Positions 1 to 64,000 of a stretch of DNA of 64,000 bases are shown piece after piece. Under the pieces are notes generated by a model. The model searched no databases. It was not told the origin of the DNA and saw only the letters and a list, made by a program, of their open reading frames with translations. Each line of letters starts with the position of its first letter. The stretch's first letter is position 1. The translations under genes were made by a program, and so were the position numbers. Source of the stretch: Pseudomonadota bacterium (GTDB taxonomy: Bacteria > Desulfobacterota > Desulfobacteria > Desulfobacterales > JBDRRP01); assembly GCA_043825735.1 (NCBI GenBank), contig JBDRRP010000040.1:62001-126000 (forward strand), in the 5' to 3' direction.

Positions 1-277
1 GGTGCGCCACTGCCGCGGTCAGTAGCGAGAACCCGTCCATGGATGTTTCCTGAAGACCGCAGCGCGTTTCGGCGGCGGCGTTGCAGGCGGACGCCGCTGC
101 GGTTTGCGCCGCCGGGTGGTGCATGGCGTTAGCCGGCGGGGCGCAACAGGCTCCGGTGCATCCCTGGCCCGCCCACGCCGTTCGGAAAACGCCCGACATC
201 GCCATCGCCACGGTGCAAACGATGACGATGGTGTTGAAACGGACTGCAGCGCTGTGGCCTCGATTGAACATGGACAT
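1..277 (-). CDS. N-terminal part of a small Cys/His-rich, probably exported protein (runs off window edge)
   Basis: Not in ORF track. ATG at 277, frame open to base 1: MSMFNRG...IVIVCTVAMAMSGVFRTAWAGQGCTGACCAPPANAMHHP...; hydrophobic stretch then AWA and Cys clusters. Confidence 0.45.
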   Translation of the reverse strand, partial: MSMFNRGHSAAVRFNTIVIVCTVAMAMSGVFRTAWAGQGCTGACCAPPANAMHHPAAQTAAASACNAAAETRCGLQETSMDGFSLLTAAVAH

Positions 278-467
278 ACTGCTAATGGCAACCGGCCCTC
301 TTGTCAATAGAATTAATCATAGCGCTTCGATATGTTATAGGGCGTCCGGGTTTGCGCGGTACAGTGGGGGCCGCCCCGGTCTTTACAATGGCCCGGGCAA
401 CCCTTATATTGCCCCCGTTCCAGCGAAATATTCACCCCCATTAACCCCAAGAAAGGATCTGTGCGCG

Positions 468-944
468 ATGTCTTACGATTTTACAGCTGACGACGTGTTT
501 GAAATGGCCGGTCAACTCGAAAGAAACGGTGCCGCATTTTATCGTGGGGCCGCCGGGAAGGTCGCGGGCGATCCATCGGCGCAGAAACTGCTGCTCGGGC
601 TTGCAAAAATGGAAGACGAGCACGAGAAAACCTTTGCCGAGTTGAGGGCCTCACTTGCCGGTGGAGACAAAGCACAAACGGTTTTCGACCCGGACGGGGA
701 CGCCGTGAACTATCTGAAAGCCTTGGCTGATACCCGGGTATTTTTTGAGAAGACCGTAAATACCTCATCCATGAGAGAAATTCTCAAGGCGGCGATCGAG
801 GCGGAAAAAGACTCAATCGTGTTTTATCTGGGGATGAAGGAGGCGGTGCCTGAGAAATACGGTAAAAATCGCCTGGAAGCTATTATCAAGGAAGAGATGG
901 GCCACATCCGATTGTTGAGCAAGGAATTGATGGCGCTGAAGTAA
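468..944 (+). CDS. Rubrerythrin/ferritin-like di-iron protein
   Basis: ERNGAAFY, EDEHEK, EKDSIVFY, EEMGH motifs; AAAGGA upstream of ATG 468. Confidence 0.85.
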   Translation: MSYDFTADDVFEMAGQLERNGAAFYRGAAGKVAGDPSAQKLLLGLAKMEDEHEKTFAELRASLAGGDKAQTVFDPDGDAVNYLKALADTRVFFEKTVNTSSMREILKAAIEAEKDSIVFYLGMKEAVPEKYGKNRLEAIIKEEMGHIRLLSKELMALK

Positions 945-979
945 TTCCTGTCCTCCCTCATCCTTCCTGCCTGACGCGT

Positions 980-1020
980 CCCGTGCCGCCCCTTGAGCTT
1001 CGGCCGGCACGGGTGCTTTT
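980..1020 (+). terminator. Probable intrinsic terminator
   Basis: cccgtgccg...cggcacggg stem followed by tgctttt. Confidence 0.5.
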
Positions 1021-1088
1021 CCTGTGATTGCAGAGGGTTTTCGGATCTATCGGTAAACCCCCATCTGCTTGTGCACTATTCTCAGGTT

Positions 1089-1192
1089 GACGTTACCCGC
1101 AGCCCTGCGTGTGAACCACGAAGTGAACGAAGAAAAATAAATAACGAGAGGGTTAGAACGCCTTCGTGTCCTTCGTGAACTTCGTGGTGATC
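1089..1192. repeat. Palindromic CACGAAG-type intergenic repeat, copy 1
   Basis: aaccacgaag...cttcgtggt arms; 1161-1192 identical over 32 nt to 63388-63419. Confidence 0.85.
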
Positions 1193-1210
1193 AAAACCAT
1201 CGGCGCCGGC

Positions 1211-1915
1211 TCACAATCCCTCGAATTTGCCCGACATGGCGAGCGTTTCGAGGCCTTCAGGGTCCAGCAGTTTGATCTGGCGGCGGTCACCGAGGATGAG
1301 ATCGGCGGCGGCCATGCGGGTCAGGATCCGCGAAAGGGTTTCGGGAATGGTTCCTATCAGGCTGGCCAGCTGGCTTTTGGAGATGGGCAAGGTCACCGTC
1401 TCTCGTTTCTCCTTGCCGGACAGCAGCAGCAGGTAGGACGCCAGGCGCGCCGGGACCTCTTTGAGCGAGAGGTTTTCCACCTGGACAGTGAACTGCCGCA
1501 GCCTGCGTGAGAGCACCGCGAGCATGTTCAGGGCCAGCGTTGGGTTCTCGGCGATCAGGCGCACGAAATCCGCTTTTGGAAAAAATGCCGCCCGGCTGGC
1601 GGCCAGTGCTTCAGCGCTGGCCGGGTAGGGTTTCCCTGAAAACACGGGGACTTCCCCGACCGGTTCACCCGGGCCGAAGATGTGAAGGATTTGCTCTTTT
1701 CCTTCCGCTGACAGTTTGAATACTTTGATCTGGCCGGTGATCATCACATAGAAACCGATCCCGTCATCTCCCTCGGAAAAGAGCGTTTCTCCTTTGGCAT
1801 AGGCGCGTGTGACGGCAATCTGCCGGACGGCATCCACCTGCTCCGGCGGCAGGCCCTCGAACAGGGCCGAGGCGGCGAGCGCGTCGGCCAGGTTTTTTGT
1901 TCTTTTGTTTTGCAT
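1211..1915 (-). CDS. hcpR: Crp/Fnr-family regulator, HcpR-like
   Basis: cNMP-binding-like domain, C-terminal HTH (SQLASLIGTIPETLSRIL), divergent from hcp. Confidence 0.85.
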   Translation of the reverse strand: MQNKRTKNLADALAASALFEGLPPEQVDAVRQIAVTRAYAKGETLFSEGDDGIGFYVMITGQIKVFKLSAEGKEQILHIFGPGEPVGEVPVFSGKPYPASAEALAASRAAFFPKADFVRLIAENPTLALNMLAVLSRRLRQFTVQVENLSLKEVPARLASYLLLLSGKEKRETVTLPISKSQLASLIGTIPETLSRILTRMAAADLILGDRRQIKLLDPEGLETLAMSGKFEGL

Positions 1916-1917
1916 GA

Positions 1918-2040
1918 TCCTCCAATGGGTCTCTTGCCACAGTGAAGTTGAACCACGGAGTCAAGGAGGACACGGAGTTTTTATTATTAAAATCATCTGC
2001 TTTTGATTTTCTCCGTGTTCTCCGTGACTCTGTGGTGATA
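1918..2040. repeat. Palindromic CACGGAG-type repeat with CCAGTGGGTCTCTTGCCACAGTGA-type end
   Basis: aaccacggagtcaaggaggacacggag / ctccgtgttctccgtgactctgtggtg arms; end motif related to 16560-16600, 50521-50562, 61440-61470. Confidence 0.8.
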
Positions 2041-2064
2041 ATTTTTTCAAATTATCCCTTCCGC

Positions 2065-2078
2065 TTGATCTAAGTCAA
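2065..2078 (+). promoter_or_regulatory. Fnr/HcpR-type binding site upstream of hcp
   Basis: TTGAT-CTAA-GTCAA, one mismatch to TTGAT-N4-ATCAA. Confidence 0.75.
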
Positions 2079-2182
2079 GGCGGCGACGGCAGTCTCAAGG
2101 TTATATTGCCACCATCACGGGCGGGATGCGTCTTGCCCGCAAGACGGAAATGACACCCCTACACCCCCAAAGGAGGCACCAT

Positions 2183-3796
2183 ATGTTCTGTTTTCAGTGT
2201 GAGCAAACGGCAAAAGGCGAAGGATGCACCAAGATCGGCGTCTGCGGCAAGCAGCCCGAGGTGGCGGCCCTTCAGGATCTGCTTCTATACACGGTAAAGG
2301 GCCTATCCCAGTTGGCCGTGGCTGCCCGTGCGAAAGGCAAAGCGGTGGGAGGGGGCGTAAACCAGTTTACCTGCGAAGCGGTCTTTTCCACCCTGACCAA
2401 TGTTGATTTCGACCCGCAGCGGTTTGTCACCCTCATCCGCCAGGCGGCCTCCCATCGGGATGCCCTGAAGGCCGTTGTCGGCGCAGCACCCAAGGGGCCG
2501 GCCTCTTTCGTGCCGGCGGATACCCTCGAAGGTCTGGTCAAGCAGGGTGAGGGCGTCGGCATCAAGTCCGATCCTTCCGTCAACGAAGACATCCTGTCGC
2601 TGAAGGAGCTTTTAACCTACGGCATCAAGGGGCTGGCCGCTTACGCCGATCACGCCCGCATTCTCGGTCAGGAAGATGAGGCGGTATATGCCTTCATCCA
2701 CGAAGCACTGGCCGCCACGCTGGATGCCGGACTCGGTGTGGACGCGCTGGTGGGACTGAACCTGCGCTGCGGAGAAGTCAACCTGCGTGCCATGGAACTG
2801 TTGGATGCCGGCAATACGGGTACCTACGGGCACCCGGTACCCACTTCGGTGCCGCTTGGCGCCAAGAAGGGTAAAGCGATCCTGGTCTCCGGACACGATC
2901 TGAAGGATCTGGAGGAGATCCTCAAGCAAAGCCGGGGCAAGGGGATCAATGTCTACACGCACGGGGAAATGCTGCCATGCCACGGTTATCCCGAGCTCAA
3001 GAAATATGATCACTTCCACGGCCACTACGGCACGGCCTGGCAGAATCAGGCCAAGGAATTCGACGCCTTTCCCGGGGCCATTCTAATGACCACCAACTGC
3101 ATCCAGAAACCGCGTGACAGCTACAAGCCCAACATCTTCACCACGGGCCTGGTGGGCTGGCCGGGCGTGGCCCATATCGCCGGTAAGGATTTTACGCCAG
3201 TCATCGAAAAGGCCCTTGCACTTCCGGGGTTCGCCGCTGACACGGATAAGGGCAGCGTCATGGTCGGTTTTGCCCGCAATGCCGTCATGGGGGTGGCCGG
3301 AACGGTCATCGCGGCGGTCAAAAGCAAAGCCATCCGTCACTTCTTCCTGGTGGGCGGCTGTGACGGGGCCAAACCGGGGCGCGACTACTACACGGAACTG
3401 GTGGAAAAAATCCCCGCCGACTGCGTCATTCTTACGCTTGCCTGCGGCAAGTTCCGTTTCTTTGACAAGCAACTGGGCGACATCGGTGGCATACCGCGTC
3501 TTCTGGACGTAGGCCAGTGCAACGACGCCTACTCGGCCATCAAGATTGCCGTGGCCCTGGCCGAAGCCTTCGACTGCGGCGTCAACGACCTGCCGCTGTC
3601 CATGATTTTGTCCTGGTACGAGCAGAAAGCGTGCGTCATCCTGCTGACCCTGCTTCACCTGGGCATCAAGGACATCCGTCTGGGGCCGTCACTGCCGGCG
3701 TTCATTTCGGGCAATGTGCTGGATGTGCTGGTCAAAAACTTCAATATCATGCCGATCGGGACGCCGGACGAAGATCTGAAGGCGATACTCGGATAA
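2183..3796 (+). CDS. hcp: Hybrid cluster protein (hydroxylamine/NO reductase)
   Basis: MFCFQCEQT..GCT..GVCGK start, SGHDL, THGEM, GGCDG, GQCND, SWYEQKA; AGGAGG before ATG 2183. Confidence 0.97.
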   Translation: MFCFQCEQTAKGEGCTKIGVCGKQPEVAALQDLLLYTVKGLSQLAVAARAKGKAVGGGVNQFTCEAVFSTLTNVDFDPQRFVTLIRQAASHRDALKAVVGAAPKGPASFVPADTLEGLVKQGEGVGIKSDPSVNEDILSLKELLTYGIKGLAAYADHARILGQEDEAVYAFIHEALAATLDAGLGVDALVGLNLRCGEVNLRAMELLDAGNTGTYGHPVPTSVPLGAKKGKAILVSGHDLKDLEEILKQSRGKGINVYTHGEMLPCHGYPELKKYDHFHGHYGTAWQNQAKEFDAFPGAILMTTNCIQKPRDSYKPNIFTTGLVGWPGVAHIAGKDFTPVIEKALALPGFAADTDKGSVMVGFARNAVMGVAGTVIAAVKSKAIRHFFLVGGCDGAKPGRDYYTELVEKIPADCVILTLACGKFRFFDKQLGDIGGIPRLLDVGQCNDAYSAIKIAVALAEAFDCGVNDLPLSMILSWYEQKACVILLTLLHLGIKDIRLGPSLPAFISGNVLDVLVKNFNIMPIGTPDEDLKAILG

Positions 3797-3867
3797 TGCA
3801 GGCGCCTGGCTGCGGGGGGCCTGAGGAACGGCCCCCGGCAACCCGTCTCAACACCGGAGATAGACTC

Positions 3868-4593
3868 ATGAAATGCCCCGGACAAGACACGCAATACTGG
3901 AAGGCGGGCGCCATATTTACGGCGCCCTGCCCCAAATGCGCTGCAGCCGTCGAGTTCTTTAAGGATGACACAACGCGTAAATGCGGCAGTTGCGGCCATC
4001 GTTTTCTCAATCCGAAAATGGATTTCGGCTGTGCGTCCTACTGCCAGTACGCCGAACAGTGCATCGGGGATCTTCCCCCGGAACTGCTGGCTCAGAAAGA
4101 AGATCTGCTCAAGGACCGGGTGGCCATCGAGATGAAGCGGCATTTCAAAACCGATTTCAAAAAGATTGGCCGTGCTTCCCGGGCGGCCCGGTATGCCGAA
4201 CGCATCGGGCGAGAGCTCGGCGGCAATCTTGCGGTGATCATACCGGCCGCCTATCTGCTGCACGTTGCCGACGCGGCCGCAGGAACCAACGGTGAATCGG
4301 TGGCTCGGGACATCCTCCAGCGGCTCGGCGCCCGCGCCCCGCTGGTGGATGCTGCCTGCGACATCGTGGACGCTTATCGACCCACGCACGACGGCACCGA
4401 GGTTAGCGCCGAGTACTTGGCCGTTTTCGATGCCGAGCGGATCGTCGATCTGGAAGAAGCCATTAAGGAGAACACCGCCGGAGCCTTTGAAGCACTGTCG
4501 GCCCTCATCACCAACACCCTGCTCACTGACGCCGGCCGCATCGAGGCCCATTCAGTGCTGTTGCCCCATCGGATCCAGAGGAGAGAAGTATGA
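3868..4593 (+). CDS. Cys-rich (Zn-ribbon) N-terminus plus degenerate HD-like domain
   Basis: MKCPGQD, CPKC, CGSCG, CASYCQYAEQC; AAYLLHV in place of LHD; GGAGA before ATG 3868. Confidence 0.7.
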   Translation: MKCPGQDTQYWKAGAIFTAPCPKCAAAVEFFKDDTTRKCGSCGHRFLNPKMDFGCASYCQYAEQCIGDLPPELLAQKEDLLKDRVAIEMKRHFKTDFKKIGRASRAARYAERIGRELGGNLAVIIPAAYLLHVADAAAGTNGESVARDILQRLGARAPLVDAACDIVDAYRPTHDGTEVSAEYLAVFDAERIVDLEEAIKENTAGAFEALSALITNTLLTDAGRIEAHSVLLPHRIQRREV

Positions 4594-5360
4594 AAGTAAA
4601 ACGAAAGATCATTCAGATTGATGAAGAAAAGTGCGACGGCTGCGGTCTGTGTGTACCATCGTGCGCCGAGGGATCACTGAAGATCGTCGACGGCAAGGCC
4701 AGGGTCATTGCCGACCATTTGTGCGACGGGCTCGGCGCCTGCCTGGGAGAGTGCCCCAACGGCGCCCTGACCATCATCGAGCGGGAGGCAGAAGAATTTG
4801 ATGAAAACGCAGTGGAGGCGCATCTGGCAACCCATGCGGCTCCCAATGGCGCTAAAACCCACGGGCATGACCATCATGCCGGCCACGGGTGCCCGTCGGC
4901 GCGGCTGCAGGTGTTTCAACCGGCCGCGGATCCATGCCAGTGTGCCAATTCGCCGGCCCGACAGGCGGGAGGCGGCGAATCCGCCCTTCGGCACTGGCCT
5001 GTGCAGATCCGTCTCATTCCACCGACGGCGCCGTTTCTGAAAGGCGCAGACCTTCTGGTGGTGGCCGACTGCGTCCCGATTGCATTTCCTCATCTCCACC
5101 AGACCTATCTGCAGGGGAAGGTGGTGATGGTGGGGTGCCCAAAATTTGACGATGCCGAGCAGTATCTGGAAAAATTTGCCGAAATCTTTTCAACCGCCGG
5201 CCTCAGACGCATCACCACTCTCATGATGGAGGTCCCCTGCTGCTCAGGCTTGTCCGCTATTGTTCGCAAGGCGCTGGCGCGCTCCGGCCAGTCCATCCCA
5301 TTGGAGGAAGTCACCATCAGCACCCGGGGTGACGTAATCAGCCACGATACCTTTAATTGA
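4590..5360 (+). CDS. 4Fe-4S dicluster protein (hcp-associated ferredoxin-like)
   Basis: CDGCGLCVPSC, CDGLGACLGECP, GCP, HWPVQ, ADC, GCPK, MEVPCC; ATGA overlap with upstream gene. Confidence 0.85.
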   Translation: MKVKRKIIQIDEEKCDGCGLCVPSCAEGSLKIVDGKARVIADHLCDGLGACLGECPNGALTIIEREAEEFDENAVEAHLATHAAPNGAKTHGHDHHAGHGCPSARLQVFQPAADPCQCANSPARQAGGGESALRHWPVQIRLIPPTAPFLKGADLLVVADCVPIAFPHLHQTYLQGKVVMVGCPKFDDAEQYLEKFAEIFSTAGLRRITTLMMEVPCCSGLSAIVRKALARSGQSIPLEEVTISTRGDVISHDTFN

Positions 5361-5497
5361 CCACATCCTTTTGACAGGGTGGCGGCCGTTGCGTTATGGT
5401 GCCTTATTCTTGCGCCGATTGGGTTGAGACCGACTGCCGGACCATGTCAGGCGCCCGGAACGGCGATGTCTATGTTGTCATTTCAAGGATCGGCGGA

Positions 5498-6259
5498 TTG
5501 GATAAACTCACCGACAAGCAGTTCCGTGCATTTTGTGAATTGGTCTATCGGGAAGCGGGGATCAATCTCACTTCTGAAAAGCGCGAGCTGCTCAATGCGC
5601 GTCTTGCCAAGCGGTTGCGGGTCATGGATAACATGTCCGCCGGCGATTACCTGGATACGATCCAGCGCGACAGCGATGAGCTTCTAAGATTTCTCGATGC
5701 CATCTCCACAAACCACACCTTCTTCTTCAGGGAATCCAAAAGTTTTTCATACCTGAACTCGGAAATGCCCAATATCTGGTGCGCGGCATCGTCCAGCGGG
5801 GAAGAGCCCTATTCCCTGGCCACGTTCTGCCTTGAGCAGGGGTTCACGCCGTCCATATTTGCCACTGATATATCCCAGACCTGTCTGGACAAAGGGCGCC
5901 GGGCCATTTACCCGCGCCAGGCTGCGGCAAACATCCCCCGGAACATGCTCAAGGCATTTTTTCAAAAGGGCAGAGGGCAATGGGAAGATTACATCCGGGT
6001 CAAGGACAGCGTGCGCCGTCTCGTTCACTTTGACCGTTTCAATCTGCTCAAAGATGCGCCGCCTTCCCATTTATACGACATCATCTTTTGCCGCAATGTG
6101 ATGATCTATTTCGACAACCCCACCAAAGAAACAGTGGTCGCCAAGCTCTGCCGCGCACTGCGCACCGGGGGGTACTTCATCATCGGCGGCGCCGAGAGCC
6201 TTAGCGGGCTCAACCACCCCCTCAAATATATCGAGCCCAGTGTCTACGAGAAGAAATAG
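5498..6259 (+). CDS. cheR: Protein-glutamate O-methyltransferase CheR (start uncertain; TTG 5498 chosen)
   Basis: STNHTFFFRE, IWCAASSSGEEPYS, DIIFCRNVMIYF. Confidence 0.9.
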   Translation: MDKLTDKQFRAFCELVYREAGINLTSEKRELLNARLAKRLRVMDNMSAGDYLDTIQRDSDELLRFLDAISTNHTFFFRESKSFSYLNSEMPNIWCAASSSGEEPYSLATFCLEQGFTPSIFATDISQTCLDKGRRAIYPRQAAANIPRNMLKAFFQKGRGQWEDYIRVKDSVRRLVHFDRFNLLKDAPPSHLYDIIFCRNVMIYFDNPTKETVVAKLCRALRTGGYFIIGGAESLSGLNHPLKYIEPSVYEKK

Positions 6260-6268
6260 GTCGCGGTG

Positions 6269-7078
6269 TCAGCTCTCCGGCGCCGCTTTACCAGCGGCGC
6301 TCAGCTGTGTCAGGTCCTCGGGTGTGAGCAGTTCTCCGAAGCGTTGCCCTCCGGTGCTTCTGGCCTTGTACAGCGCAATACAGGCCTTTACGACGGCCAC
6401 GGTCTGCTCGGCAGTGTAAATGCCGGGCAATTCGCGGGCCAGCCGCGGGTGACGCCCCAGCTTGCCACCGACCTGAATCCGGTATCCGCTGGCGCCGACA
6501 GCGAGCGAACCGGTGGGGCACGCTGCCATACAGCCGCCGCAGGCCATGCAGCGCACCGGATCGATAACGGGTACCGCGTCCTTAAGAGTGACGGCATCTT
6601 CCCGACACGATGACAGGCAGGCTCCGCAGTCGCTGCAGGGGATCTCCGTGATAACGGGATGCGCCGCACCGATGATACCGATATCTTTGATCTGCGGCTG
6701 AGAGCAGGCATTGGGGCAATCGGCCAGGGAAATCCGGAATTCATGGTGAAACTTCAGCGGCCCGGCCACGGTCTGTTTGAGAAAACCCAGCAGATCCGCT
6801 TCGCGGCAGACAGTCTCAATGGCTGCGCTGAGCGCAGCGCTGTCATTGACGGCGCGGTTGGGGCAGCCGGCCGGACCGAAGCATCCTTCCACCTGCCAGC
6901 CCCGCACTTCTTTTTCCATGGAAGACAGGTAGCGGGTCTGAGTCGCCGTGATGTCAGTCGGCGTGATGATCTGTTTGCCCTCCTGGGCAGCTTCTTTTTC
7001 GACCCGTGCCCGGACGCGCTTGCGGACGAAAAACGGCACTTTTTTTATGACTGCCTCGGCTTCATCCGTCCACTTCAT
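6269..7078 (-). CDS. Sulfite/nitrite-reductase-like protein with N-terminal PCP_red-like domain and 2x4Fe-4S
   Basis: WTDEAE..KKVPFFVR start; CFG..GCPN; CPNACSQPQIKD; CSDCGACLSSC; CMACGGCMAACP; GGKLGRHP. Confidence 0.8.
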   Translation of the reverse strand: MKWTDEAEAVIKKVPFFVRKRVRARVEKEAAQEGKQIITPTDITATQTRYLSSMEKEVRGWQVEGCFGPAGCPNRAVNDSAALSAAIETVCREADLLGFLKQTVAGPLKFHHEFRISLADCPNACSQPQIKDIGIIGAAHPVITEIPCSDCGACLSSCREDAVTLKDAVPVIDPVRCMACGGCMAACPTGSLAVGASGYRIQVGGKLGRHPRLARELPGIYTAEQTVAVVKACIALYKARSTGGQRFGELLTPEDLTQLSAAGKAAPES

Positions 7079-7109
7079 GTTTCGTCCTTGGTCCATATCA
7101 ACAATAAAT

Positions 7110-7152
7110 AAAAAAGAGCGGCAATGGGAATCTCCCGCGGCCGCTCTTTTTT
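7110..7152. terminator. Bidirectional-type terminator downstream of HU
   Basis: aaaaaagagcggc...gccgctctttttt. Confidence 0.7.
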
Positions 7153-7291
7153 CACTTTGCTTCATCCGTTCGGGCAGCGCCGTTGTGCACGCCCGGGGTG
7201 CATCGCCTAATGCGCTTCAACAAATCAGGTTTTCTGGGCTCACCGTCACCACCGGCAGGCGGCGATGGGTGATGGCAATGGACGAAACCGA

Positions 7292-7564
7292 TTAGATGGC
7301 GTCCTTGAGTTTTTTGCCCGGCCGGAATTTGACCACATTGGAGGCCTTGATCTTGATGCTCTCACCGGTCTGGGGATTGCGCCCCTTGCGGGCTTTTCGC
7401 TTCATTTTCTGAAACGTGCCGAAACCGACGAGGGTTACCTTGCCATCTTTCTTCTTCAGCGCCTTGGTCACATTGCCGATAAAAGAATCGAGGGCTGCCT
7501 GAGCGGCAACTTTGGTGATGCCTGCTTCCTCTGCCATTTTGTCAATCAGTTCTGCTTTTGTCAT
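7292..7564 (-). CDS. hup: DNA-binding protein HU
   Basis: MTKAELI...VTLVGFGTF...GRNPQTG...FRPGKKLKDAI; AGGAGG upstream. Confidence 0.95.
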   Translation of the reverse strand: MTKAELIDKMAEEAGITKVAAQAALDSFIGNVTKALKKKDGKVTLVGFGTFQKMKRKARKGRNPQTGESIKIKASNVVKFRPGKKLKDAI

Positions 7565-7789
7565 CTGTCTCCTCCTGGTAATTGTATTTTTGCCCGCCAT
7601 GTCCTCCCTAAATTACGGTTATTTTAAAGAATCGCAGGTGAATGTCAATAGCCAATACCCACAATTCAGCGTTCTATGAGCATATCTGCTTCGTGAGGGA
7701 CGTCAGACAGCCGTCTGATGGCCTCCGGATTTGTGAAATGCATTACAACCGGGCCGTTCTCTGTCCTCCGTTGCCGGGATTCCGCAGAA

Positions 7790-8245
7790 TTACCGGAATA
7801 AAAGTTGGATCTGATCGGTGGCGGTGAGCAGGGCTGCGTAGCGAAGTCCTTTGCCCAGACACATCCAGAAGAAGAATCGGCCAAATGGCATCCCCGCCAG
7901 ACCGGCGATCACTGTGAGCGGGTCTCCGATGACGGGCGCCCATGCCAAGATCATGGCCGGCGGGCCCCAACGGCTCACGATCCGCTGCGCTTTGTTGAAG
8001 GTGGGCAGATCCGCGGATGCGGCGTTCCGGTGAATGAACTGTTCTCCCAATTGGCCTGCACCGTAATTGACCACCGCCCCCAGACTGTTTCCGATCGTGG
8101 CTACGGCGAATATCCCCGCCTTGGAATAGCCGGCCACGACCATCGCCACCACCACGGATTCGGAACCCAGCGGAAGGATAGTGGCGGCAAGAAAGCTTGA
8201 TAGCAGCAGGCCGGCATAGGCGGCTGTCGAGACAGGGTCGATCAT
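7790..8245 (-). CDS. YqaA/DedA-family membrane protein
   Basis: SFLAATILPLGSE, GNSLG, WAPVIGDPLTVIAG, GKGLRY. Confidence 0.85.
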   Translation of the reverse strand: MIDPVSTAAYAGLLLSSFLAATILPLGSESVVVAMVVAGYSKAGIFAVATIGNSLGAVVNYGAGQLGEQFIHRNAASADLPTFNKAQRIVSRWGPPAMILAWAPVIGDPLTVIAGLAGMPFGRFFFWMCLGKGLRYAALLTATDQIQLLFR

Positions 8246-8520
8246 GGTCGGTGGTTTCCTTGCCGGTGGCGCAGCACCCTCGATCGCGGCCTTAGGCGGT
8301 ATTGCCGCCAATGCCAAGCGACAATGCCCACCTAACCATATCGGTGAATTGAACACAACCGGTCGACCTTTGTCGACGGCAACCGCGCACCCGTGTCGAT
8401 GCGGCGGCCGGTGGCCCCTGACCAAAGGCTCACCGCGTCCTCACCGGCGAATCATACGGCAGTGCGATCCTGAACAAATGTGCAGGCCGACATGTTGCCA
8501 CTACATATGGTATTCAAGAG

Positions 8521-8550
8521 TTGACAGGCGCTATATATCGTGTAAATATT
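8521..8550 (+). promoter_or_regulatory. Sigma70-like promoter
   Basis: Perfect TTGACA at 8521; TAAATATT begins 16 nt downstream. Confidence 0.55.
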
Positions 8551-8554
8551 GCGA

Positions 8555-8711
8555 TACGGTTTCGCCACCCGGGAGTGCCGAAAACGCGTGTGGTTGCGGT
8601 GATGGAAGACTGATGCACACCGTTGATCGCTTATGACTGATCTCCTTAATCGACTGATCGATTGTGTTTCGGATGAACCCCATGGGCCTGTTTGCCTCAT
8701 GGGGTTTTTTT
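8555..8711 (+). ncRNA. Candidate sRNA or attenuated leader upstream of phoH
   Basis: Promoter in front, hairpins inside, terminator at end, no convincing ORF. Confidence 0.4.
8676..8711 (+). terminator. Intrinsic terminator
   Basis: aaccccatgggc...cctcatggggtt followed by T run. Confidence 0.8.
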
Positions 8712-8784
8712 GTTTGTCTACTCCGGCACTATCCACGGGCCGGGCCACCCCAGATCATGGGACAACGGGCAGGTGAACTGACCT

Positions 8785-10110
8785 ATGGGACAGCCTAAAA
8801 CCTTCATCCTGGACACGAACGTCATCCTTCACGACAGCACCTGTATCGACCATTTTGCTGAACACGACGTTGTCATCCCTATTGTCGTTATCGAAGAGCT
8901 GGACCAGTTCAAACGCGGCAAGGACTCGCTCAATGTCCATGCACGGGAGTTCCTTCGGGCGCTCGACGGTTTGAGTTCGGACCGGATTTTTAACGGCGGC
9001 ATCTCCATCGGCCTGGGCAAGGGGAAAATCAGCATTCAGCTCGAGAGCGAGTTCCACTCGGCCCTCAAACCCAATTTTTCTCCCAGCAAACCCGACCACC
9101 ACATCCTCAACACCGGTTTCGTACTGGCGGAAAAGTGCCCCGAGCGGCAGGTCATTCTCGTTACCAAAGACGTCAATCTGCGAATGAAGGCAAAGTCCAT
9201 CGGCTTGATGGCCCAGGACTATACCACCGACCATGTCAAGAACCTGTCCGACCTCTACAAGGGCACACGGACCGAGGAAAACATTCCGGAATCGGTCATC
9301 GACCAGTTGTACGCCTATCCCAACGAGATCGATACTTCCGCGGTGACCATCAGTCAGGAACTTTTACCCAACGAGTATCTTATCCTGCGAAACGGGAAAA
9401 AATCGGCGCTGGCGTACTTTGATGGCTTCTCACGGTTGATCCGCAAGGTCGACAAGTATCCCTGCTACGGGATCGCGCCCCGCAACGCCGAGCAGGCCTT
9501 TGCCCTTGATGCGCTGACCAATCCGGATGTCCCGCTGGTGACGCTTTCCGGAAAAGCCGGCACCGGCAAGACGCTTCTGGCGCTTGCCGCGGCGCTGGAG
9601 AAAAAGCGGCTCTACCGGCAGATATTCATCGCCCGTCCCACCGTGCCGCTCAGCAACAAGGACACCGGTTTTCTCCCCGGAGACATTCAGTCCAAACTCG
9701 ATCCCTACATGCAGCCGCTCTACGACAATCTGGCCGTCATCCAGGAGCAGTCGCCGTCAAAGGGCAACGGCCGCAGCCGGATCAGCGAGATGCTCGAAGA
9801 CGAGAAGATCGTCATCACGCCGCTGTCATATATCCGGGGGCGCAGCCTGGTGAAAATCTTTTTCATTGTCGACGAAGCACAAAATCTCACCCCGCACGAG
9901 GTGAAGACCATCATCACCCGTGCCGGAGAGGGGACAAAGATCGTTTTCACCGGCGATATTTTCCAGATCGATCACCCCTATCTCGATAGCCAGTCCAACG
10001 GTCTGAGCCACCTCATAGAGAAAATGAAAGACCAGCGATTGTGCGCCCACATCAATCTGGAAAAAGGGGAGAGAAGCGATCTCTCCGAGCTCGCCATCAA
10101 CTTGCTGTGA
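8785..10110 (+). CDS. phoH: PIN-PhoH ATPase (PhoH2/YlaK type)
   Basis: ILDTNV PIN start, GKAGTGKT, GFLPG, RGRSL, DEAQN, GD..QID. Confidence 0.92.
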   Translation: MGQPKTFILDTNVILHDSTCIDHFAEHDVVIPIVVIEELDQFKRGKDSLNVHAREFLRALDGLSSDRIFNGGISIGLGKGKISIQLESEFHSALKPNFSPSKPDHHILNTGFVLAEKCPERQVILVTKDVNLRMKAKSIGLMAQDYTTDHVKNLSDLYKGTRTEENIPESVIDQLYAYPNEIDTSAVTISQELLPNEYLILRNGKKSALAYFDGFSRLIRKVDKYPCYGIAPRNAEQAFALDALTNPDVPLVTLSGKAGTGKTLLALAAALEKKRLYRQIFIARPTVPLSNKDTGFLPGDIQSKLDPYMQPLYDNLAVIQEQSPSKGNGRSRISEMLEDEKIVITPLSYIRGRSLVKIFFIVDEAQNLTPHEVKTIITRAGEGTKIVFTGDIFQIDHPYLDSQSNGLSHLIEKMKDQRLCAHINLEKGERSDLSELAINLL

Positions 10111-11824
10111 CAGGGTTTTGCTTGACTTGGGAAAGAAATTCTTCTGCCAGATGCCGTTCAGCCGATGCCGCCGGCATGGGAAGGTGATAGAGGGCGCCTT
10201 GTCCCAACTCGCAGTTTAGTCGCTTCAGGACGGCCAGCTCTTCCTGCGTTTCGATGCCTTCGGCGATGACCTCCATACCGAGCCGGTGGGCCAGCAGCAG
10301 GGTGCTCTCCACGATGCTCTGGTTCTTATTCTCCCGGTCGATACCTCTGACGAAGGATTGATCGATTTTAAGTACCTGGAAGGGGAACCGGTGCAGATAA
10401 CTGAGCGAGCAGTACCCGGTGCCGAAGTCGTCCAGCACGGCTGAAATTCCCAGGCGGTGGATCTGTTCAAGAACGTTCTCCACCTGGTTGGGATTGTCGA
10501 TGATCTCGGTTTCAGTCAGCTCCAGCTTGAGGTGGCGTCCCGAAACTCCGGTCGATGACAGGGCCTCTTCCAGCACGGAGACGAAGGCGTCATCTTTAAA
10601 CTGGCTCGCCGAGACGTTGATGCTGAGCATGAGATCGGTCCGTTTGGGGAAATCGTCCCGCCAGCGGCGCAGCTGGCGGCAGCCTTCCTCCAAGACCCAT
10701 TTGCCGATGGGGATGATGAGCCCGGTTTCTTCCGCCAGCGAGATGAAGTCGTCGGGTGGAATCATGCCCCGCTCGGGGTGCTGCCAGCGGACCAGGCCCT
10801 CAAAGGCGACAACCCGTCCGTTGGCCGTGTTCACGATGGGCTGGTAATAGAGCCGCAATTGGTTGTCTTCGACGGCCTTCTGCAACTCCGGTTCCAGCGT
10901 CAGACGCCGCATGGCATTCTGATGCATTTTCCGGTCGAAGATCTGATACCCCGAAACCGGGTCTGCCGTGTTGGCCGCCAATCCGGCGTCGCGCACCATT
11001 TCCTGTGCGTGCCGGTAGCCACTGGAGCTGAAGGCGATGCCCATGTGAATGCGCCCGGTGATGTCATGGCCACCGATGACGATGGGCCGGTTGAGGGCCT
11101 CCAGCAGGTGACCGGCCAATGCCGTGGCTTCCGCCGGGTGGTTGGCGTGGTAGAGCAGGATGCCGAACTCGTTTTGGCCCAGTCGAGCCAGGAGCGCACC
11201 CGGGGACAGTAACGCTTGGAGACGGGCGGCCTGTTTTATCGTGTAGGCTTCGGCCTCTTTTTGTCCCAGGCTTTCCACCAGCATCCGGTGGCGCCCCATC
11301 CGTATGAACAGGAGGCCGAACAGGTGGTGGTGGTATTGCCACCGGCCAATTTCGTCGGTGAGCCGGTTTAGGAAAAGTGTCGGGTTGGGCAGCCCGGTGC
11401 CGGCATCATAGTGGCGCAAGTATTCCCGCTCCACATCCCGAAGCCGTTTCTTTTCAAGACATGCCGAAACACGGGCTCTGAGCAGGATGGGGTTGAACGG
11501 TTTCGGGAGATAGTCCTCGGCGCCGTTTTCGATGCATGTGACCGTGCTTTCCATGTCGTTCACGGCAGTGATCATGATGACCGGGATGTCTCGCAAGGTC
11601 TCCTGCGATTTCATCTGCCGGAGCACTTCGTACCCGTCGATCTCCGGCATCATGACATCCAGCAGAACCAGGTCGATATGTTGGCGCGACAGGATGTCGA
11701 GCGCCTCCCGGCCGTTTTCGGCTTCGAAAACATGGCGGATGCCCTGCTTCTCAAGGTGTTTGATCAGGTAGTGCCGGTTGCTGCGAATGTCGTCAACAAC
11801 CAGGACCTGAGCGTCGCTGAACAT
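10097..11824 (-). CDS. REC + degenerate GGDEF + EAL c-di-GMP phosphodiesterase
   Basis: VVDD, LLDVMMP, KPF; RLGQNEF replaces GGDEF; YQPIV, EGLVRW, DDFGTGY, LKIDQSF, AEGIE. Confidence 0.9.
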   Translation of the reverse strand: MFSDAQVLVVDDIRSNRHYLIKHLEKQGIRHVFEAENGREALDILSRQHIDLVLLDVMMPEIDGYEVLRQMKSQETLRDIPVIMITAVNDMESTVTCIENGAEDYLPKPFNPILLRARVSACLEKKRLRDVEREYLRHYDAGTGLPNPTLFLNRLTDEIGRWQYHHHLFGLLFIRMGRHRMLVESLGQKEAEAYTIKQAARLQALLSPGALLARLGQNEFGILLYHANHPAEATALAGHLLEALNRPIVIGGHDITGRIHMGIAFSSSGYRHAQEMVRDAGLAANTADPVSGYQIFDRKMHQNAMRRLTLEPELQKAVEDNQLRLYYQPIVNTANGRVVAFEGLVRWQHPERGMIPPDDFISLAEETGLIIPIGKWVLEEGCRQLRRWRDDFPKRTDLMLSINVSASQFKDDAFVSVLEEALSSTGVSGRHLKLELTETEIIDNPNQVENVLEQIHRLGISAVLDDFGTGYCSLSYLHRFPFQVLKIDQSFVRGIDRENKNQSIVESTLLLAHRLGMEVIAEGIETQEELAVLKRLNCELGQGALYHLPMPAASAERHLAEEFLSQVKQNPVTAS

Positions 11825-11907
11825 GGTTTCCCCTCTATGCGGCTACACGATCGATGCTCGCCATAGTATCTTTGCCCGGCGGCGGAAAATCAAGGACTTT
11901 CCTGCGC

Positions 11908-14442
11908 TCATCCGCGCACCAGTGAAATGACAGCAGCGGCGATGTTTTCCGGCTGAGGCATCATTGCGGCTTCCAGGCCCTTGGCATAGGGCACCGGGCA
12001 TTCCGGTGCGGCGATGCGCACCGGCGGCGCCTTGAGCAGGCGGTGGCCGGCAGTGGACACCCGGGCGATAACTTCGGCGCCGATACCGCCGGTGGCGGTG
12101 CCTTCCTCCACGGTCACCAGCCGGCCGGTCCGCGCCACGGATGACAGGATGGTGCCGGTATCCATCGGGTAGAGGGTCAGCAGGTCGATCACTTCAACAT
12201 CGATGCCCTCGGCGGATAGTGCGTCGGCGGCCTCCAGGGACACGGACACGCCCAGCAGGTGCGTGACGATGGTGGCGTCCCGCCCCTTGCGAGCAATGCG
12301 CGCTTTTCCCAGAGGAAGGACTTCGGAAGGCTCCGGTACCGGCCCGGCAACAGCGTAGAGCAGTTTGTGCTCGAAAAAAAGCACCGGATTGTTGGAGCGG
12401 ATGGCGGCCTTCAGAAGCCCCAGCGCCGTGAAGGGATCCGAGGGGGCCACAACCATGAGCCCCGGTATTCCAAAGAAAAAGCGCTCCATGGACTGGGAAT
12501 GCTGGGCGGCCATGCCGATGCCGCTGCCCACCGGTGTGCGGATGGTGATGGGGATGGACACCTGCCCGCCGGTCATGTAGCGCAGCTTGGCGGCCTGGTT
12601 GAGGATCGGGTCCATGCAGCAGGAGAGAAAATCGGCGAAAAGGATTTCGCAGATAGGGCGCATGCCGGCCATGGCCGCCCCCACGGCGCCGCCGACGATG
12701 CCGTTTTCGCTGATGGGGGTGTCGATGATGCGCTCAGGGCCGAATGCAGCCACCAGACCCTCGGTGACGTTGAAGTAGCCGCCCAGGGTGACATCCTCGC
12801 CCCAGAGAAACACGCGCGGATCCCTTTCCATTTCTTCAGCGATGGCCCGGTTGATGGCCGCGGCATAAGACATGTCCGGGCCATCTGCCCCTACCGGGAT
12901 TTCGCCGGTGAAAAGCGCAGGGTCTTCGGGTGCATAGACCCGGGTGGTCAGGGCGGCTGGCGCCGGATCGGCCGCCGATACCGCCGATGCGGCTGCGGCC
13001 GCAATCTCTTCGGCGCAGTTTTCTCCGATGCGCGTCAGCTCGGATGTGGTGGCATCGCCGTTTGCTGCCAGCGCGGCCCCCAGCCTCGCGATGGGGTCCT
13101 CGGCCATGTGGCGGGCCTTTTCCTCGGGGCTGCGGTAGCTTTCCGGCTCGCCTTCCATGTGTCCGTGCCAGCGATAGGTGAGCAGTTCCAGCGCCCTGGG
13201 GCAGCCGTCCCGGCGCATGTCGGCAACGATGCGGCCCACTTCCCGGAAGACGGTTGCGGCGTCGTTGCCGTCCAGGCGGCTGGCAGGAATGCCGCAGGCG
13301 GCCAGCCGCCGGGTGATGTCCGTTTCTGCCGAGTGCCTGGCGATGGGGGTGAACTCACCGTAGAGGTTGTTTTCAACGATGACCAGCAGCGGCAGATCAA
13401 AGAGCGCCGCCATGTTCAAGGCCTCGTGAAACATGCCCTGATTGACCGAGCCGTCTCCGGCGAACACCACCGAGATATCGTCTCGCCCCTGCCGCCGGAT
13501 GGCCAGGGCCGCGCCCATGGCCAGCAGATATCCAGCCCCGACGATGCCGTTGGCCCCGAGTACTCCGATGGCGCCGTCGGTGACGTGCATGGAGCCGCCC
13601 TTGCCCTCGCACAGGCCGCCGGCCTTGCCGTAGAGCTCGGCCATCATAGGGCCGATCGCTGCGCCTTTGGCGATGATATGGCCGTGGCCCCGGTGCGTGG
13701 TGTTGATGTAATCGGAGCGCCTGAGATTCAGACACACCCCGGCGGCCACGGCCTCCTGTCCGATAGACAGGTGGATGGCCTCGGTGGGCAATTCGCCGCC
13801 GGCGAAGGCCGTTGCCAGGTGGTTTTCGAAGGCCCGGATGGTGCTCATGACACGGTACAGATCCACGCCGCCGGCCGGTGCCGCAGGGGGCGGCGGCGCG
13901 GGGGCCGCCCGCGGGGGTTCGCCGACGGCCGTTGGAAACACGGGCAGGGCGCCGGGATCCAGGCCGGTGCGTTTACCGCGAAACAGGAAGGATAGCCGCC
14001 GCTGGCGTTTTCGCTCGGCAGGGGCGGTTTTCAGCAGATCGCCTCGGCCCATTTCCGTGAGGATGCCGGGGTAAAGGGCGAACGCCGGCTTCAGCGCCGG
14101 GATCAGCTTCAGGGCCTTTTGCATGGAGCCTTTGGCCACGATTTTCCGGCTGGCGATGGCCATGGGGACATTGAGCGTCTCCATCCAGAACCGGTGGCTG
14201 GTGTCGGAGGAGAGAATCATTTCCACATCGACCTCGGGCGGGACTTTCGGGTCCCACAGGATCCGGCCCTGGCCGCCCTCAACGGCGAGGTAGAGATCGG
14301 TGCCCAGATCCGCGTATCTGAATTTGATCACGATAGGTGCCGCGGTGAGGGGCCTGGAAATCGCCGGCGTGGCGAAAATGGCCTCCCACAGGCGGGTCAG
14401 TACCGCCTGGAGTTCTTCCTTGGAATCAAAAATCGTCGCCAT
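11908..14442 (-). CDS. SCP2-like domain fused to ThDP-dependent 2-oxoacid/acetoin dehydrogenase E1 alpha and beta
   Basis: SCP2-like N-terminus (AIASRKIVAKGS); alpha motifs HLSIGQEA, HRGHGH, GKGGSMH, GDG..ENN; beta motifs GEDV, DTPISE, QHSQ, FFEHK; AGGAGG upstream. Confidence 0.85.
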   Translation of the reverse strand: MATIFDSKEELQAVLTRLWEAIFATPAISRPLTAAPIVIKFRYADLGTDLYLAVEGGQGRILWDPKVPPEVDVEMILSSDTSHRFWMETLNVPMAIASRKIVAKGSMQKALKLIPALKPAFALYPGILTEMGRGDLLKTAPAERKRQRRLSFLFRGKRTGLDPGALPVFPTAVGEPPRAAPAPPPPAAPAGGVDLYRVMSTIRAFENHLATAFAGGELPTEAIHLSIGQEAVAAGVCLNLRRSDYINTTHRGHGHIIAKGAAIGPMMAELYGKAGGLCEGKGGSMHVTDGAIGVLGANGIVGAGYLLAMGAALAIRRQGRDDISVVFAGDGSVNQGMFHEALNMAALFDLPLLVIVENNLYGEFTPIARHSAETDITRRLAACGIPASRLDGNDAATVFREVGRIVADMRRDGCPRALELLTYRWHGHMEGEPESYRSPEEKARHMAEDPIARLGAALAANGDATTSELTRIGENCAEEIAAAAASAVSAADPAPAALTTRVYAPEDPALFTGEIPVGADGPDMSYAAAINRAIAEEMERDPRVFLWGEDVTLGGYFNVTEGLVAAFGPERIIDTPISENGIVGGAVGAAMAGMRPICEILFADFLSCCMDPILNQAAKLRYMTGGQVSIPITIRTPVGSGIGMAAQHSQSMERFFFGIPGLMVVAPSDPFTALGLLKAAIRSNNPVLFFEHKLLYAVAGPVPEPSEVLPLGKARIARKGRDATIVTHLLGVSVSLEAADALSAEGIDVEVIDLLTLYPMDTGTILSSVARTGRLVTVEEGTATGGIGAEVIARVSTAGHRLLKAPPVRIAAPECPVPYAKGLEAAMMPQPENIAAAVISLVRG

Positions 14443-14508
14443 GGGGCACCTCCTGGTCAGTGCCCATCCATAAACGGCATCTTTTGGTCCAGTGCTGCGT
14501 TTTCACAC

Positions 14509-14618
14509 TTTTCGAAATCCGCCGGAGGCGGACAAGTCCTCGGGCTGTTCGTCTGGAACCCGGTGCGAAGCACCGGGTTTCCAAGACAAATAGCGGGCTA
14601 TTCCTCCGGTTTCGAAAA
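14509..14618. repeat. About 110-bp nested palindrome (REP/MITE-like)
   Basis: ttttcgaaa/tttcgaaaa outer arms, ccggagg/cctccgg, core ggaacccggtgc-gaa-gcaccgggtttcc, extra hairpin tccgccggaggcgga in left arm. Confidence 0.75.
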
Positions 14619-14911
14619 TGCTCAAGCCTTGCCCTGAACCACACGGTTTAATCCTGACGCCCGGCGCGCAGCGCAGGGTGTCCAAGGACAATCTACCATT
14701 TCTGGATGGACACTAAATAATTTTTTTGCATTTTCCATTTGAACAAACATCGGGATAATCACGATTGCCCCCATCAGAGCGCTTTCGGGTATGAAAATCA
14801 AGCGCCCGGTGTTGAACCCGATCGCCATTCCCGCTATGGTGGGTCGTGCCACATCCCTGCCGCATCGCCGGCAATACCGTTTAGAAGCGATTTCAGCCGA
14901 TTAGGAAGACC

Positions 14912-16348
14912 ATGCTGGAGTATGACCTGCTTATCACGCTGGGCTACCTTTACGCCGCCATTGAAGTGCTTTCCATCGCCGCTGCGCTCAATGTGGTGAT
15001 GAAAGGGCGCACCGCTCAGGGGACCATCGCCTGGGCCATCGCTCTGGTATCGTTTCCCCCGGCGGCTTTGCCGCTGTATCTCATCTTCGGCCACCACCGG
15101 TTTCACGGTTACGTGTCGGCCCGGCGGGCCGGCAAACTGGACATCAACCACATTGCCGCCAGTCTGGCCCAAAGGGCGCCGGATATCCGGGCCTCCTTCG
15201 CCGCTCATCAGAGCGAGATCAAGCTGCTGGAAAAACTGGCGGCCATGCCTTTCACCCGGTACAATCGGGCTGATCTGCTGATCGACGGTGAGGCCACCTT
15301 CGGCGCCATATTTGACGGGATCGACGCCGCCCGGAAATATATTCTGGTTCAGTTTTTCATCGTCCACGACGACCGGCTGGGCAGGGACTTCCAGCAGCGC
15401 CTGCTGGCCCGGGCCGCAGCGGGAGTGAAGATCTTCTTTCTCTACGATGACGTGGGGTCCCACCAGTTGCCGGCCGCCTATCTGGAAACCCTCAGGGCCG
15501 CCGGTGTGCACACACACAGCTTCAAGACCACCAGGGGCTGGCTCAACCGGTTCCGAATCAATTTCCGCAATCACCGCAAGATCGTCGTGGTGGACGGGAC
15601 CGTGGCCTTTGTGGGCGGGCTCAACGTGGGCGATGAGTACATGGGACGCAGCCGGCGCTTCGGCCCCTGGCGAGACACGCACGTGCGGGTGGAAGGACCG
15701 GCGGTCCAGTGCATTCAGCTCGCCTTTCTCGAGGACTGGTACTGGGCCACCCACAGCGTGCCCGATCTCAATTGGGAGCCGCGGCCGGCGCCGACCGGAG
15801 ACATGCCCGTGCTGGTGCTTCCCACCGGGCCGGCCGACGACGTGGAAACCTGCACCCTGTTTTTTCTGCTGGCCATCAACTCGGCCCGCCATCGCATCTG
15901 GATCGCCAGCCCCTACTTCGTTCCGGACCGGCAGGTCATCAGCGCCCTGCAACTGGCGGCCATGCGCGGCGTGGATGTGCGGGTCATCCTTCCGGAAAAA
16001 CCCGATCACATTCTGGTCTGGCTCTCGTCGTTTTCCTTCGTTGAAGAAACCGAGCCCTTCGGAGTCAAGTTCTACCGCTACCAGCCGGGATTCATGCACC
16101 AGAAGGTGATGATCGTCGATAACGGGGTCGCCACCATCGGCACGGCCAATTTCGACAACCGCTCATTTCGCATCAACTTCGAGATCACCCTGCTCTTCGG
16201 AGACGATGCCTTCGCCGCCGAGATCCGGCAGATGCTGGTGGCGGACATGCGCCGGTGCCGCGAGGTCACCGCCCGGGAGCTCATCGAAAAACCGCTGTGG
16301 TTCCAGATGGCAGTAAAGATCGCCCGGCTCATGGCGCCGGTGCAGTAA
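14912..16348 (+). CDS. cls: Cardiolipin synthase
   Basis: Two N-terminal TM helices, two HKD motifs (HRKIVVVD, HQKVMIVD). Confidence 0.95.
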   Translation: MLEYDLLITLGYLYAAIEVLSIAAALNVVMKGRTAQGTIAWAIALVSFPPAALPLYLIFGHHRFHGYVSARRAGKLDINHIAASLAQRAPDIRASFAAHQSEIKLLEKLAAMPFTRYNRADLLIDGEATFGAIFDGIDAARKYILVQFFIVHDDRLGRDFQQRLLARAAAGVKIFFLYDDVGSHQLPAAYLETLRAAGVHTHSFKTTRGWLNRFRINFRNHRKIVVVDGTVAFVGGLNVGDEYMGRSRRFGPWRDTHVRVEGPAVQCIQLAFLEDWYWATHSVPDLNWEPRPAPTGDMPVLVLPTGPADDVETCTLFFLLAINSARHRIWIASPYFVPDRQVISALQLAAMRGVDVRVILPEKPDHILVWLSSFSFVEETEPFGVKFYRYQPGFMHQKVMIVDNGVATIGTANFDNRSFRINFEITLLFGDDAFAAEIRQMLVADMRRCREVTARELIEKPLWFQMAVKIARLMAPVQ

Positions 16349-16384
16349 AAGTGCACTGAAAAGCAGTGTCCGACGGTTTTTATT

Positions 16385-16609
16385 CACCACGAAGTTCACG
16401 GAGCACACGGAGGTTTATTAACCCAAAAGGAATATTTCTCGCGCAGAGGCGCGGAGACGCAGAGAACTGCGGGAAATTGAATTGCGAGAGTGCTTTTCCT
16501 TGCGCCTCTGCGCCTCTGCGCGAGATATGAATTATAAAATCTGTGTGCCCTCCATGACTGGTTCAACATCACTGTGGGAAGAGCCCCACTGGAGCATTCC
16601 GTATAAGCG
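16385..16609. repeat. Composite palindromic repeat (CACGGAG-type enclosing a CGCAGAG-type hairpin)
   Basis: 16430-16609 aligns by eye with 50390-50571. Confidence 0.85.
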
Positions 16610-16653
16610 TAAAGAATTTTTTGAGATAGGTTCTACATAGGAGCACACCTGCC

Positions 16654-17139
16654 ATGGCGGCCATTGTTTACGAACCCATCGGTGTCATTCATTCCCCCTT
16701 TGCCGATCTCGAGGGGATGCCCATACAGCCGGCCGGCGCGGCCGGCGCCTACGGAACGGTGACCGTCTTTTCCGAGTACAGGGAAGGGCTCACGGATCTG
16801 GACGGGTTTTCCCACATCATTCTTCTCTATCACTTCCATCGAAGCCAAGGCTTTCGGCTGGATGTCTTGCCATTCCTGGATACAGTTCCTCGCGGCCTGT
16901 TCGCCACGCGGGCGCCCCGGCGGCCCAACCCCATCGGCCTGTCCATCGTCCGGCTGCTCAGCATCGAGGGCGCCGACATTCACGTCGCCAACGTGGACAT
17001 TTTAGACGGCACGCCGCTGCTGGACATCAAGCCCTATGTGCCTGCCTTCGACGCCCAAAGCGATGTCCGCAGCGGATGGCTTGAAACGGCCCAGGGCGAG
17101 ACGGCCCGGCGGCGCTCGGACGATCGCTTTACGCGGTAG
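16654..17139 (+). CDS. tsaA: tRNA m6t6A37 methyltransferase TrmO/TsaA
   Basis: PIGVIHSPF, GLFATRAPRRPNPIGLS, LDGTPLLDIKPY. Confidence 0.92.
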   Translation: MAAIVYEPIGVIHSPFADLEGMPIQPAGAAGAYGTVTVFSEYREGLTDLDGFSHIILLYHFHRSQGFRLDVLPFLDTVPRGLFATRAPRRPNPIGLSIVRLLSIEGADIHVANVDILDGTPLLDIKPYVPAFDAQSDVRSGWLETAQGETARRRSDDRFTR

Positions 17140-17383
17140 TCTTCCGGGCCGCTGTACCCCTCTGGCCGCGAATCTCCACCGCAGCCGTGATGGAATGCGC
17201 CGGTTGCTGGACTTGCCATGGCGCTGGGGGCCTGCCACGGCTTGCCGCACCCCGACGAGGTGTATATTTTTTTTACACCCAGCCCTTAATACGCTCTTGG
17301 CCTGGTTAATAATTACCCACCGCAGCCCCTCAATTTTCCGCGATACGCATTTATTTTGCCGGAAACATTGTAATTCCTACCAT

Positions 17384-17399
17384 TGGCATCAGAATTGCT
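17384..17399 (+). promoter_or_regulatory. Sigma54 (-24/-12) promoter for the cus cluster
   Basis: TGGCATCAGAATTGCT, exact GG-N10-GC spacing, about 40 nt before the TolC start. Confidence 0.75.
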
Positions 17400-17441
17400 G
17401 GGTACCGGTTCAAACAACTTCTTTTTTGCGGAGTGCGCCTT

Positions 17442-18818
17442 ATGAAATATTTCATGTCCGTAGCCGTTCAGGCGGTCTTTTTTTGGGGGGGAAGCGTATT
17501 CGCGATGGCGCCTTTGGTCCATGCTCAATCAGCCGCGCCCCCCACCCCCTTGCCGGCACTGATTGCCGAAGGCTGGCAGAGCAACCAGGAACTGGCGGGC
17601 CTTCGGGAAAGCATCGACGCCCTCAAAGATTCCGCCGTGGCGGCCGGTGCGTTTGACGACCCCCGCCTGGGCATTGCGCTGCTCAATGTGCCGACCGATT
17701 CTTTTAATCTACGTCAGGAAGCCATGACCCAGAAACAGCTCACCCTGGCGCAGAAACTGCCCTGGTTCGGCACCCTGGATCTCAAGAGCCGGCGGGTGGT
17801 GCTGCAGGCCGTGGCGCAGGAATCCATGCTGGCGGCCAAACGAAACGAGCTGGCCCGGAAAATCACGGATGCCTACTGGGAACTGGCCTTCATCGATCGC
17901 AGCCTGGCGGTCAATGCCCGCCTTACTGAAATGGTGGGACAACTGCTGAAGATCGCCGAAACCCGCTACGGCGTGGGCAAAGGGCTTCAGCAGGACGTGC
18001 TTCAGGGGCAGGTGGAACTGAGCAAACTGCTCGATGAAGAACTGACGCTGACCAAGCGGCGGCAGGTAACCGAAAGCGCGATCAACGCCTTGATCAATCG
18101 GCCGGACTATCAGCCGATTCAACCGGAAGACACCGCGGCGCTGCCGGATGCCGGTGCCATCGACAAGGCAACGCTGCACGACCGGGTCATTGCCGGCAAC
18201 CCGCTCATCGAAGCCCGCCGGGTGGCCATCGATGAGGCGGCGGCAGGTATCGAACTGGCTGAGAAAGACTACTACCCGGATGTCAATGTCCAGATGGCCT
18301 ACGGCCAGCGCGACGCCGACCCCAGCGGGCGCTCACGATCGGATTTCGTCTCGGCGGGCGTCGTTGTGAGCGTGCCCCTATGGTCAAAAGGCAAACAGGA
18401 CCGCCAGTTGTCTGCTGCCAAGAAGCGCCAGGAAGCCGCCCGCCGGGCCTACGCCGCGCTCACCGAAAGCCTGCCCTACCGGGCCGAGGCGATGGTCGAT
18501 GAAATGCTGGCGCTGATGAAAAATTACAGGCTCACCAAGGATGCCATGATCGTGCAGGCCGGTCAGTGGGCGCAGTCGGCCCTGGCCGCCTACGAGGTGG
18601 GCAAAATCGAATTCAGCACCATGATGGGCGCCCAGATACGCTTGCTGCAAATGGATTTGCGCCAGGACAATTACCGCTATTCCCTGCTGCGAAAACATGC
18701 GGAGCTGCAGGAAATTCTCGGGGGTGTGGTCGATGGCGTATCGGCCGGCAAGCATGTCGACAGCCGACAACGTTCTGACGACGCAGCAGACGCCCACACG
18801 CGGGTCGCACGGCGATAA
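17442..18818 (+). CDS. cusC: TolC-family outer-membrane efflux protein
   Basis: Signal peptide, QKLPWFG, RYGVGKGLQQDVL, YYPD, AYEVGK; first gene of RND cluster. Confidence 0.85.
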   Translation: MKYFMSVAVQAVFFWGGSVFAMAPLVHAQSAAPPTPLPALIAEGWQSNQELAGLRESIDALKDSAVAAGAFDDPRLGIALLNVPTDSFNLRQEAMTQKQLTLAQKLPWFGTLDLKSRRVVLQAVAQESMLAAKRNELARKITDAYWELAFIDRSLAVNARLTEMVGQLLKIAETRYGVGKGLQQDVLQGQVELSKLLDEELTLTKRRQVTESAINALINRPDYQPIQPEDTAALPDAGAIDKATLHDRVIAGNPLIEARRVAIDEAAAGIELAEKDYYPDVNVQMAYGQRDADPSGRSRSDFVSAGVVVSVPLWSKGKQDRQLSAAKKRQEAARRAYAALTESLPYRAEAMVDEMLALMKNYRLTKDAMIVQAGQWAQSALAAYEVGKIEFSTMMGAQIRLLQMDLRQDNYRYSLLRKHAELQEILGGVVDGVSAGKHVDSRQRSDDAADAHTRVARR

Positions 18819-18827
18819 GGAGACAAT

Positions 18828-20273
18828 ATGATGAAACGGCACATTTTCCTGATTATGGCATTCATCGCCTGTGCACTCATTTTTCTGGCTGCCGGCGCAT
18901 GGTGGCGCGGCCCATCGCAGGAACCCGAGCGCGCCGGCAGTGGGTCTCTGGTGCCGGTCGCCGATGCGGCGGATGCGCCACTCTCTGCCGGGATGATCGA
19001 CCCGAAAAACGGGAAGAAGATCAAATACTGGGCAGCACCCATGGATCCGACCTATATCCGCAACGCGCCGGGCAAGTCGCCCATGGGGATGGATCTGGTG
19101 CCGGTTTATGAAGAGGCGGGCGGGGAGAAGGAGCCGGCATCCACCATCCGCATCGATCCGGTGACCGTCCAGAACATGGGTGTGCGTACCGATGTCGTGA
19201 CCCGTCGGCCGCTCAACCGGACCATTCGCACCTACGGTAATGTCACCTACGACGAAACGCGCATTTATTCGGTCAATACCAAGTTCGACGGATGGATCGA
19301 GCGCATTTACGTGAACTTCGAAGGCGAGCGGGTCAAAAAGGGTCAACCCCTGTTCGATATCTACAGCCCCGAGCTGGTGAGCGCCCAGGAGGAATATCTG
19401 CTGGCGCTCGGGCAGTCCGCCAGCCTCGGAGACAGCACCTATTCTCAGATTCGCGAGGGAGCGGCGCGGCTTCTTGCCGCATCCCGGACCCGGCTCAGCA
19501 ACTGGGATCTGACCCCCGGGCAGATTGACGCCATCGGGAAAAAGGGGCGTGTCAGAAAAAACCTCACCGTTTACTCTCCGGCATCCGGCGTGGTGACCGC
19601 CAAGAAGGCCATTGATGGCAGTTTTGTCAAAGCCGGGATGAATCAGTACGAGATCGCGGATCTGTCGCGAGTTTGGGTGGATGCCGAGGTTTACGAATAC
19701 GAACTGCCGTGGGTGCACCAGGGCATGCCGGCGTCGATGGCACTGTCCTACCTGCCGGGTCGTCAATTCGAGGGCCGGGTGCTTTTTATCTATCCGTACC
19801 TTACAGCCAAAACACGCACCGCGCGTCTCCGGCTTCAGTTTGACAATGCCGACGGTGATCTCAAGCCCGACATGTACGCCAATGTTACCCTGCTCTCGTC
19901 TTTGGGTGAAGACGGACTGGTGATCCCCCAGGAGGCGGTCATCGACAGCGGGGTGCGCAAAGTGGTGTTCATCGACAAAGGCAAAGGCCGTTTCGAGCCA
20001 CGGGAAATCAAAACCGGCGTTGAGGTCGGCGGCGACAGCACCCAGGTGATTTCCGGGCTTTCAGAGGGCGAGCGGATCGTGATCAGCGCCCAGTTCATGC
20101 TCGATTCGGAAAGTCGGCTCCGTGAGGCCATCCAGAAGATGCTCGATGTGCGGCAGAAAGACACTGCCTCTGGTGGTGACGCTGCAGACATGAGCGGCGT
20201 GACCATGGACACCACCGCCAAAGATCTGGATATGTCCAATATCGGCATGGATACGCCGCCGCCGTCCAAGTGA
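18828..20273 (+). CDS. cusB: CusB-type periplasmic adaptor
   Basis: YWAAPMDP...PGKSPMGMDLVP, GWIER, YSPELVSAQEEY, LKPDMY; Met-rich tail. Confidence 0.92.
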   Translation: MMKRHIFLIMAFIACALIFLAAGAWWRGPSQEPERAGSGSLVPVADAADAPLSAGMIDPKNGKKIKYWAAPMDPTYIRNAPGKSPMGMDLVPVYEEAGGEKEPASTIRIDPVTVQNMGVRTDVVTRRPLNRTIRTYGNVTYDETRIYSVNTKFDGWIERIYVNFEGERVKKGQPLFDIYSPELVSAQEEYLLALGQSASLGDSTYSQIREGAARLLAASRTRLSNWDLTPGQIDAIGKKGRVRKNLTVYSPASGVVTAKKAIDGSFVKAGMNQYEIADLSRVWVDAEVYEYELPWVHQGMPASMALSYLPGRQFEGRVLFIYPYLTAKTRTARLRLQFDNADGDLKPDMYANVTLLSSLGEDGLVIPQEAVIDSGVRKVVFIDKGKGRFEPREIKTGVEVGGDSTQVISGLSEGERIVISAQFMLDSESRLREAIQKMLDVRQKDTASGGDAADMSGVTMDTTAKDLDMSNIGMDTPPPSK

Positions 20274-20327
20274 GGTCGCCGCAGCTGATCGCCAGCACCA
20301 CCGTCTTGACTCGAATAGGTGAACCCT

Positions 20328-23300
20328 ATGATTGAGAAAATCATCGACCTGTCCATCCGAAACAAGTTTCTGGTCATTCTGATAACACTGTTTGTCATCG
20401 CCGGCGGCATCACGGCCATCGCCCGCATTCCTCTGGATGCCATCCCCGATTTGTCGGACGCGCAGGTGATCGTGTTTACCGAGTATCCCGGACAGGCCCC
20501 CCAGGTGGTGGAGGATCAGGTCACCTACCCCCTGACCACGGCCATGCTCTCGGTGCCGTTTGCCAAGGTGGTGCGCGGCTATTCCTTCTTCGGACTCTCC
20601 TTTGTCTACATCATCTTCGAGGACGGCACCGATCTCTACTGGGCCCGCAGCCGGGTGCTGGAATACCTTAATTACGTGTCCGGACGCTTGCCCAAGGGCG
20701 TGACGCCGTCTCTTGGACCGGACGCCACGGGTGTCGGATGGGTTTACGAGTACGCCCTGGAGAGTGATTCGCACGATCTGTCCCAACTGCGATCGATTCA
20801 GGACTGGTTTCTGCGCTACGAATTGGCCAGTGTGCCCGGGGTCTCCGAAGTGGCCTCCATCGGCGGTTACGTGAAGCAGTATCAGGTGGTGGTGGATCCC
20901 AATAAGCTGAGGGCTTACAATATCCCGATCCAGAAGATCAGGATGGCCATCCAGCGCAGCAACAACGACGTGGGCGGCCGGCTGGTGGAAATGGGCGAGA
21001 CGGAATTCATGATCCGGGGGCTGGGTTATATCAAGGGCATCGACGATCTTTATGCCGTTCCGCTGGGCGTCGGCGCCAACGGAACGCCGATCCTGCTGCG
21101 CAACGTCGCCACCATCAAGATCGGACCCGAGTTGCGGCGCGGCATCGCCGACATCAACGGCACCGGAGAAGTGGTGGGCGGGGTTGTGATAATGCGTTTC
21201 GGGGAAAACGCCCTGAAGGTCATCGAAAACGTAAAAACGCGCATCGCGGAACTCAAGCGCGGATTGCCCGAAGGGGTTCGGATCAAGACGGTGTATGACC
21301 GATCCAGTCTGATCCTGCGGGCCGTGAAGAATCTGAAGAACACGCTGTTGGAGGAAAGCGTCATCGTCGCGTTGGTGTGCATCGTGTTTCTCTTCCACTT
21401 TCGTAGCGCCCTGGTGGGAATATTCACTCTGCCGGTGGGGGTGTTCATCAGCTTCATCATCATGGAGCGGCAGGGTATCAACGCCAACATCATGAGCCTG
21501 GGCGGTATCGCCATCGCCGTGGGGGCCATGGTGGACGCGGCCATCGTCATGATCGAAAACGCCCACAAGCATATCGAGCACGACGGCGGTAAAAAACCCC
21601 ACTGGGAGATCATTCGTGATGCTGCCGTGGAAGTAGGACCCTCGCTTTTTTTCTCCCTGCTGATCATCGCCATCAGCTTTCTGCCGGTATTCACCCTGGA
21701 GGCCCAGGAAGGCCGCCTCTTCAGGCCCCTGGCCTACACCAAGACCTACGCCATGATGGGCTCGGCCCTTCTGGCGGTGACGATTGTCCCGGTGCTGATG
21801 GGCTACATGATCCGGGGCCATATCCGCCCGGAGAATAAAAATCCGGTCAACCGATTCCTTATCTGGGTCTATCATCCCATCATCAAGCTCGTTCTCAAGG
21901 CAAAGACCCTGGTGGTCGTTCTGGCAGTGGTGATCCTGGCATTGACCTATATTCCGCTGAGTCGGATGGGCTCCGAGTTCATGCCGCCGCTCAACGAGGG
22001 GGATCTGCTGTACATGCCCACGACGTTGCCGGGCATCTCCATCACCAAGGCTAAGGAACTGCTCCAGCAGACCGACCGCATTATCGCGTCCTTTCCCGAG
22101 GTTCAGAACGTTTTCGGTAAGATCGGGCGCGCCGAGACGGCCACCGACCCGGCACCACTCTCCATGATCGAGACGACCATCACGCTCAAGCCCGAATCCG
22201 AGTGGCGGGCGGGAATGACCATCGAAAAACTGATCGATGAGCTGGACAAATCGATTCAGTTCCCGGGGCTCACCAACGCGTGGACCATGCCCATCAAAAC
22301 CCGCATCGACATGCTCTCCACCGGCATCAAGACGCCCGTGGGGATCAAACTGATGGGGGAGGATCTGCAGGTGCTGAGCGACCTAGGGGAAGAGGTTGAG
22401 GCTGTCATGCGAAAAGTGCCGGGTACCTTAAGTGTCTATGCCGAGCGGGTGACCGGCGGCAACTTTCTCGATTACCATATCCGGCGCGACGAGGCCGCCC
22501 GTTACGGTCTCACCGTGGGCGATGTGCAGGACATCATCATGAGCGCCGTCGGCGGGATGAACGTCACCCAGACCGTCGAGGGGCTCGAGCGATACCCGGT
22601 CAACCTGCGCTATGGATCGGAGCTGCGCGACACGCCAGAAAAGCTCAGGCGCATCCTGGTGCCCACGCCGATGGGCGCCCAGGTACCCATTACCGAACTG
22701 GCCGATATCCGCATCGTCAAGGGGCCGCCGGTGGTCAAAAGCGAAAATGCCCGAAACAATGCCTGGATCTACGTGGACATCACCGGTGTTGATGTGGGCA
22801 CCTATGTCAAGCGGGCCAAGCAGGTGGTCGCCGAAAAGATCACACTGCCGGCCGGCTACAGCATGGTCTGGAGCGGCCAGTACGAGTACATGATCCGCGC
22901 CCAGAAACGGCTGGCACTGGTGGTCCCCATGACGCTGGTGATTATCTTTTTGCTGCTTTACTTGAACTTCAAGAGCATCGCCGAGAGCATCATCGTGATG
23001 CTCAGCGTGCCCTTTTCCCTCACCGGGGGATTCTGGCTGATGGACATCCTGGGCTACAACATGAGCGTGGCCGTGGGCGTGGGGTTCATCGCCCTGGCCG
23101 GCGTTGCGGCCGAGACGGGCGTGGTCATGCTGATCTACCTTGACATATCATACCGCAAATTCAGAGAGAAATACGGCGATGGGTTCAACCGCCGGCACCT
23201 GCGCGAGGCGATCGAAGAAGGCGCCGCCCTGCGGGTGCGTCCCAAGATGATGACCGTGGTGGCCATCATGGCCGGGCTCATGCCCATCATGTGGAGCCAC

Positions 23301-23432
23301 GGCACCGGTTCGGAAGTAATGAAACGCATCGCGGCCCCGATGGTCGGCGGCATGGTGAGCGCCACGGTGCTCACGCTCATCGTGGTGCCTGCGATTTACG
23401 GCCTGTGGAAAGGCTGGCGCCTGAAACCCTGA
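20328..23432 (+). CDS. cusA: CusA/SilA Cu(I)/Ag(I) RND permease
   Basis: DAIPDLSD, EFMPPLNEG, DPAPLSMIET, WTMPIKTRIDM (Met triad), RVRPKMMT. Confidence 0.96.
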   Translation: MIEKIIDLSIRNKFLVILITLFVIAGGITAIARIPLDAIPDLSDAQVIVFTEYPGQAPQVVEDQVTYPLTTAMLSVPFAKVVRGYSFFGLSFVYIIFEDGTDLYWARSRVLEYLNYVSGRLPKGVTPSLGPDATGVGWVYEYALESDSHDLSQLRSIQDWFLRYELASVPGVSEVASIGGYVKQYQVVVDPNKLRAYNIPIQKIRMAIQRSNNDVGGRLVEMGETEFMIRGLGYIKGIDDLYAVPLGVGANGTPILLRNVATIKIGPELRRGIADINGTGEVVGGVVIMRFGENALKVIENVKTRIAELKRGLPEGVRIKTVYDRSSLILRAVKNLKNTLLEESVIVALVCIVFLFHFRSALVGIFTLPVGVFISFIIMERQGINANIMSLGGIAIAVGAMVDAAIVMIENAHKHIEHDGGKKPHWEIIRDAAVEVGPSLFFSLLIIAISFLPVFTLEAQEGRLFRPLAYTKTYAMMGSALLAVTIVPVLMGYMIRGHIRPENKNPVNRFLIWVYHPIIKLVLKAKTLVVVLAVVILALTYIPLSRMGSEFMPPLNEGDLLYMPTTLPGISITKAKELLQQTDRIIASFPEVQNVFGKIGRAETATDPAPLSMIETTITLKPESEWRAGMTIEKLIDELDKSIQFPGLTNAWTMPIKTRIDMLSTGIKTPVGIKLMGEDLQVLSDLGEEVEAVMRKVPGTLSVYAERVTGGNFLDYHIRRDEAARYGLTVGDVQDIIMSAVGGMNVTQTVEGLERYPVNLRYGSELRDTPEKLRRILVPTPMGAQVPITELADIRIVKGPPVVKSENARNNAWIYVDITGVDVGTYVKRAKQVVAEKITLPAGYSMVWSGQYEYMIRAQKRLALVVPMTLVIIFLLLYLNFKSIAESIIVMLSVPFSLTGGFWLMDILGYNMSVAVGVGFIALAGVAAETGVVMLIYLDISYRKFREKYGDGFNRRHLREAIEEGAALRVRPKMMTVVAIMAGLMPIMWSHGTGSEVMKRIAAPMVGGMVSATVLTLIVVPAIYGLWKGWRLKP

Positions 23433-23524
23433 GCGCGCCATGCGGGCGCTTGCATTCACAAGCTGATGTAAAACGAGCATTCTGTCAAAACGTTCAGCAC
23501 ACTACTCAACATAAGGAGAAAACG

Positions 23525-23980
23525 ATGAAAAGACTGATTGCCACAACGGGTATTGCCCTGATGCTGCTCGCCTCACCGGCGGCCTTTGCGATGGAAAGCC
23601 ATTCGACGCACGGCACGGCCGGCGCAGATGAGATGCCGGCCACCGGCGCCTATGAGCACAAAATGGCGGTCGACGGCATCCGCACCGAGTTCCAGATTAT
23701 GAGCCTGGCCGACATGAAGATGAAAGATCCCAACGGCGCCACCCATCACGTGATGCTCAAGCTCTTCGACGAGAAGATGAATCATCCGGTCGACGGGATT
23801 CAGGGGAAGATCAAGGTTATCGCCCCCTCGGGGGCCGAGCAGGTGGCGCCGCTGACCGATTACAGTGGCACGTATGCGGCCAATTTTACATTTACCGAGA
23901 GCGGCAACTATGGCGTGATCTGCCTGTTCAAGAAGGGCGAGAAGAGCCGCGTGGCCAAATTCTGGTACCCGCATCATTAG
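23525..23980 (+). CDS. Exported Met/His-rich small protein
   Basis: AAGGAG + ATG 23525; signal peptide ending AFA; MESHSTH, MKMK, THHVM, YPHH. Confidence 0.8.
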   Translation: MKRLIATTGIALMLLASPAAFAMESHSTHGTAGADEMPATGAYEHKMAVDGIRTEFQIMSLADMKMKDPNGATHHVMLKLFDEKMNHPVDGIQGKIKVIAPSGAEQVAPLTDYSGTYAANFTFTESGNYGVICLFKKGEKSRVAKFWYPHH

Positions 23981-24225
23981 GCGGTGACCCGAGGGCTCCG
24001 GCCGCACGGCCGGCGTCGCCCGGGAAACGATAACCAAGGCAGGGCACCGGTCATGAAAACGGTTGCAAGGGCGTCGTCGATCCGCAATGATTGTCCAGCG
24101 GCCGGTGCGGATATCCTGGCCGCCGCCACCGGCGTCAGGGGCCATAACCGGCCGCCGGCGATGACGGTTTCTCCGGCACCCCGGTAATCCGGGTTGCCGC
24201 CCCGGAACTCGCGGAGACGACAACA

Positions 24226-25929
24226 GTGAAAATCATGCGCATCACCTCTCTGCAGCAACGCCTTATACTGCTGTTGCTGCTGCCCGTGAGCGCGATACTG
24301 GTGGTGGTCGGTCTTGCCGGGTTTCTCTATGCCCGACAGGTGATGCTGGCCCAGTGGCGGGAGGCGGCGCTGCTAAGGCTCGAGCGGGCCGCCCATGTCA
24401 TCGATATGCGGCTGGCCGCACCCATCGACCGGATTGAACTGTTCTCCGGCGCCGGCGATGCCCTGTCCCGGCAGCGGGTTCTGGATCAGCTCGCCGGTAT
24501 GCCCGGCATCAAGAAGGTGCAATTGGAATGGTTCGATGCGCAGACGCCGCCGGCGCCGCCAACCGGCATGATGCGCCATGGCACGCACCCCATGATGCGG
24601 TTTCAACGCACCCGGGTAATGCGCCTGGCGCCGCCGGTGTTGGATGCCGACGCCGGCAGTCGCAGCGTCACGCTCGAAGTTTCGCTGCTGGACCGGGATG
24701 ACGACCCGGTGGGGCAGCTGATGGTCAAAATCGATTTCGACTATCTGGTGGAAAACATTACCCACATCGGATGGCAGCAAAGCAGCATGGCCTGCGTGGT
24801 GGACAAGCGCGGCGTTTACCTGCTGCACACCGATGACGCCATGAAAACCCGAGCCCAGTTGGGGGAGACCGGAGACGTGCTGGAGCTCCGGCTTAAAGCG
24901 GCCATTGCCGCAACGGATTTTGGCACGGTGCTGGGGCCGGGAAGCCCCCCCAGCATGGTGGCCGGCTTCCATTCACTGTCCCGGGCCCCCTGGACGATCG
25001 CCATCTTTGCGCCCGGCAGCGCGGTTCTGGCGCCCATTGTGCGATTCAAATTCTATTATTTCACCGCTTCGCTGACACTGCTGCTGTTCGTCCTGTTCCT
25101 GATTCGTTCGTCGCTGGGACCGATGGTTGGTGCCATCCATCGATTGTCCGCCGCCGCCAGGGGCGTGGCCCAGGGCGATTACGGGCAACGCATCGAACGG
25201 CGCACCGATGATGAAATCGGCCAGTTGATCGACAGCTACAACACCATGGTGGACGGGTTGAGAGAGCGCGATCGCATCCGAAACACGTTCGGTCTCTATA
25301 TGGACGAAGACGTTGCCCGGGATCTGCTCGCTCAACCGGAGGCCGTGCAGCTCGGCGGCGATAAACGTGAGGTGGTCATTCTGATGTCGGATATCCGCGG
25401 GTTTACGCCATTGGCCGAATCCCTGAGCCCGGAAGCGACCATCCGCGTTCTCAACGATTATTTCCATCACATGATCCGGGTGATCAAGGACCACCGGGGG
25501 ATCATCATCGATTTTGTGGGTGACGCCATCCTCGTGTTTTTCGACCCGCTCCAGGACGCGGTGGCGGCAACGGCGCGCCGTGCACTGTCCTGCGGGCGGC
25601 AGATGCAATCCGAGATGACGCCGTTCAATGACCGGATGCGGACCGGGGGCCTGCCGGCATTGACCATGGGCATCGGTATTCATGCCGGGACCGTGGTCGT
25701 CGGCAACATCGGCAGCGAAAGCCGGATCAAGTACGGCATCGTCGGTTCTGCCGTCAACTTGACCCAACGTATTCAGGAGACGGCGCAGGGGGGAGAAATT
25801 GCCGTGTCCGATACCCTCTATCGGCATGTCCAGTCCGAGCAGAAAATCGATCGGACGGTCGATCTGTCCTTGAAAGGGGTTCAAGGTGCAACCCGGATTC
25901 ATTTGATTTCCGGCAATGATTTTACTTGA
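24226..25929 (+). CDS. Membrane class III adenylate/guanylate cyclase (2 TM, HAMP)
   Basis: DEIGQL HAMP, SDIRGFT, FVGDAIL, GIGIHAG, VGNIGS, GSAVN. Confidence 0.9.
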   Translation: MKIMRITSLQQRLILLLLLPVSAILVVVGLAGFLYARQVMLAQWREAALLRLERAAHVIDMRLAAPIDRIELFSGAGDALSRQRVLDQLAGMPGIKKVQLEWFDAQTPPAPPTGMMRHGTHPMMRFQRTRVMRLAPPVLDADAGSRSVTLEVSLLDRDDDPVGQLMVKIDFDYLVENITHIGWQQSSMACVVDKRGVYLLHTDDAMKTRAQLGETGDVLELRLKAAIAATDFGTVLGPGSPPSMVAGFHSLSRAPWTIAIFAPGSAVLAPIVRFKFYYFTASLTLLLFVLFLIRSSLGPMVGAIHRLSAAARGVAQGDYGQRIERRTDDEIGQLIDSYNTMVDGLRERDRIRNTFGLYMDEDVARDLLAQPEAVQLGGDKREVVILMSDIRGFTPLAESLSPEATIRVLNDYFHHMIRVIKDHRGIIIDFVGDAILVFFDPLQDAVAATARRALSCGRQMQSEMTPFNDRMRTGGLPALTMGIGIHAGTVVVGNIGSESRIKYGIVGSAVNLTQRIQETAQGGEIAVSDTLYRHVQSEQKIDRTVDLSLKGVQGATRIHLISGNDFT

Positions 25930-26000
25930 CCCGTCTACGGCTTTACACTTCATAGCGCCTGTCATGATCGTTGCCTTCAATATGGAAAGGAGATTCGGAC

Positions 26001-26492
26001 ATGACGACGTTTACGCCCAACCGGCGGGTGAGAGAAGGGCGGATCGTATTTAATGCACCGCCTGAAACGGTGTTCCCCCTGCTGTGCCCGGTGCGCGAGT
26101 ACGACTGGATCGACGTGTGGGACTGCCGGCTGATATACACGGCCAGCGGCGTTGCCGAGATCGACGGTGTGTTTATGACCGACTTTGCCCACCACGGCGG
26201 CGCGGAGACATGGGTGGTCAGCCGGTATGAGCCACCCCGGGCCATCGAATTCGTCCGTTTTTCTCCCGCAGAGAAAGTCGTGCGACTGGCAGTGGCGCTG
26301 GTGCCCTTGGGGCCGGGTCGGACCGAGGCCACTTGGAAAAAAGTCTTTACCGGGCTCAGCGATGCGGGCAACCGATTCATTGACACGGCAGCCGGGGACT
26401 TGTTTGATATGGAAGTGGCCCGCATTGAAACGCTGCTAAACCATTTTCTGGACACCGGCGCCATGCTCACCGGCATTGCTTTGCCGGGGTAG
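26001..26492 (+). CDS. SRPBCC/START-like protein
   Basis: APPETVFPLLCPVREYDW; AAGGAG before ATG 26001. Confidence 0.7.
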   Translation: MTTFTPNRRVREGRIVFNAPPETVFPLLCPVREYDWIDVWDCRLIYTASGVAEIDGVFMTDFAHHGGAETWVVSRYEPPRAIEFVRFSPAEKVVRLAVALVPLGPGRTEATWKKVFTGLSDAGNRFIDTAAGDLFDMEVARIETLLNHFLDTGAMLTGIALPG

Positions 26493-26494
26493 TT

Positions 26495-26719
26495 CAGACG
26501 ACAGATGACCCGCCTTCCGCCGTCGCTATGAATAGCTATGGCGGACAGGTCGCAAAAACCACGCTACGGCGGGCAAGCAGATGACAGAGGGCAGATGACG
26601 GCGGCGGGAAAAGTCAGAGAACCTGATCCTGCCCGCTGTCTTGGGTCATCGGATCGCCCGCCCTTGCGACTCAAGGCTTTTGCCTTTTCTGTCCTCCGTC
26701 CTCTGTCGTCTGTCCTCTG
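26495..26719. repeat. Heptamer-periodic palindrome with nested GC hairpins
   Basis: cagacga/cagatga/cagaggg units vs ctgtcct/ccgtcct/ctgtcgt; inner ccgccgtcgcta...tagctatggcgg. Confidence 0.75.
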
Positions 26720-26736
26720 CTTTTAAGGGAGACCCT

Positions 26737-27309
26737 GTGACCACCATTGGAAGACTGGCCAGGCGGTATCACCTTTCCCGCAGCACGCTGCTGTACTACG
26801 ACCGGATCGGTCTGTTGCAACCGTCGGGGAGGAGCCCTGCCAATTACCGCGTTTATACCAAAACCGATGAAGCGCGGTTGGGGCTGATCTGCCGATACCG
26901 GGCGGCCGGTATCGCTCTGGCGACCATTGGTGAAATGCTGGAAGCGGGCGATTGCGCTGTGGTCGGCGCGCTTCAGGATCGGCTCCATGTCCTGAACGAG
27001 GAAATTTCCCACCGGCGGGGGCAGCAGCACTTCATCGTATCCCTGCTCAAGCACAAAGCGGTGCTCGATTCGCCCGCAGTGATGACCAAGGCGCGCTGGA
27101 CCGCGCTTTTGCGCGCCGCCGGAATGAGTGACACGGACATGATGCGCTGGCACGCCGAGTTCGAACGGATGGCCCCCGATGCCCACGCGCATTTTTTACA
27201 ATCTTTGGGCATTCCGGCCGATGAGATCGCACTCATCCGCAGCGCCTCCCGGGAAGTCATGCTTTCGGAAGGCGCCGCGGCAGCGCCGGGCGTGCCATCC
27301 GGCGGATAG
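26737..27309 (+). CDS. MerR-family regulator
   Basis: TIGRLAR..LSRSTLLYYDRIGLL.PS.R..NYRVY; GGGAGA before GTG 26737. Confidence 0.9.
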   Translation: MTTIGRLARRYHLSRSTLLYYDRIGLLQPSGRSPANYRVYTKTDEARLGLICRYRAAGIALATIGEMLEAGDCAVVGALQDRLHVLNEEISHRRGQQHFIVSLLKHKAVLDSPAVMTKARWTALLRAAGMSDTDMMRWHAEFERMAPDAHAHFLQSLGIPADEIALIRSASREVMLSEGAAAAPGVPSGG

Positions 27310-27398
27310 CGGGGTCATTGATGGGCGACAATCGGAGCGTCAGGGGGGAATGAACCTATGCGCTGTGTACCCCCGGCCCCGTCACGCCTGCAGTGCCA

Positions 27399-27767
27399 TC
27401 AGAAAAATTTTTCCTCGAATTTAACACCCGCCGCTTTAAGCCGCGCATAGTCCATCTTGAGCCGTTCATTGGCGATGCGCTGAGTTGTTTTGGCGTTGAC
27501 CTCGATTTCGTTGATAGGACTGATGGCATAGACTTTGGTGACTTTTGTCCCGACGATTTCGCCCTTGGCCACCGGCGTGAACGCCGCCATCAACAGGTTC
27601 ATGTCCGATTCGTCTTGGATGTCATCGGTAGACTCCGACTGGACCACCTGCTTGACCATGCTCCGGAAAACCATAACGCGCAATTGAACCGGTTTGCCGG
27701 ATCTGGCGCGCGTTATAAATTCTTCCAGCCGCTCCGTTTTACGGTCATGGACTTCTCCGATTGTCAT
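27399..27767 (-). CDS. Hypothetical protein, 122 aa
   Basis: GGAGGA upstream, sigma54 motif upstream, protein-like composition. Confidence 0.7.
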   Translation of the reverse strand: MTIGEVHDRKTERLEEFITRARSGKPVQLRVMVFRSMVKQVVQSESTDDIQDESDMNLLMAAFTPVAKGEIVGTKVTKVYAISPINEIEVNAKTTQRIANERLKMDYARLKAAGVKFEEKFF

Positions 27768-27861
27768 GTCGTTTCCTCCCTATCTCGCGGGTTTGGGCCT
27801 TTCCCCCGCATACGGGGCCGGTGAGTCGCTCACCGGTTCGGGGGATCACCGATAGGTAAAA

Positions 27862-27877
27862 AGCACAAAACAGGCCA
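27862..27877 (-). promoter_or_regulatory. Sigma54-like promoter
   Basis: Minus strand TGGCCTGTTTTGTGCT, GG-N10-GC. Confidence 0.55.
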
Positions 27878-28119
27878 AAGCGTTCCCGTGGAGGGCCAGT
27901 CAATTCAGCAAGCATTGCGGGTTGTTATGCGTCTATGGTGAGCTGTGGAGAAGTTGCGCAGGCGTCAGCGATTTTTACACTCTGGAAAACCGAACCGTGA
28001 TTATAAAGGGCACTTCTGGCACTGCCCGTTGGCCAGTGGCCGCTCCGAATGGCGGGATTGGTTTCCGGCAAGTGGTATTGTATTTGTCAGAATAATGTTC
28101 CGTTTCATCCCGGGATCCT

Positions 28120-28183
28120 ATCGGGGTCGAGATCGATATCGATTGTATCTACGGCCGATACCGATAGCGATACCGATTTCGAT
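28120..28183. repeat. Hexamer-periodic palindrome
   Basis: atcggggtcgagatcgatatcg vs ccgataccgatagcgataccgatttcgat. Confidence 0.65.
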
Positions 28184-28233
28184 GGACACCCGGCGTCGTT
28201 GTTTTAATGGAACGTTTTTATGACACAATGGCT

Positions 28234-28446
28234 TTAACGGATTCTCAGGCGCATGAACGCGACCGTGAAGGGCCGGTGGGGGTATCGCTTTGTTTCGGTG
28301 AGTGTAACGCCGCGCTGTTCGTACCAGTGCCGCAGCTCGTGGTGTTCGGCGATGATGCCGAATTTTCCGGCCACCGGGGCGTTGGCGCGGCGGATGATTT
28401 CGGCCAGCACTTCGGCGTCATCCTTTTGGGCGATTCGAATCTGCAT
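28234..28446 (-). pseudogene. GNAT acetyltransferase remnant with internal deletion
   Basis: IRIAQKDDAEVLAEII start joined directly to GIIAE...WYEQRG end; 70 aa, acetyl-CoA motif absent. Confidence 0.6.
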
Positions 28447-28522
28447 GGCTTTTTGCCGAAGGCTGCGGTGCACAAATGTCTGATATCGTGATGACGGCAT
28501 TTCACCGGCCGGTTAGGACGGT

Positions 28523-29371
28523 TTACACCTGCACGCACGCCCCGGCGCCGAAGTAGGCCAGTCGGTCCCCCATGGTCCGTTTGAGCACGCCGTAGGCTTT
28601 TTTCCCGGTGCAGTGCCCCGTATACACCCGGCCCGCCGTCATGGCCATCAGCTGACGGCCGATATCGGCGACTTCCGTCGCCGAGCCGGCCATGGAGTTG
28701 AACATGGGCAGTCCAACCAAATGGAAGCCGCCGAAGGCGGTGGCAATGGGCGCCCCCGGAAACTGTTTTTGGACAGTGGCGAGCATGTTGAGAACGCCGC
28801 TGTGAGCGCAGCCGGTGAAGACTGACAGCGCCCCGTTTTGCCGGACCACCATGATCAATTCGTGCTGGAAGTCGTCCGGGCGGCAACGGCCGTCCTGGAC
28901 CACGAAAAGGTAGCGGTTTCCACCCGGTTTGGGGTAGGGGGCCGCGATGTCGGTCAACAAAAATACGTCGGGAAGGATCTCGGTCATCGTGTCGATGGTC
29001 TGAAAACGGTTTTCAAACCGATTGACGGTGCCGGGGTTCATGCCGATATTCTTTCGCAGGAACCCCAGGCCCCTGAACTGGCAGTTGCCGCTCGGGCCGT
29101 TTTTCAGATAAACGGTGGCCTGATCGTTTTTTTCAAAGAAGCGGTCGAGTCCGCCCGTGTGATCGAAATGGTGATGCGAGATTACCGCGGCTGTCACGGC
29201 GGAAAGATCCTTGCCCAGGACGGCCGCGTTGTCGGCAAAGGCCCCGGAAACGCCGGTGTCAAAGAGCACGGTGCCGCCGGGTGTTTCCACCATGTACGAC
29301 AGTCCGTGCTCGGCCACAATCCCGGCCGCCCCGGGGGCGGTGTCATTGTCCATCAATACTGTAACTTCCAT
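28523..29371 (-). CDS. MBL-fold metallo-hydrolase
   Basis: EHGLS, LFDTG, SHHHFDHTGG, GCAHSG, GGFHL, GHCTG. Confidence 0.9.
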   Translation of the reverse strand: MEVTVLMDNDTAPGAAGIVAEHGLSYMVETPGGTVLFDTGVSGAFADNAAVLGKDLSAVTAAVISHHHFDHTGGLDRFFEKNDQATVYLKNGPSGNCQFRGLGFLRKNIGMNPGTVNRFENRFQTIDTMTEILPDVFLLTDIAAPYPKPGGNRYLFVVQDGRCRPDDFQHELIMVVRQNGALSVFTGCAHSGVLNMLATVQKQFPGAPIATAFGGFHLVGLPMFNSMAGSATEVADIGRQLMAMTAGRVYTGHCTGKKAYGVLKRTMGDRLAYFGAGACVQV

Positions 29372-29607
29372 GATCTTTCCCCTCTTCGGTTATCGGTTGG
29401 CCTGGGGGGGCTTAAGCGAGTGTTGAAATTAGCATCGACGCGCCGCCCGGTCAACAGGGGCAACGGTTTCACGGCTTGACCGGTTGCGGTCGATGGCGTA
29501 GGGTGCTGACCCGGAATTCGGCCGCTGGGGCGGAAATTCCATTTTATTTTATCCGGGATGCCGCCTTCGGCGGGGGGCATCCAACGGCGCGAACAGGCAG
29601 AAGGCCA

Positions 29608-30687
29608 ATGCCCATCGAAAAAACGCATAGCGGACCTTCCGTTTGGGAAGGCGATCACTACCGCACGGTATTTGAAAACACCGGTACGGCCACCATGATC
29701 ATGGAGGCCGACACCACGGTTTCAAAAGTCAACCGGGAATTTGAACTGCTCAGCGGATACTCCAAGCAGGACATTGAAGGCCGGATGAGCTGGACCCGTT
29801 TTGTGCACCCGGACGATGTGGACAGGATGAAAGCCTATCACTACCGGAGACGGCGCAATCCGGAAGATCCCCCGAATGTTTACGAGTTCATTTTTGTCGA
29901 CCGCCTGGGCGTCCAGAAAAACATCTTGCTCCGGGTGGGGTTGATTCCGGGCACGGGGCAGAGCGTCGGCTCACTGATGGACATCACGGCCCGCCGTCAG
30001 GCCGAAGCCGCCCTGGAAAGCGGAAAGGAAACATTCCATAACGTTCTGGAGCATATCGAGGAAGGTTACTATGAAGTTGATCTGAAGGGGCGCTTTACCT
30101 TCGTCAACGGTCCGTTCTGTCGTTTGGTGGAACTCAGCCGGGAACACCTGCTTACTCTGGACAACCGGGACTATGCGAGCCCCAAGACCGCCCGGCGGAT
30201 GTTCGAGGTGTTTAACCGGGTCTTTCTCAGCGGCAGGCCGTCCAAGATCCGACAGTTCGAAGTGTCGCTGGAGCATCGCAACATGGTGGTGGAGCTCACA
30301 GCGTCGCTCATCAGAGACCCGGACAACAACCCCATCGGTTTTCGGGGCCTCATCCGGGATGTGACCGAGCGCATTCGGGACGAGGCCCGCCAGCGTGAAA
30401 ACGAGCGGCTCCAGGGGGTACTGGAAACCGCCGGCGCCGTGTGTCATGAACTCAATCAACCGCTTCAGAGCATTATGGGCTATTCACAGCTCATGGAAAT
30501 GGATCTGCCCATCGATCATCCGATACGGCCGAAACTCAAAAAGGTGCTCGATGCCGTGGACAAGATGCGCCAGATCACCGGCAATTTGATGAAAATTACC
30601 CGTTACAAGACGATGACGTATCTGGGCGACAGCCGGATCATCGATATTGAAAAATCCGCCAACGGCAAAACGGGCGACGGACACTAA
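29608..30687 (+). CDS. PAS-PAS-HisKA protein without ATPase domain
   Basis: Two PAS repeats, CHELNQPLQ H-box, ends YLGDSRIIDI. Confidence 0.85.
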   Translation: MPIEKTHSGPSVWEGDHYRTVFENTGTATMIMEADTTVSKVNREFELLSGYSKQDIEGRMSWTRFVHPDDVDRMKAYHYRRRRNPEDPPNVYEFIFVDRLGVQKNILLRVGLIPGTGQSVGSLMDITARRQAEAALESGKETFHNVLEHIEEGYYEVDLKGRFTFVNGPFCRLVELSREHLLTLDNRDYASPKTARRMFEVFNRVFLSGRPSKIRQFEVSLEHRNMVVELTASLIRDPDNNPIGFRGLIRDVTERIRDEARQRENERLQGVLETAGAVCHELNQPLQSIMGYSQLMEMDLPIDHPIRPKLKKVLDAVDKMRQITGNLMKITRYKTMTYLGDSRIIDIEKSANGKTGDGH

Positions 30688-30698
30688 ACGGAGGGCGG

Positions 30699-31316
30699 GT
30701 GTATCCGGGTGAGCGGTTTAACAGTATCAGTCATTTGATCGGGGCAGTTGCCGCGCTGGCCGGTCTTTCGATTCTGGTCGTCATCGCCGCCCGCCAGGGG
30801 GATCCGTGGAAAATCGTCAGTTTCAGCATCTACGGCGCAACGCTGGTGCTGCTCTATGTGTTCTCGACCCTCTACCACAGTTTAAAAAACCGTGCCAAAA
30901 CAGTGTTTCGCGCTCTTGATCATCAATCCATTTATCTATTGATTGCCGGAACATATACTCCTTTTACCCTGGTGAGCCTGCGCGGCGCCTGGGGCTGGTC
31001 GATGTTCGGCGTCGTCTGGGGGCTGGCCCTGCTCGGCATGACTCTGGAATTTATGCCTCGAAAAGGACACCGCATCCTGCCGGTGATCATCTATCTGCTG
31101 ATGGGCTGGCTGATGATGGTCGCACTCAAGCCATTGCTCCAAGCCTTGCCGGCAGCCGGGTTTTTCTGGCTTTTGGCCGGAGGCGGGTTTTACACTGTCG
31201 GCGTTGCTTTTTATGCTTTTGACAAAAAAGTACGGCACTTTCACGGCATCTGGCACCTGTTCGTGCTGGCCGGCAGTGTTTGCCATTTTTTCACAATTCT
31301 CTTTTACGTGGCCTGA
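30699..31316 (+). CDS. Hemolysin III/PAQR membrane protein
   Basis: NSISHLIG, STLYH, LDHQSIYLLIAGTYTPF, HGIWHLFV. Confidence 0.93.
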   Translation: MYPGERFNSISHLIGAVAALAGLSILVVIAARQGDPWKIVSFSIYGATLVLLYVFSTLYHSLKNRAKTVFRALDHQSIYLLIAGTYTPFTLVSLRGAWGWSMFGVVWGLALLGMTLEFMPRKGHRILPVIIYLLMGWLMMVALKPLLQALPAAGFFWLLAGGGFYTVGVAFYAFDKKVRHFHGIWHLFVLAGSVCHFFTILFYVA

Positions 31317-31515
31317 ACCTGCATGGCGCCAACATTTCCCGCGGCGTGTGGCGCGACACTGGCGGAAGCACCTTTGGAGCATTCGGTGAAACGTCGCGAG
31401 TGGTGGATTTAGACGAGAGCGGCCTGCGGCCAGGGATGCGGTTTTTGAAACAAATGCCTGGGGCACCGGCACCCTTGCGGGCGGCGGTGCCTCCGGAGCG
31501 GCAGGGTCGGGTGGG

Positions 31516-32346
31516 TTAGAATGCCATGGAACAAGTGACGCCACCGTAAAAGAAGCTCGCTTCTTTGGAAATACTCGCGGCAGTGAGCAAGTCCTTGGCG
31601 TTGCTCGATAGCGGGAAGCTGTAGGCCAGGTTCGGCGTGATCGTAAAATAGGTGGCGAAAGGGATCGCCAGGCTGGCGCTGAGCAGGCCGCTGTGGAAAT
31701 CGCGATATTTTTCGCTGGGATTATTGGGTTCGGCGAAGGCGTCATCGTCCGAATAGTAGTAGGACGCCGATGCCGACAGGTTGAGGCTCATTTCCCGGGG
31801 CAGGGCGATACCATGGGACACGGATGCCTGCAGGTACCAGGCCGGTGTGTGGGAAACCTCGCGATAGAGGGTCAGTGTCGGCGCCAGGAAGATGTCCAGG
31901 CCGGCGCTGGCATAAACCTCCTGGGAATCGTCCATGCCGTCCAGGCCGTAATAGATGTAGCCCGCGCCAGCGTTAACCATCCCAAAAGTGTTCGAATAGG
32001 AGAGGGTCATATCCGTCTCGGTCCAACCGGGCTCGGACCGGTCCCGGTTCCCGTCAAGCTTGGGGGCCAGATCCGTATCCAGATTGCCCCACAGGTTCAT
32101 CCCGAAACCCTTGTAGCCAATGGTGGCCGAAGGCTGAACCACCATGCTGCCGTTGCTCAATTCGTAACCGCGCCACACGTATTTGCTGAGAAAAGCGACG
32201 TCCAGGGCGGTGGTGGGACGCTCTTCGGATTCACAACGCGCCGGTGGTGCGACCGACAGGACAAGGGCAAGAACCAGGGCGACGGCAAAGATTCGGCGGA
32301 GTGGGCGGTGGAAAATCGGGGAGTTGATCAGGGCTGTCAGTTTCAT
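31516..32346 (-). CDS. TorF-like putative outer-membrane porin
   Basis: Signal peptide, SKYVWRG, ETDMTLSY, C-terminal Phe; AAGGAGA upstream. Confidence 0.75.
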   Translation of the reverse strand: MKLTALINSPIFHRPLRRIFAVALVLALVLSVAPPARCESEERPTTALDVAFLSKYVWRGYELSNGSMVVQPSATIGYKGFGMNLWGNLDTDLAPKLDGNRDRSEPGWTETDMTLSYSNTFGMVNAGAGYIYYGLDGMDDSQEVYASAGLDIFLAPTLTLYREVSHTPAWYLQASVSHGIALPREMSLNLSASASYYYSDDDAFAEPNNPSEKYRDFHSGLLSASLAIPFATYFTITPNLAYSFPLSSNAKDLLTAASISKEASFFYGGVTCSMAF

Positions 32347-32419
32347 CTGTGTCTCCTTTGGGGTGAGTGGATCGAATCATCGCCCGGAACGATTCCGGGT
32401 TGAGAACACAGCGGATATC

Positions 32420-32435
32420 AGCAACGACTGTGCCA
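32420..32435 (-). promoter_or_regulatory. Sigma54 promoter for the porin
   Basis: Minus strand TGGCACAGTCGTTGCT, near consensus. Confidence 0.85.
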
Positions 32436-32715
32436 GCATCTATGACTGGCGACAAATCGTTTAACATATAGAAATAATGAGATTTATTTTGTGAAAAGCG
32501 GTTTTCTGAAATGGCATTTAAAATACATATATGTAAATATTTTATTGGATAATTTCCATTATGTATAAAAAGGTGCCGTAAGGTGCAGGATTGTAGATTT
32601 GGTGGCTTGGCTTATGGCAACCGCTATAGAAATGCCGCAGCACCGAAAGCCGTGACTGCCGGTGTCGCCGACGAAAGAATTCGAATCTTCCCCGGCGGCC
32701 CCTTTTTCAGTCCAT

Positions 32716-35598
32716 TCAGGCGGAATCCAGTATTTTGCGGATAAGATGGGCCATGTCCTTCATGATCACGGGTTTCATGATGAAGGCTTTGATGCCCATG
32801 GCCGCAGCGGCCTCTTCGCTGAGCAGATCGCTGTAGCCGGTGCAGATGATCACGGGAATGTCCGGGCGGACGGCCAGCAGGCGGGCGGCCAGCAGGTCTC
32901 CGGTAATATGGGGCATGGTCATGTCGGTGATTACTGCGTCAAAGCCGGCCGGTGTCTCCAAAAATCGCCGCAGGGCCTCACGGCTGTCGGTAAACGTCTC
33001 CACGGTGTATCCCAGGCGTTCCAGAATTTGCCGGCCCAGATCAATCTGCAGCTGCTCGTCATCGACGAACAACACCCGCTCGGTACCGGTAGGCAGGATG
33101 CTCGCCGTCTCGAGCGCTTCAGGCGCTCCGGCTTCGATGGCGGGCAGGTAGACATGAAAGGTGGCCCCTTTGCCGGGGGCACTGTCGACGGTCACCATTC
33201 CGCCGTGGGCTTCGGCGATTCCATGGACGACCGAAAGGCCCAGACCGGTGCCTTCCCCCGGCGATTTGGTTGTAAAAAACGGGTCGAACACCCGGTTGAC
33301 GATGTCCGCCGGAATGCCCGGTCCCGAATCCTGAACGCTGAAGCGCAGGTACCGGCCTTCCCTTACTCCCGGGTACCGGGAGATGAACTCACCTGACAGT
33401 TCCACGTCTTTTAATGTCAGAAGCAGCGTGCCGCCGCTGTCTCGCATGGCTTGGGCCGCGTTGGTGCAAAGATTCATCACCACCTGGTGAATCTGTGTCG
33501 GGTCGGCCATGACGGCGGCCTGCGAGCTGAGATCCTTGTGTATGGCGATAGTGGTGGGCAGCGTGGCCCGAAGCAGTTTCAGGGCCTCTGAAACGATCAG
33601 CCGGATCTGGACCGGTTTGGGCTCCGGGTCTGTCTGACGGCTGAAAGCCAGAATCTGCTGCACGAGGTGCCGGGCGCGTTCACCGGCCTGGAGCACCTTT
33701 TGGAGGTTTTTCTTCAGGGGAGCGCCGTCGCCGGCATCGAGCAGGGCGATTTCGGTATATCCGATGATGGCCGAGAGGATATTGTTGAAGTCGTGAGCGA
33801 TGCCACCGGCCAGGGTGCCGATGGCTTCCAGCCGCTGGGATCGCTCCAGGCGTTCTTCCATGATGATGCGGCTGGTGATGTCACGCAGAAAATTCAGCGA
33901 GGCGGGAGCGCCCTCCCACTGGATATTGACCGCCTTGGACTCCACCCAGACCACCTGACCGTCTTTTCGGATTACCCGGTAGTTTAACAGGTGCTGAGGG
34001 GGCAGGCCTTTCATCTGCATTCGATGACGTGTGACGACCTCATCCCTGTCATCGGCGTAAACCAACTCGCTTAAAGAGCACCCCTCCAGTTCCTCGGCAC
34101 TGTAACCAGTGGCGGCCAGGGCCGCTTTATTGGGGAACTTGATGGTTTCGTTCTGAGCGATGAAGATGGCGTCGCTGGCGTTGTCGAAAATCTGGCGGTA
34201 CTTCTTCTCGCTTTCCCGAAGCGCCGTTTCGGCGCGGTTTCGAAACACACCGAGGGCGATTTCGTCGGCCACCGACGAGAGGGCCGCAACCGTGGCCTCT
34301 GTGATGGTGTGGCGGAAGAAAATGCCGATGACACCGAGCGCAGTCCCGTCCACGACCAGGGGATGGCCGGCAAAGGCTTTCATCCCCTCCCGAGCCGCCC
34401 ATTCCTGGTCCTGGATGTGCGGATCCCCCGAAACGGCATTGGTGAAGATGGCCCTTTTTTCACGGGCGATAACGCCGATTTTATACGGATAGTTTTTCAG
34501 TGAGAGGCGGCTGTGCCGTCCGTCAACGTGGGTGTATATGCCTGCACTGGCTGAGAGGCGAAGGAAATTTGCGTCATCGTCAAGCACCCAGATGCGGGCG
34601 AATGCGGCGCCCAGATGGGTCACCAGGTGCTCGGCGCAGTTCTGAAGCGCATCATCGATAAGGCCGGCCTGGGTAAGCGCCTTGCCGATGCCCGCTCCCA
34701 GCGCGAGCAGCGACACTTTCTCGGCATAGGCCGCGGCGTTCTTTCTTTCCTCAGTGACATCCACCTGGGTATTGATGAGGCAGTCCTTTCCTTGAAACGC
34801 AATGCGCTCAGCAGACCAGAGGAATTCTCGGATGCTCCCGTTTTTCATCGACAGCGAAACGGGTTGTGCAAAGAAATCGCCATTGATGCGGGCGTACGCC
34901 GTAAGTTCGTCCCGCCGGGTCGGGTCGGGCCAAAGGCCGAAGCTGGTGCTCGTGCGACCGATCACCTCTTCCCGCGTGTATCCGGTAGTCTTGCAGAAGG
35001 CCTCGTTGACTTCCAGGTAAAGACCGTCCGACAGGCGGGAGACGGTCATCCATGTGGGGTTTCGGTCGAAGAAATTCCGGAATTTGGATTCGCTTTCCCG
35101 CAGCGCCGATTCGGCCTGGATGCGTGGGGTGGCCTCATGGGTGATGACATAGAAAAAGCGCTCGCCGCCGTCGTGTATTTCGCGGACGGTGGATTCGAAA
35201 ACCAGCTCGTCTCCGTCGGGGGTAATGATCCGGTATTGAAGGTCTGTGATGTCCTGGTGGCCGTCCAGCATGTCCTGCCAGGCCCGGTCGACCCGCTCTG
35301 TATCGTCAGGGTGCACGCGGGTAAAGGGATCGGTGACGGCCATGGGGTTCCCGAATCGCCGCTGCCAGGCGGGATTGGCATAAATGGGGGTTCCCGTTTC
35401 GGTGGCCAGAATGATCAGATCGTGGGTATTGTTCAGGAGAGTTCGCAGGTGGGCAGCCATTTCCGTGACCGGGTTTGACGGCCCGGTGCCGGCGACATCC
35501 GGATGTGCGTTTGCCGGCGCATCGGTCAGGCACTGGCTATTATCTTCAGGCGTAGTCGAATCACGGCCCATGATATCCTCAGTTGAAGATGGGTTCAC
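32716..35598 (-). CDS. Hybrid sensor kinase PAS-PAS-GAF-PAS-HisKA-HATPase-REC (start may be 35571)
   Basis: AHDFNNIL, NLCTNA, DSGPG, PFFTTK, GTGLGL, VDDE, TDMTMP. Confidence 0.93.
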   Translation of the reverse strand: MNPSSTEDIMGRDSTTPEDNSQCLTDAPANAHPDVAGTGPSNPVTEMAAHLRTLLNNTHDLIILATETGTPIYANPAWQRRFGNPMAVTDPFTRVHPDDTERVDRAWQDMLDGHQDITDLQYRIITPDGDELVFESTVREIHDGGERFFYVITHEATPRIQAESALRESESKFRNFFDRNPTWMTVSRLSDGLYLEVNEAFCKTTGYTREEVIGRTSTSFGLWPDPTRRDELTAYARINGDFFAQPVSLSMKNGSIREFLWSAERIAFQGKDCLINTQVDVTEERKNAAAYAEKVSLLALGAGIGKALTQAGLIDDALQNCAEHLVTHLGAAFARIWVLDDDANFLRLSASAGIYTHVDGRHSRLSLKNYPYKIGVIAREKRAIFTNAVSGDPHIQDQEWAAREGMKAFAGHPLVVDGTALGVIGIFFRHTITEATVAALSSVADEIALGVFRNRAETALRESEKKYRQIFDNASDAIFIAQNETIKFPNKAALAATGYSAEELEGCSLSELVYADDRDEVVTRHRMQMKGLPPQHLLNYRVIRKDGQVVWVESKAVNIQWEGAPASLNFLRDITSRIIMEERLERSQRLEAIGTLAGGIAHDFNNILSAIIGYTEIALLDAGDGAPLKKNLQKVLQAGERARHLVQQILAFSRQTDPEPKPVQIRLIVSEALKLLRATLPTTIAIHKDLSSQAAVMADPTQIHQVVMNLCTNAAQAMRDSGGTLLLTLKDVELSGEFISRYPGVREGRYLRFSVQDSGPGIPADIVNRVFDPFFTTKSPGEGTGLGLSVVHGIAEAHGGMVTVDSAPGKGATFHVYLPAIEAGAPEALETASILPTGTERVLFVDDEQLQIDLGRQILERLGYTVETFTDSREALRRFLETPAGFDAVITDMTMPHITGDLLAARLLAVRPDIPVIICTGYSDLLSEEAAAAMGIKAFIMKPVIMKDMAHLIRKILDSA

Positions 35599-35658
35599 CG
35601 TATCGGTATTTCATAGCGTGTCCATCGGATTTTGGCAAAGCCACCGAGCGCTATTCTT

Positions 35659-35791
35659 GATGGCCATGTAAAAAGTCTGAATTCACCACAGAGGACGCAG
35701 AGGGCGCAGAGATAAACCTTTAATTATTAAACGCATTCTCGGTGTTCCGCTGCGCTCTCTGCGGTTCAAAATCACGTTTTACGGTTTGATC
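35659..35791. mobile_element. 133-bp MITE, copy 1
   Basis: GATGGCCATGTAAAAAGT...GTTTTACGGTTTGATC flanked by ATTCTT on both sides. Confidence 0.88.
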
Positions 35792-35797
35792 ATTCTT

Positions 35798-35956
35798 GAT
35801 GCTCCCGTAAAAAGTCCGAATCTCTCGCAAAGCCGCAAAGACCGCCAAGGAAAAATGTTATTTATTCCGTGTATTTTGTGTGTTCCGTGGTTCCATGTAT
35901 CGTTAAAGCAAGTTGGTTGTCTAATGATTAACCACGGGATACACGGACTACACGAA
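35798..35956. repeat. Left end of a related MITE (CGCAAAG-type interior) plus palindromic debris
   Basis: GATGCTCCCGTAAAAAGTCCGAATCTCTCGCAAAG starts right after the second ATTCTT; similar to 40892-40925 and 50260-50300. Confidence 0.7.
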
Positions 35957-36135
35957 TGTCTGCGACACCACTGTCGCGCCGGTGTCTGGGACGTTTGCGA
36001 TCTTCAGTCCAGTAAAGGGTATCGGCAAGATCGCGTTTTCCTCAAGTGGCGGTATTGCCGCACCTGTCCGGATGCTTAAGTTGGTAGCCGAACGGTGCAC
36101 ACCCCCAGGCCGCAGTGGCATGCAGGAGGAAACTC

Positions 36136-37152
36136 ATGATTCTTTACGACCCCGCGTTGAAATTCAATCTGAGCGATTTTGGGATATCCATTCCGATCTT
36201 TGACACCCGGGCAAGCAAGACCTTTGCCCACCTTAAAAACCACAAGACGCTCGGGTCCCTGTCCAATCAATGGCACCGGTACCCAGGCCCCGAATCGCTC
36301 AATCGCGAAGATCTGCTGCGAGTGCATGGTGCCGATTATGTGGATCGCCTCCTTTCCGATCACGTGGCCGATGAACTCATCAAAATCTATGAACTTGTGG
36401 ACGACGCCGGCCGCTACCACCGGTACGACCCCGCGGCAGCGCGGCTGCCGCTGGCTGAGCTCTTCAAGCAAATTCTGGCCCGGGCCGCCGGCAGCCTCCA
36501 GTGCTGCCGGTTGGCGCTGCAAAACGGGTTCTGCTTCAACTTCGGTGGCGGGATGCATCACGCCCAGTTCGATCACGGCAAAGGGTTTTGCCCTGTCAAT
36601 GACATCGTCATCGCCATCCGCCGGCTTCAGGCGGAAGGGTTGATCCGCACGGCCTGGGTGATCGATGTCGATGCCCACAAGGGCGACGGTACCGCAGCGC
36701 TGACCCGGGGCGACGCCACCATCACCACGCTCAGCATCCACCTGGGAGCCGGCTGGCCCCTGGACGAGGCGCCCGTGGCGGCCGACGGCACGCCCAACCC
36801 GTCGTTTATCCCCAGCGACATCGACGTACCGGTGTTCCCCGGAGAGGACGCCCAGTACCTGCCGCGTCTGGCCGCGGCGCTGGAGATCCTGGATGCCACG
36901 GCACGGCCGGATCTTGCCGTCGTGGTGTCGGGCGCCGATCCTTATGAAAAGGATGCCCTGCCTTCGACTGCCGGTCTGCGTCTCACGCTGGATCAACTGC
37001 TGGACAGGGACCAGATGGTCTACAACTTTCTCAGAAAGCGCAGCATCCCGTCAGCCTACCTGATGGCCGGCGGCTACGGTCATGAGGTGTGGCGGGTCTA
37101 CGCGCAGTTTCTGGAATGGGCTCTGTCGGGAATTTATGGCGCGGCAAAATGA
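36136..37152 (+). CDS. Histone-deacetylase-family amidohydrolase
   Basis: GGGMHHA, GFCPVND, IDVDAHKGDGT, GADP, AGGY; AGGAGG before ATG 36136. Confidence 0.9.
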   Translation: MILYDPALKFNLSDFGISIPIFDTRASKTFAHLKNHKTLGSLSNQWHRYPGPESLNREDLLRVHGADYVDRLLSDHVADELIKIYELVDDAGRYHRYDPAAARLPLAELFKQILARAAGSLQCCRLALQNGFCFNFGGGMHHAQFDHGKGFCPVNDIVIAIRRLQAEGLIRTAWVIDVDAHKGDGTAALTRGDATITTLSIHLGAGWPLDEAPVAADGTPNPSFIPSDIDVPVFPGEDAQYLPRLAAALEILDATARPDLAVVVSGADPYEKDALPSTAGLRLTLDQLLDRDQMVYNFLRKRSIPSAYLMAGGYGHEVWRVYAQFLEWALSGIYGAAK

Positions 37153-37164
37153 CTGATTAAGATT

Positions 37165-37298
37165 GCGGGAAAAAGAATAACTGTAGAAATCACCACAGAG
37201 GACGCAGAGAGCGCAGAGATAACTTACTAATCATTCGGTATATTCTCTGCGGTTCTCTGCGTCCTCTGTGGTTCAAAATCACTTTTTACGGATTCATC
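37165..37298. mobile_element. MITE copy 2, left end degenerate
   Basis: Same interior and right end ACTTTTTACGGATTCATC; flanks AAGATT/AATATT. Confidence 0.75.
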
Positions 37299-37326
37299 AA
37301 TATTGCCGGCCGACGCCGAATCGACA

Positions 37327-39957
37327 TTACCCCGAAAACACTTGCAGCAATTCAACCAGGGTGGTTTCAGTTGCCTCGATGGCCTCCGCGTCATCGGCGC
37401 TGCGAATTCCTGCCCGGTTGAAATACTCCACGGCATTGGTGAGGTTGGGCGCCAGCAGCGCTTCGCTGCATTCAATGCGCTGCTGTTTGAAAAGCTGCAA
37501 ACCGGTGGCGTGGATGTGCTTGTGGTCGATCTGTTTTTTTGCTTTTTCCGGTTTCAACCCCTTCAGGTGCATGAGCGCCACCCAATACGATTCCAGAAAC
37601 GGCCGGATCATCCCGGCAAAGTATGCCAGTTTGCGGTGGCCTGATGCGGTCAGCTGATAGGTGTCGGGTAGTGTGGGGTGGGGCATGAGAATGGCATCGT
37701 CGATAAATGCCTTGACGGTTTTACGAACCGTGTAGGCGGGGGGGTGGTCCTGGGTGAAGGTGAATTCCCCGGCAAACATGTCCGCCAGAAAGCCGTAGCC
37801 CACGTGAAGGGCTTCGGTAGAGAACTGGAAGCTTTCCTTTCGCATGATGAGCACTGCCGTTAACGCCGCTGGAACGAAGTGGTTGATGCAGTTGTTTTTG
37901 TAGTAGGCCAGAATGGTGCGCTTGGTGGTATTTATACGGTAGGACACCGCCTCTTCCAGTGCCTCCGGCGGCGCAGTGGGGGCTTCGATCAGTTTCCGGT
38001 GAATGTAGTCTGCCAGTGCGCTGTCGATGGCACGCTTGGGGTCCATCTGCAGCGTATCGGCCAGGGCGATGTCACGGCTGTTCATGTGTGCCAGGTAAGC
38101 GCCAATGGCAAATGAAATCTTTTTTCGGGTCACGGCCGGTCGGGATTTTGCCAGCAGGGCGCAGGCTGCCAGTGCGTGGGGGGTGACCACCGATTCTCCG
38201 CTGATGGCATGCATTACCCGCTCGCCCAGAGTGCGGCTGAACCGGTTGATGTCCTTGCTGGTCATTTCCGTGAGGGATGTCCCCTCCGCCGAGAGCAGAT
38301 CACTGAGCGCCGCCGGGCGGGCGAACCGGACATAGATGCGCCCGTACCGGCGTTTGAGCAGTTTTCTTGCCCCGATGAGCCCCCGTAGGCTTTCCGGCTT
38401 TTTTTTGCCCCCTTCCGCTTCGCTCAGATATGCGGTTTCTTCAGGAACCCGGTCGTAGCCGATAGACACCGGCACCAGGTTGATGTCCTGACAGGCGCCG
38501 TCCTTTACGGCATTGATCAGCATGGCCAGCATGCCGGCCTGAGGCGGCATCAGTTTCCCCGATCGGCTGCGCGTGCCCTCGATAAACACTTCCACGTGGT
38601 GACCTTCCTTTAGAATCCAATGAATGTATTCGGAAAGGACCATGGCATAAAAGAAGGCCCCCTTGAAGGAGCGGCGCACGAAAAAGGCTCCCAGCCGGCG
38701 GAAGAAAATTCCCATGGGCCAGAAGGCCATGTTTTTCCCGGCGAAAATCAGGGGCGGTGAGAAATGGTTGTCATAGAGGGTCGCCGACACCAGCAGTGAA
38801 TCCAGGTGGCTGCGGTGGCAGGGTAAGATGATGAGCGGCCCCTTCAAAGAGGCCTCTTTTAGTTCGGCCATCCGTTCGGTGTTCACCGACAGCCCGTCAA
38901 AGAGCTGGTTCTGGAGCCAGTGCACCAGCCGCAGGCCGATTTCCACAACCATCGGGGTGGGGCGTGCGGCCAGCTCGTCGAGATAATTCATGGCCTCAAG
39001 ACGGGCCTTGTACAAAGAAAGCTTGCGTCGGTTGGCATACCGGGCCATGAAGTGCTGCAGCCGATCTCCGGTGAGGATGTCCTGACTTAGTTCCAGGTGG
39101 GTCTTTTGAATGGGTCCGGTAATGCTGCGCCGGTGCCGGTTGACCTGTTTCAATAGGTCTCTTCTGAGCATCAGGGCCTGCACGCCAAGGTCCAGCCCCT
39201 GATAGTCCGGTTGCTGCAGGATCTCTTTCAGCCACACCGGTTTGGACATCTCGAAAAAGGTTTTTTGCGGTTTTCGCAAAATCGTGGTCAACCGCCGAAG
39301 CACCCCGGGTTTTTGCTCGGGACCGAATATCAGGTCCACCAGGGTGGGCTGGGAGGGCAGGGGGGTGCGCCCGTAGAACATCAGCATGGGGATGATAATG
39401 ACCGGTCGATCCGTTTTCTGCTGGAGCGCCAGCAGGAAACGCAGGGGGTCCGGGCCGGATTTGACAAAACGCCGGATGAACTCGTGTTTTTGCACCAGAG
39501 ATATGAACGCACCGTCGCCTTCCAGAAGGCGCTCTTCGTAGAATCCGTTGGTGTAGGGGTCTTGCCGGTGGTGGTGCTTCCAGACATATATCAGGTGCGC
39601 AACCACGATGCGCAGGGTCTGTGCCAGTGGCTGGAGAAAGAACACGCGATAGTTGAATCCGATGGACGGATTTGTCAGGCCGGCAGCCTTAAGCCGTGTG
39701 TGGTAGAGCATGTACTCGAATCGGCTCCGGTGCTTGTTTACAAAGGCCACCACGGCATCGGGGGGCAGACTGCGGAGCAACTCTTCCTGGTGAGAATCAA
39801 ACCGGACGCCGGCAAACAGCCGCCGGAGCAGAAATCCGCTGAGACCCCCAAAGCGCTTTGGCAGGCAGGTACTGTAGTGGGCCAGAGACCCGTGCAGAAA
39901 CCGGTCGAGCCACTGGCGGGATCCGGGGTGTCGAATTTTTGGTAATAGGGTCATCAA
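37327..39957 (-). CDS. plsB: PlsB-like glycerol-3-phosphate acyltransferase
   Basis: HRSHLD, GAFFVRR, FIEGTRSRSG, VPVSIGYD. Confidence 0.88.
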   Translation of the reverse strand: MMTLLPKIRHPGSRQWLDRFLHGSLAHYSTCLPKRFGGLSGFLLRRLFAGVRFDSHQEELLRSLPPDAVVAFVNKHRSRFEYMLYHTRLKAAGLTNPSIGFNYRVFFLQPLAQTLRIVVAHLIYVWKHHHRQDPYTNGFYEERLLEGDGAFISLVQKHEFIRRFVKSGPDPLRFLLALQQKTDRPVIIIPMLMFYGRTPLPSQPTLVDLIFGPEQKPGVLRRLTTILRKPQKTFFEMSKPVWLKEILQQPDYQGLDLGVQALMLRRDLLKQVNRHRRSITGPIQKTHLELSQDILTGDRLQHFMARYANRRKLSLYKARLEAMNYLDELAARPTPMVVEIGLRLVHWLQNQLFDGLSVNTERMAELKEASLKGPLIILPCHRSHLDSLLVSATLYDNHFSPPLIFAGKNMAFWPMGIFFRRLGAFFVRRSFKGAFFYAMVLSEYIHWILKEGHHVEVFIEGTRSRSGKLMPPQAGMLAMLINAVKDGACQDINLVPVSIGYDRVPEETAYLSEAEGGKKKPESLRGLIGARKLLKRRYGRIYVRFARPAALSDLLSAEGTSLTEMTSKDINRFSRTLGERVMHAISGESVVTPHALAACALLAKSRPAVTRKKISFAIGAYLAHMNSRDIALADTLQMDPKRAIDSALADYIHRKLIEAPTAPPEALEEAVSYRINTTKRTILAYYKNNCINHFVPAALTAVLIMRKESFQFSTEALHVGYGFLADMFAGEFTFTQDHPPAYTVRKTVKAFIDDAILMPHPTLPDTYQLTASGHRKLAYFAGMIRPFLESYWVALMHLKGLKPEKAKKQIDHKHIHATGLQLFKQQRIECSEALLAPNLTNAVEYFNRAGIRSADDAEAIEATETTLVELLQVFSG

Positions 39958-40145
39958 TGGACCTTGTGATTTCTTTGCTGCAATTTCCCAGAGATCATAG
40001 CAAGACGCGCAGTCAGCTGTGCCACAACCGGTTTGAACGCCGGGATGGCAGCGCGCGGATGGTGACAGCGCCTGCCATCGGATACCGACCGCGAAACCGG
40101 ATGTCCCGCTGACCGTGGGTATTAGCCGAAACCGCCGGCTTGTGC

Positions 40146-40290
40146 AATGTCGTAAAAAGTCAGTTTTTTTGTTTTACGCTTATGTAGAAATCACCAGTTA
40201 GCCTTTTTCCACAGTGATCTTGAACCACGGAGTCACAGAGGACACGGAGATAATATAACCAAAATCAACAGCTTTTGAGTTTCGCCGTGG
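40146..40290. repeat. Decayed MITE end and CACGGAG-type repeat
   Basis: cgtaaaaagtc; ccacagtgatcttgaaccacggagtcacagaggacacggag resembles 1937-1977. Confidence 0.65.
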
Positions 40291-40447
40291 CGATCAACAT
40301 GTAGTCGGTAACACTGGCCTTTGCGACGTCTAAGAATCCATCAGCCTTTTCCCGGAGCCCGTTTATCCGTTTCCTTGACACCCGGCGCATGATCTAGGAA
40401 AGTGCCCTCCATTGAAAGCCATTTGTTAACAGGAGCACAACCTCACT

Positions 40448-40837
40448 ATGGAAAGCCGGGAATACTGCATCACCATCCAGGTGTTTTACGAGGATACCGA
40501 TCATTCGGGTGTGGTGTATCACGCCAATTACCTGAAATATTTCGAACGCGCCCGGGAGCATGTCATCGGTGCCGAGACTCTGGTCAGACTGTGGAAGGAT
40601 GCGGGTATGGGGTTTGCCGTCTATAAGGCCGACGTGGCCTTCCATGACGGGGCCGAGTTCGGCGATCTGCTCGAAATCCGTTCCCGGTTCCGCCAGGACA
40701 GCGACTACCGGCAGGTGTGGCACCAGGAGGCTTGGCGCCCCGGCGGTAAAAAACCGGCCGTTTCTGCCGACATCCACATGGTCTGCCTGGGCCGCGACAG
40801 AAAGCTCATTCCCATCCCGCCGCTGACGTATCCCTGA
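40448..40837 (+). CDS. ybgC: YbgC-like acyl-CoA thioesterase
   Basis: YEDTDHSGVVYHANYLKYFERAR. Confidence 0.85.
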   Translation: MESREYCITIQVFYEDTDHSGVVYHANYLKYFERAREHVIGAETLVRLWKDAGMGFAVYKADVAFHDGAEFGDLLEIRSRFRQDSDYRQVWHQEAWRPGGKKPAVSADIHMVCLGRDRKLIPIPPLTYP

Positions 40838-40891
40838 TCCTGCAACCTGTTGCCGCCCCGAATCGATTCAGCCCGATTGAAGGGTTGCCGG

Positions 40892-41160
40892 GATGCCCTT
40901 GAAAAAGTCAGAATCTCTCGCAAAGATCGGTGGGCCCGGTGACATTGTGATCACCACGGAGTCACGGAGAGCACGGAGAAAAACAAAAATGACTGATTTT
41001 GTGTATAAAATCTCCGTGTCCGCCGTGACTCCGTGGTTCAACATCTTTTCGTCATCCCGGACGAGTGAAACGAGATCCGGGATCCAGTAATTTCAAGCAC
41101 TTCCGGACCCCGGCCTTCCGCCTTCGCCAAGGCTTCGCCGGACAGGTTGCAGGGATGACG
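40892..41160. repeat. Stacked repeats: MITE left end, CACGGAG palindrome, GTCATCCC...GGGATGAC REP-like hairpin
   Basis: gatgcccttgaaaaagtc; caccacggagtcacggag/ccgtgactccgtggt; cgtcatccc (41050)...gggatgacg (41160). Confidence 0.75.
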
Positions 41161-41185
41161 GGCGTTGGGGCCTTTTCCGTCAGTA

Positions 41186-41238
41186 TTGACCGATCCGCCG
41201 ATATGAATTAATGTGATGCATCAATTGATGATATTTAT
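41186..41238 (+). promoter_or_regulatory. TA promoter and probable operator
   Basis: TTGACC-N17-TAATGT followed by palindromes TGATGCATCA and CATCAATTGATG. Confidence 0.65.
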
Positions 41239-41263
41239 TTGATGTCAAAATGCAGGAGCCATA

Positions 41264-41494
41264 ATGAAAGCAATCAGTCTTCGTAATGTGCCTGAAAATG
41301 TCTATGCCGGGTTGCAGATCATGGCCAAACAAAACCGAAGAAGCCTTCAGGAGCAGATCAAACTGATTCTCGAGCAGGAGGTCAAACTGGCCAACCGATC
41401 CTTTTTGGCCACTGCCGCCAAATGGCGCAAACGGTTTGAGAACTGTGAGTTGGATGATACCGTAAAAGTCGTGCGCGAGGATCGCCAGCGATGA
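41264..41494 (+). CDS. FitA/Arc-like ribbon-helix-helix antitoxin
   Basis: ISLRNVPE...A.QNRRSL; ATGA overlap with toxin. Confidence 0.85.
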   Translation: MKAISLRNVPENVYAGLQIMAKQNRRSLQEQIKLILEQEVKLANRSFLATAAKWRKRFENCELDDTVKVVREDRQR

Positions 41495-41895
41495 TCGGGG
41501 TTGTGGACACCTCCGCGCTGATCCGGTTGTTCCTCCCCGATGGTCCTTTGCCGGAGGGTTTCGACGAATTTCTCCGTGGCGTCGAAAGGGGGATCAACCA
41601 AGCCATTGCACCGGAACTGCTGATTGCCGAAGCTGCCAATGTGATAAACAAAAAACGAAAATCAGGTGTGCTTAACGACCAGGAAAGCGAACAGCTTTTC
41701 AATGACCTGCTTACTGTACCCATCCGTCTTTTTGCCCACAGACCCATTGTCGTGCGTGCGTTCGAGATCGCGCGGGAAAATGATTTGACCGTGTACGACA
41801 CGCTTTACCTGTCCCTGGCCGATGAACACGGTGCAGTTCTTTTCTCTGCTGACGACAAACTGATGAAGGTCGCGCAGCGATTGGGGTTGCGGTAG
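41491..41895 (+). CDS. vapC: VapC PIN toxin
   Basis: VDTSA, EAAN, LTVYDTLYL, SADDKL. Confidence 0.9.
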   Translation: MIGVVDTSALIRLFLPDGPLPEGFDEFLRGVERGINQAIAPELLIAEAANVINKKRKSGVLNDQESEQLFNDLLTVPIRLFAHRPIVVRAFEIARENDLTVYDTLYLSLADEHGAVLFSADDKLMKVAQRLGLR

Positions 41896-42206
41896 GTATC
41901 GTGGCCCTTCTCTTGGTACCGTCAGTTTCAAAAGCAAGTCCTTATCACGATTACACGCTGCAGCCTCAGTTTATTGGCAATACTGCTCGATTCTGATTTC
42001 AAAGACATACATGCAGTTTGGGCGAATTTGCGATATCGGCAAGATATCGTAGCTCCTATAATAAATTCTAATATGAAACCCTGTTAATTACTTATAGGGA
42101 AGCGCTATCATCATATGAATACGGGCAAAATGGTGCTATATGTGTGTTCTTATAATATTGAAACAGTATCAATTTTAGGAAAAATGAGACTCAATAAGGA
42201 GTCAGT

Positions 42207-43016
42207 ATGGAGTTAGCGAGCCATAGAGAAATTCAAGAGATTCAAGTTAATAAGATCTTGCGTCTTTTGGGCTATATGGCTATTCCCATTCTTTTGATTA
42301 ATCTATCCCGGTTTTTTATTGTTGGATGGTTGTTTTCTTTTAATATATATATAATTGCAACGCTTTTTATCCTCATCATCGCGTTTAATGTAACTAAATT
42401 GCCCTATTCTTTTAAAGTCTCTTTCTTATTGTTTCTTTTTTTGAGCTTCGCCGTTTCACAGGGGATAGATTTTGGGATGGTTGGCTTTATGGCTGAGTTT
42501 TTATTATTAACTGTTTTTCTCAGTGTGGTTTTTTTGCATAGAATAGCCGCCATTTTTATGTATGTGGTATGTGGCCTTGTGTGTGCCTGCAGCGCGTTTT
42601 TATGTATAACGGGCGTCCTCCCACTGGTTCTTGATTTTGAGAAGCAAATAAATACGATTCCCTCATGGTCGAGTTTTCTGGTAACTTTTTTATTTATGGC
42701 AAGCATTATAATTTTAATTGCCGGGGATATAGGCAACCTTCTTGCAGAAAAAATAGACACACTTGAAGAAACGAATGCTGAGTTAATGAATATTATTAAA
42801 GAAGTAACAATATTGCAGGGAATTTTACCGATTTGTTCAAAGTGTAAAAAGATCAGAGATGATAAAGGATACTGGTATCAAGTAGAATTATATATTGAAA
42901 GACATTCTGAAGCTAAATTTAGTCATAGCTTATGCGAGGAATGTTCTGAGATACTATATGGTAACGAGGAGTGGTATATAAAGGGAAAAATAGAAAAGGA
43001 GAAAATGAATTTATAA
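42207..43016 (+). CDS. AT-rich multi-TM protein with C-terminal Cys/His motif
   Basis: About 6 TM segments, LPICSKCKKIRDDKGYW...FSHSLCEEC; AAGGAG upstream. Confidence 0.8.
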   Translation: MELASHREIQEIQVNKILRLLGYMAIPILLINLSRFFIVGWLFSFNIYIIATLFILIIAFNVTKLPYSFKVSFLLFLFLSFAVSQGIDFGMVGFMAEFLLLTVFLSVVFLHRIAAIFMYVVCGLVCACSAFLCITGVLPLVLDFEKQINTIPSWSSFLVTFLFMASIIILIAGDIGNLLAEKIDTLEETNAELMNIIKEVTILQGILPICSKCKKIRDDKGYWYQVELYIERHSEAKFSHSLCEECSEILYGNEEWYIKGKIEKEKMNL

Positions 43017-43198
43017 CAACTATTTATTACAAGCTATGAAAAGGCAGTATCCCAAAATGCAGGCCAGCAAGGAATGCCCTGTTTTTACCCGCTCGTGATT
43101 TCGAACCGGAGAGAAGGGAGAGAAGGGGACGCCCTAAACTTCTTAACTTTAGGCTATTAGCCTTGTCAATCTGCCCCACGCCTCATACGGGGGGAGTT

Positions 43199-43257
43199 GG
43201 GGACGCCCTTAAAATATAAAGTTCGTATCGCCAAGTTTAAATTTTAAGGGCGTCCCC
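43199..43257. repeat. 59-bp REP-like palindrome (empty copy)
   Basis: Perfect 17-bp arms GGGGACGCCCTTAAAAT/ATTTTAAGGGCGTCCCC; extra half-site near 43125. Confidence 0.88.
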
Positions 43258-43275
43258 ATTACCCCCCATTACCCA

Positions 43276-43563
43276 GATCGCGGAGACGACATCGATCTAA
43301 TTATCCTTGACCTGATCATGCCGGGGATGGACGGCGCGAAGGCATTCGATCGTATTCGTGAAATAAGGCCCGGGATCCCGGTGCTGCTCTCCAGCGGGTA
43401 TGCCATCAACGGCCAGGCCACGGAGATCATGCGAAGAGGGGGCAATGGGTTCATCCAAAAGCCGTTTTCGATCGCCGATCTGTCACAACAAGTCAGAAAA
43501 ATACTCGACGAGGTGAACCCGGCGGCCCTGGAGCGCCCGCAGGATCAAAGCGGCACGAGCTGA
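43276..43563 (+). pseudogene. C-terminal half of a receiver domain
   Basis: Frame reads DRGDDIDLIILDLIMPGMDG...LSSGY...FIQKPF; N-terminal acidic pocket missing. Confidence 0.75.
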
Positions 43564-43630
43564 TCAGCGCACCTCCGGGGTGATATCCGGTTCGCTCACT
43601 GGGCAAGAGAAGAACACCTTCGCTGCCTTA

Positions 43631-45112
43631 TCAGATGGCGCTTTCGATGGCTGCCAGCAATGTCCGGACGATGGTTATGCGGGCGTGCAACTTGTCGTTT
43701 GCCGACACCAGGGTCCAGGGTGCGTCGGGGGTGCTGGTGCGGTCGATCATATCCGCTGCCGCTGCCTGGTAAAGATCCCACTTTTCGCGGTTTCGCCAGT
43801 CCTCCTCCGTGATCTTGAAGTGTTTGAACCGGGTTTTTTCCCGATCCTTGAAGCGTACCAACTGCTCTTCCTGGCTGATTTGGAGCCAGTACTTGACCAC
43901 GATCGTCTTTTCCTTGGCCATCTGCCGTTCAAAGTCGTTGATTTCCGAATAGGCCCGCATCCAGTCGGCTTCCGAGCAAAATCCTTCCACCCGTTCCACC
44001 AGCACCCGCCCGTACCAACTGCGATCGAAGATGGTAAAACGCCCCTTGCGGGGTACGTGACGCCAGAACCGCCACAGATACGGCTGGGCCCGTTCTTCGT
44101 CGGTGGGCGCGGCGATGGGGACCACTCGGTACAGGCGTGCATCGAGAGAGGCCGTCACCCGGCGGATGCCGCCGCCCTTGCCGGCGGCGTCCATTCCCTC
44201 GAAGACGCACACGACCGAGTGTTTCTGAAATGCCGGCTTTCGGGTGAGGACCGCCAGGCGGGCCTGGAGCCGCTTGAGTTCTGACTGGTATTTCTTTTTC
44301 GATATGGTAGCGGCTAGATCCATGGCGTCGAGCACGTGGCGGTTGTCCACCGGCTGGACCAGCGGGGGTGCTTCGCTGCGGCGGGCGCGGCGATCGGTCT
44401 TTTGGGCCAGACGCTTTCGCATGGCCTCCAGCAGGGTTTTGCCGACGGTGACGGATCGATACGCCGCATCGACCCCTTCCACGACCAGCCAAGGGGCGTG
44501 ACCGGTGCTGGTATCGCGCAGGACCGGTTCGCAGATGCTTCGAAACCGGTCATAATGCTTGAAAAAATCCCAGTCGCGCTGAGTGATGCGCCAGCTTGTC
44601 AATGGATCCGCCGCCAGCGCTTTCAGGCGACGGCGCTGGTCGTCCTTGGACAGATGGAACCAGAATTTAAGAATCAGTGCGTTTTCGTCGGCCAGCATTT
44701 TTTCGAACCGGTTGATTTCTACGACGGCGTCTTTGAGATCGGAGCGCGTGTTTCGTTTGAACACCCGATCCGTGATAGGCGCGGTGTACCAGGACCCGAA
44801 GAGGATACCGATCTTTCCCTTGGGCGGCATGGCTCGCCAGTAGCGCCACATCGGGGGGCGCTCGCGCTCTTCGTCCGTGGGATTGTCAAAGGCGATGGAA
44901 GTGATATGACGCGGATCCATCCACTCGTTGAGCAGGTTGACCGTGGCCCCCTTGCCGGCGCCGCGGACCCCGGAAATCAGGATGATGACCGGAAATGTGC
45001 CGTTGGCCGAGAGTTCATACTGTGAGTCCAGTAGATCGGCGCGCAGGTCTGTTTCGATTTTCTTGTACTCGGCCTTGGAAAGCGAGTGTCCCAATTCGGC
45101 TGATGCGAACAT
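43631..45112 (-). CDS. pap: Two-domain PPK2, polyphosphate:AMP phosphotransferase
   Basis: GVRGAGKG and EGMDAAGKGG P-loops, FDRSWYGRVLVERV. Confidence 0.93.
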   Translation of the reverse strand: MFASAELGHSLSKAEYKKIETDLRADLLDSQYELSANGTFPVIILISGVRGAGKGATVNLLNEWMDPRHITSIAFDNPTDEERERPPMWRYWRAMPPKGKIGILFGSWYTAPITDRVFKRNTRSDLKDAVVEINRFEKMLADENALILKFWFHLSKDDQRRRLKALAADPLTSWRITQRDWDFFKHYDRFRSICEPVLRDTSTGHAPWLVVEGVDAAYRSVTVGKTLLEAMRKRLAQKTDRRARRSEAPPLVQPVDNRHVLDAMDLAATISKKKYQSELKRLQARLAVLTRKPAFQKHSVVCVFEGMDAAGKGGGIRRVTASLDARLYRVVPIAAPTDEERAQPYLWRFWRHVPRKGRFTIFDRSWYGRVLVERVEGFCSEADWMRAYSEINDFERQMAKEKTIVVKYWLQISQEEQLVRFKDREKTRFKHFKITEEDWRNREKWDLYQAAAADMIDRTSTPDAPWTLVSANDKLHARITIVRTLLAAIESAI

Positions 45113-45684
45113 GGTATCCTCCCTTGCAGTGGCGGTGCCAATGCATCTTCATTAGGATTCGGTTCAGGTATCCGATAGCCGGCACATCCGTGTGGCGGCG
45201 AAGTTCTTGAAATACATCACTTGGATGGATCCGCTTGAGCGGTCGATGAGGGGGGGCCTGGTTTTCATGAGGATGCGGTCGGTGTGCGGGCCCACCGATA
45301 CGGTGCGCGCCTGATCGGCGGTACAGGCCATCTTCCCGAATCATTCGGGAGGCGGTAAAAACCTGCTTTTCAGCATGCATGCTGCCTCCCATCTCAAATT
45401 GTGCATGGGTCTTGCCGTTGCCAAAAGAGGTGAGCGCCCCAGTGAATGAACTCACTATCTGCGGTTTTGAGTGTTCTGTCAATATGGTGATCAGCCGCCG
45501 ATACCGTGATAGTTGCGGCAAACAGCATCGATCGATCCATTGGCTCGCCTATCATGACGCGCGAAAGCTGAATTCCGGCGCAGCGAGACACGCTTTTCAC
45601 AATACCCTCCTTTGCGGATTCATGGAAGCCGGCCATCAGGAATCGCCGAAGGCGCCGCCTGCCCGTTTGACATGCAAAATAGCC

Positions 45685-45734
45685 TCAAAATAGGGTCGCA
45701 CCAAGCCATATCAAAATAGGGTCGCACCAAGCCA
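45685..45734. repeat. 24-bp direct repeat, two copies
   Basis: TCAAAATAGGGTCGCACCAAGCCA at 45685 and 45711. Confidence 0.9.
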
Positions 45735-45846
45735 AGTAGATGTAATCACGATAAAAGATAAGAAAATACCACCAAGAAACGGGCCAATAATGAGTTTTTT
45801 GATGCTAAAAAAAGAGGATATAGAGGAGTTCGGGACGGAGGAGTTC

Positions 45847-46043
45847 GGGACGCCCTTAAAATATAAAGTTCATATCGCCAAGTTTGATGGCCATGTAAAA
45901 AGTCCGAAATAACCACAGAGGACGCAGCGAGCGAAGAGATAACTGACTGATTATTAATGATATTCTCTGCGGTTCTCTGCGTCCTCTGTGGTTCAAAATC
46001 ACTTTTTACGGTTTCATCAAGTTTAAATTTTAAGGGCGCCCCC
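45847..46043. repeat. REP-like palindrome interrupted by MITE copy 3
   Basis: Matches 43200-43257 once 45886-46024 is removed. Confidence 0.88.
45886..46018. mobile_element. 133-bp MITE, copy 3
   Basis: GATGGCCATGTAAAAAGT...ACTTTTTACGGTTTCATC flanked by AAGTTT on both sides. Confidence 0.92.
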
Positions 46044-46118
46044 ATTAACCCCTATCTCCTCCCGTGAACGGTTACCTTTTTCGCTTTGAGTAACATAATT
46101 CACCAAGGCAAAATCAAG

Positions 46119-47513
46119 TTACTTCCCTTCGGGTCGCATCAGATCGAAGTCGATTGTGAATTCTGTCACTTCATCCTTAAGGTCATCGGTGCGGACGCTT
46201 AGTGTCTGTTTGTCCTTCAGTCTTTTGTCCCGCACTGTTCCTGAAAATGGTCCGAATTGCCGTTCGAGCGGCATCGAAAAAGTCTGTTTCTCAGTCTTCG
46301 GTTTCTCGTTCGGAATGGCGCAGACACCGTTAGCGGTGACGGTTTTGGTAAATTTCTTGGTGCCTTCTTTGGAAACCGCCCGGACCGATACCTTGTAAGT
46401 GCCGTTTTTGGAGAAATGCAGGCGGATGGTGGCGTCCTTGTTGTCCGACTTTGCCGCCTTCATCGACCAGGTGCTAGTGTCAAGCCCCTCCACCGCCCCG
46501 GTCAATCCGGTCTCTGACTTAACCGATTGAGACCCTTTCTTCCCGGAACTGCACTGATAACAGCCTGACACTTCTTCATAGACGAACTTGGCGGTCACGG
46601 TTCCCTTCATCGTTCCGTCAGTATCGGGGTTGCCAAGACGGTTGAATTGCCAGCGATAATCGCCCTCAGAAGTGGCACTTTGTGATTTCCGGCTCTGTCG
46701 GTCCCCGCCGTTGCAATATTCAGAATAGGTGTCCTCCTGCGCCTGCTTGCGTTTGGTGATGGCCTTGACTTCAACCTTTCCCCTAAACGGGCAGACTTCA
46801 TTGTCTTCAGACTTCTCGTCCGATGCATTACTGACAAAAGCATCGACAAGTTCGCCGGTAATCCTCCTTGTATCGGCCAGCGCTTTTTCTACAGAGGGGT
46901 ATATTTTGTTCTCTTCATAGAAAACACCTGACCTTTTTGCCCAGAATTTACTCAATGCGCGGACTCTCAGGTTGACGCCGATCAATTTATTCACGGATGC
47001 AACCACAAACACGTTGTATTTCGCGTCGCTCAAGGTCTGGAATTCATCAAGCTTTTCCTGCAGAGATTTCTGAAAAGCCGCCTCTTCTTCTGCAGTTGTG
47101 TATTCGTGTCGGTCCATAATATCTCTATACTTGGCATCTTGTAGCCACTTTTCGCCTTTGGGGCCGACAAATTCCATTCGTTTCAACGCGGCGAGCGCCT
47201 TTTTTGTTTCCCCTGTAGTGAAAATTTTCAGGCAGGGGAAATCCTTTGCTAACGCGCTTTTGATTTCACCTGCAGTCTCTTTCAGCAGCCAGGTGACTTC
47301 AGGGGACGACTCTTTTTTTTCTCGTTTTTGGTTGTCCGCTGAGGGGGGAGGCTCCTGATTCTGTTTTGCCCTGCTCGAAGGCTTTCTCACGTTTTGCGGC
47401 AGGCTGTCATAATCGGTTTCCGAGATGTGGACGACATCATTTAGATATGCGGAGGCATCTTCGTGGACTGCCGCTGATAACAGGATCACGAGTAGAATAA
47501 GTAGCTTCTTCAT
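46119..47513 (-). CDS. Secreted hypothetical protein
   Basis: MKKLLILLVILL signal peptide, Lys/Thr-rich beta-like C-terminal half; ATGA overlap with LRR gene. Confidence 0.8.
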   Translation of the reverse strand: MKKLLILLVILLSAAVHEDASAYLNDVVHISETDYDSLPQNVRKPSSRAKQNQEPPPSADNQKREKKESSPEVTWLLKETAGEIKSALAKDFPCLKIFTTGETKKALAALKRMEFVGPKGEKWLQDAKYRDIMDRHEYTTAEEEAAFQKSLQEKLDEFQTLSDAKYNVFVVASVNKLIGVNLRVRALSKFWAKRSGVFYEENKIYPSVEKALADTRRITGELVDAFVSNASDEKSEDNEVCPFRGKVEVKAITKRKQAQEDTYSEYCNGGDRQSRKSQSATSEGDYRWQFNRLGNPDTDGTMKGTVTAKFVYEEVSGCYQCSSGKKGSQSVKSETGLTGAVEGLDTSTWSMKAAKSDNKDATIRLHFSKNGTYKVSVRAVSKEGTKKFTKTVTANGVCAIPNEKPKTEKQTFSMPLERQFGPFSGTVRDKRLKDKQTLSVRTDDLKDEVTEFTIDFDLMRPEGK

Positions 47514-48433
47514 TCGGTGGCTACCTTGCAGTTCGGCAGCAGTTTCGCCAATTGCTGGAACTCGGCTACGCTGATGTTGGTCTTGGCAACCCCGATTTCC
47601 TCCAGAAAAGGCAGCTCCCTGACAGCAGGAAACAGGGAACTGATAGGATTGATGTCCACATGGAGTCTGCGCAGCTGCTTCAACTCTCCGACAGCTGCCG
47701 GGAGCCTTTGTATGGTGTTATTGAAGAGTGACAGCGTGGTCAGGTCCTCGAAAATGCCGATCGACTCAGGTATGACGTTGAGAAATTCCTTGAAATTTAA
47801 GATGTACAGTTCGGTCAGCGGCAGATGCGCGGCCCGTTTCAGGATGAGGTCCAGATTTACCGGAGCGCCGTTGACGCCGCCGATCAGTATCAGGGTGGTG
47901 ATCCCGCTGAACTTGCCGAGGAGGTCAATGAGCAACTGCGATTCCTTTCGGGACAGGTCGATGATCAGGACGCGTGCCTCCTGATAATAGGCAGCATTCC
48001 TGATGGATGTGTTTCGATCCGCCTCGTAGTCTTCCGTGACCCTGTTGCGAACCGGTTCAGCAAGATCGAGTCCGGCATTTTTCCCTTGCGCCGCAGTTTC
48101 CTGCGCCTTGTCCCACATCGCCTCGCGGGTCATTACGGCCTTGTCGCTATCGGTATCCGGTCTTTCCTCACCCCGTGCCTGGGACTCCGCCGCGTCGCGC
48201 TGCGCCTGCAATTTCTGCAGCTGCTTCATCAAGGAATCGATTCTCGCGCTGACCTGCTTGTCATTGTCGGCGGATTTCTTCCGCAGCGCGCGCAGCTCGT
48301 TGCGGATCACCAGCGGGTCGGTTGGGAGCGGTGGCTCAGCCGCCGGTGCAACAAGTGGGAGAAGGATGAGCGCGATCGTGATGAGAACGCCCCCAATCCC
48401 GTACCTCCTGCTATGGCAAAAGCTTCGGTTCAT
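47510..48433 (-). CDS. Exported leucine-rich-repeat protein
   Basis: Signal/TM segment, coiled coil, LTELYI, LTTLSLFNN, LRRLHVDIN, LEEIGVAKT. Confidence 0.8.
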   Translation of the reverse strand: MNRSFCHSRRYGIGGVLITIALILLPLVAPAAEPPLPTDPLVIRNELRALRKKSADNDKQVSARIDSLMKQLQKLQAQRDAAESQARGEERPDTDSDKAVMTREAMWDKAQETAAQGKNAGLDLAEPVRNRVTEDYEADRNTSIRNAAYYQEARVLIIDLSRKESQLLIDLLGKFSGITTLILIGGVNGAPVNLDLILKRAAHLPLTELYILNFKEFLNVIPESIGIFEDLTTLSLFNNTIQRLPAAVGELKQLRRLHVDINPISSLFPAVRELPFLEEIGVAKTNISVAEFQQLAKLLPNCKVATE

Positions 48434-48756
48434 GGTTACTCCGCCCCAGTGCAGTAGCCCGCATCCTTTTCAGGATCCCGCCTTGGGCCCGGGTCATTCG
48501 CATACGCCTGCCCAAGCAATGCAGCATACTGCTGGATCGCTTCCAGACCGGAAAGGCCCATCGCCGCAAGAAGAGATAGAGATAGAGGTAAGAACTTGCT
48601 TTTCAGCATTCCGTTTCCCCCGTCTCTTGAATTGTGTCAGGTGATTTCAGGAGCGACAAGATATAGCTGCCTCGTTGGATCGGCACACTATCCAATAATT
48701 TATAACACTCTGTCAATATGGGAAATCGCCCCACTCAGCGACCTTCGGAGGGTGAT

Positions 48757-48791
48757 GGGGACATCCCTTAAAATTTAAATTTGGTGATATG
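48757..48791. repeat. Half copy of the REP-like palindrome, inverted
   Basis: GGGGACATCCCTTAAAATTTAAATTTGGTGATATG resembles the reverse complement of 43224-43257. Confidence 0.75.
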
Positions 48792-48847
48792 CTGCATGGG
48801 CGGGCACTGGGGGATAGTGGCATGCGCTGGGGGGGAAACGGCGGTTT

Positions 48848-49228
48848 TTACCCGCCCGTGATCTCGAACCGGTTGCCGTCGAAATCCGAAACGAAGGTAA
48901 CGATTTTCCCGCCTTTGGGGACCTGGATCACAGGGGCATTCATGGCCTTGCATCTGGTCAGAAAAGCATCCAGGTCATCCACTGCCAGGCACGCGTGGTC
49001 GATTTTGTCCGGGGCGGCTTTGGCGCTTGCGTCGATGAAAATTTCAAAGACCACGGATCCCCGCGTATATTTGATGACGGTCAGCTCCGAATCCATGTTG
49101 AAAAGCGCTCTTGAAATCTCGGCGGGAAGGATTTTCGGGGCGGCCTTTTCCAGCCCGAGGAGCCCGATATAAAACCTGTCCGCGTTTTTCTCCGAGGCGC
49201 ATACCAGACCCACGTGGCTCAGGATCAT
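48848..49228 (-). CDS. VOC/glyoxalase-family protein
   Basis: LSHVGL, FYIGLLG, DHACLAV, DFDGNRFEI. Confidence 0.88.
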   Translation of the reverse strand: MILSHVGLVCASEKNADRFYIGLLGLEKAAPKILPAEISRALFNMDSELTVIKYTRGSVVFEIFIDASAKAAPDKIDHACLAVDDLDAFLTRCKAMNAPVIQVPKGGKIVTFVSDFDGNRFEITGG

Positions 49229-49229
49229 G

Positions 49230-50255
49230 TCAGTCTCCGGAACCCTGGCAGGGGTTGATGATCACTTTGATGGACTCGCTGCCGTCGGAGACCAGGCGAA
49301 ATCCCTCGCAGGTGTCCGCCAGCGGGAGTCTGTGCGTGATCATGTCGTCCACGGTCACGGCGCCGGTTTCCAGCAGCCGGATTGCCTCGGCGATATCCGG
49401 CGGGCCGCAATAATACGAGGTCAGGATTCTGATCTCCCGGGTCCAGAAGGCGTTGATGGGGATCACCACGCTTTTTTCAGGACCGGGCACGGCAAAGAAC
49501 ACGACGGCGCCGCCCTTGTCCACGCAGTGCCAGGCCTGCTCGATCGCCGGCATCGCCGAGGTGCAGAGCATGACGATGTCCGCTTTTTTGCCGAGTCCGG
49601 CAACCAGGCGCCCGGAAATATCATCTGCCGCGTCGATGGTGATGTCCGCGCCGATACGGCCGGCAAAGTCCAGCCGCTTGCGGTTGACGTCTGTGGCGAT
49701 CACCCGGCAGCCGGCGGCCTTTGCCAGCTTCACATGAAGCAGCCCGGACATGCCGCAGCCCATGACCAGCACGGTGCGGTTTTGCCCGGCCCCGCCAAGC
49801 CGCTGGGCCCGGACCACGCAGGCCAAAGGTTCGATAAACGTGGCCTGCTCGTATGAGATGGGGCCCGGCAGCAGATAGGTGCCGTGTGCCACCAATGCCT
49901 TGGGAACCATGATATACTCGGCCAGTCCGCCCGGCAGCCGGTCCATCACGCTGGAACAAACCGGGAAATGCCCCTGCCGGCAATAATCGCAGTCCATGCA
50001 CGGCACCTTGGGCGCGATGAACACGCGGTCGCCGGGCTTGTATCCGGTGACCGATGCGCCGGTTTCGACGACCTCGCCGCCCAGCTCGTGGCCGGGCACC
50101 AGGGGCGCCCGGGGCAGCCGGTACCATTCGACGATATCGCTGCCGCAGATGCCGCAAGCCATCACCCTCACCAGCATCTCGTCGGGGCCGGGTTTGGGCC
50201 TGGGAACATCCTCGATGTGAATATCCTTGTTATTGTACCAGACGGCAACTTTCAT
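49230..50255 (-). CDS. Zn-dependent alcohol/polyol dehydrogenase (MDR)
   Basis: CGICGSD, GHE, CMDCDYC...C, GCGMSG; start ATG 50255 (ORF-track extension is repeat DNA). Confidence 0.92.
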   Translation of the reverse strand: MKVAVWYNNKDIHIEDVPRPKPGPDEMLVRVMACGICGSDIVEWYRLPRAPLVPGHELGGEVVETGASVTGYKPGDRVFIAPKVPCMDCDYCRQGHFPVCSSVMDRLPGGLAEYIMVPKALVAHGTYLLPGPISYEQATFIEPLACVVRAQRLGGAGQNRTVLVMGCGMSGLLHVKLAKAAGCRVIATDVNRKRLDFAGRIGADITIDAADDISGRLVAGLGKKADIVMLCTSAMPAIEQAWHCVDKGGAVVFFAVPGPEKSVVIPINAFWTREIRILTSYYCGPPDIAEAIRLLETGAVTVDDMITHRLPLADTCEGFRLVSDGSESIKVIINPCQGSGD

Positions 50256-50259
50256 TCTT

Positions 50260-50634
50260 GATAACCCTATAAAAAATCGAAACCTCTCGCAAAGCCGCAA
50301 AGATCGCAGAGATAAAGCATTGGGGACAAACTGTTTTCGCTTATCTATGAAGCTCAAGCCACAACCGGCTGCCAATGCAATCGGAAAAGAATATTCCTCA
50401 CGCAGCGGCGCGGAGACGCTGAGAACTGCGTAAAATGGAATTGCGCAATGCTTTTCCCTGCGCCTCTGCGCCTCTGCGGGAGATATGAATTAATAAATCT
50501 CCGTGCCCTTCAGGAGGCCGTGGTTCAACATCACATTGGGCAGAGACCCACTGGAGCATTCTGGATAAGCGTAAAACTGTTTTCTTGGCGTTCTTGGCGT
50601 CTCTGCGAGAAAATTGCATTTATACGGATTTGTC
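50260..50634. mobile_element. 375-bp composite MITE with related termini and nested repeats
   Basis: GATAACCCTATAAAAAAT...CATTTATACGGATTTGTC flanked by ATTCTT/ATCCTT. Confidence 0.78.
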
Positions 50635-51514
50635 ATCCTTCGTTTTTTAAAGTGTTGTACAAATCGAAAGCCTTTTCAGGGGTTTCATTGTTGTGGACCA
50701 CGGCTCCCACGGCCTGGATCATGGCAATGGGCGCTTCGGCCTGGAAGATGTTCCGCCCCATATCCACGCCCGCTGCGCCCTGCTGAACGGCATTGTAGGC
50801 CATGGTCAACGCGTCCAGCTCGGGGATTTTTTTCCCCCCTGCCATGACGATGGGCACCGGGCACGAGGCCGTGACGGTTTCAAAGCCCTCGTCGATATAA
50901 TAGGACTTGATGTATTGCGCGCCCAACTCGGCGCAAATCCGGGTGGCCAGGCGGAAATACCGGGCGTCGCGGGCCATGTCGGTGCCCACGGCGGTCACCG
51001 CCAGGGTGGGGATGCCGTAGCGGTTGCCCATGTCCACCATTTTGGTCATGTTGATGATCGATTGTCTTTCGTATTCACCGCCGATGAAAACCTGCACCGC
51101 CATGGCGCACACGTTCAGGCGGATGGATTCCTCGATGCCCACGGCAATCTCCTCGTTGGACAATTCCTTGAGGATGCTGGTGCCGCCGGAAACCCGCAGC
51201 ACGATGGGTGTGGTCAGCGACGGCGGCACCACGCTGCGGAGAATGCCCCGGGTCAGCATCAGTGTATCGGCATGGGGCACCAGCGGCAGGATGTTGATAT
51301 CCACGCGCTCCAGGCCGGTGGTTGGGCCCTGGAAATAGCCATGATCGATGGCCAGCATGACCGTCCGGCCGGATTCCGGGTTGAATATCCGCGCGAGCCT
51401 GTTTTTCATTCCCCAATCCAGGTTATTGGAGCCTTTCAGGAAAAACCCTTCAGTTTTCTGAGGAATATCGGTGTAATACTTTTTGCCTTCTTTTAAATCA
51501 TCCACATCCGGCAT
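50633..51514 (-). CDS. lsrF: LsrF-type thiolase/class I aldolase
   Basis: [38 protein letters not shown]. Confidence 0.93.
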
Positions 51515-51841
51515 GTCTTTCCCTCCTTGAAATCATGCGGGCTGAGCCCGCAATCGGCTATTGAATGACAACGAATCCAGTTGAATAGTGTGCAGGATTT
51601 GATGAGGCCACATGATATGGCCACCCCTCTAAAGTGGGGACAAGTATCATTGTCATTAAGCGCGCTGTCAATACGAAAAGCCATTGAAAACCGGTCTCAA
51701 AGGCCACTCACTGATCTATCTTCGGGGTTATCGGCGAGAACAACACCGTCCGCCGTCATTGGGCCTCAGCGGATCTCGGCCGGGACAAGGTCGCGGCCGT
51801 TTGGATATCTCCCGGCCCGGCGCTCAGGGGCATCTTCTGAT

Positions 51842-52072
51842 TCAGGTGCCTGAATCGTCTTTTTTCCCCCTTGTCAACATTGCGATCAGAAAAAATACGA
51901 AGCCGGCGATCACGGGCACCCCGAAGACCCATGCCAGTCTTGCCAGGTAGACGACGAACTGGTCGTGACCCATTCCGGAAAGAAACCTGGGCGCCGGAAG
52001 AAGGAGAGATGCGGCGAAGCCGATCACGAGCATCCGGGGCCACCAATATTTGAAACCTTTTTGAGACATCAT
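51842..52072 (-). CDS. Small two-TM hypothetical protein
   Basis: 76 aa, two hydrophobic segments; start overlaps CHAT remnant. Confidence 0.4.
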   Translation of the reverse strand: MMSQKGFKYWWPRMLVIGFAASLLLPAPRFLSGMGHDQFVVYLARLAWVFGVPVIAGFVFFLIAMLTRGKKDDSGT

Positions 52073-52690
52073 CGCCCTTCGTGATCTTGCCCAGCGCAGT
52101 TTCGCAGGCGCTGAGCGTCACCAGGTCTGCATTCAGCGTTATGCGATACAGACTCCCGGCCCGGAGCAATCCGTCCTCGGTGCCGCTTCGGAACAGCAGC
52201 AGCGCCGAGTGGGGATCCTGGCGATGGCGATGAACTTTTCCGGACCGTAGATGCTGCCCGTGGTGTCGATGGCGGCCAGCGTGCCCAGGCGCGCGCCATG
52301 GGCTCATGCTGTCCCAGTGCGGCATAGGCAACGCCCAGGATGCCGGCGGTGTCGATCATCTGGGTGTTGTACCCGGCGTTCACCTTGCTACTCGGACGGT
52401 TCAGTTCATCGAAGGCGCGCGAGGCCTGCGATATCGCAAGATCGTAGTCCTTCTGATCGAGCGTGGCAAGCCCGCGCAAAATACTCGGAAAAGCGCTGAG
52501 ATCCAGCGTGTGGTAGCGTTCGTCACAGCCTGCGATCTTCTTTTCCAGAAGCACCACCGTTGCTGAAAGCTTTTCGTAGTCCCTGATATCGTAATAGGCG
52601 GACCCCAGGAGAAGGCGCCTGAAAGAGGAAACCTGCGCATGCCGATCGATTTCAGCTTGGAGGCTGCTGATAACTTCATGGTGACGCTTT
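52060..52690 (-). pseudogene. Fragmented TPR/CHAT-domain gene
   Basis: TPR-like helices (LGSAYYDI, LGVAYAALGQ) and, in another frame, LNADLVTLSACETALGKITKGDDV. Confidence 0.7.
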
Positions 52691-52696
52691 TGCTGC

Positions 52697-52960
52697 CAGG
52701 ACGGAAAGATATGGCTGGGTTTCATCAAACCGCGGAGTTCAACGGTAGGTACGTTAGCAGACAAACCTTTTTTGCGAAAACTCACCTTGCGGCTGCCGCG
52801 CTTCCTGTGGCCGGTGCCCAAGCCTTGTGGGTACGTTATTGCCTTTACCGAAGATGGAAAGGTGGTGGACGACATGCAGGACCCAAAAGGAGCGTATCCC
52901 GAGTCCACAGCCATAACCGAGACCAGAGATCGACTCAATGTGCAGAGCCTTCTTGGCAAG
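52697..52960 (+). pseudogene. C-terminal remnant of a strictosidine-synthase/SMP-30-like gene
   Basis: DGKIWLGF..PR...PFLRKL..RLP...DGKV..MQDPKGAY; no N-terminus. Confidence 0.55.
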
Positions 52961-53037
52961 GGATTTGTCATATATGCAACTAACAGCAAAGATCCCCTGA
53001 TCTTGCTACCCTCATCGCGCAATATAGATGAGAATGG

Positions 53038-53208
53038 TTACAAGTGACAATCCCCTTTAAGAATGCATTTTTTGATAAATAATTTTTCTGCCTTTTTAAA
53101 ATCTTCTGGTGAATAATAGCGCGTATTTTCTTCTATTCTGAAATATTCTTTACCTCTCCGAAGCAATGCTTTAATTCCAAGTCCCTGGTTTTTCGCATAT
53201 TTTTTCAT
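53038..53208 (-). CDS. Small basic protein, 56 aa (below ORF-track cutoff)
   Basis: MKKYAKNQGLGIKALLRRGKEYFRIEENTRYYSPEDFKKAEKLFIKKCILKGDCHL; open frame in AT-rich DNA. Confidence 0.55.
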   Translation of the reverse strand: MKKYAKNQGLGIKALLRRGKEYFRIEENTRYYSPEDFKKAEKLFIKKCILKGDCHL

Positions 53209-53607
53209 TAGAGCCGTTCACTGGTCACATTATTTATGAAAGCAATTCTTACTACCAAATATTGGTTGATGCGTGCTATCGGCGCATTGAGAACATTTCG
53301 TTGACTTTCTCCCAATTATTGAAATGGGAAAATGAATCAATAGATTCTGGCCGTCGACTCTGGTATTTTGAATCGCCTCAAAGGTCGCATAAAGGCACGC
53401 GACAGTCTCTTGTGCAACCGGTCGTTCAATCGATGACGCAGCGACGCGCTCTTAAGCCACTTTTCCTAGCGGCGTCTCGGTAACATCGATGATACTCTTG
53501 ATAGCTGGTGGCGCAGAAATCACACGCTCTGAGTTCTTCCGCCAGACCCGGAAACGCCGGTTTGTTGTCACCGCACGCGCCAAACGCTACCCGCCCGCAC
53601 CGGCCTG

Positions 53608-55539
53608 TCAGTGCCGGCGGATGTCGTTAATTAAACCGCCGGCCATTACTATCCTGAGCTGTCTGCCGCTTAATGAATGGCTTAGGAGATAGGTCCGGTT
53701 GCGTGTAATATTACGGGCATTCAACCGTTGGCTCGATGGCAATAATGTCCGCAAACCCTCCAGTCGCAGAACGTCATCCTGATGAATATTTTCCCAGTCT
53801 GCCGGATTCTCAAACGTCAGTGGCAGGATGCCGAAATTGACGAGGTTTTGAGCGTGGATGCGCGCAAAGCCTTTGGCCACTACGGCCCGTAGTCCTAAAA
53901 ATCGCGGTGCCAGGGCGGCGTGCTCGCGGCTGGAGCCCTGACCGTAGTTGTTTCCGCCCACCACAAATGAACCGCTGCTTTGGCAGGCCATTGCACGAGT
54001 ATAGTAGGTGTCGTCGATGCGGCTGAAGGCATATCGGCTGATTTCAGGAATATTGCTGCGCAGGGGCAGTACTGCCGCACCAGCCGGCATAATCTCATCG
54101 GTGGAGATATCGTCGCCCATTTTGAGGAGCACCGGTCCTTCAAGATAATCGGGAAGTCCGCTGAAATCAGGTAGCGGTTTGATGTTGGGACCCTTTTCCA
54201 ATTCAACTTTGCCATCGACTGCTTCCGGGGCCACCAACAGTGCCGTGTTGATGTGCAATCCCGTCGGTGGGATAAATTGCGGATAAGGGATATCCAACGT
54301 TCGCGGATCGGTAATGACACCGGTAAGAGCCGATGCCACGGCCGTCTCCGGGCTGCACAGATAGACTTGGTCTTCTACGGTTCCGGACCGCCCTGGAAAG
54401 TTACGCGGTACCGTGCGCAGGCTAATCTTCCCGGTTGCCGGTGCCTGCCCCATGCCGATGCATCCGTTGCACCCGGCCTGGTGAAACCGTGCTCCGGTCT
54501 TGACCAGAGAATCCATCAACCCTATTTCGATCAAGTTCTCGATGAGCTGACGCGAGGTGGGATTGACATCGAAAGAGATGTGATCGGGCACCTGCCTGCC
54601 GGTCACCATCAGGGCCGGTATCGCAAAGTCTCGCAAACCGGGATTGGCCGAAGATCCGATGTAAGCCTGGTAGATGGGGCGGCCCGCCACTTCACGGACG
54701 GGCACCACATTGCCAGGGCTGCTGGGTAGGGCAATGAGCGGTTCAAGGCGTGACAGGTCGATTTCATCGCTTTCATCATATTGGGCTCCGGCATCGGCCA
54801 CTATTTCGCGCCAGGCGTCGCCACGGCCTTGTTCGGTGAGAAATTGTCGCACGGCATCATCCGAAGGAAAAATCGTGCTGGTAGCCCCGAGTTCGGTGCC
54901 CATGTTGGCGATCACGTGACGATCCATGGCCGTCAACTCTCTTAACCCCGGCCCAAAATACTCAATGATTCTGCCCCGGCCCCCGTCAACACCGTGGCGG
55001 CGCAGCATCTCCAGGATCACATCCTTGGCGCTGACCCACTCGGGCAAATGGCCGGTCAGGCGAACGCCCATTACCGTTGGCATGGCGATATAAAGTGGTT
55101 TGCCGGCCATGGCAGTGGCTACCTCCAAGCCGCCGGCACCAAAGGCCAGCATACCCAACCCTCCTGCCGCTGGGGTGTGGCTGTCCGAACCCACCAGGGT
55201 CTTGCCTGGTACCCCGAACCGCTGCATATGCAGCGGATGGCTTACACCATTGCCTGGACGGCTGTACCACACGCCGAACTTTTGGCAGGCGCTGCGCAAA
55301 AAAAGGTGGTCGTCGGCATTGCGATAGTCCGTCTGCAACAAATTGTGATCGACATACTGGGCGGACACCTCGGTGCGTACCCGGCCGATGTTCATGGCTT
55401 CGAACTCCAGCATGACCATCGTGCCGGTGGCATCTTGGGTCAGTGTCTGATCGATTCTAAGCCCGATTTCTTCACCCGGGTTCATTTCGCCCTCGACGAG
55501 GTGCGCGGCAATGAGTTTTTGGGCAATATTTTTGGCCAT
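53608..55539 (-). CDS. Aconitate hydratase, short type
   Basis: QDATG, DHN, DSHT, GCNGCIG, RNFPGR, STDEI, NYGQGSSREHA. Confidence 0.92.
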   Translation of the reverse strand: MAKNIAQKLIAAHLVEGEMNPGEEIGLRIDQTLTQDATGTMVMLEFEAMNIGRVRTEVSAQYVDHNLLQTDYRNADDHLFLRSACQKFGVWYSRPGNGVSHPLHMQRFGVPGKTLVGSDSHTPAAGGLGMLAFGAGGLEVATAMAGKPLYIAMPTVMGVRLTGHLPEWVSAKDVILEMLRRHGVDGGRGRIIEYFGPGLRELTAMDRHVIANMGTELGATSTIFPSDDAVRQFLTEQGRGDAWREIVADAGAQYDESDEIDLSRLEPLIALPSSPGNVVPVREVAGRPIYQAYIGSSANPGLRDFAIPALMVTGRQVPDHISFDVNPTSRQLIENLIEIGLMDSLVKTGARFHQAGCNGCIGMGQAPATGKISLRTVPRNFPGRSGTVEDQVYLCSPETAVASALTGVITDPRTLDIPYPQFIPPTGLHINTALLVAPEAVDGKVELEKGPNIKPLPDFSGLPDYLEGPVLLKMGDDISTDEIMPAGAAVLPLRSNIPEISRYAFSRIDDTYYTRAMACQSSGSFVVGGNNYGQGSSREHAALAPRFLGLRAVVAKGFARIHAQNLVNFGILPLTFENPADWENIHQDDVLRLEGLRTLLPSSQRLNARNITRNRTYLLSHSLSGRQLRIVMAGGLINDIRRH

Positions 55540-55557
55540 TTGTCTCCCTTTAAAGTT

Positions 55558-55690
55558 GATGAAACCGTAAAAAGTGATTTTGAACCACAGAGACCGCAGA
55601 GGACCACAGAGAATATTATGAATAATTAATTAGTTATCTCTGCGCTCTCTGCGTCCTCTGTGGTGATTTCATACTTTTTACGAATTTGTC
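55558..55690. mobile_element. 133-bp MITE, copy 4
   Basis: GATGAAACCGTAAAAAGT...ACTTTTTACGAATTTGTC flanked by AAAGTT on both sides. Confidence 0.92.
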
Positions 55691-55713
55691 AAAGTTGATT
55701 GCGATAAGAGAGA

Positions 55714-56097
55714 TCAGGGGATTAAATGCGGAAAATCAACGGCGATTCCATAGCAGGGCCTTCCATCTGGGGTTCCCAAATTCATGCTTCTGTTTACTTT
55801 CGCGACGGTATGAAACCGCAATTCCTGGCAGGCCTCAGCCGGTGTAGGCTTCCCTGCGCAGTAATAGGGTCGCGGCAATCCAGAATCACCCTCGCTTTCC
55901 GTGCCACAATCCGAGGGTCTCAAAACAACACTGGTTCCGATGTGCAAGTCTTGGTCCGATTCAAAGAACATACCGCTTCGGCTGTAGTTCTTGGCGATAA
56001 CGGTGCGCCCTTCAGTTTCGTTGAGCAATGTGCAGATCATGACGGTTGTTTCTTCACACCGGGGGTGGCGGCGCAAGTCCTTTGGCGTAGGTGTCAT
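55714..56097 (-). CDS. PilZ-domain protein
   Basis: RRHPR and NYSRSG motifs, YGIAVDF. Confidence 0.8.
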   Translation of the reverse strand: MTPTPKDLRRHPRCEETTVMICTLLNETEGRTVIAKNYSRSGMFFESDQDLHIGTSVVLRPSDCGTESEGDSGLPRPYYCAGKPTPAEACQELRFHTVAKVNRSMNLGTPDGRPCYGIAVDFPHLIP

Positions 56098-56218
56098 TGA
56101 ACCTCATAAAAGATTTCGTTGCAGGTGTTCGTGAGTTTAGCAGGATAGATTAACCGTATCGAGGGCATCTCCCCAGTGGTCGTCTGATGCGTGTTCCTTA
56201 TGTTTGAATTGATCCGGA

Positions 56219-56374
56219 TTAACAGCAGCAGGAGTATCTCGACGCCCAACCGCAGCAGGGATCGACATAGCAGCTGCAGGGATCCACGACAAAACAGCAT
56301 TGATTGCCGCTCTGGCTTTCATTTTCGGTAGTCGTAATGTCTTTTTCTTTTGGTTTTTCCTGGTCGTTGCTCAT
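56219..56374 (-). CDS. 51-aa Cys-rich peptide
   Basis: GGAGG 6 nt before ATG 56374; MSNDQEKPKEKDITTTENESQSGNQCCFVVDPCSCYVDPCCGWASRYSCCC. Confidence 0.75.
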   Translation of the reverse strand: MSNDQEKPKEKDITTTENESQSGNQCCFVVDPCSCYVDPCCGWASRYSCCC

Positions 56375-56481
56375 GTTGCGCCTCCAATCTGGGCGATATT
56401 CGTTCCGTTTACTTAATGAAGCGATTATTGGCATCATTTTGGAACCGTTGTCGCATTCCTTCTCTACACGTGTGTATCTAT

Positions 56482-56497
56482 ATCAATATCCGTGCCA
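56482..56497 (-). promoter_or_regulatory. Sigma54-like promoter with variant -12 box
   Basis: Minus strand TGGCACGGATATTGAT. Confidence 0.55.
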
Positions 56498-56659
56498 TGC
56501 ATCGAAATTCATCTAACGATTTGAAATCGAAAAATTTTTTCTCTCTGACCCCTGGTGCTTTCCACCACTATTTTGATGAAAAACAATATTTTGATGAAAA
56601 TCATCAAATTTGTGATTATTGTCACCGACAGCCCAACCGGAGGAGGGAGGAATTCACGT

Positions 56660-56905
56660 ATGCCAAACATGAAAGTCAGCAAGTACGCCGGCAAGGAAAC
56701 GCTGTCTGCGGATGTCGTCCGCTTGCGTCAGAGGATTGCCGAACTGGAGAATGCGTATGCAGCCCTTAAAATGACTGCTGAAAAACTCAGACTCGATTGT
56801 GACAGCCGCACCGCTGAAACTGTTTATCTGCGTGAAGAGCTTGCAGAGGTCCGCGCATACGGTGATATTATTGGTGATTCACCTGCACTGCAAGCGTCGC
56901 TGACC
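56660..56905 (+). pseudogene. Truncated FhlA-like sigma54 activator
   Basis: Coiled coil then ETVYLREEL...YGDIIGDSPALQ; AAA+ domain absent. Confidence 0.6.
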
Positions 56906-56944
56906 CGTTTGACAAGCCGCCCCCATCCCGATAAAGATGCCTGC

Positions 56945-57112
56945 ATCGTTCCGGAAAAACGGAATCCCGTGAAAATCGGGAGCGGGCCCGCCGCTGTGAC
57001 CCCAGAGCACCGGAAGGTGCCGGAGTTTTCCGCCAGCCGAAATAACGCCACCGACGCCGCAGGCGCCCGGGAAGGCCGCTGGCGGTGGGGAAGCCAGAAG
57101 ACGTTTCCGGGA
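56945..57112 (+). ncRNA. Cobalamin riboswitch
   Basis: AACGGAATCCCGTGAAAATCGGGAGCGGGCCCGCCGCTGTGA core, GCCAC...GGGAAGG, AAGCCAGAAGAC; TTGACA at 56909; upstream of btu-like ABC genes. Confidence 0.88.
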
Positions 57113-57194
57113 TCAGACTCCCCGCGGCCGGGAGGTTTCGGTGGCGCCGGATGAAGCGGCGCAAGCCGGATCCCCACTGAGCGTTCCCCCGCCC

Positions 57195-57229
57195 GGGGTC
57201 TGAAGATGTCTTCAGACCCTTTTTCTTTA
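57195..57229 (+). terminator. Riboswitch-associated terminator
   Basis: gggtctgaaga-tg-tcttcagaccc followed by T-rich tail. Confidence 0.85.
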
Positions 57230-57248
57230 TGCGCGGGTGGTCAAGGTT

Positions 57249-57381
57249 GATGAAACCTTAAGAAGTGATTTTGAACTACAGAGACCACAGAGGACCACAG
57301 AGAATATTATGAATAATTATTGAGTTGTCTCTGCGCGCTCTGCGTCCTCTGTGGTGATTTCAAACTTTTTTCGAGTTTTTC
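57249..57381. mobile_element. 133-bp MITE, copy 5
   Basis: Aligns with copy 4; flanks AAGGTT/AAGATT. Confidence 0.85.
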
Positions 57382-57415
57382 AAGATTATTGACTGTGGCG
57401 ATGGGATTTTGTGTG

Positions 57416-58420
57416 ATGTTGACCGGATCTAAAGGGTGGCGGATCACCATTGCGGCGATACTGGCCTGCACCATTTGGGCGGCTGCGGCCGGTGCCGATG
57501 ATGCCGCCCCCGGTGATTATTCCCTGGTCATCGCCGAGGATGCCACCACTGTCACCTATCGCAACGCCGACGGACAGGCCGTGCAGATCCGGAAACACGC
57601 CAAGCGCACCGTGGCGCTGCTCACCTCTTTGCTGGATCTGTGGATCGAGGCCGGCGGCACGGCCGTGGGCAGAAACAGCACCCGGCAGTTCGTACCCGAG
57701 CATCTGAGGAATCTGCCCGAGGTGGGCTCGTTTGCCAATCTCAACGTAGAGCGCCTCCTGGTATTGAACCCGGATCTGGTCATCTCCGCCGATCTGGGAA
57801 ATATCCGTGCCGTCATGCCGATGCTGGAAGCCAACCATACCGACATCGCGCTGTTCGACTACACCAACTACTACGACTATCGGGCCATTTTCGAACTTTT
57901 CGGCAAGCTCAACGGCACCGAGGCCCGCTGCCGGGCCGCTCTTGCCGGCGTGCAAAAGGCCGTGGACGACATTGTCGGGAAGGTGCGCGGTCTGGCCCCG
58001 CCCAAGGTGTTGATCATTTTCGCAACACCCAACATCGTCAACAGTGAACTGCCCAATTCCAATACCGGCGTCATGCTGGAAATGCTGGGCGGGATCAATA
58101 TCGTCGCGCACGCCCGCTTCGGCAAGCGGATGCGGGTCAATTTCAGCCTCGAGCGGATCGTGGAGATGGACCCGGACCTGATTCTGGTCAACACCATGGG
58201 AGACATCGGCAAGTCAAAGGACAGGCTCACGCGCGATCTCACGGAAAATGCGGCCTGGGCCACCCTGCGGGCGGTCCGGGAAAACCGCATCCACCTGCTG
58301 CCCAAGGAGCTTTTTCTTTACAAGCCCAATGCCGATTTCCCGCGGTCGTTGCAGTATCTGGCCGCCATCATGTACCCGGACGCCTTCCCTGCGGGGACCG
58401 CCGCTGCAGAAGGCAACTGA
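57416..58420 (+). CDS. btuF: Cobalamin/Fe-siderophore ABC substrate-binding protein (start may be 57401)
   Basis: Signal peptide, NVERLLVLNPDLV, SLERIVEMDPDLI, AVRENRIH; B12 riboswitch upstream. Confidence 0.8.
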   Translation: MLTGSKGWRITIAAILACTIWAAAAGADDAAPGDYSLVIAEDATTVTYRNADGQAVQIRKHAKRTVALLTSLLDLWIEAGGTAVGRNSTRQFVPEHLRNLPEVGSFANLNVERLLVLNPDLVISADLGNIRAVMPMLEANHTDIALFDYTNYYDYRAIFELFGKLNGTEARCRAALAGVQKAVDDIVGKVRGLAPPKVLIIFATPNIVNSELPNSNTGVMLEMLGGINIVAHARFGKRMRVNFSLERIVEMDPDLILVNTMGDIGKSKDRLTRDLTENAAWATLRAVRENRIHLLPKELFLYKPNADFPRSLQYLAAIMYPDAFPAGTAAAEGN

Positions 58421-58434
58421 AGGAGTCGCGCCCC

Positions 58435-59469
58435 ATGCCGGACACCGTCCCGAGCGCCACCCGGAGCGTGCTTCGCAGCCGGCGCAGCTACCGACTGGGG
58501 GTTTTGTTCGCGCTTGCGCTGCTGTGCGTGGCGGCCTTTTTCCTGAGTGTTTATCTGGGAACGCTGACACTCACGCCCGGAGACGTTCTCGCCGTGTTGT
58601 GGGGTGACGGCGACACCGCCGGGATTCGGCACCAGATCATCTGGAACATCCGGTTGCCGCGGACACTGGTGGCCGCCCTGGTGGGTATGTGCCTGAGCCT
58701 CTCGGGGTGTCTGCTGCAGGGGGTCATGCGAAACCCGCTTGCGGCCCCGCATCTGATCGGCGTGTCGGCCGGGGCCGGTCTTGCCGGGGTGATCATTCTG
58801 ATCATCTTTCCGGCCACGACCTACCTGCTCACGCCGGTGACCTTTATCGGGGCGCTGGTGACCACCGTGCTCATCTATCTGCTGGCCTGGCAGCAGGGGT
58901 TGAAACCGGTCCGTCTGATCCTGGCGGGGGTGGCGGTGTCGTCCTTTCTGGGGGCCTGGATCACGGCACTCATGCTGTTTTTCCCGGATCGGGTGCACAG
59001 CGTGCTGGGATTCATGGTGGGGGGGCTGGCCGCACGCACCTGGCAGCACCTGTTTATCATCCTGCCCTACGCGGTGGGCGGTTTTATCCTGGTGCTCGGC
59101 TGCGCCGGCCGCCTGAACCTGCTCATGCTCGGTGACGAGATGGCCCAGAGTCTGGGAATCCACGTGGAGCGCACCCGACTGGTGCTCATCGCCCTGGCCG
59201 CGCTGCTGGCCGCCAGTGCGGTGAGCGTGGCCGGGCTGCTGGGGTTTGTGGGGCTCATGGTGCCGCATATGACCCGGATGATTATCGGCAGCGACCACCG
59301 GTATCTGATTCCCGGCTGCGCGCTCACCGGGGCCGCGCTGCTCATGGCCTGCGACACGCTGGCCCGGGTGGCGCTGGATCCGGTGGAAGTGCCGGTGGGG
59401 GTTATCATGGCCCTGCTGGGGGCGCCCTTTTTTCTTTACCTGCTCAGAACCGATTTTCAACGCCGGTAG
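58435..59469 (+). CDS. btuC: BtuC/FecCD permease
   Basis: IRLPR, RNPLA, LGDEMAQSLG, GFVGLMVPH, GAPFF. Confidence 0.88.
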   Translation: MPDTVPSATRSVLRSRRSYRLGVLFALALLCVAAFFLSVYLGTLTLTPGDVLAVLWGDGDTAGIRHQIIWNIRLPRTLVAALVGMCLSLSGCLLQGVMRNPLAAPHLIGVSAGAGLAGVIILIIFPATTYLLTPVTFIGALVTTVLIYLLAWQQGLKPVRLILAGVAVSSFLGAWITALMLFFPDRVHSVLGFMVGGLAARTWQHLFIILPYAVGGFILVLGCAGRLNLLMLGDEMAQSLGIHVERTRLVLIALAALLAASAVSVAGLLGFVGLMVPHMTRMIIGSDHRYLIPGCALTGAALLMACDTLARVALDPVEVPVGVIMALLGAPFFLYLLRTDFQRR

Positions 59470-59474
59470 CCGTC

Positions 59475-60281
59475 ATGCAGATCGATCTCACCACTGTCAG
59501 CGCGGGATACGGCAAATCGCCCGATGTGCTCCGGGACATTTCCCTTAAGATCCCCAAAGGCGCGTTCGTGACCCTTATCGGGCCAAACGGCTCGGGCAAA
59601 TCGACCCTGCTTCGCGTAATTGCGGCCGTGCTGCGGCCCCGCAGCGGCAGTGCCACCATGGACGGACGCGCGCTGAGTGGCATTCCGCCGCGGCAACTTG
59701 CCCGGCGAATTTCTTTTTTGCCCCAGCAGCCGATCACTCCTGCGGAGTTTACCGTGCGGGATCTGGTGAGCTACGGGCGCCACCCCTATCTGGGGTGGAT
59801 GGGCCGCATGCAGCCCGGCGACTGGTCTGTGGTGGACTGGGCCTGCGAGATGACCCGGCTTACCGATCTGCAGGATCGTCTCGTGGGTACCCTGTCCGGC
59901 GGTGAGCGTCAGCGCGCCTGGTTGGCCTTATCCCTGGCCCAGCAATCGGACCTGCTGCTTTTGGACGAGCCCACCACGTTTCTCGACATCTGCTATCAAC
60001 TGGAGATCCTCGAGCTGGTGCGGCGCTTAAACGAGACACTCGGCATGAGCGTGGTAATGGTGCTCCACGATCTCAACCAGGCCGCCCGCTACAGTCACCG
60101 GATGCTGGCCTTGAAGGATGGCATGCTGGTGGCCGAAGGGGCTCCCGATGAAGTGATGACGCCGGCGTTTTTGCGTGATGTCTTCCGCATCGATGCGCGT
60201 CTTCACCGCGATGAAGCCCTGAACTGCCCGGTCATGGTGCCGGTGAGAAGTCTTATCGAAAAACGGAATCGCCATGGATGA
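59475..60281 (+). CDS. btuD: ABC ATPase, BtuD/FecE type
   Basis: GPNGSGKST, LSGGERQR, LDEPT, VLHDLN. Confidence 0.9.
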   Translation: MQIDLTTVSAGYGKSPDVLRDISLKIPKGAFVTLIGPNGSGKSTLLRVIAAVLRPRSGSATMDGRALSGIPPRQLARRISFLPQQPITPAEFTVRDLVSYGRHPYLGWMGRMQPGDWSVVDWACEMTRLTDLQDRLVGTLSGGERQRAWLALSLAQQSDLLLLDEPTTFLDICYQLEILELVRRLNETLGMSVVMVLHDLNQAARYSHRMLALKDGMLVAEGAPDEVMTPAFLRDVFRIDARLHRDEALNCPVMVPVRSLIEKRNRHG

Positions 60282-60642
60282 CTCTGATTGTTTCAAAAAT
60301 TGCCCCATCTGTAGCCGATGCTGGCCGACCCGGGAGGCGTTTCTTGCCGACCCGGATCTGTCCTACCTTGGTTACCAGGTGCATTTCAAAGCCCTGACCA
60401 CCGGTCTCTTTTTTTTCAACCACAAGTGCAAGACCACCCTCGCCCTTGAGGTGAGACAGTTTCAGGATCTTTACGATGGTCCGGTTTTCAGTGAACGGAA
60501 AACCGGCACGGATGAGTGTCCGGGCCATTGCCTTCACAGGGACAATCTGGAACCTTGCCCCGCCCAGTGCGAGTGCGCCTTCGTCAGGGAATTGATTCAG
60601 ATCATCGCGTCCTGGCCCAAGGCATCGGGCCCTGCCAGATAA
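60274..60642 (+). CDS. Cys-rich hypothetical protein
   Basis: 10 Cys in 122 aa; overlaps the btuD stop by 8 nt. Confidence 0.7.
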   Translation: MDDSDCFKNCPICSRCWPTREAFLADPDLSYLGYQVHFKALTTGLFFFNHKCKTTLALEVRQFQDLYDGPVFSERKTGTDECPGHCLHRDNLEPCPAQCECAFVRELIQIIASWPKASGPAR

Positions 60643-60721
60643 AGATAACATCCGCCATAAGTATACATACATATCTTGCCGCATGCGGATAAACACCAAC
60701 GTGTCAGTCATGGCATGGCTG

Positions 60722-60778
60722 TTGACAGGTCAAGGTGAAGGCACTAAATATTAAATAATGAAAACAAGGAAACAAGGA
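60722..60778 (+). promoter_or_regulatory. TA promoter with direct-repeat operator candidate
   Basis: TTGACA-N17-TAAATA; AAACAAGG twice. Confidence 0.6.
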
Positions 60779-60786
60779 ATCCTTTA

Positions 60787-61014
60787 ATGCTTGCCAAGCT
60801 GACATCCAAAAATCAGATCACTATTCCCAAAAAGATCATGGCCCAACTGCCTGATGTGACATATTTCGATCTGGAATACCGGGAGGGCGCCGTGATCATG
60901 AAACCCGCGGCGGTTTACGAAACGAATTTGGAGCAGATCCGCGCAAAGGTGAAGCAACTTGGCCTGACGCCGGATTCCGTGTGCGAAGCGGTCGCATGGG
61001 CGCGAAAAAAATAG
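60787..61014 (+). CDS. AbrB/MazE-fold antitoxin
   Basis: KLTSKNQITIPK. Confidence 0.88.
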   Translation: MLAKLTSKNQITIPKKIMAQLPDVTYFDLEYREGAVIMKPAAVYETNLEQIRAKVKQLGLTPDSVCEAVAWARKK

Positions 61015-61421
61015 TGCGAGTGGTCATTGATACCAACGTTGTGGTATCGGCACTGCTGATCGGTGGCACTCCTGGAAAGCTGGTTCAGCTCTGGGAAACA
61101 GGCCGCATTCAACCTGTTGCCTCCCCGGTCATCATCGACGAATATCTGCGCGTGCTGGCCTACCCGCGCTTTCAGCTGCGTGAAGCCGAGATTGAATACC
61201 TTCTCTATCGACGAATCCTGCCCCATTTTGAGATCGTGACACCAGAATCAGGGCCACCCGTCATCGCCGAGGATCTTACCGACGATGCCTTTCTCTACTG
61301 CGCCGCCGCCGCCGGAGCAGCGGCCATCATCTCCGGTGACCGCCATTTGCTGGCCTTGGGCACTTTTCAAGGGATGCCGATTGTCACGCCGGCGGCTTTC
61401 AAGGTCCCCGTCCACAAATAG
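61014..61421 (+). CDS. PIN-family toxin
   Basis: VVIDTNVVVSAL, EYLRVL, DDAFL, ISGDRHLL; TAGTG overlap with antitoxin. Confidence 0.88.
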   Translation: MRVVIDTNVVVSALLIGGTPGKLVQLWETGRIQPVASPVIIDEYLRVLAYPRFQLREAEIEYLLYRRILPHFEIVTPESGPPVIAEDLTDDAFLYCAAAAGAAAIISGDRHLLALGTFQGMPIVTPAAFKVPVHK

Positions 61422-61437
61422 CATGTTACGGACATGC

Positions 61438-61482
61438 CGAATGCTCCAGTGGGTTTCTTGCCACAGTGATTTCGTGGTGATC
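61438..61482. repeat. Collapsed copy of the CCAGTGGG-ended repeat
   Basis: aatgctccagtgggtttcttgccacagtgat joined directly to cgtggtgat. Confidence 0.65.
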
Positions 61483-61519
61483 TAGCTCGTGAGGAGAAGA
61501 GAATGAATGGCTGGGTAGT

Positions 61520-62275
61520 CTAAAAGAATAGATATTGAGATTCTGGCGCCGGGGAGGGCATGACGCGGACGTCGTCTGCGGTGATGACGGGCAGATCCCG
61601 GCCGTTGATGGGGGTGACGTGCAGGGTGCCCGTCACCCGGACCCAGTGCTCGTTTTCGATGGCGGGCGCCGGTCCCTTGTCAACCAGCACCCAGATGGGG
61701 ATGGCATCGGCCGCGCAGCAGTAAATGCCGAAGCGAAAGAGCAACAGGAACTGGGGCGGCATGTTGGCGTCGCTGTAGACCATGCCTTCAGTGACAACGT
61801 GACTGCCGTTTAGATGCTTCATGTTGCGGGCGATCTGCAGCAGGGATCGCTCGGGAAAGGTTCCATCGGCGGTGGCACCGGCGCCGTTGCCGGATTCCTG
61901 GAACATCCGGAATGCGTCGCCGGCCGTGGCCACGGTTTTTTTCGACAGGGCCTGCACCCCCATCCCCTGGCCGGCCACCATGCTCATGAACAGCACGGGA
62001 GTAAGGAGCACCATCGATTTGATGAGTGCGGCCCACCACCGTGCGTGCGGTTGATGGCCATGCGTGTTTACCGCAACGGCTGCGGCAAAACCGCAAAGAA
62101 TCGCTGCCCCAGCGGCGAGAAAGGGCCGAAACCGGGGGTGGAGAAATGCGGTGTCGTGCCCGCCCAGCAGCAGCCACCCCAGTGCCCCCAGCAGCACCAA
62201 AAACATCAGTGCGGTGCCGGCGCTGCCGAGAGTGTCATTTCGGTGCTGGTTTAAATGCGTCATCCGGTGAGCCAT
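61520..62275 (-). CDS. DUF1980/YcgQ-type permease partner
   Basis: FLHPR, three TM segments, RFGIYCCAADA, WVRVTG. Confidence 0.85.
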   Translation of the reverse strand: MAHRMTHLNQHRNDTLGSAGTALMFLVLLGALGWLLLGGHDTAFLHPRFRPFLAAGAAILCGFAAAVAVNTHGHQPHARWWAALIKSMVLLTPVLFMSMVAGQGMGVQALSKKTVATAGDAFRMFQESGNGAGATADGTFPERSLLQIARNMKHLNGSHVVTEGMVYSDANMPPQFLLLFRFGIYCCAADAIPIWVLVDKGPAPAIENEHWVRVTGTLHVTPINGRDLPVITADDVRVMPSPAPESQYLFF

Positions 62276-63300
62276 CCGTAAGCGAGCAGGGTCAGAAAAA
62301 CCGCTGAGACGGTAAAGCCCGCCAGAGCGGCGACGGCGCGTTTTCGAAAGACGCTGAGCGCATTCAGAACGAGCTTCATATCGAGCATGGGCCCCAGGAC
62401 CATGAAGGCCATTTGGGCCGTCATGGGCAGGGTGGTCCGGAATGCGGCTGCCACAAAGGCATCGGCTTCACTGCACAGGTTGAGCACGACGGCCAGAATC
62501 ATCATGGCCGCGATGGACAGTGGCATCGACCCTGCCACAGCGGCAAATGCGTTCCGTGCCACCAGAGCCTGTAGCAATCCAGCGATGAAGGCGCCGAAAA
62601 CAAGAAAGCGGCCCATATCCAGAAAGTCGGCGCTGCCATGGCGCAGGGCCTGGATCAGTCGGGCAGACCGGGACGTCGACACGATATGACCCGCTGGGGA
62701 TTCGGCTTCGAAGGGCGCCGGAATCACTGCCGCATTTTTCGAAAAGAGCCGGTCCATCACCAGTCCGATGGTTGCCGCGACGCCGTATCCCAAAAGCAGG
62801 CGATGGATGGCGATGGTGCTGCTGCCGCCATAGGCGACAGTGGTGGAAATGAATACCAGCGGATTGACGATCGGCGCCCCGAGCAAAAAGGCGACGGCTG
62901 CACCCAAGGGCAGGCCCTTGCCCAGCAGACGGCGCACCACGGGCACGATGGCGCATTCGCAGACGGGCAGCAGCAGCCCGGCGGCGGCGGCCAGAAAAAT
63001 CGCCTGCGAGCGCTTCGGCGAAAGGCGGCGCGCCAGCGCTTCCTGGGAGACGAAAACTTCGATGCATCCGCCCAGAAGTGCCCCAAGGAGCATGAAGGGC
63101 AGCGCCTCGAAGAAGATGGAGACAAAGGTGATGCCCAGTGTGATGACGGCCGGTGAGTGACGGTAGCGCGTTGCCAGAAGGATTACGGCGGCCACGAACG
63201 CCAGGTGAGAGAATAAAAACACGGCGTCCGCGACCGCGTGCCGAGGGGGGGCGGCGTGCGCCGGGGAATGCGGCATTTTAAATTCGTTCATAATACTCAA
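62260..63300 (-). CDS. DUF318/YcgR-type permease
   Basis: EALPF, PVCECAIVP, CSEADAFVA, GPMLDMK. Confidence 0.88.
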   Translation of the reverse strand: MSIMNEFKMPHSPAHAAPPRHAVADAVFLFSHLAFVAAVILLATRYRHSPAVITLGITFVSIFFEALPFMLLGALLGGCIEVFVSQEALARRLSPKRSQAIFLAAAAGLLLPVCECAIVPVVRRLLGKGLPLGAAVAFLLGAPIVNPLVFISTTVAYGGSSTIAIHRLLLGYGVAATIGLVMDRLFSKNAAVIPAPFEAESPAGHIVSTSRSARLIQALRHGSADFLDMGRFLVFGAFIAGLLQALVARNAFAAVAGSMPLSIAAMMILAVVLNLCSEADAFVAAAFRTTLPMTAQMAFMVLGPMLDMKLVLNALSVFRKRAVAALAGFTVSAVFLTLLAYGWLTG

Positions 63301-63303
63301 TCC

Positions 63304-63419
63304 GACGTTACTCGCGCCATCGCGCGTAAAACCACGAAGAATACGAAGTGCACGAACAAAAACATGAAAACAACGGGATTAATAAAACCTTCGTGTCCTT
63401 CGTGAACTTCGTGGTGATC
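63304..63419. repeat. CACGAAG-type repeat, copy 2
   Basis: Same architecture as 1089-1192 including the GACGTTAC leader. Confidence 0.85.
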
Positions 63420-63455
63420 CAAAATAACATTGAGACAATGCTGTTGAGAGAGCAC

Positions 63456-63884
63456 TCACTTGATACAGTTTTTACAGATGCCGTCCACGCGCACTTCCAC
63501 TTTGTCGATGCGCCCCGGAAAGGTCTTCCACAGGGCGTCGGTATCCACCGGAAGACTTTCCGGGGTCAGACAATCCATCTGCCCGCAGCGGGTGCAGTAG
63601 AAATGCGGGTGAGGACGGTGGTGGGCGTTGGGCGCCAGTCCGTAGTAGAAGGACCTGCCGCCGGTGCTGATGCGGTCTACGACGCCCTTTTCTACCAGCA
63701 GATCGAGGATGCGGTAGACCGTTACCCGGTTGATGGCGCTGCTGCGCGCCATCGTGGCGAAAATATCGGCGGCCGACAGGGGATAGGTGTTGTTGCCGAT
63801 AACTTCCAGAACGCCCCTTCGGTTGTCGGTGGCGTCGATGCCCGATCGCTTGAGAATGTCTTCATAATTGCATCGATGACACAT
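63456..63884 (-). CDS. zur: Fur-family regulator, probably Zur
   Basis: TVYRILD, HPHFYCTRCG, CKNC; coupled to znuB-like gene. Confidence 0.8.
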   Translation of the reverse strand: MCHRCNYEDILKRSGIDATDNRRGVLEVIGNNTYPLSAADIFATMARSSAINRVTVYRILDLLVEKGVVDRISTGGRSFYYGLAPNAHHRPHPHFYCTRCGQMDCLTPESLPVDTDALWKTFPGRIDKVEVRVDGICKNCIK

Positions 63885-64000
63885 CAGATCCCCCTTGCGG
63901 CGGTTTGCATCGATTTTACCTTTTCTACCAGCAGCGCCAGAAAGAAGGCCGCCCCGGCCACCGCGATGATGGTCGCCCCCGAGGTGAGATCGAAGGCATA
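63884..64000 (-). CDS. znuB: C-terminus of a ZnuB-type metal ABC permease (partial)
   Basis: YAFDLTSGATIIAVAGAAFFLALL...stop; TGATG overlap with the Fur gene. Confidence 0.7.
   Translation of the reverse strand, partial: YAFDLTSGATIIAVAGAAFFLALLVEKVKSMQTAARGI

Follow-up and report, generated by a model that had tools for sequence, protein, structure and literature searches.

A cysteine-repeat peptide family of Desulfobacterales-type sulfate reducers as a possible metallothionein-like buffer under apparent sigma54 control

A small peptide gene ending in a cysteine-dense core was characterized in the window, the 64,000-nucleotide stretch of contig JBDRRP010000040.1 analysed here. Its product is proposed, as the reading towards which we lean by a modest degree, to be an unmodified cytoplasmic buffer of thiols and soft metals that works like a metallothionein within a sigma54-dependent oxygen- and oxidant-stress module, rather than a RiPP precursor. 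The peptide belongs to a family which, as judged from its sequences, is unannotated and comes almost only from Desulfobacterales-type sulfate reducers. What is apparently new here is the control of the peptide by a sigma54 activator and an enhancer, together with an oxidant-defence gene set. The positions of the features are collected in Table 1.

Table 1. Features of the peptide locus and the adjoining genes, in window coordinates
Feature	Position	Strand	Remarks
Mn/Fe superoxide dismutase, C-terminal remnant	53279..53368	minus	57% over 30 aa, E 2e-5
RCCS-type small Cys-protein remnant	53432..53551	minus	without the usual N-terminus; 55% over 40 aa, E 1e-13
Aconitate hydratase (PRK07229 type)	53608..55539	minus	recurring module member
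Cys-containing PilZ-like small protein	55714..56097	minus	usual second module gene
51-aa peptide gene	56219..56374	minus	25-aa charged/polar N-terminal tail and 26-aa core with 9 Cys
GGAGG ribosome-binding site	56381..56385	minus	6 nt 5' of ATG
Sigma54 -24/-12 promoter box	56482..56497	minus	108-123 nt 5' of the peptide gene
Enhancer site 3 (TCAA-N4-TTGA type)	56565..56576	minus	67 bp from the -24 box
Enhancer site 2	56583..56594	minus	
Enhancer site 1	56604..56615	minus	
Truncated copy of the cognate sigma54 activator, divergent	56660..57154	plus	coiled coil with one Cys and first AAA residues
Cobalamin riboswitch of the downstream BtuF/FecCD/ABC genes	56932..57118	plus	RF00174, 48.9 bits

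The peptide gene and its family

The initial annotation had described the reading frame, its polar N-terminus, the nine clustered cysteines and a core with VDPC twice and a terminal CCC, and all of this was borne out by translation. The product has a mass of 5.7 kDa, contains 17.6% cysteine and lacks histidine. The strong ribosome-binding site claimed for it was located, and the gene does lie in the same orientation as the PilZ and aconitase genes, the PilZ-like protein giving a Pfam match (E 0.001) that falls under the cut-off.

Short ORFs led by a ribosome-binding site and carrying at least seven cysteines in their last 30 residues were sought among the 364,930 stop-to-stop segments of the 6.8-Mb genome. 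Only two passed, the window gene and a paralog on contig C55 that is 58% identical to it (E 8e-16). This filter is weak by itself because three shuffled genomes yielded 0, 0 and 1 ORFs under the same settings. The decisive proof lies in conservation, by which the ORF is judged to be a real gene. Homologues with the conserved cysteine core, which the initial annotation had suggested looking for among relatives, were found, and 124 distinct sequences were recovered from their loci. A comparison of 82 copies of the DPCGCYVDPC core showed free variation at third codon positions, from which it was deduced that selection acts on the protein. The RNA reads from three runs of the same study matched only as short pieces on the aconitase gene and the riboswitch, and these apparently came from other organisms and carry no information on expression.

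With a search profile built from an alignment of five seed peptides, 39 loci were found in GTDB genomes, nearly all titled Desulfobacterales, Desulfosarcina, Desulfobacteraceae or delta proteobacterium (2 were labelled otherwise). Metagenomes gave 136 confirmed stretches with the family, and 80 of these were kept. At 50% identity the family was reduced to 104 representatives, of which three long repeat proteins (P0002, P0077 and P0082) were set aside. Among the genomes searched the family has a patchy distribution and hardly occurs outside one order, that of Desulfobacterales-type sulfate reducers: matches were present in 30/301 genomes of the order, 28/301 of the class and 2/401 of the phylum, the window genome being counted each time. 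Carriers of the peptide/activator package named in record titles include Desulfosarcina widdelii, D. variabilis, D. alkanivorans and D. cetonica. Two of the distinct sequences (L110, Lachnospiraceae, and L115, Microbulbifer) were later dropped as spurious, being marginal and not family-like; the 114 with clear starts were profiled, and one with a frameshifted tail (L151) was left out of the composition counts. The modules in records titled Draconibacterium, Pseudomonadota and Hyphomicrobiales (L049/L257, L032/L284 and L321) nest among the Desulfobacterales sequences, for which mislabelling or mis-binning seems likelier than transfer.

The members are peptides of about 50 residues, in which a charged N-terminal tail precedes a core of the form CC-(YVDPCGC)n-CCC. 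Among the 114 profiled peptides the N-terminal part is mostly 20-28 residues long and consists of K, S, E and D to 64%, with no hydrophobic or conserved stretch. The core is built from 1-4 units of [YF]VDPC[GC]C, giving 7-12 cysteines per member, and it ends in CCC in 79/114 peptides. Its composition is 36% Cys (in CC and CxC motifs), 12% Val, 11% Tyr, 10% Pro and 10% Asp, and it is nearly free of histidine. Distant peptides of the regulon have a Cys-free DADG-like turn in place of the central CGC and retain the flanking cysteines, which suggests a conserved hairpin and not merely many thiols. Divergent peptides of the pattern CCCY...D-x-D-G...DPC were seen at L260:8763-8945, L282:1043-1210 and L253:8896-9078.

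Pfam and NCBIfam returned no match for the five seed peptides and scattered weak ones only for 51 aligned members. A PDB sequence search with the peptide gave nothing at E<=10, the ESM Atlas held no usable match for it, and Rfam placed no RNA family at the peptide genes of 12 loci. The AlphaFold2 model of the peptide was uninformative besides two short strands (pLDDT 53.7, pTM 0.16), and Foldseek returned no match to this model. Public records label the members hypothetical; in searches of an open-access library the motif strings of the family gave no paper, and no entry describing the family or its regulator came up.

Promoters, enhancers and the activator clade

The sigma54-like promoter that had been claimed about 110 nt upstream is backed by the -24/-12 box, by a triple enhancer and by a cognate activator. 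The window box has TTGA in place of the -12 consensus TTGC, and rpoN is encoded in the genome. Boxes of this type were found upstream of 25 of the 111 members with enough upstream DNA, compared with 38/3882 background windows. Three TCAA-N4-TTGA palindromes, with spacings of 21 and 17-18 bp, end 67-69 bp before the -24 box in 24/25 of these promoters. The 25 sigma54-type members were themselves the training set of the enhancer matrix, and it is on this footing that the array was found in 24 of them versus 0/80 of the others; it was absent from all 1250 shuffled upstream regions. In a scan of the 6.8-Mb genome with a matrix from which this genome's own sites had been withheld, the window gene ranked first (37.3 bits) and the paralog second (29.8 bits), and theirs were the only arrays to have a promoter at the fitting distance, 67-68 bp to the -24 box. 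The third-ranked array (C152) was rejected, as it lies inside a long ORF and has no promoter. From these sequence features the peptide gene appears to be under the control of a dedicated activator.

About three quarters of the members (80/105) have no enhancer and look constitutive. In non-sigma54 members a near-consensus TTGACA-17-TAnnnT promoter mostly stands some 100-180 bp ahead of the gene; a terminator was predicted within 90 nt of the stop codon in 43/64 of them versus 0/28 sigma54-type members. Such members have the look of genes that are expressed strongly and on their own. The sigma70-type promoters showed no shared operator, the top dyad occurring in 8/65.

The paralog is flanked by a divergent, intact sigma54 activator in which no GAF, PAS or other recognised sensor domain was found. 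The truncated copy in the window has no Walker A, GAFTGA or HTH element and is 29% identical over activator residues 1-146. Its homology ends at the start of the AAA domain, where the cobalamin riboswitch begins. The riboswitch sits within the truncated activator ORF and is followed by the BtuF/FecCD/ABC transporter genes (57320-60281); riboswitch and B12 transporter are possibly the insertion that broke the activator. Two similar copies of an imperfect palindrome, each about 90 bp long (55580-55680 and 57265-57370), flank the peptide/activator region in the manner of a small repeated element. A few kb from the module, positions 61520-63884 encode a Fur-family regulator, a DUF1980 protein and an ArsP_1 permease, which are likely a metal-uptake unit.

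For the activator survey, 79 GTDB loci with related DNA-binding domains were compared, 41 with a TTL[IV]E recognition helix and 38 with sister activators. Enhancer and promoter were present at 27/41 of the former versus 1/38 of the latter, about eight of these loci coming from genomes that also trained the matrix. In a quick tree search of 72 rows, with 8/79 loci left out as partial or containing N, the TTL[IV]E activators including that of this genome formed one branch (SH-aLRT 97). A Cys-x6-Cys coiled coil (C-x2-L-x3-C in the N-terminal helix) was found in 33/41 TTL[IV]E activators versus 0/38. Its cysteines lie on the hydrophobic heptad face, and the coiled coil either stands alone or is joined to a PAS or GAF domain. 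The intact activator of this genome retains the second cysteine only. The activator segment was predicted as one helix in a monomer model (pLDDT 96.6), and an ESM Atlas search with the activator N-terminus gave only unnamed clusters (<0.9). A complex prediction of the peptide with two activator coiled coils scored 0.01 and weighs neither for nor against contact between them. In these sequence comparisons the three enhancers are the signature of one NorR/PexR-like activator clade, which is apparently undescribed.

Three sites serve the hexameric activator NorR of E. coli (PMC2831303), and PexR of Myxococcus xanthus, which has a metal-binding GAF domain, drives peroxide genes from three CACCG-n6-CGGTG palindromes (PMC12754779). 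The present system is alike in that a sigma54 activator would act through three upstream palindromes; its best NCBIfam score was to NorR, below the cut-off of that model, and PexR likewise drives oxidant-defence genes. It differs in the site itself, which is TCAA-N4-TTGA, in the shared Cys-x6-Cys coiled coil (alone or joined to PAS/GAF) instead of a conserved metal-binding GAF, and in its targets, which are many small Cys proteins, MnSOD, an OsmC-like protein and aconitase. OrpR of Desulfovibrio vulgaris, a [4Fe-4S] PAS sensor that is active anaerobically (PMC12754779), is comparable as a sigma54 activator of a sulfate reducer with a link to redox state. It differs in its sensor and its setting, since activators of the present clade often lack a PAS domain and stand before genes of oxygen defence.

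Genes of the module and of related loci

The transcript order in the window is peptide, PilZ-like protein and aconitase, then the RCCS and superoxide dismutase remnants, and no minus-strand terminator was predicted between the peptide and aconitase genes. Homologues of the PilZ-like gene lie downstream in 19/122 peptide loci. To judge from the truncated activator and the two remnants, the window module is decaying.

The genes that lie behind the enhancer in relatives encode the peptide, the PilZ-like protein, several other unannotated small Cys proteins, MnSOD, OsmC-like peroxiredoxins and, further along, aconitase; an FAD oxidase, universal stress proteins and a second TrpRS are also among the products. 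The peptide gene comes first in most sigma54-type loci. MnSOD is the first gene behind enhancer and promoter in 4/5 full-length matches (with two near-identical copies in one genome), and the OsmC-like gene is first in 5/6 matches. Within 8 kb of the activator, MnSOD, an OsmC-like gene or superoxide reductase was found at 15/41 clade loci, aconitase at 8/41 (and at 5/122 peptide loci) and some small Cys protein at 28/41, each versus 0/38 controls, although such contrasts (15 versus 0, for example) are overstated because the queries came from clade loci, the loci are kin and the controls belong to other taxa.

Further small proteins were observed at these loci. At many sigma54 loci the peptide is followed by a member of an unannotated family of 63-64 residues, marked by RDITGxCxGECRDR and a tail with PPGxxGG (L029:6792-6983; L022 past 8149); this family occurs in 16/122 peptide loci and has no Pfam match. 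The RCCS-type family, whose remnant is listed in Table 1, consists of helical, unannotated proteins of 55-61 residues (L040:6774-6944) and was present at 19/41 activator loci versus 0/38 controls. An acidic mini-protein with a CCxCCCCD block follows the second trpS in an enhancer-driven operon (L234, L236, L237, L292, L294 and L306); its interpretation as a Cys-tail fusion to TrpRS was rejected, since in L292 and L306 the Cys tail is in another frame or detached, and a separate downstream small gene fits better. Other small unannotated Cys proteins of 46, 76 and 95 residues, again with no Pfam match, were seen at L292:1998-2135, L250:6911-7138 and L253:8333-8617. Operons for complex I-like (nuo) and 2-oxoacid (pyruvate) dehydrogenase enzymes adjoin the activator or module in several Desulfosarcina-like genomes (L258:1-6567, L260:12332-16163 and L024), the complex I-like operon standing beside the activator at 8/41 loci, and L257 has a catalase fragment and a desulfoferrodoxin. 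Together these suggest an oxygen-lifestyle island.

At the 67 de-duplicated non-sigma54 loci, most of the 113 nearest neighbours have unrelated housekeeping functions. At 7/122 loci, in three arrangements, the peptide gene has within about 1.1 kb either copZ with a copA fragment or the gene of a P1B ATPase of the Cu(I) type, recognised by two HMA domains and the motifs CPC, YN and MxxSS. These loci form one sigma70-type lineage with long cores, and since the linkage stays within a single lineage it represents few independent events. Single cases of a NiSOD, rubrerythrin, DJ-1 or CMD protein as neighbour were also seen.

Proposed function, alternatives and meaning

Of the options raised by the initial annotation, the metallothionein-like one gains support as a reading from the peptide's length, its cysteine content and its CC and CxC motifs. 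Metallothioneins serve in metal storage and in defence against oxidative stress (PMC7558416); the bacterial ones are known from few lineages and are often unannotated (PMC7558416, PMC13578184), and the reference given in Table 1 of PMC13578184 is about 60 residues with about 16% Cys and CC/CxC motifs. The buffer reading rests on size and composition, on the enhancer and activator clade, on the oxidant-defence regulon, on the copA/copZ lineage and on the superoxide dismutase remnant in the window.

The following mechanism is envisaged. The three palindromic enhancers precede the sigma54 promoter at fixed spacing, as seen by sequence comparison, and three activator dimers bound to them may assemble into the active hexamer, as in NorR. 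The intact activator beside the paralog would serve the window copy in trans. The coiled-coil cysteines, seven apart, may be paired at the dimer interface and respond to a bound metal or to oxidation of their thiols. In the peptide, the disordered charged tail would keep the molecule soluble, and the 7-12 cysteines of the core could bind Cu(I), Zn, Cd or iron from damaged Fe-S clusters, or be oxidised sacrificially, or both. Such buffering or sacrifice would protect enzymes such as the co-transcribed aconitase.

Several observations stand against the buffer reading. The core is rich in Tyr (11%) and Val (12%), nearly free of histidine and similar neither to SmtA-type nor to any solved metallothionein. 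Forms with the DADG turn lose their central cysteines, and CopA was found near only 2/41 activator loci. The members without an enhancer look constitutive and have mostly unrelated neighbours, the window module is in decay, and the local activator has the second cysteine alone.

The likeness to SmtA/BmtA (PF02069) and MymT consists of small size, about 16-18% Cys, CC/CxC motifs and a frequent lack of annotation. The PF02069 profile matched 0/51 family members at E<=1, and the peptide differs from these proteins in having no sequence match to them, no histidine ligands and no zinc finger. All its cysteines lie in the C-terminal half behind the charged tail, in a core that is a tandem heptad rich in Tyr, Val and Pro, and its control would be by sigma54 or plain sigma70 promoters, not by a metal-sensing repressor. 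The composition pattern described for SmtA/BmtA is Lys>Arg, Ser<Thr and Ile<=Leu (PMC13578184); the window peptide agrees in lysine over arginine (K3>R1) and departs from it in serine over threonine (S6>T3) and isoleucine over leucine (I1>L0).

Another assignment, likewise raised initially and considered rather unlikely here, is that of a carrier for Fe-S clusters or sulfane sulfur, in which the CC...DPC...CCC hairpin would hold a cluster or persulfides and re-supply damaged Fe-S enzymes such as aconitase. The recurrence of aconitase at activator and peptide loci and of the complex I-like operon beside the activator would be consistent with this, as would the loss of central but not flanking cysteines in divergent peptides and the hosts, which their record titles suggest are sulfide-rich anaerobes. 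However, the peptide matched no known Fe-S motif family, a repeat number that varies from 1 to 4 suits a fixed cluster site poorly, and no isc/suf-type family occurred among the 113 nearest neighbours.

Cys-rich RiPP precursors of the ranthipeptide/SCIFF type have a polar N-terminal part and a Cys-rich repeated core, and MNIO enzymes (DUF692/MbnB family) modify Cys RiPPs of the methanobactin/bufferin type. A precursor destined for ranthipeptide-like thioethers or another cysteine modification, with its maturase encoded elsewhere, was also raised initially, and it is now judged improbable. It would agree with the leader and repeated core layout. SPASM radical SAM genes were present in 5/5, PqqD/RRE in 4/5 and YcaO in 4/5 of the peptide-bearing genomes tested (91-100% complete), but SPASM and YcaO genes are common in the control genomes too, and MNIO was found in 0/5. 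Genes for radical SAM proteins of the B12-binding type adjoin the peptide gene at three loci (L052, L092 and L104), one of them on the same strand, whereas a radical-SAM-motif ORF was detected in only 5/122 loci, with 1 adjacent on the same strand and with 35/122 loci extending 3 kb to both sides. Unlike ranthipeptide/SCIFF precursors, the family lacks both a conserved leader motif (the best column reached 52% among 114 peptides) and a SPASM/RRE maturase encoded nearby, and it matched no precursor model of NCBIfam. No conserved maturase, protease or exporter was found among the neighbours of the peptide genes, and the terminators lying directly behind most non-sigma54 members also speak against this assignment. 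A trans-acting maturase is possible and has no positive support. On present evidence, then, the peptide would be metallothionein-like in its working without being a member of the SmtA family, and the hallmarks of RiPP precursors that were looked for are absent.

It is quite improbable that the peptide is a regulatory partner which binds the cysteine coiled coil of the activator, or passes a metal or an oxidation signal on to this coiled coil, with feedback on the regulon as the outcome. The placing of both peptide genes as the first genes behind the only two enhancer-promoter arrays of the genome with the 67-68 bp spacing, and of the peptide gene as first in most sigma54-type loci, would favour such a role. 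Against it, the enhancer is missing from most members, many activator loci have no peptide of the family, and of the 30 genomes of the order with the peptide only five (G000, G040, G042, G155 and G298) also belong to the 19 in which the activator was matched closely.

A self-assembling material appears highly doubtful. In that case disulfides or metal-sulfide would join tandem Tyr-Val-Asp-Pro-Cys units into a polymeric deposit for protection or storage, with which the hydrophobic repeat core and variable unit number are compatible, as is the abundant stand-alone expression suggested by the consensus sigma70 promoters and terminators; yet no signal peptide or export gene was found, and a reducing cytoplasm disfavours disulfide polymers. 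A Cys-sensing attenuator leader or a non-functional ORF is barely tenable and largely refuted by the codon pattern: the first ORF of the transcript does have nine Cys codons in its 3' part, but the non-Cys residues (Y, V, D, P and G) are conserved with synonymous variation, the downstream genes are not those of cysteine biosynthesis and no terminator was found within 90 nt of the 28 sigma54-type members.

Returning to the buffer reading, it is probable, as far as sequences allow, that the peptide soaks up metals or oxidants. A wider proposal is put forward more tentatively, as something that may well prove otherwise: that these loci represent an undescribed oxygen-defence regulon of the Desulfobacterales type, whose sigma54 activator would sense through paired cysteine layers in a dimeric coiled coil and whose output would comprise MnSOD, OsmC, aconitase and at least five unrelated, unannotated Cys mini-proteins, the tandem-repeat peptide being a new class of bacterial metallothionein or a protein thiol buffer.

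How sulfate reducers of sediments sense and survive oxygen is only partly mapped. The package occurs in cultured species and offers a 5.7-kDa peptide that can be synthesised, an enhancer with three defined sites and, in the cysteine coiled coil, a candidate sensor that differs from the metal-sensing GAF and PAS domains known for NorR, PexR and OrpR. Should the peptide prove to bind soft metals, it would have a bearing on the handling of copper and mercury in these sediment bacteria.
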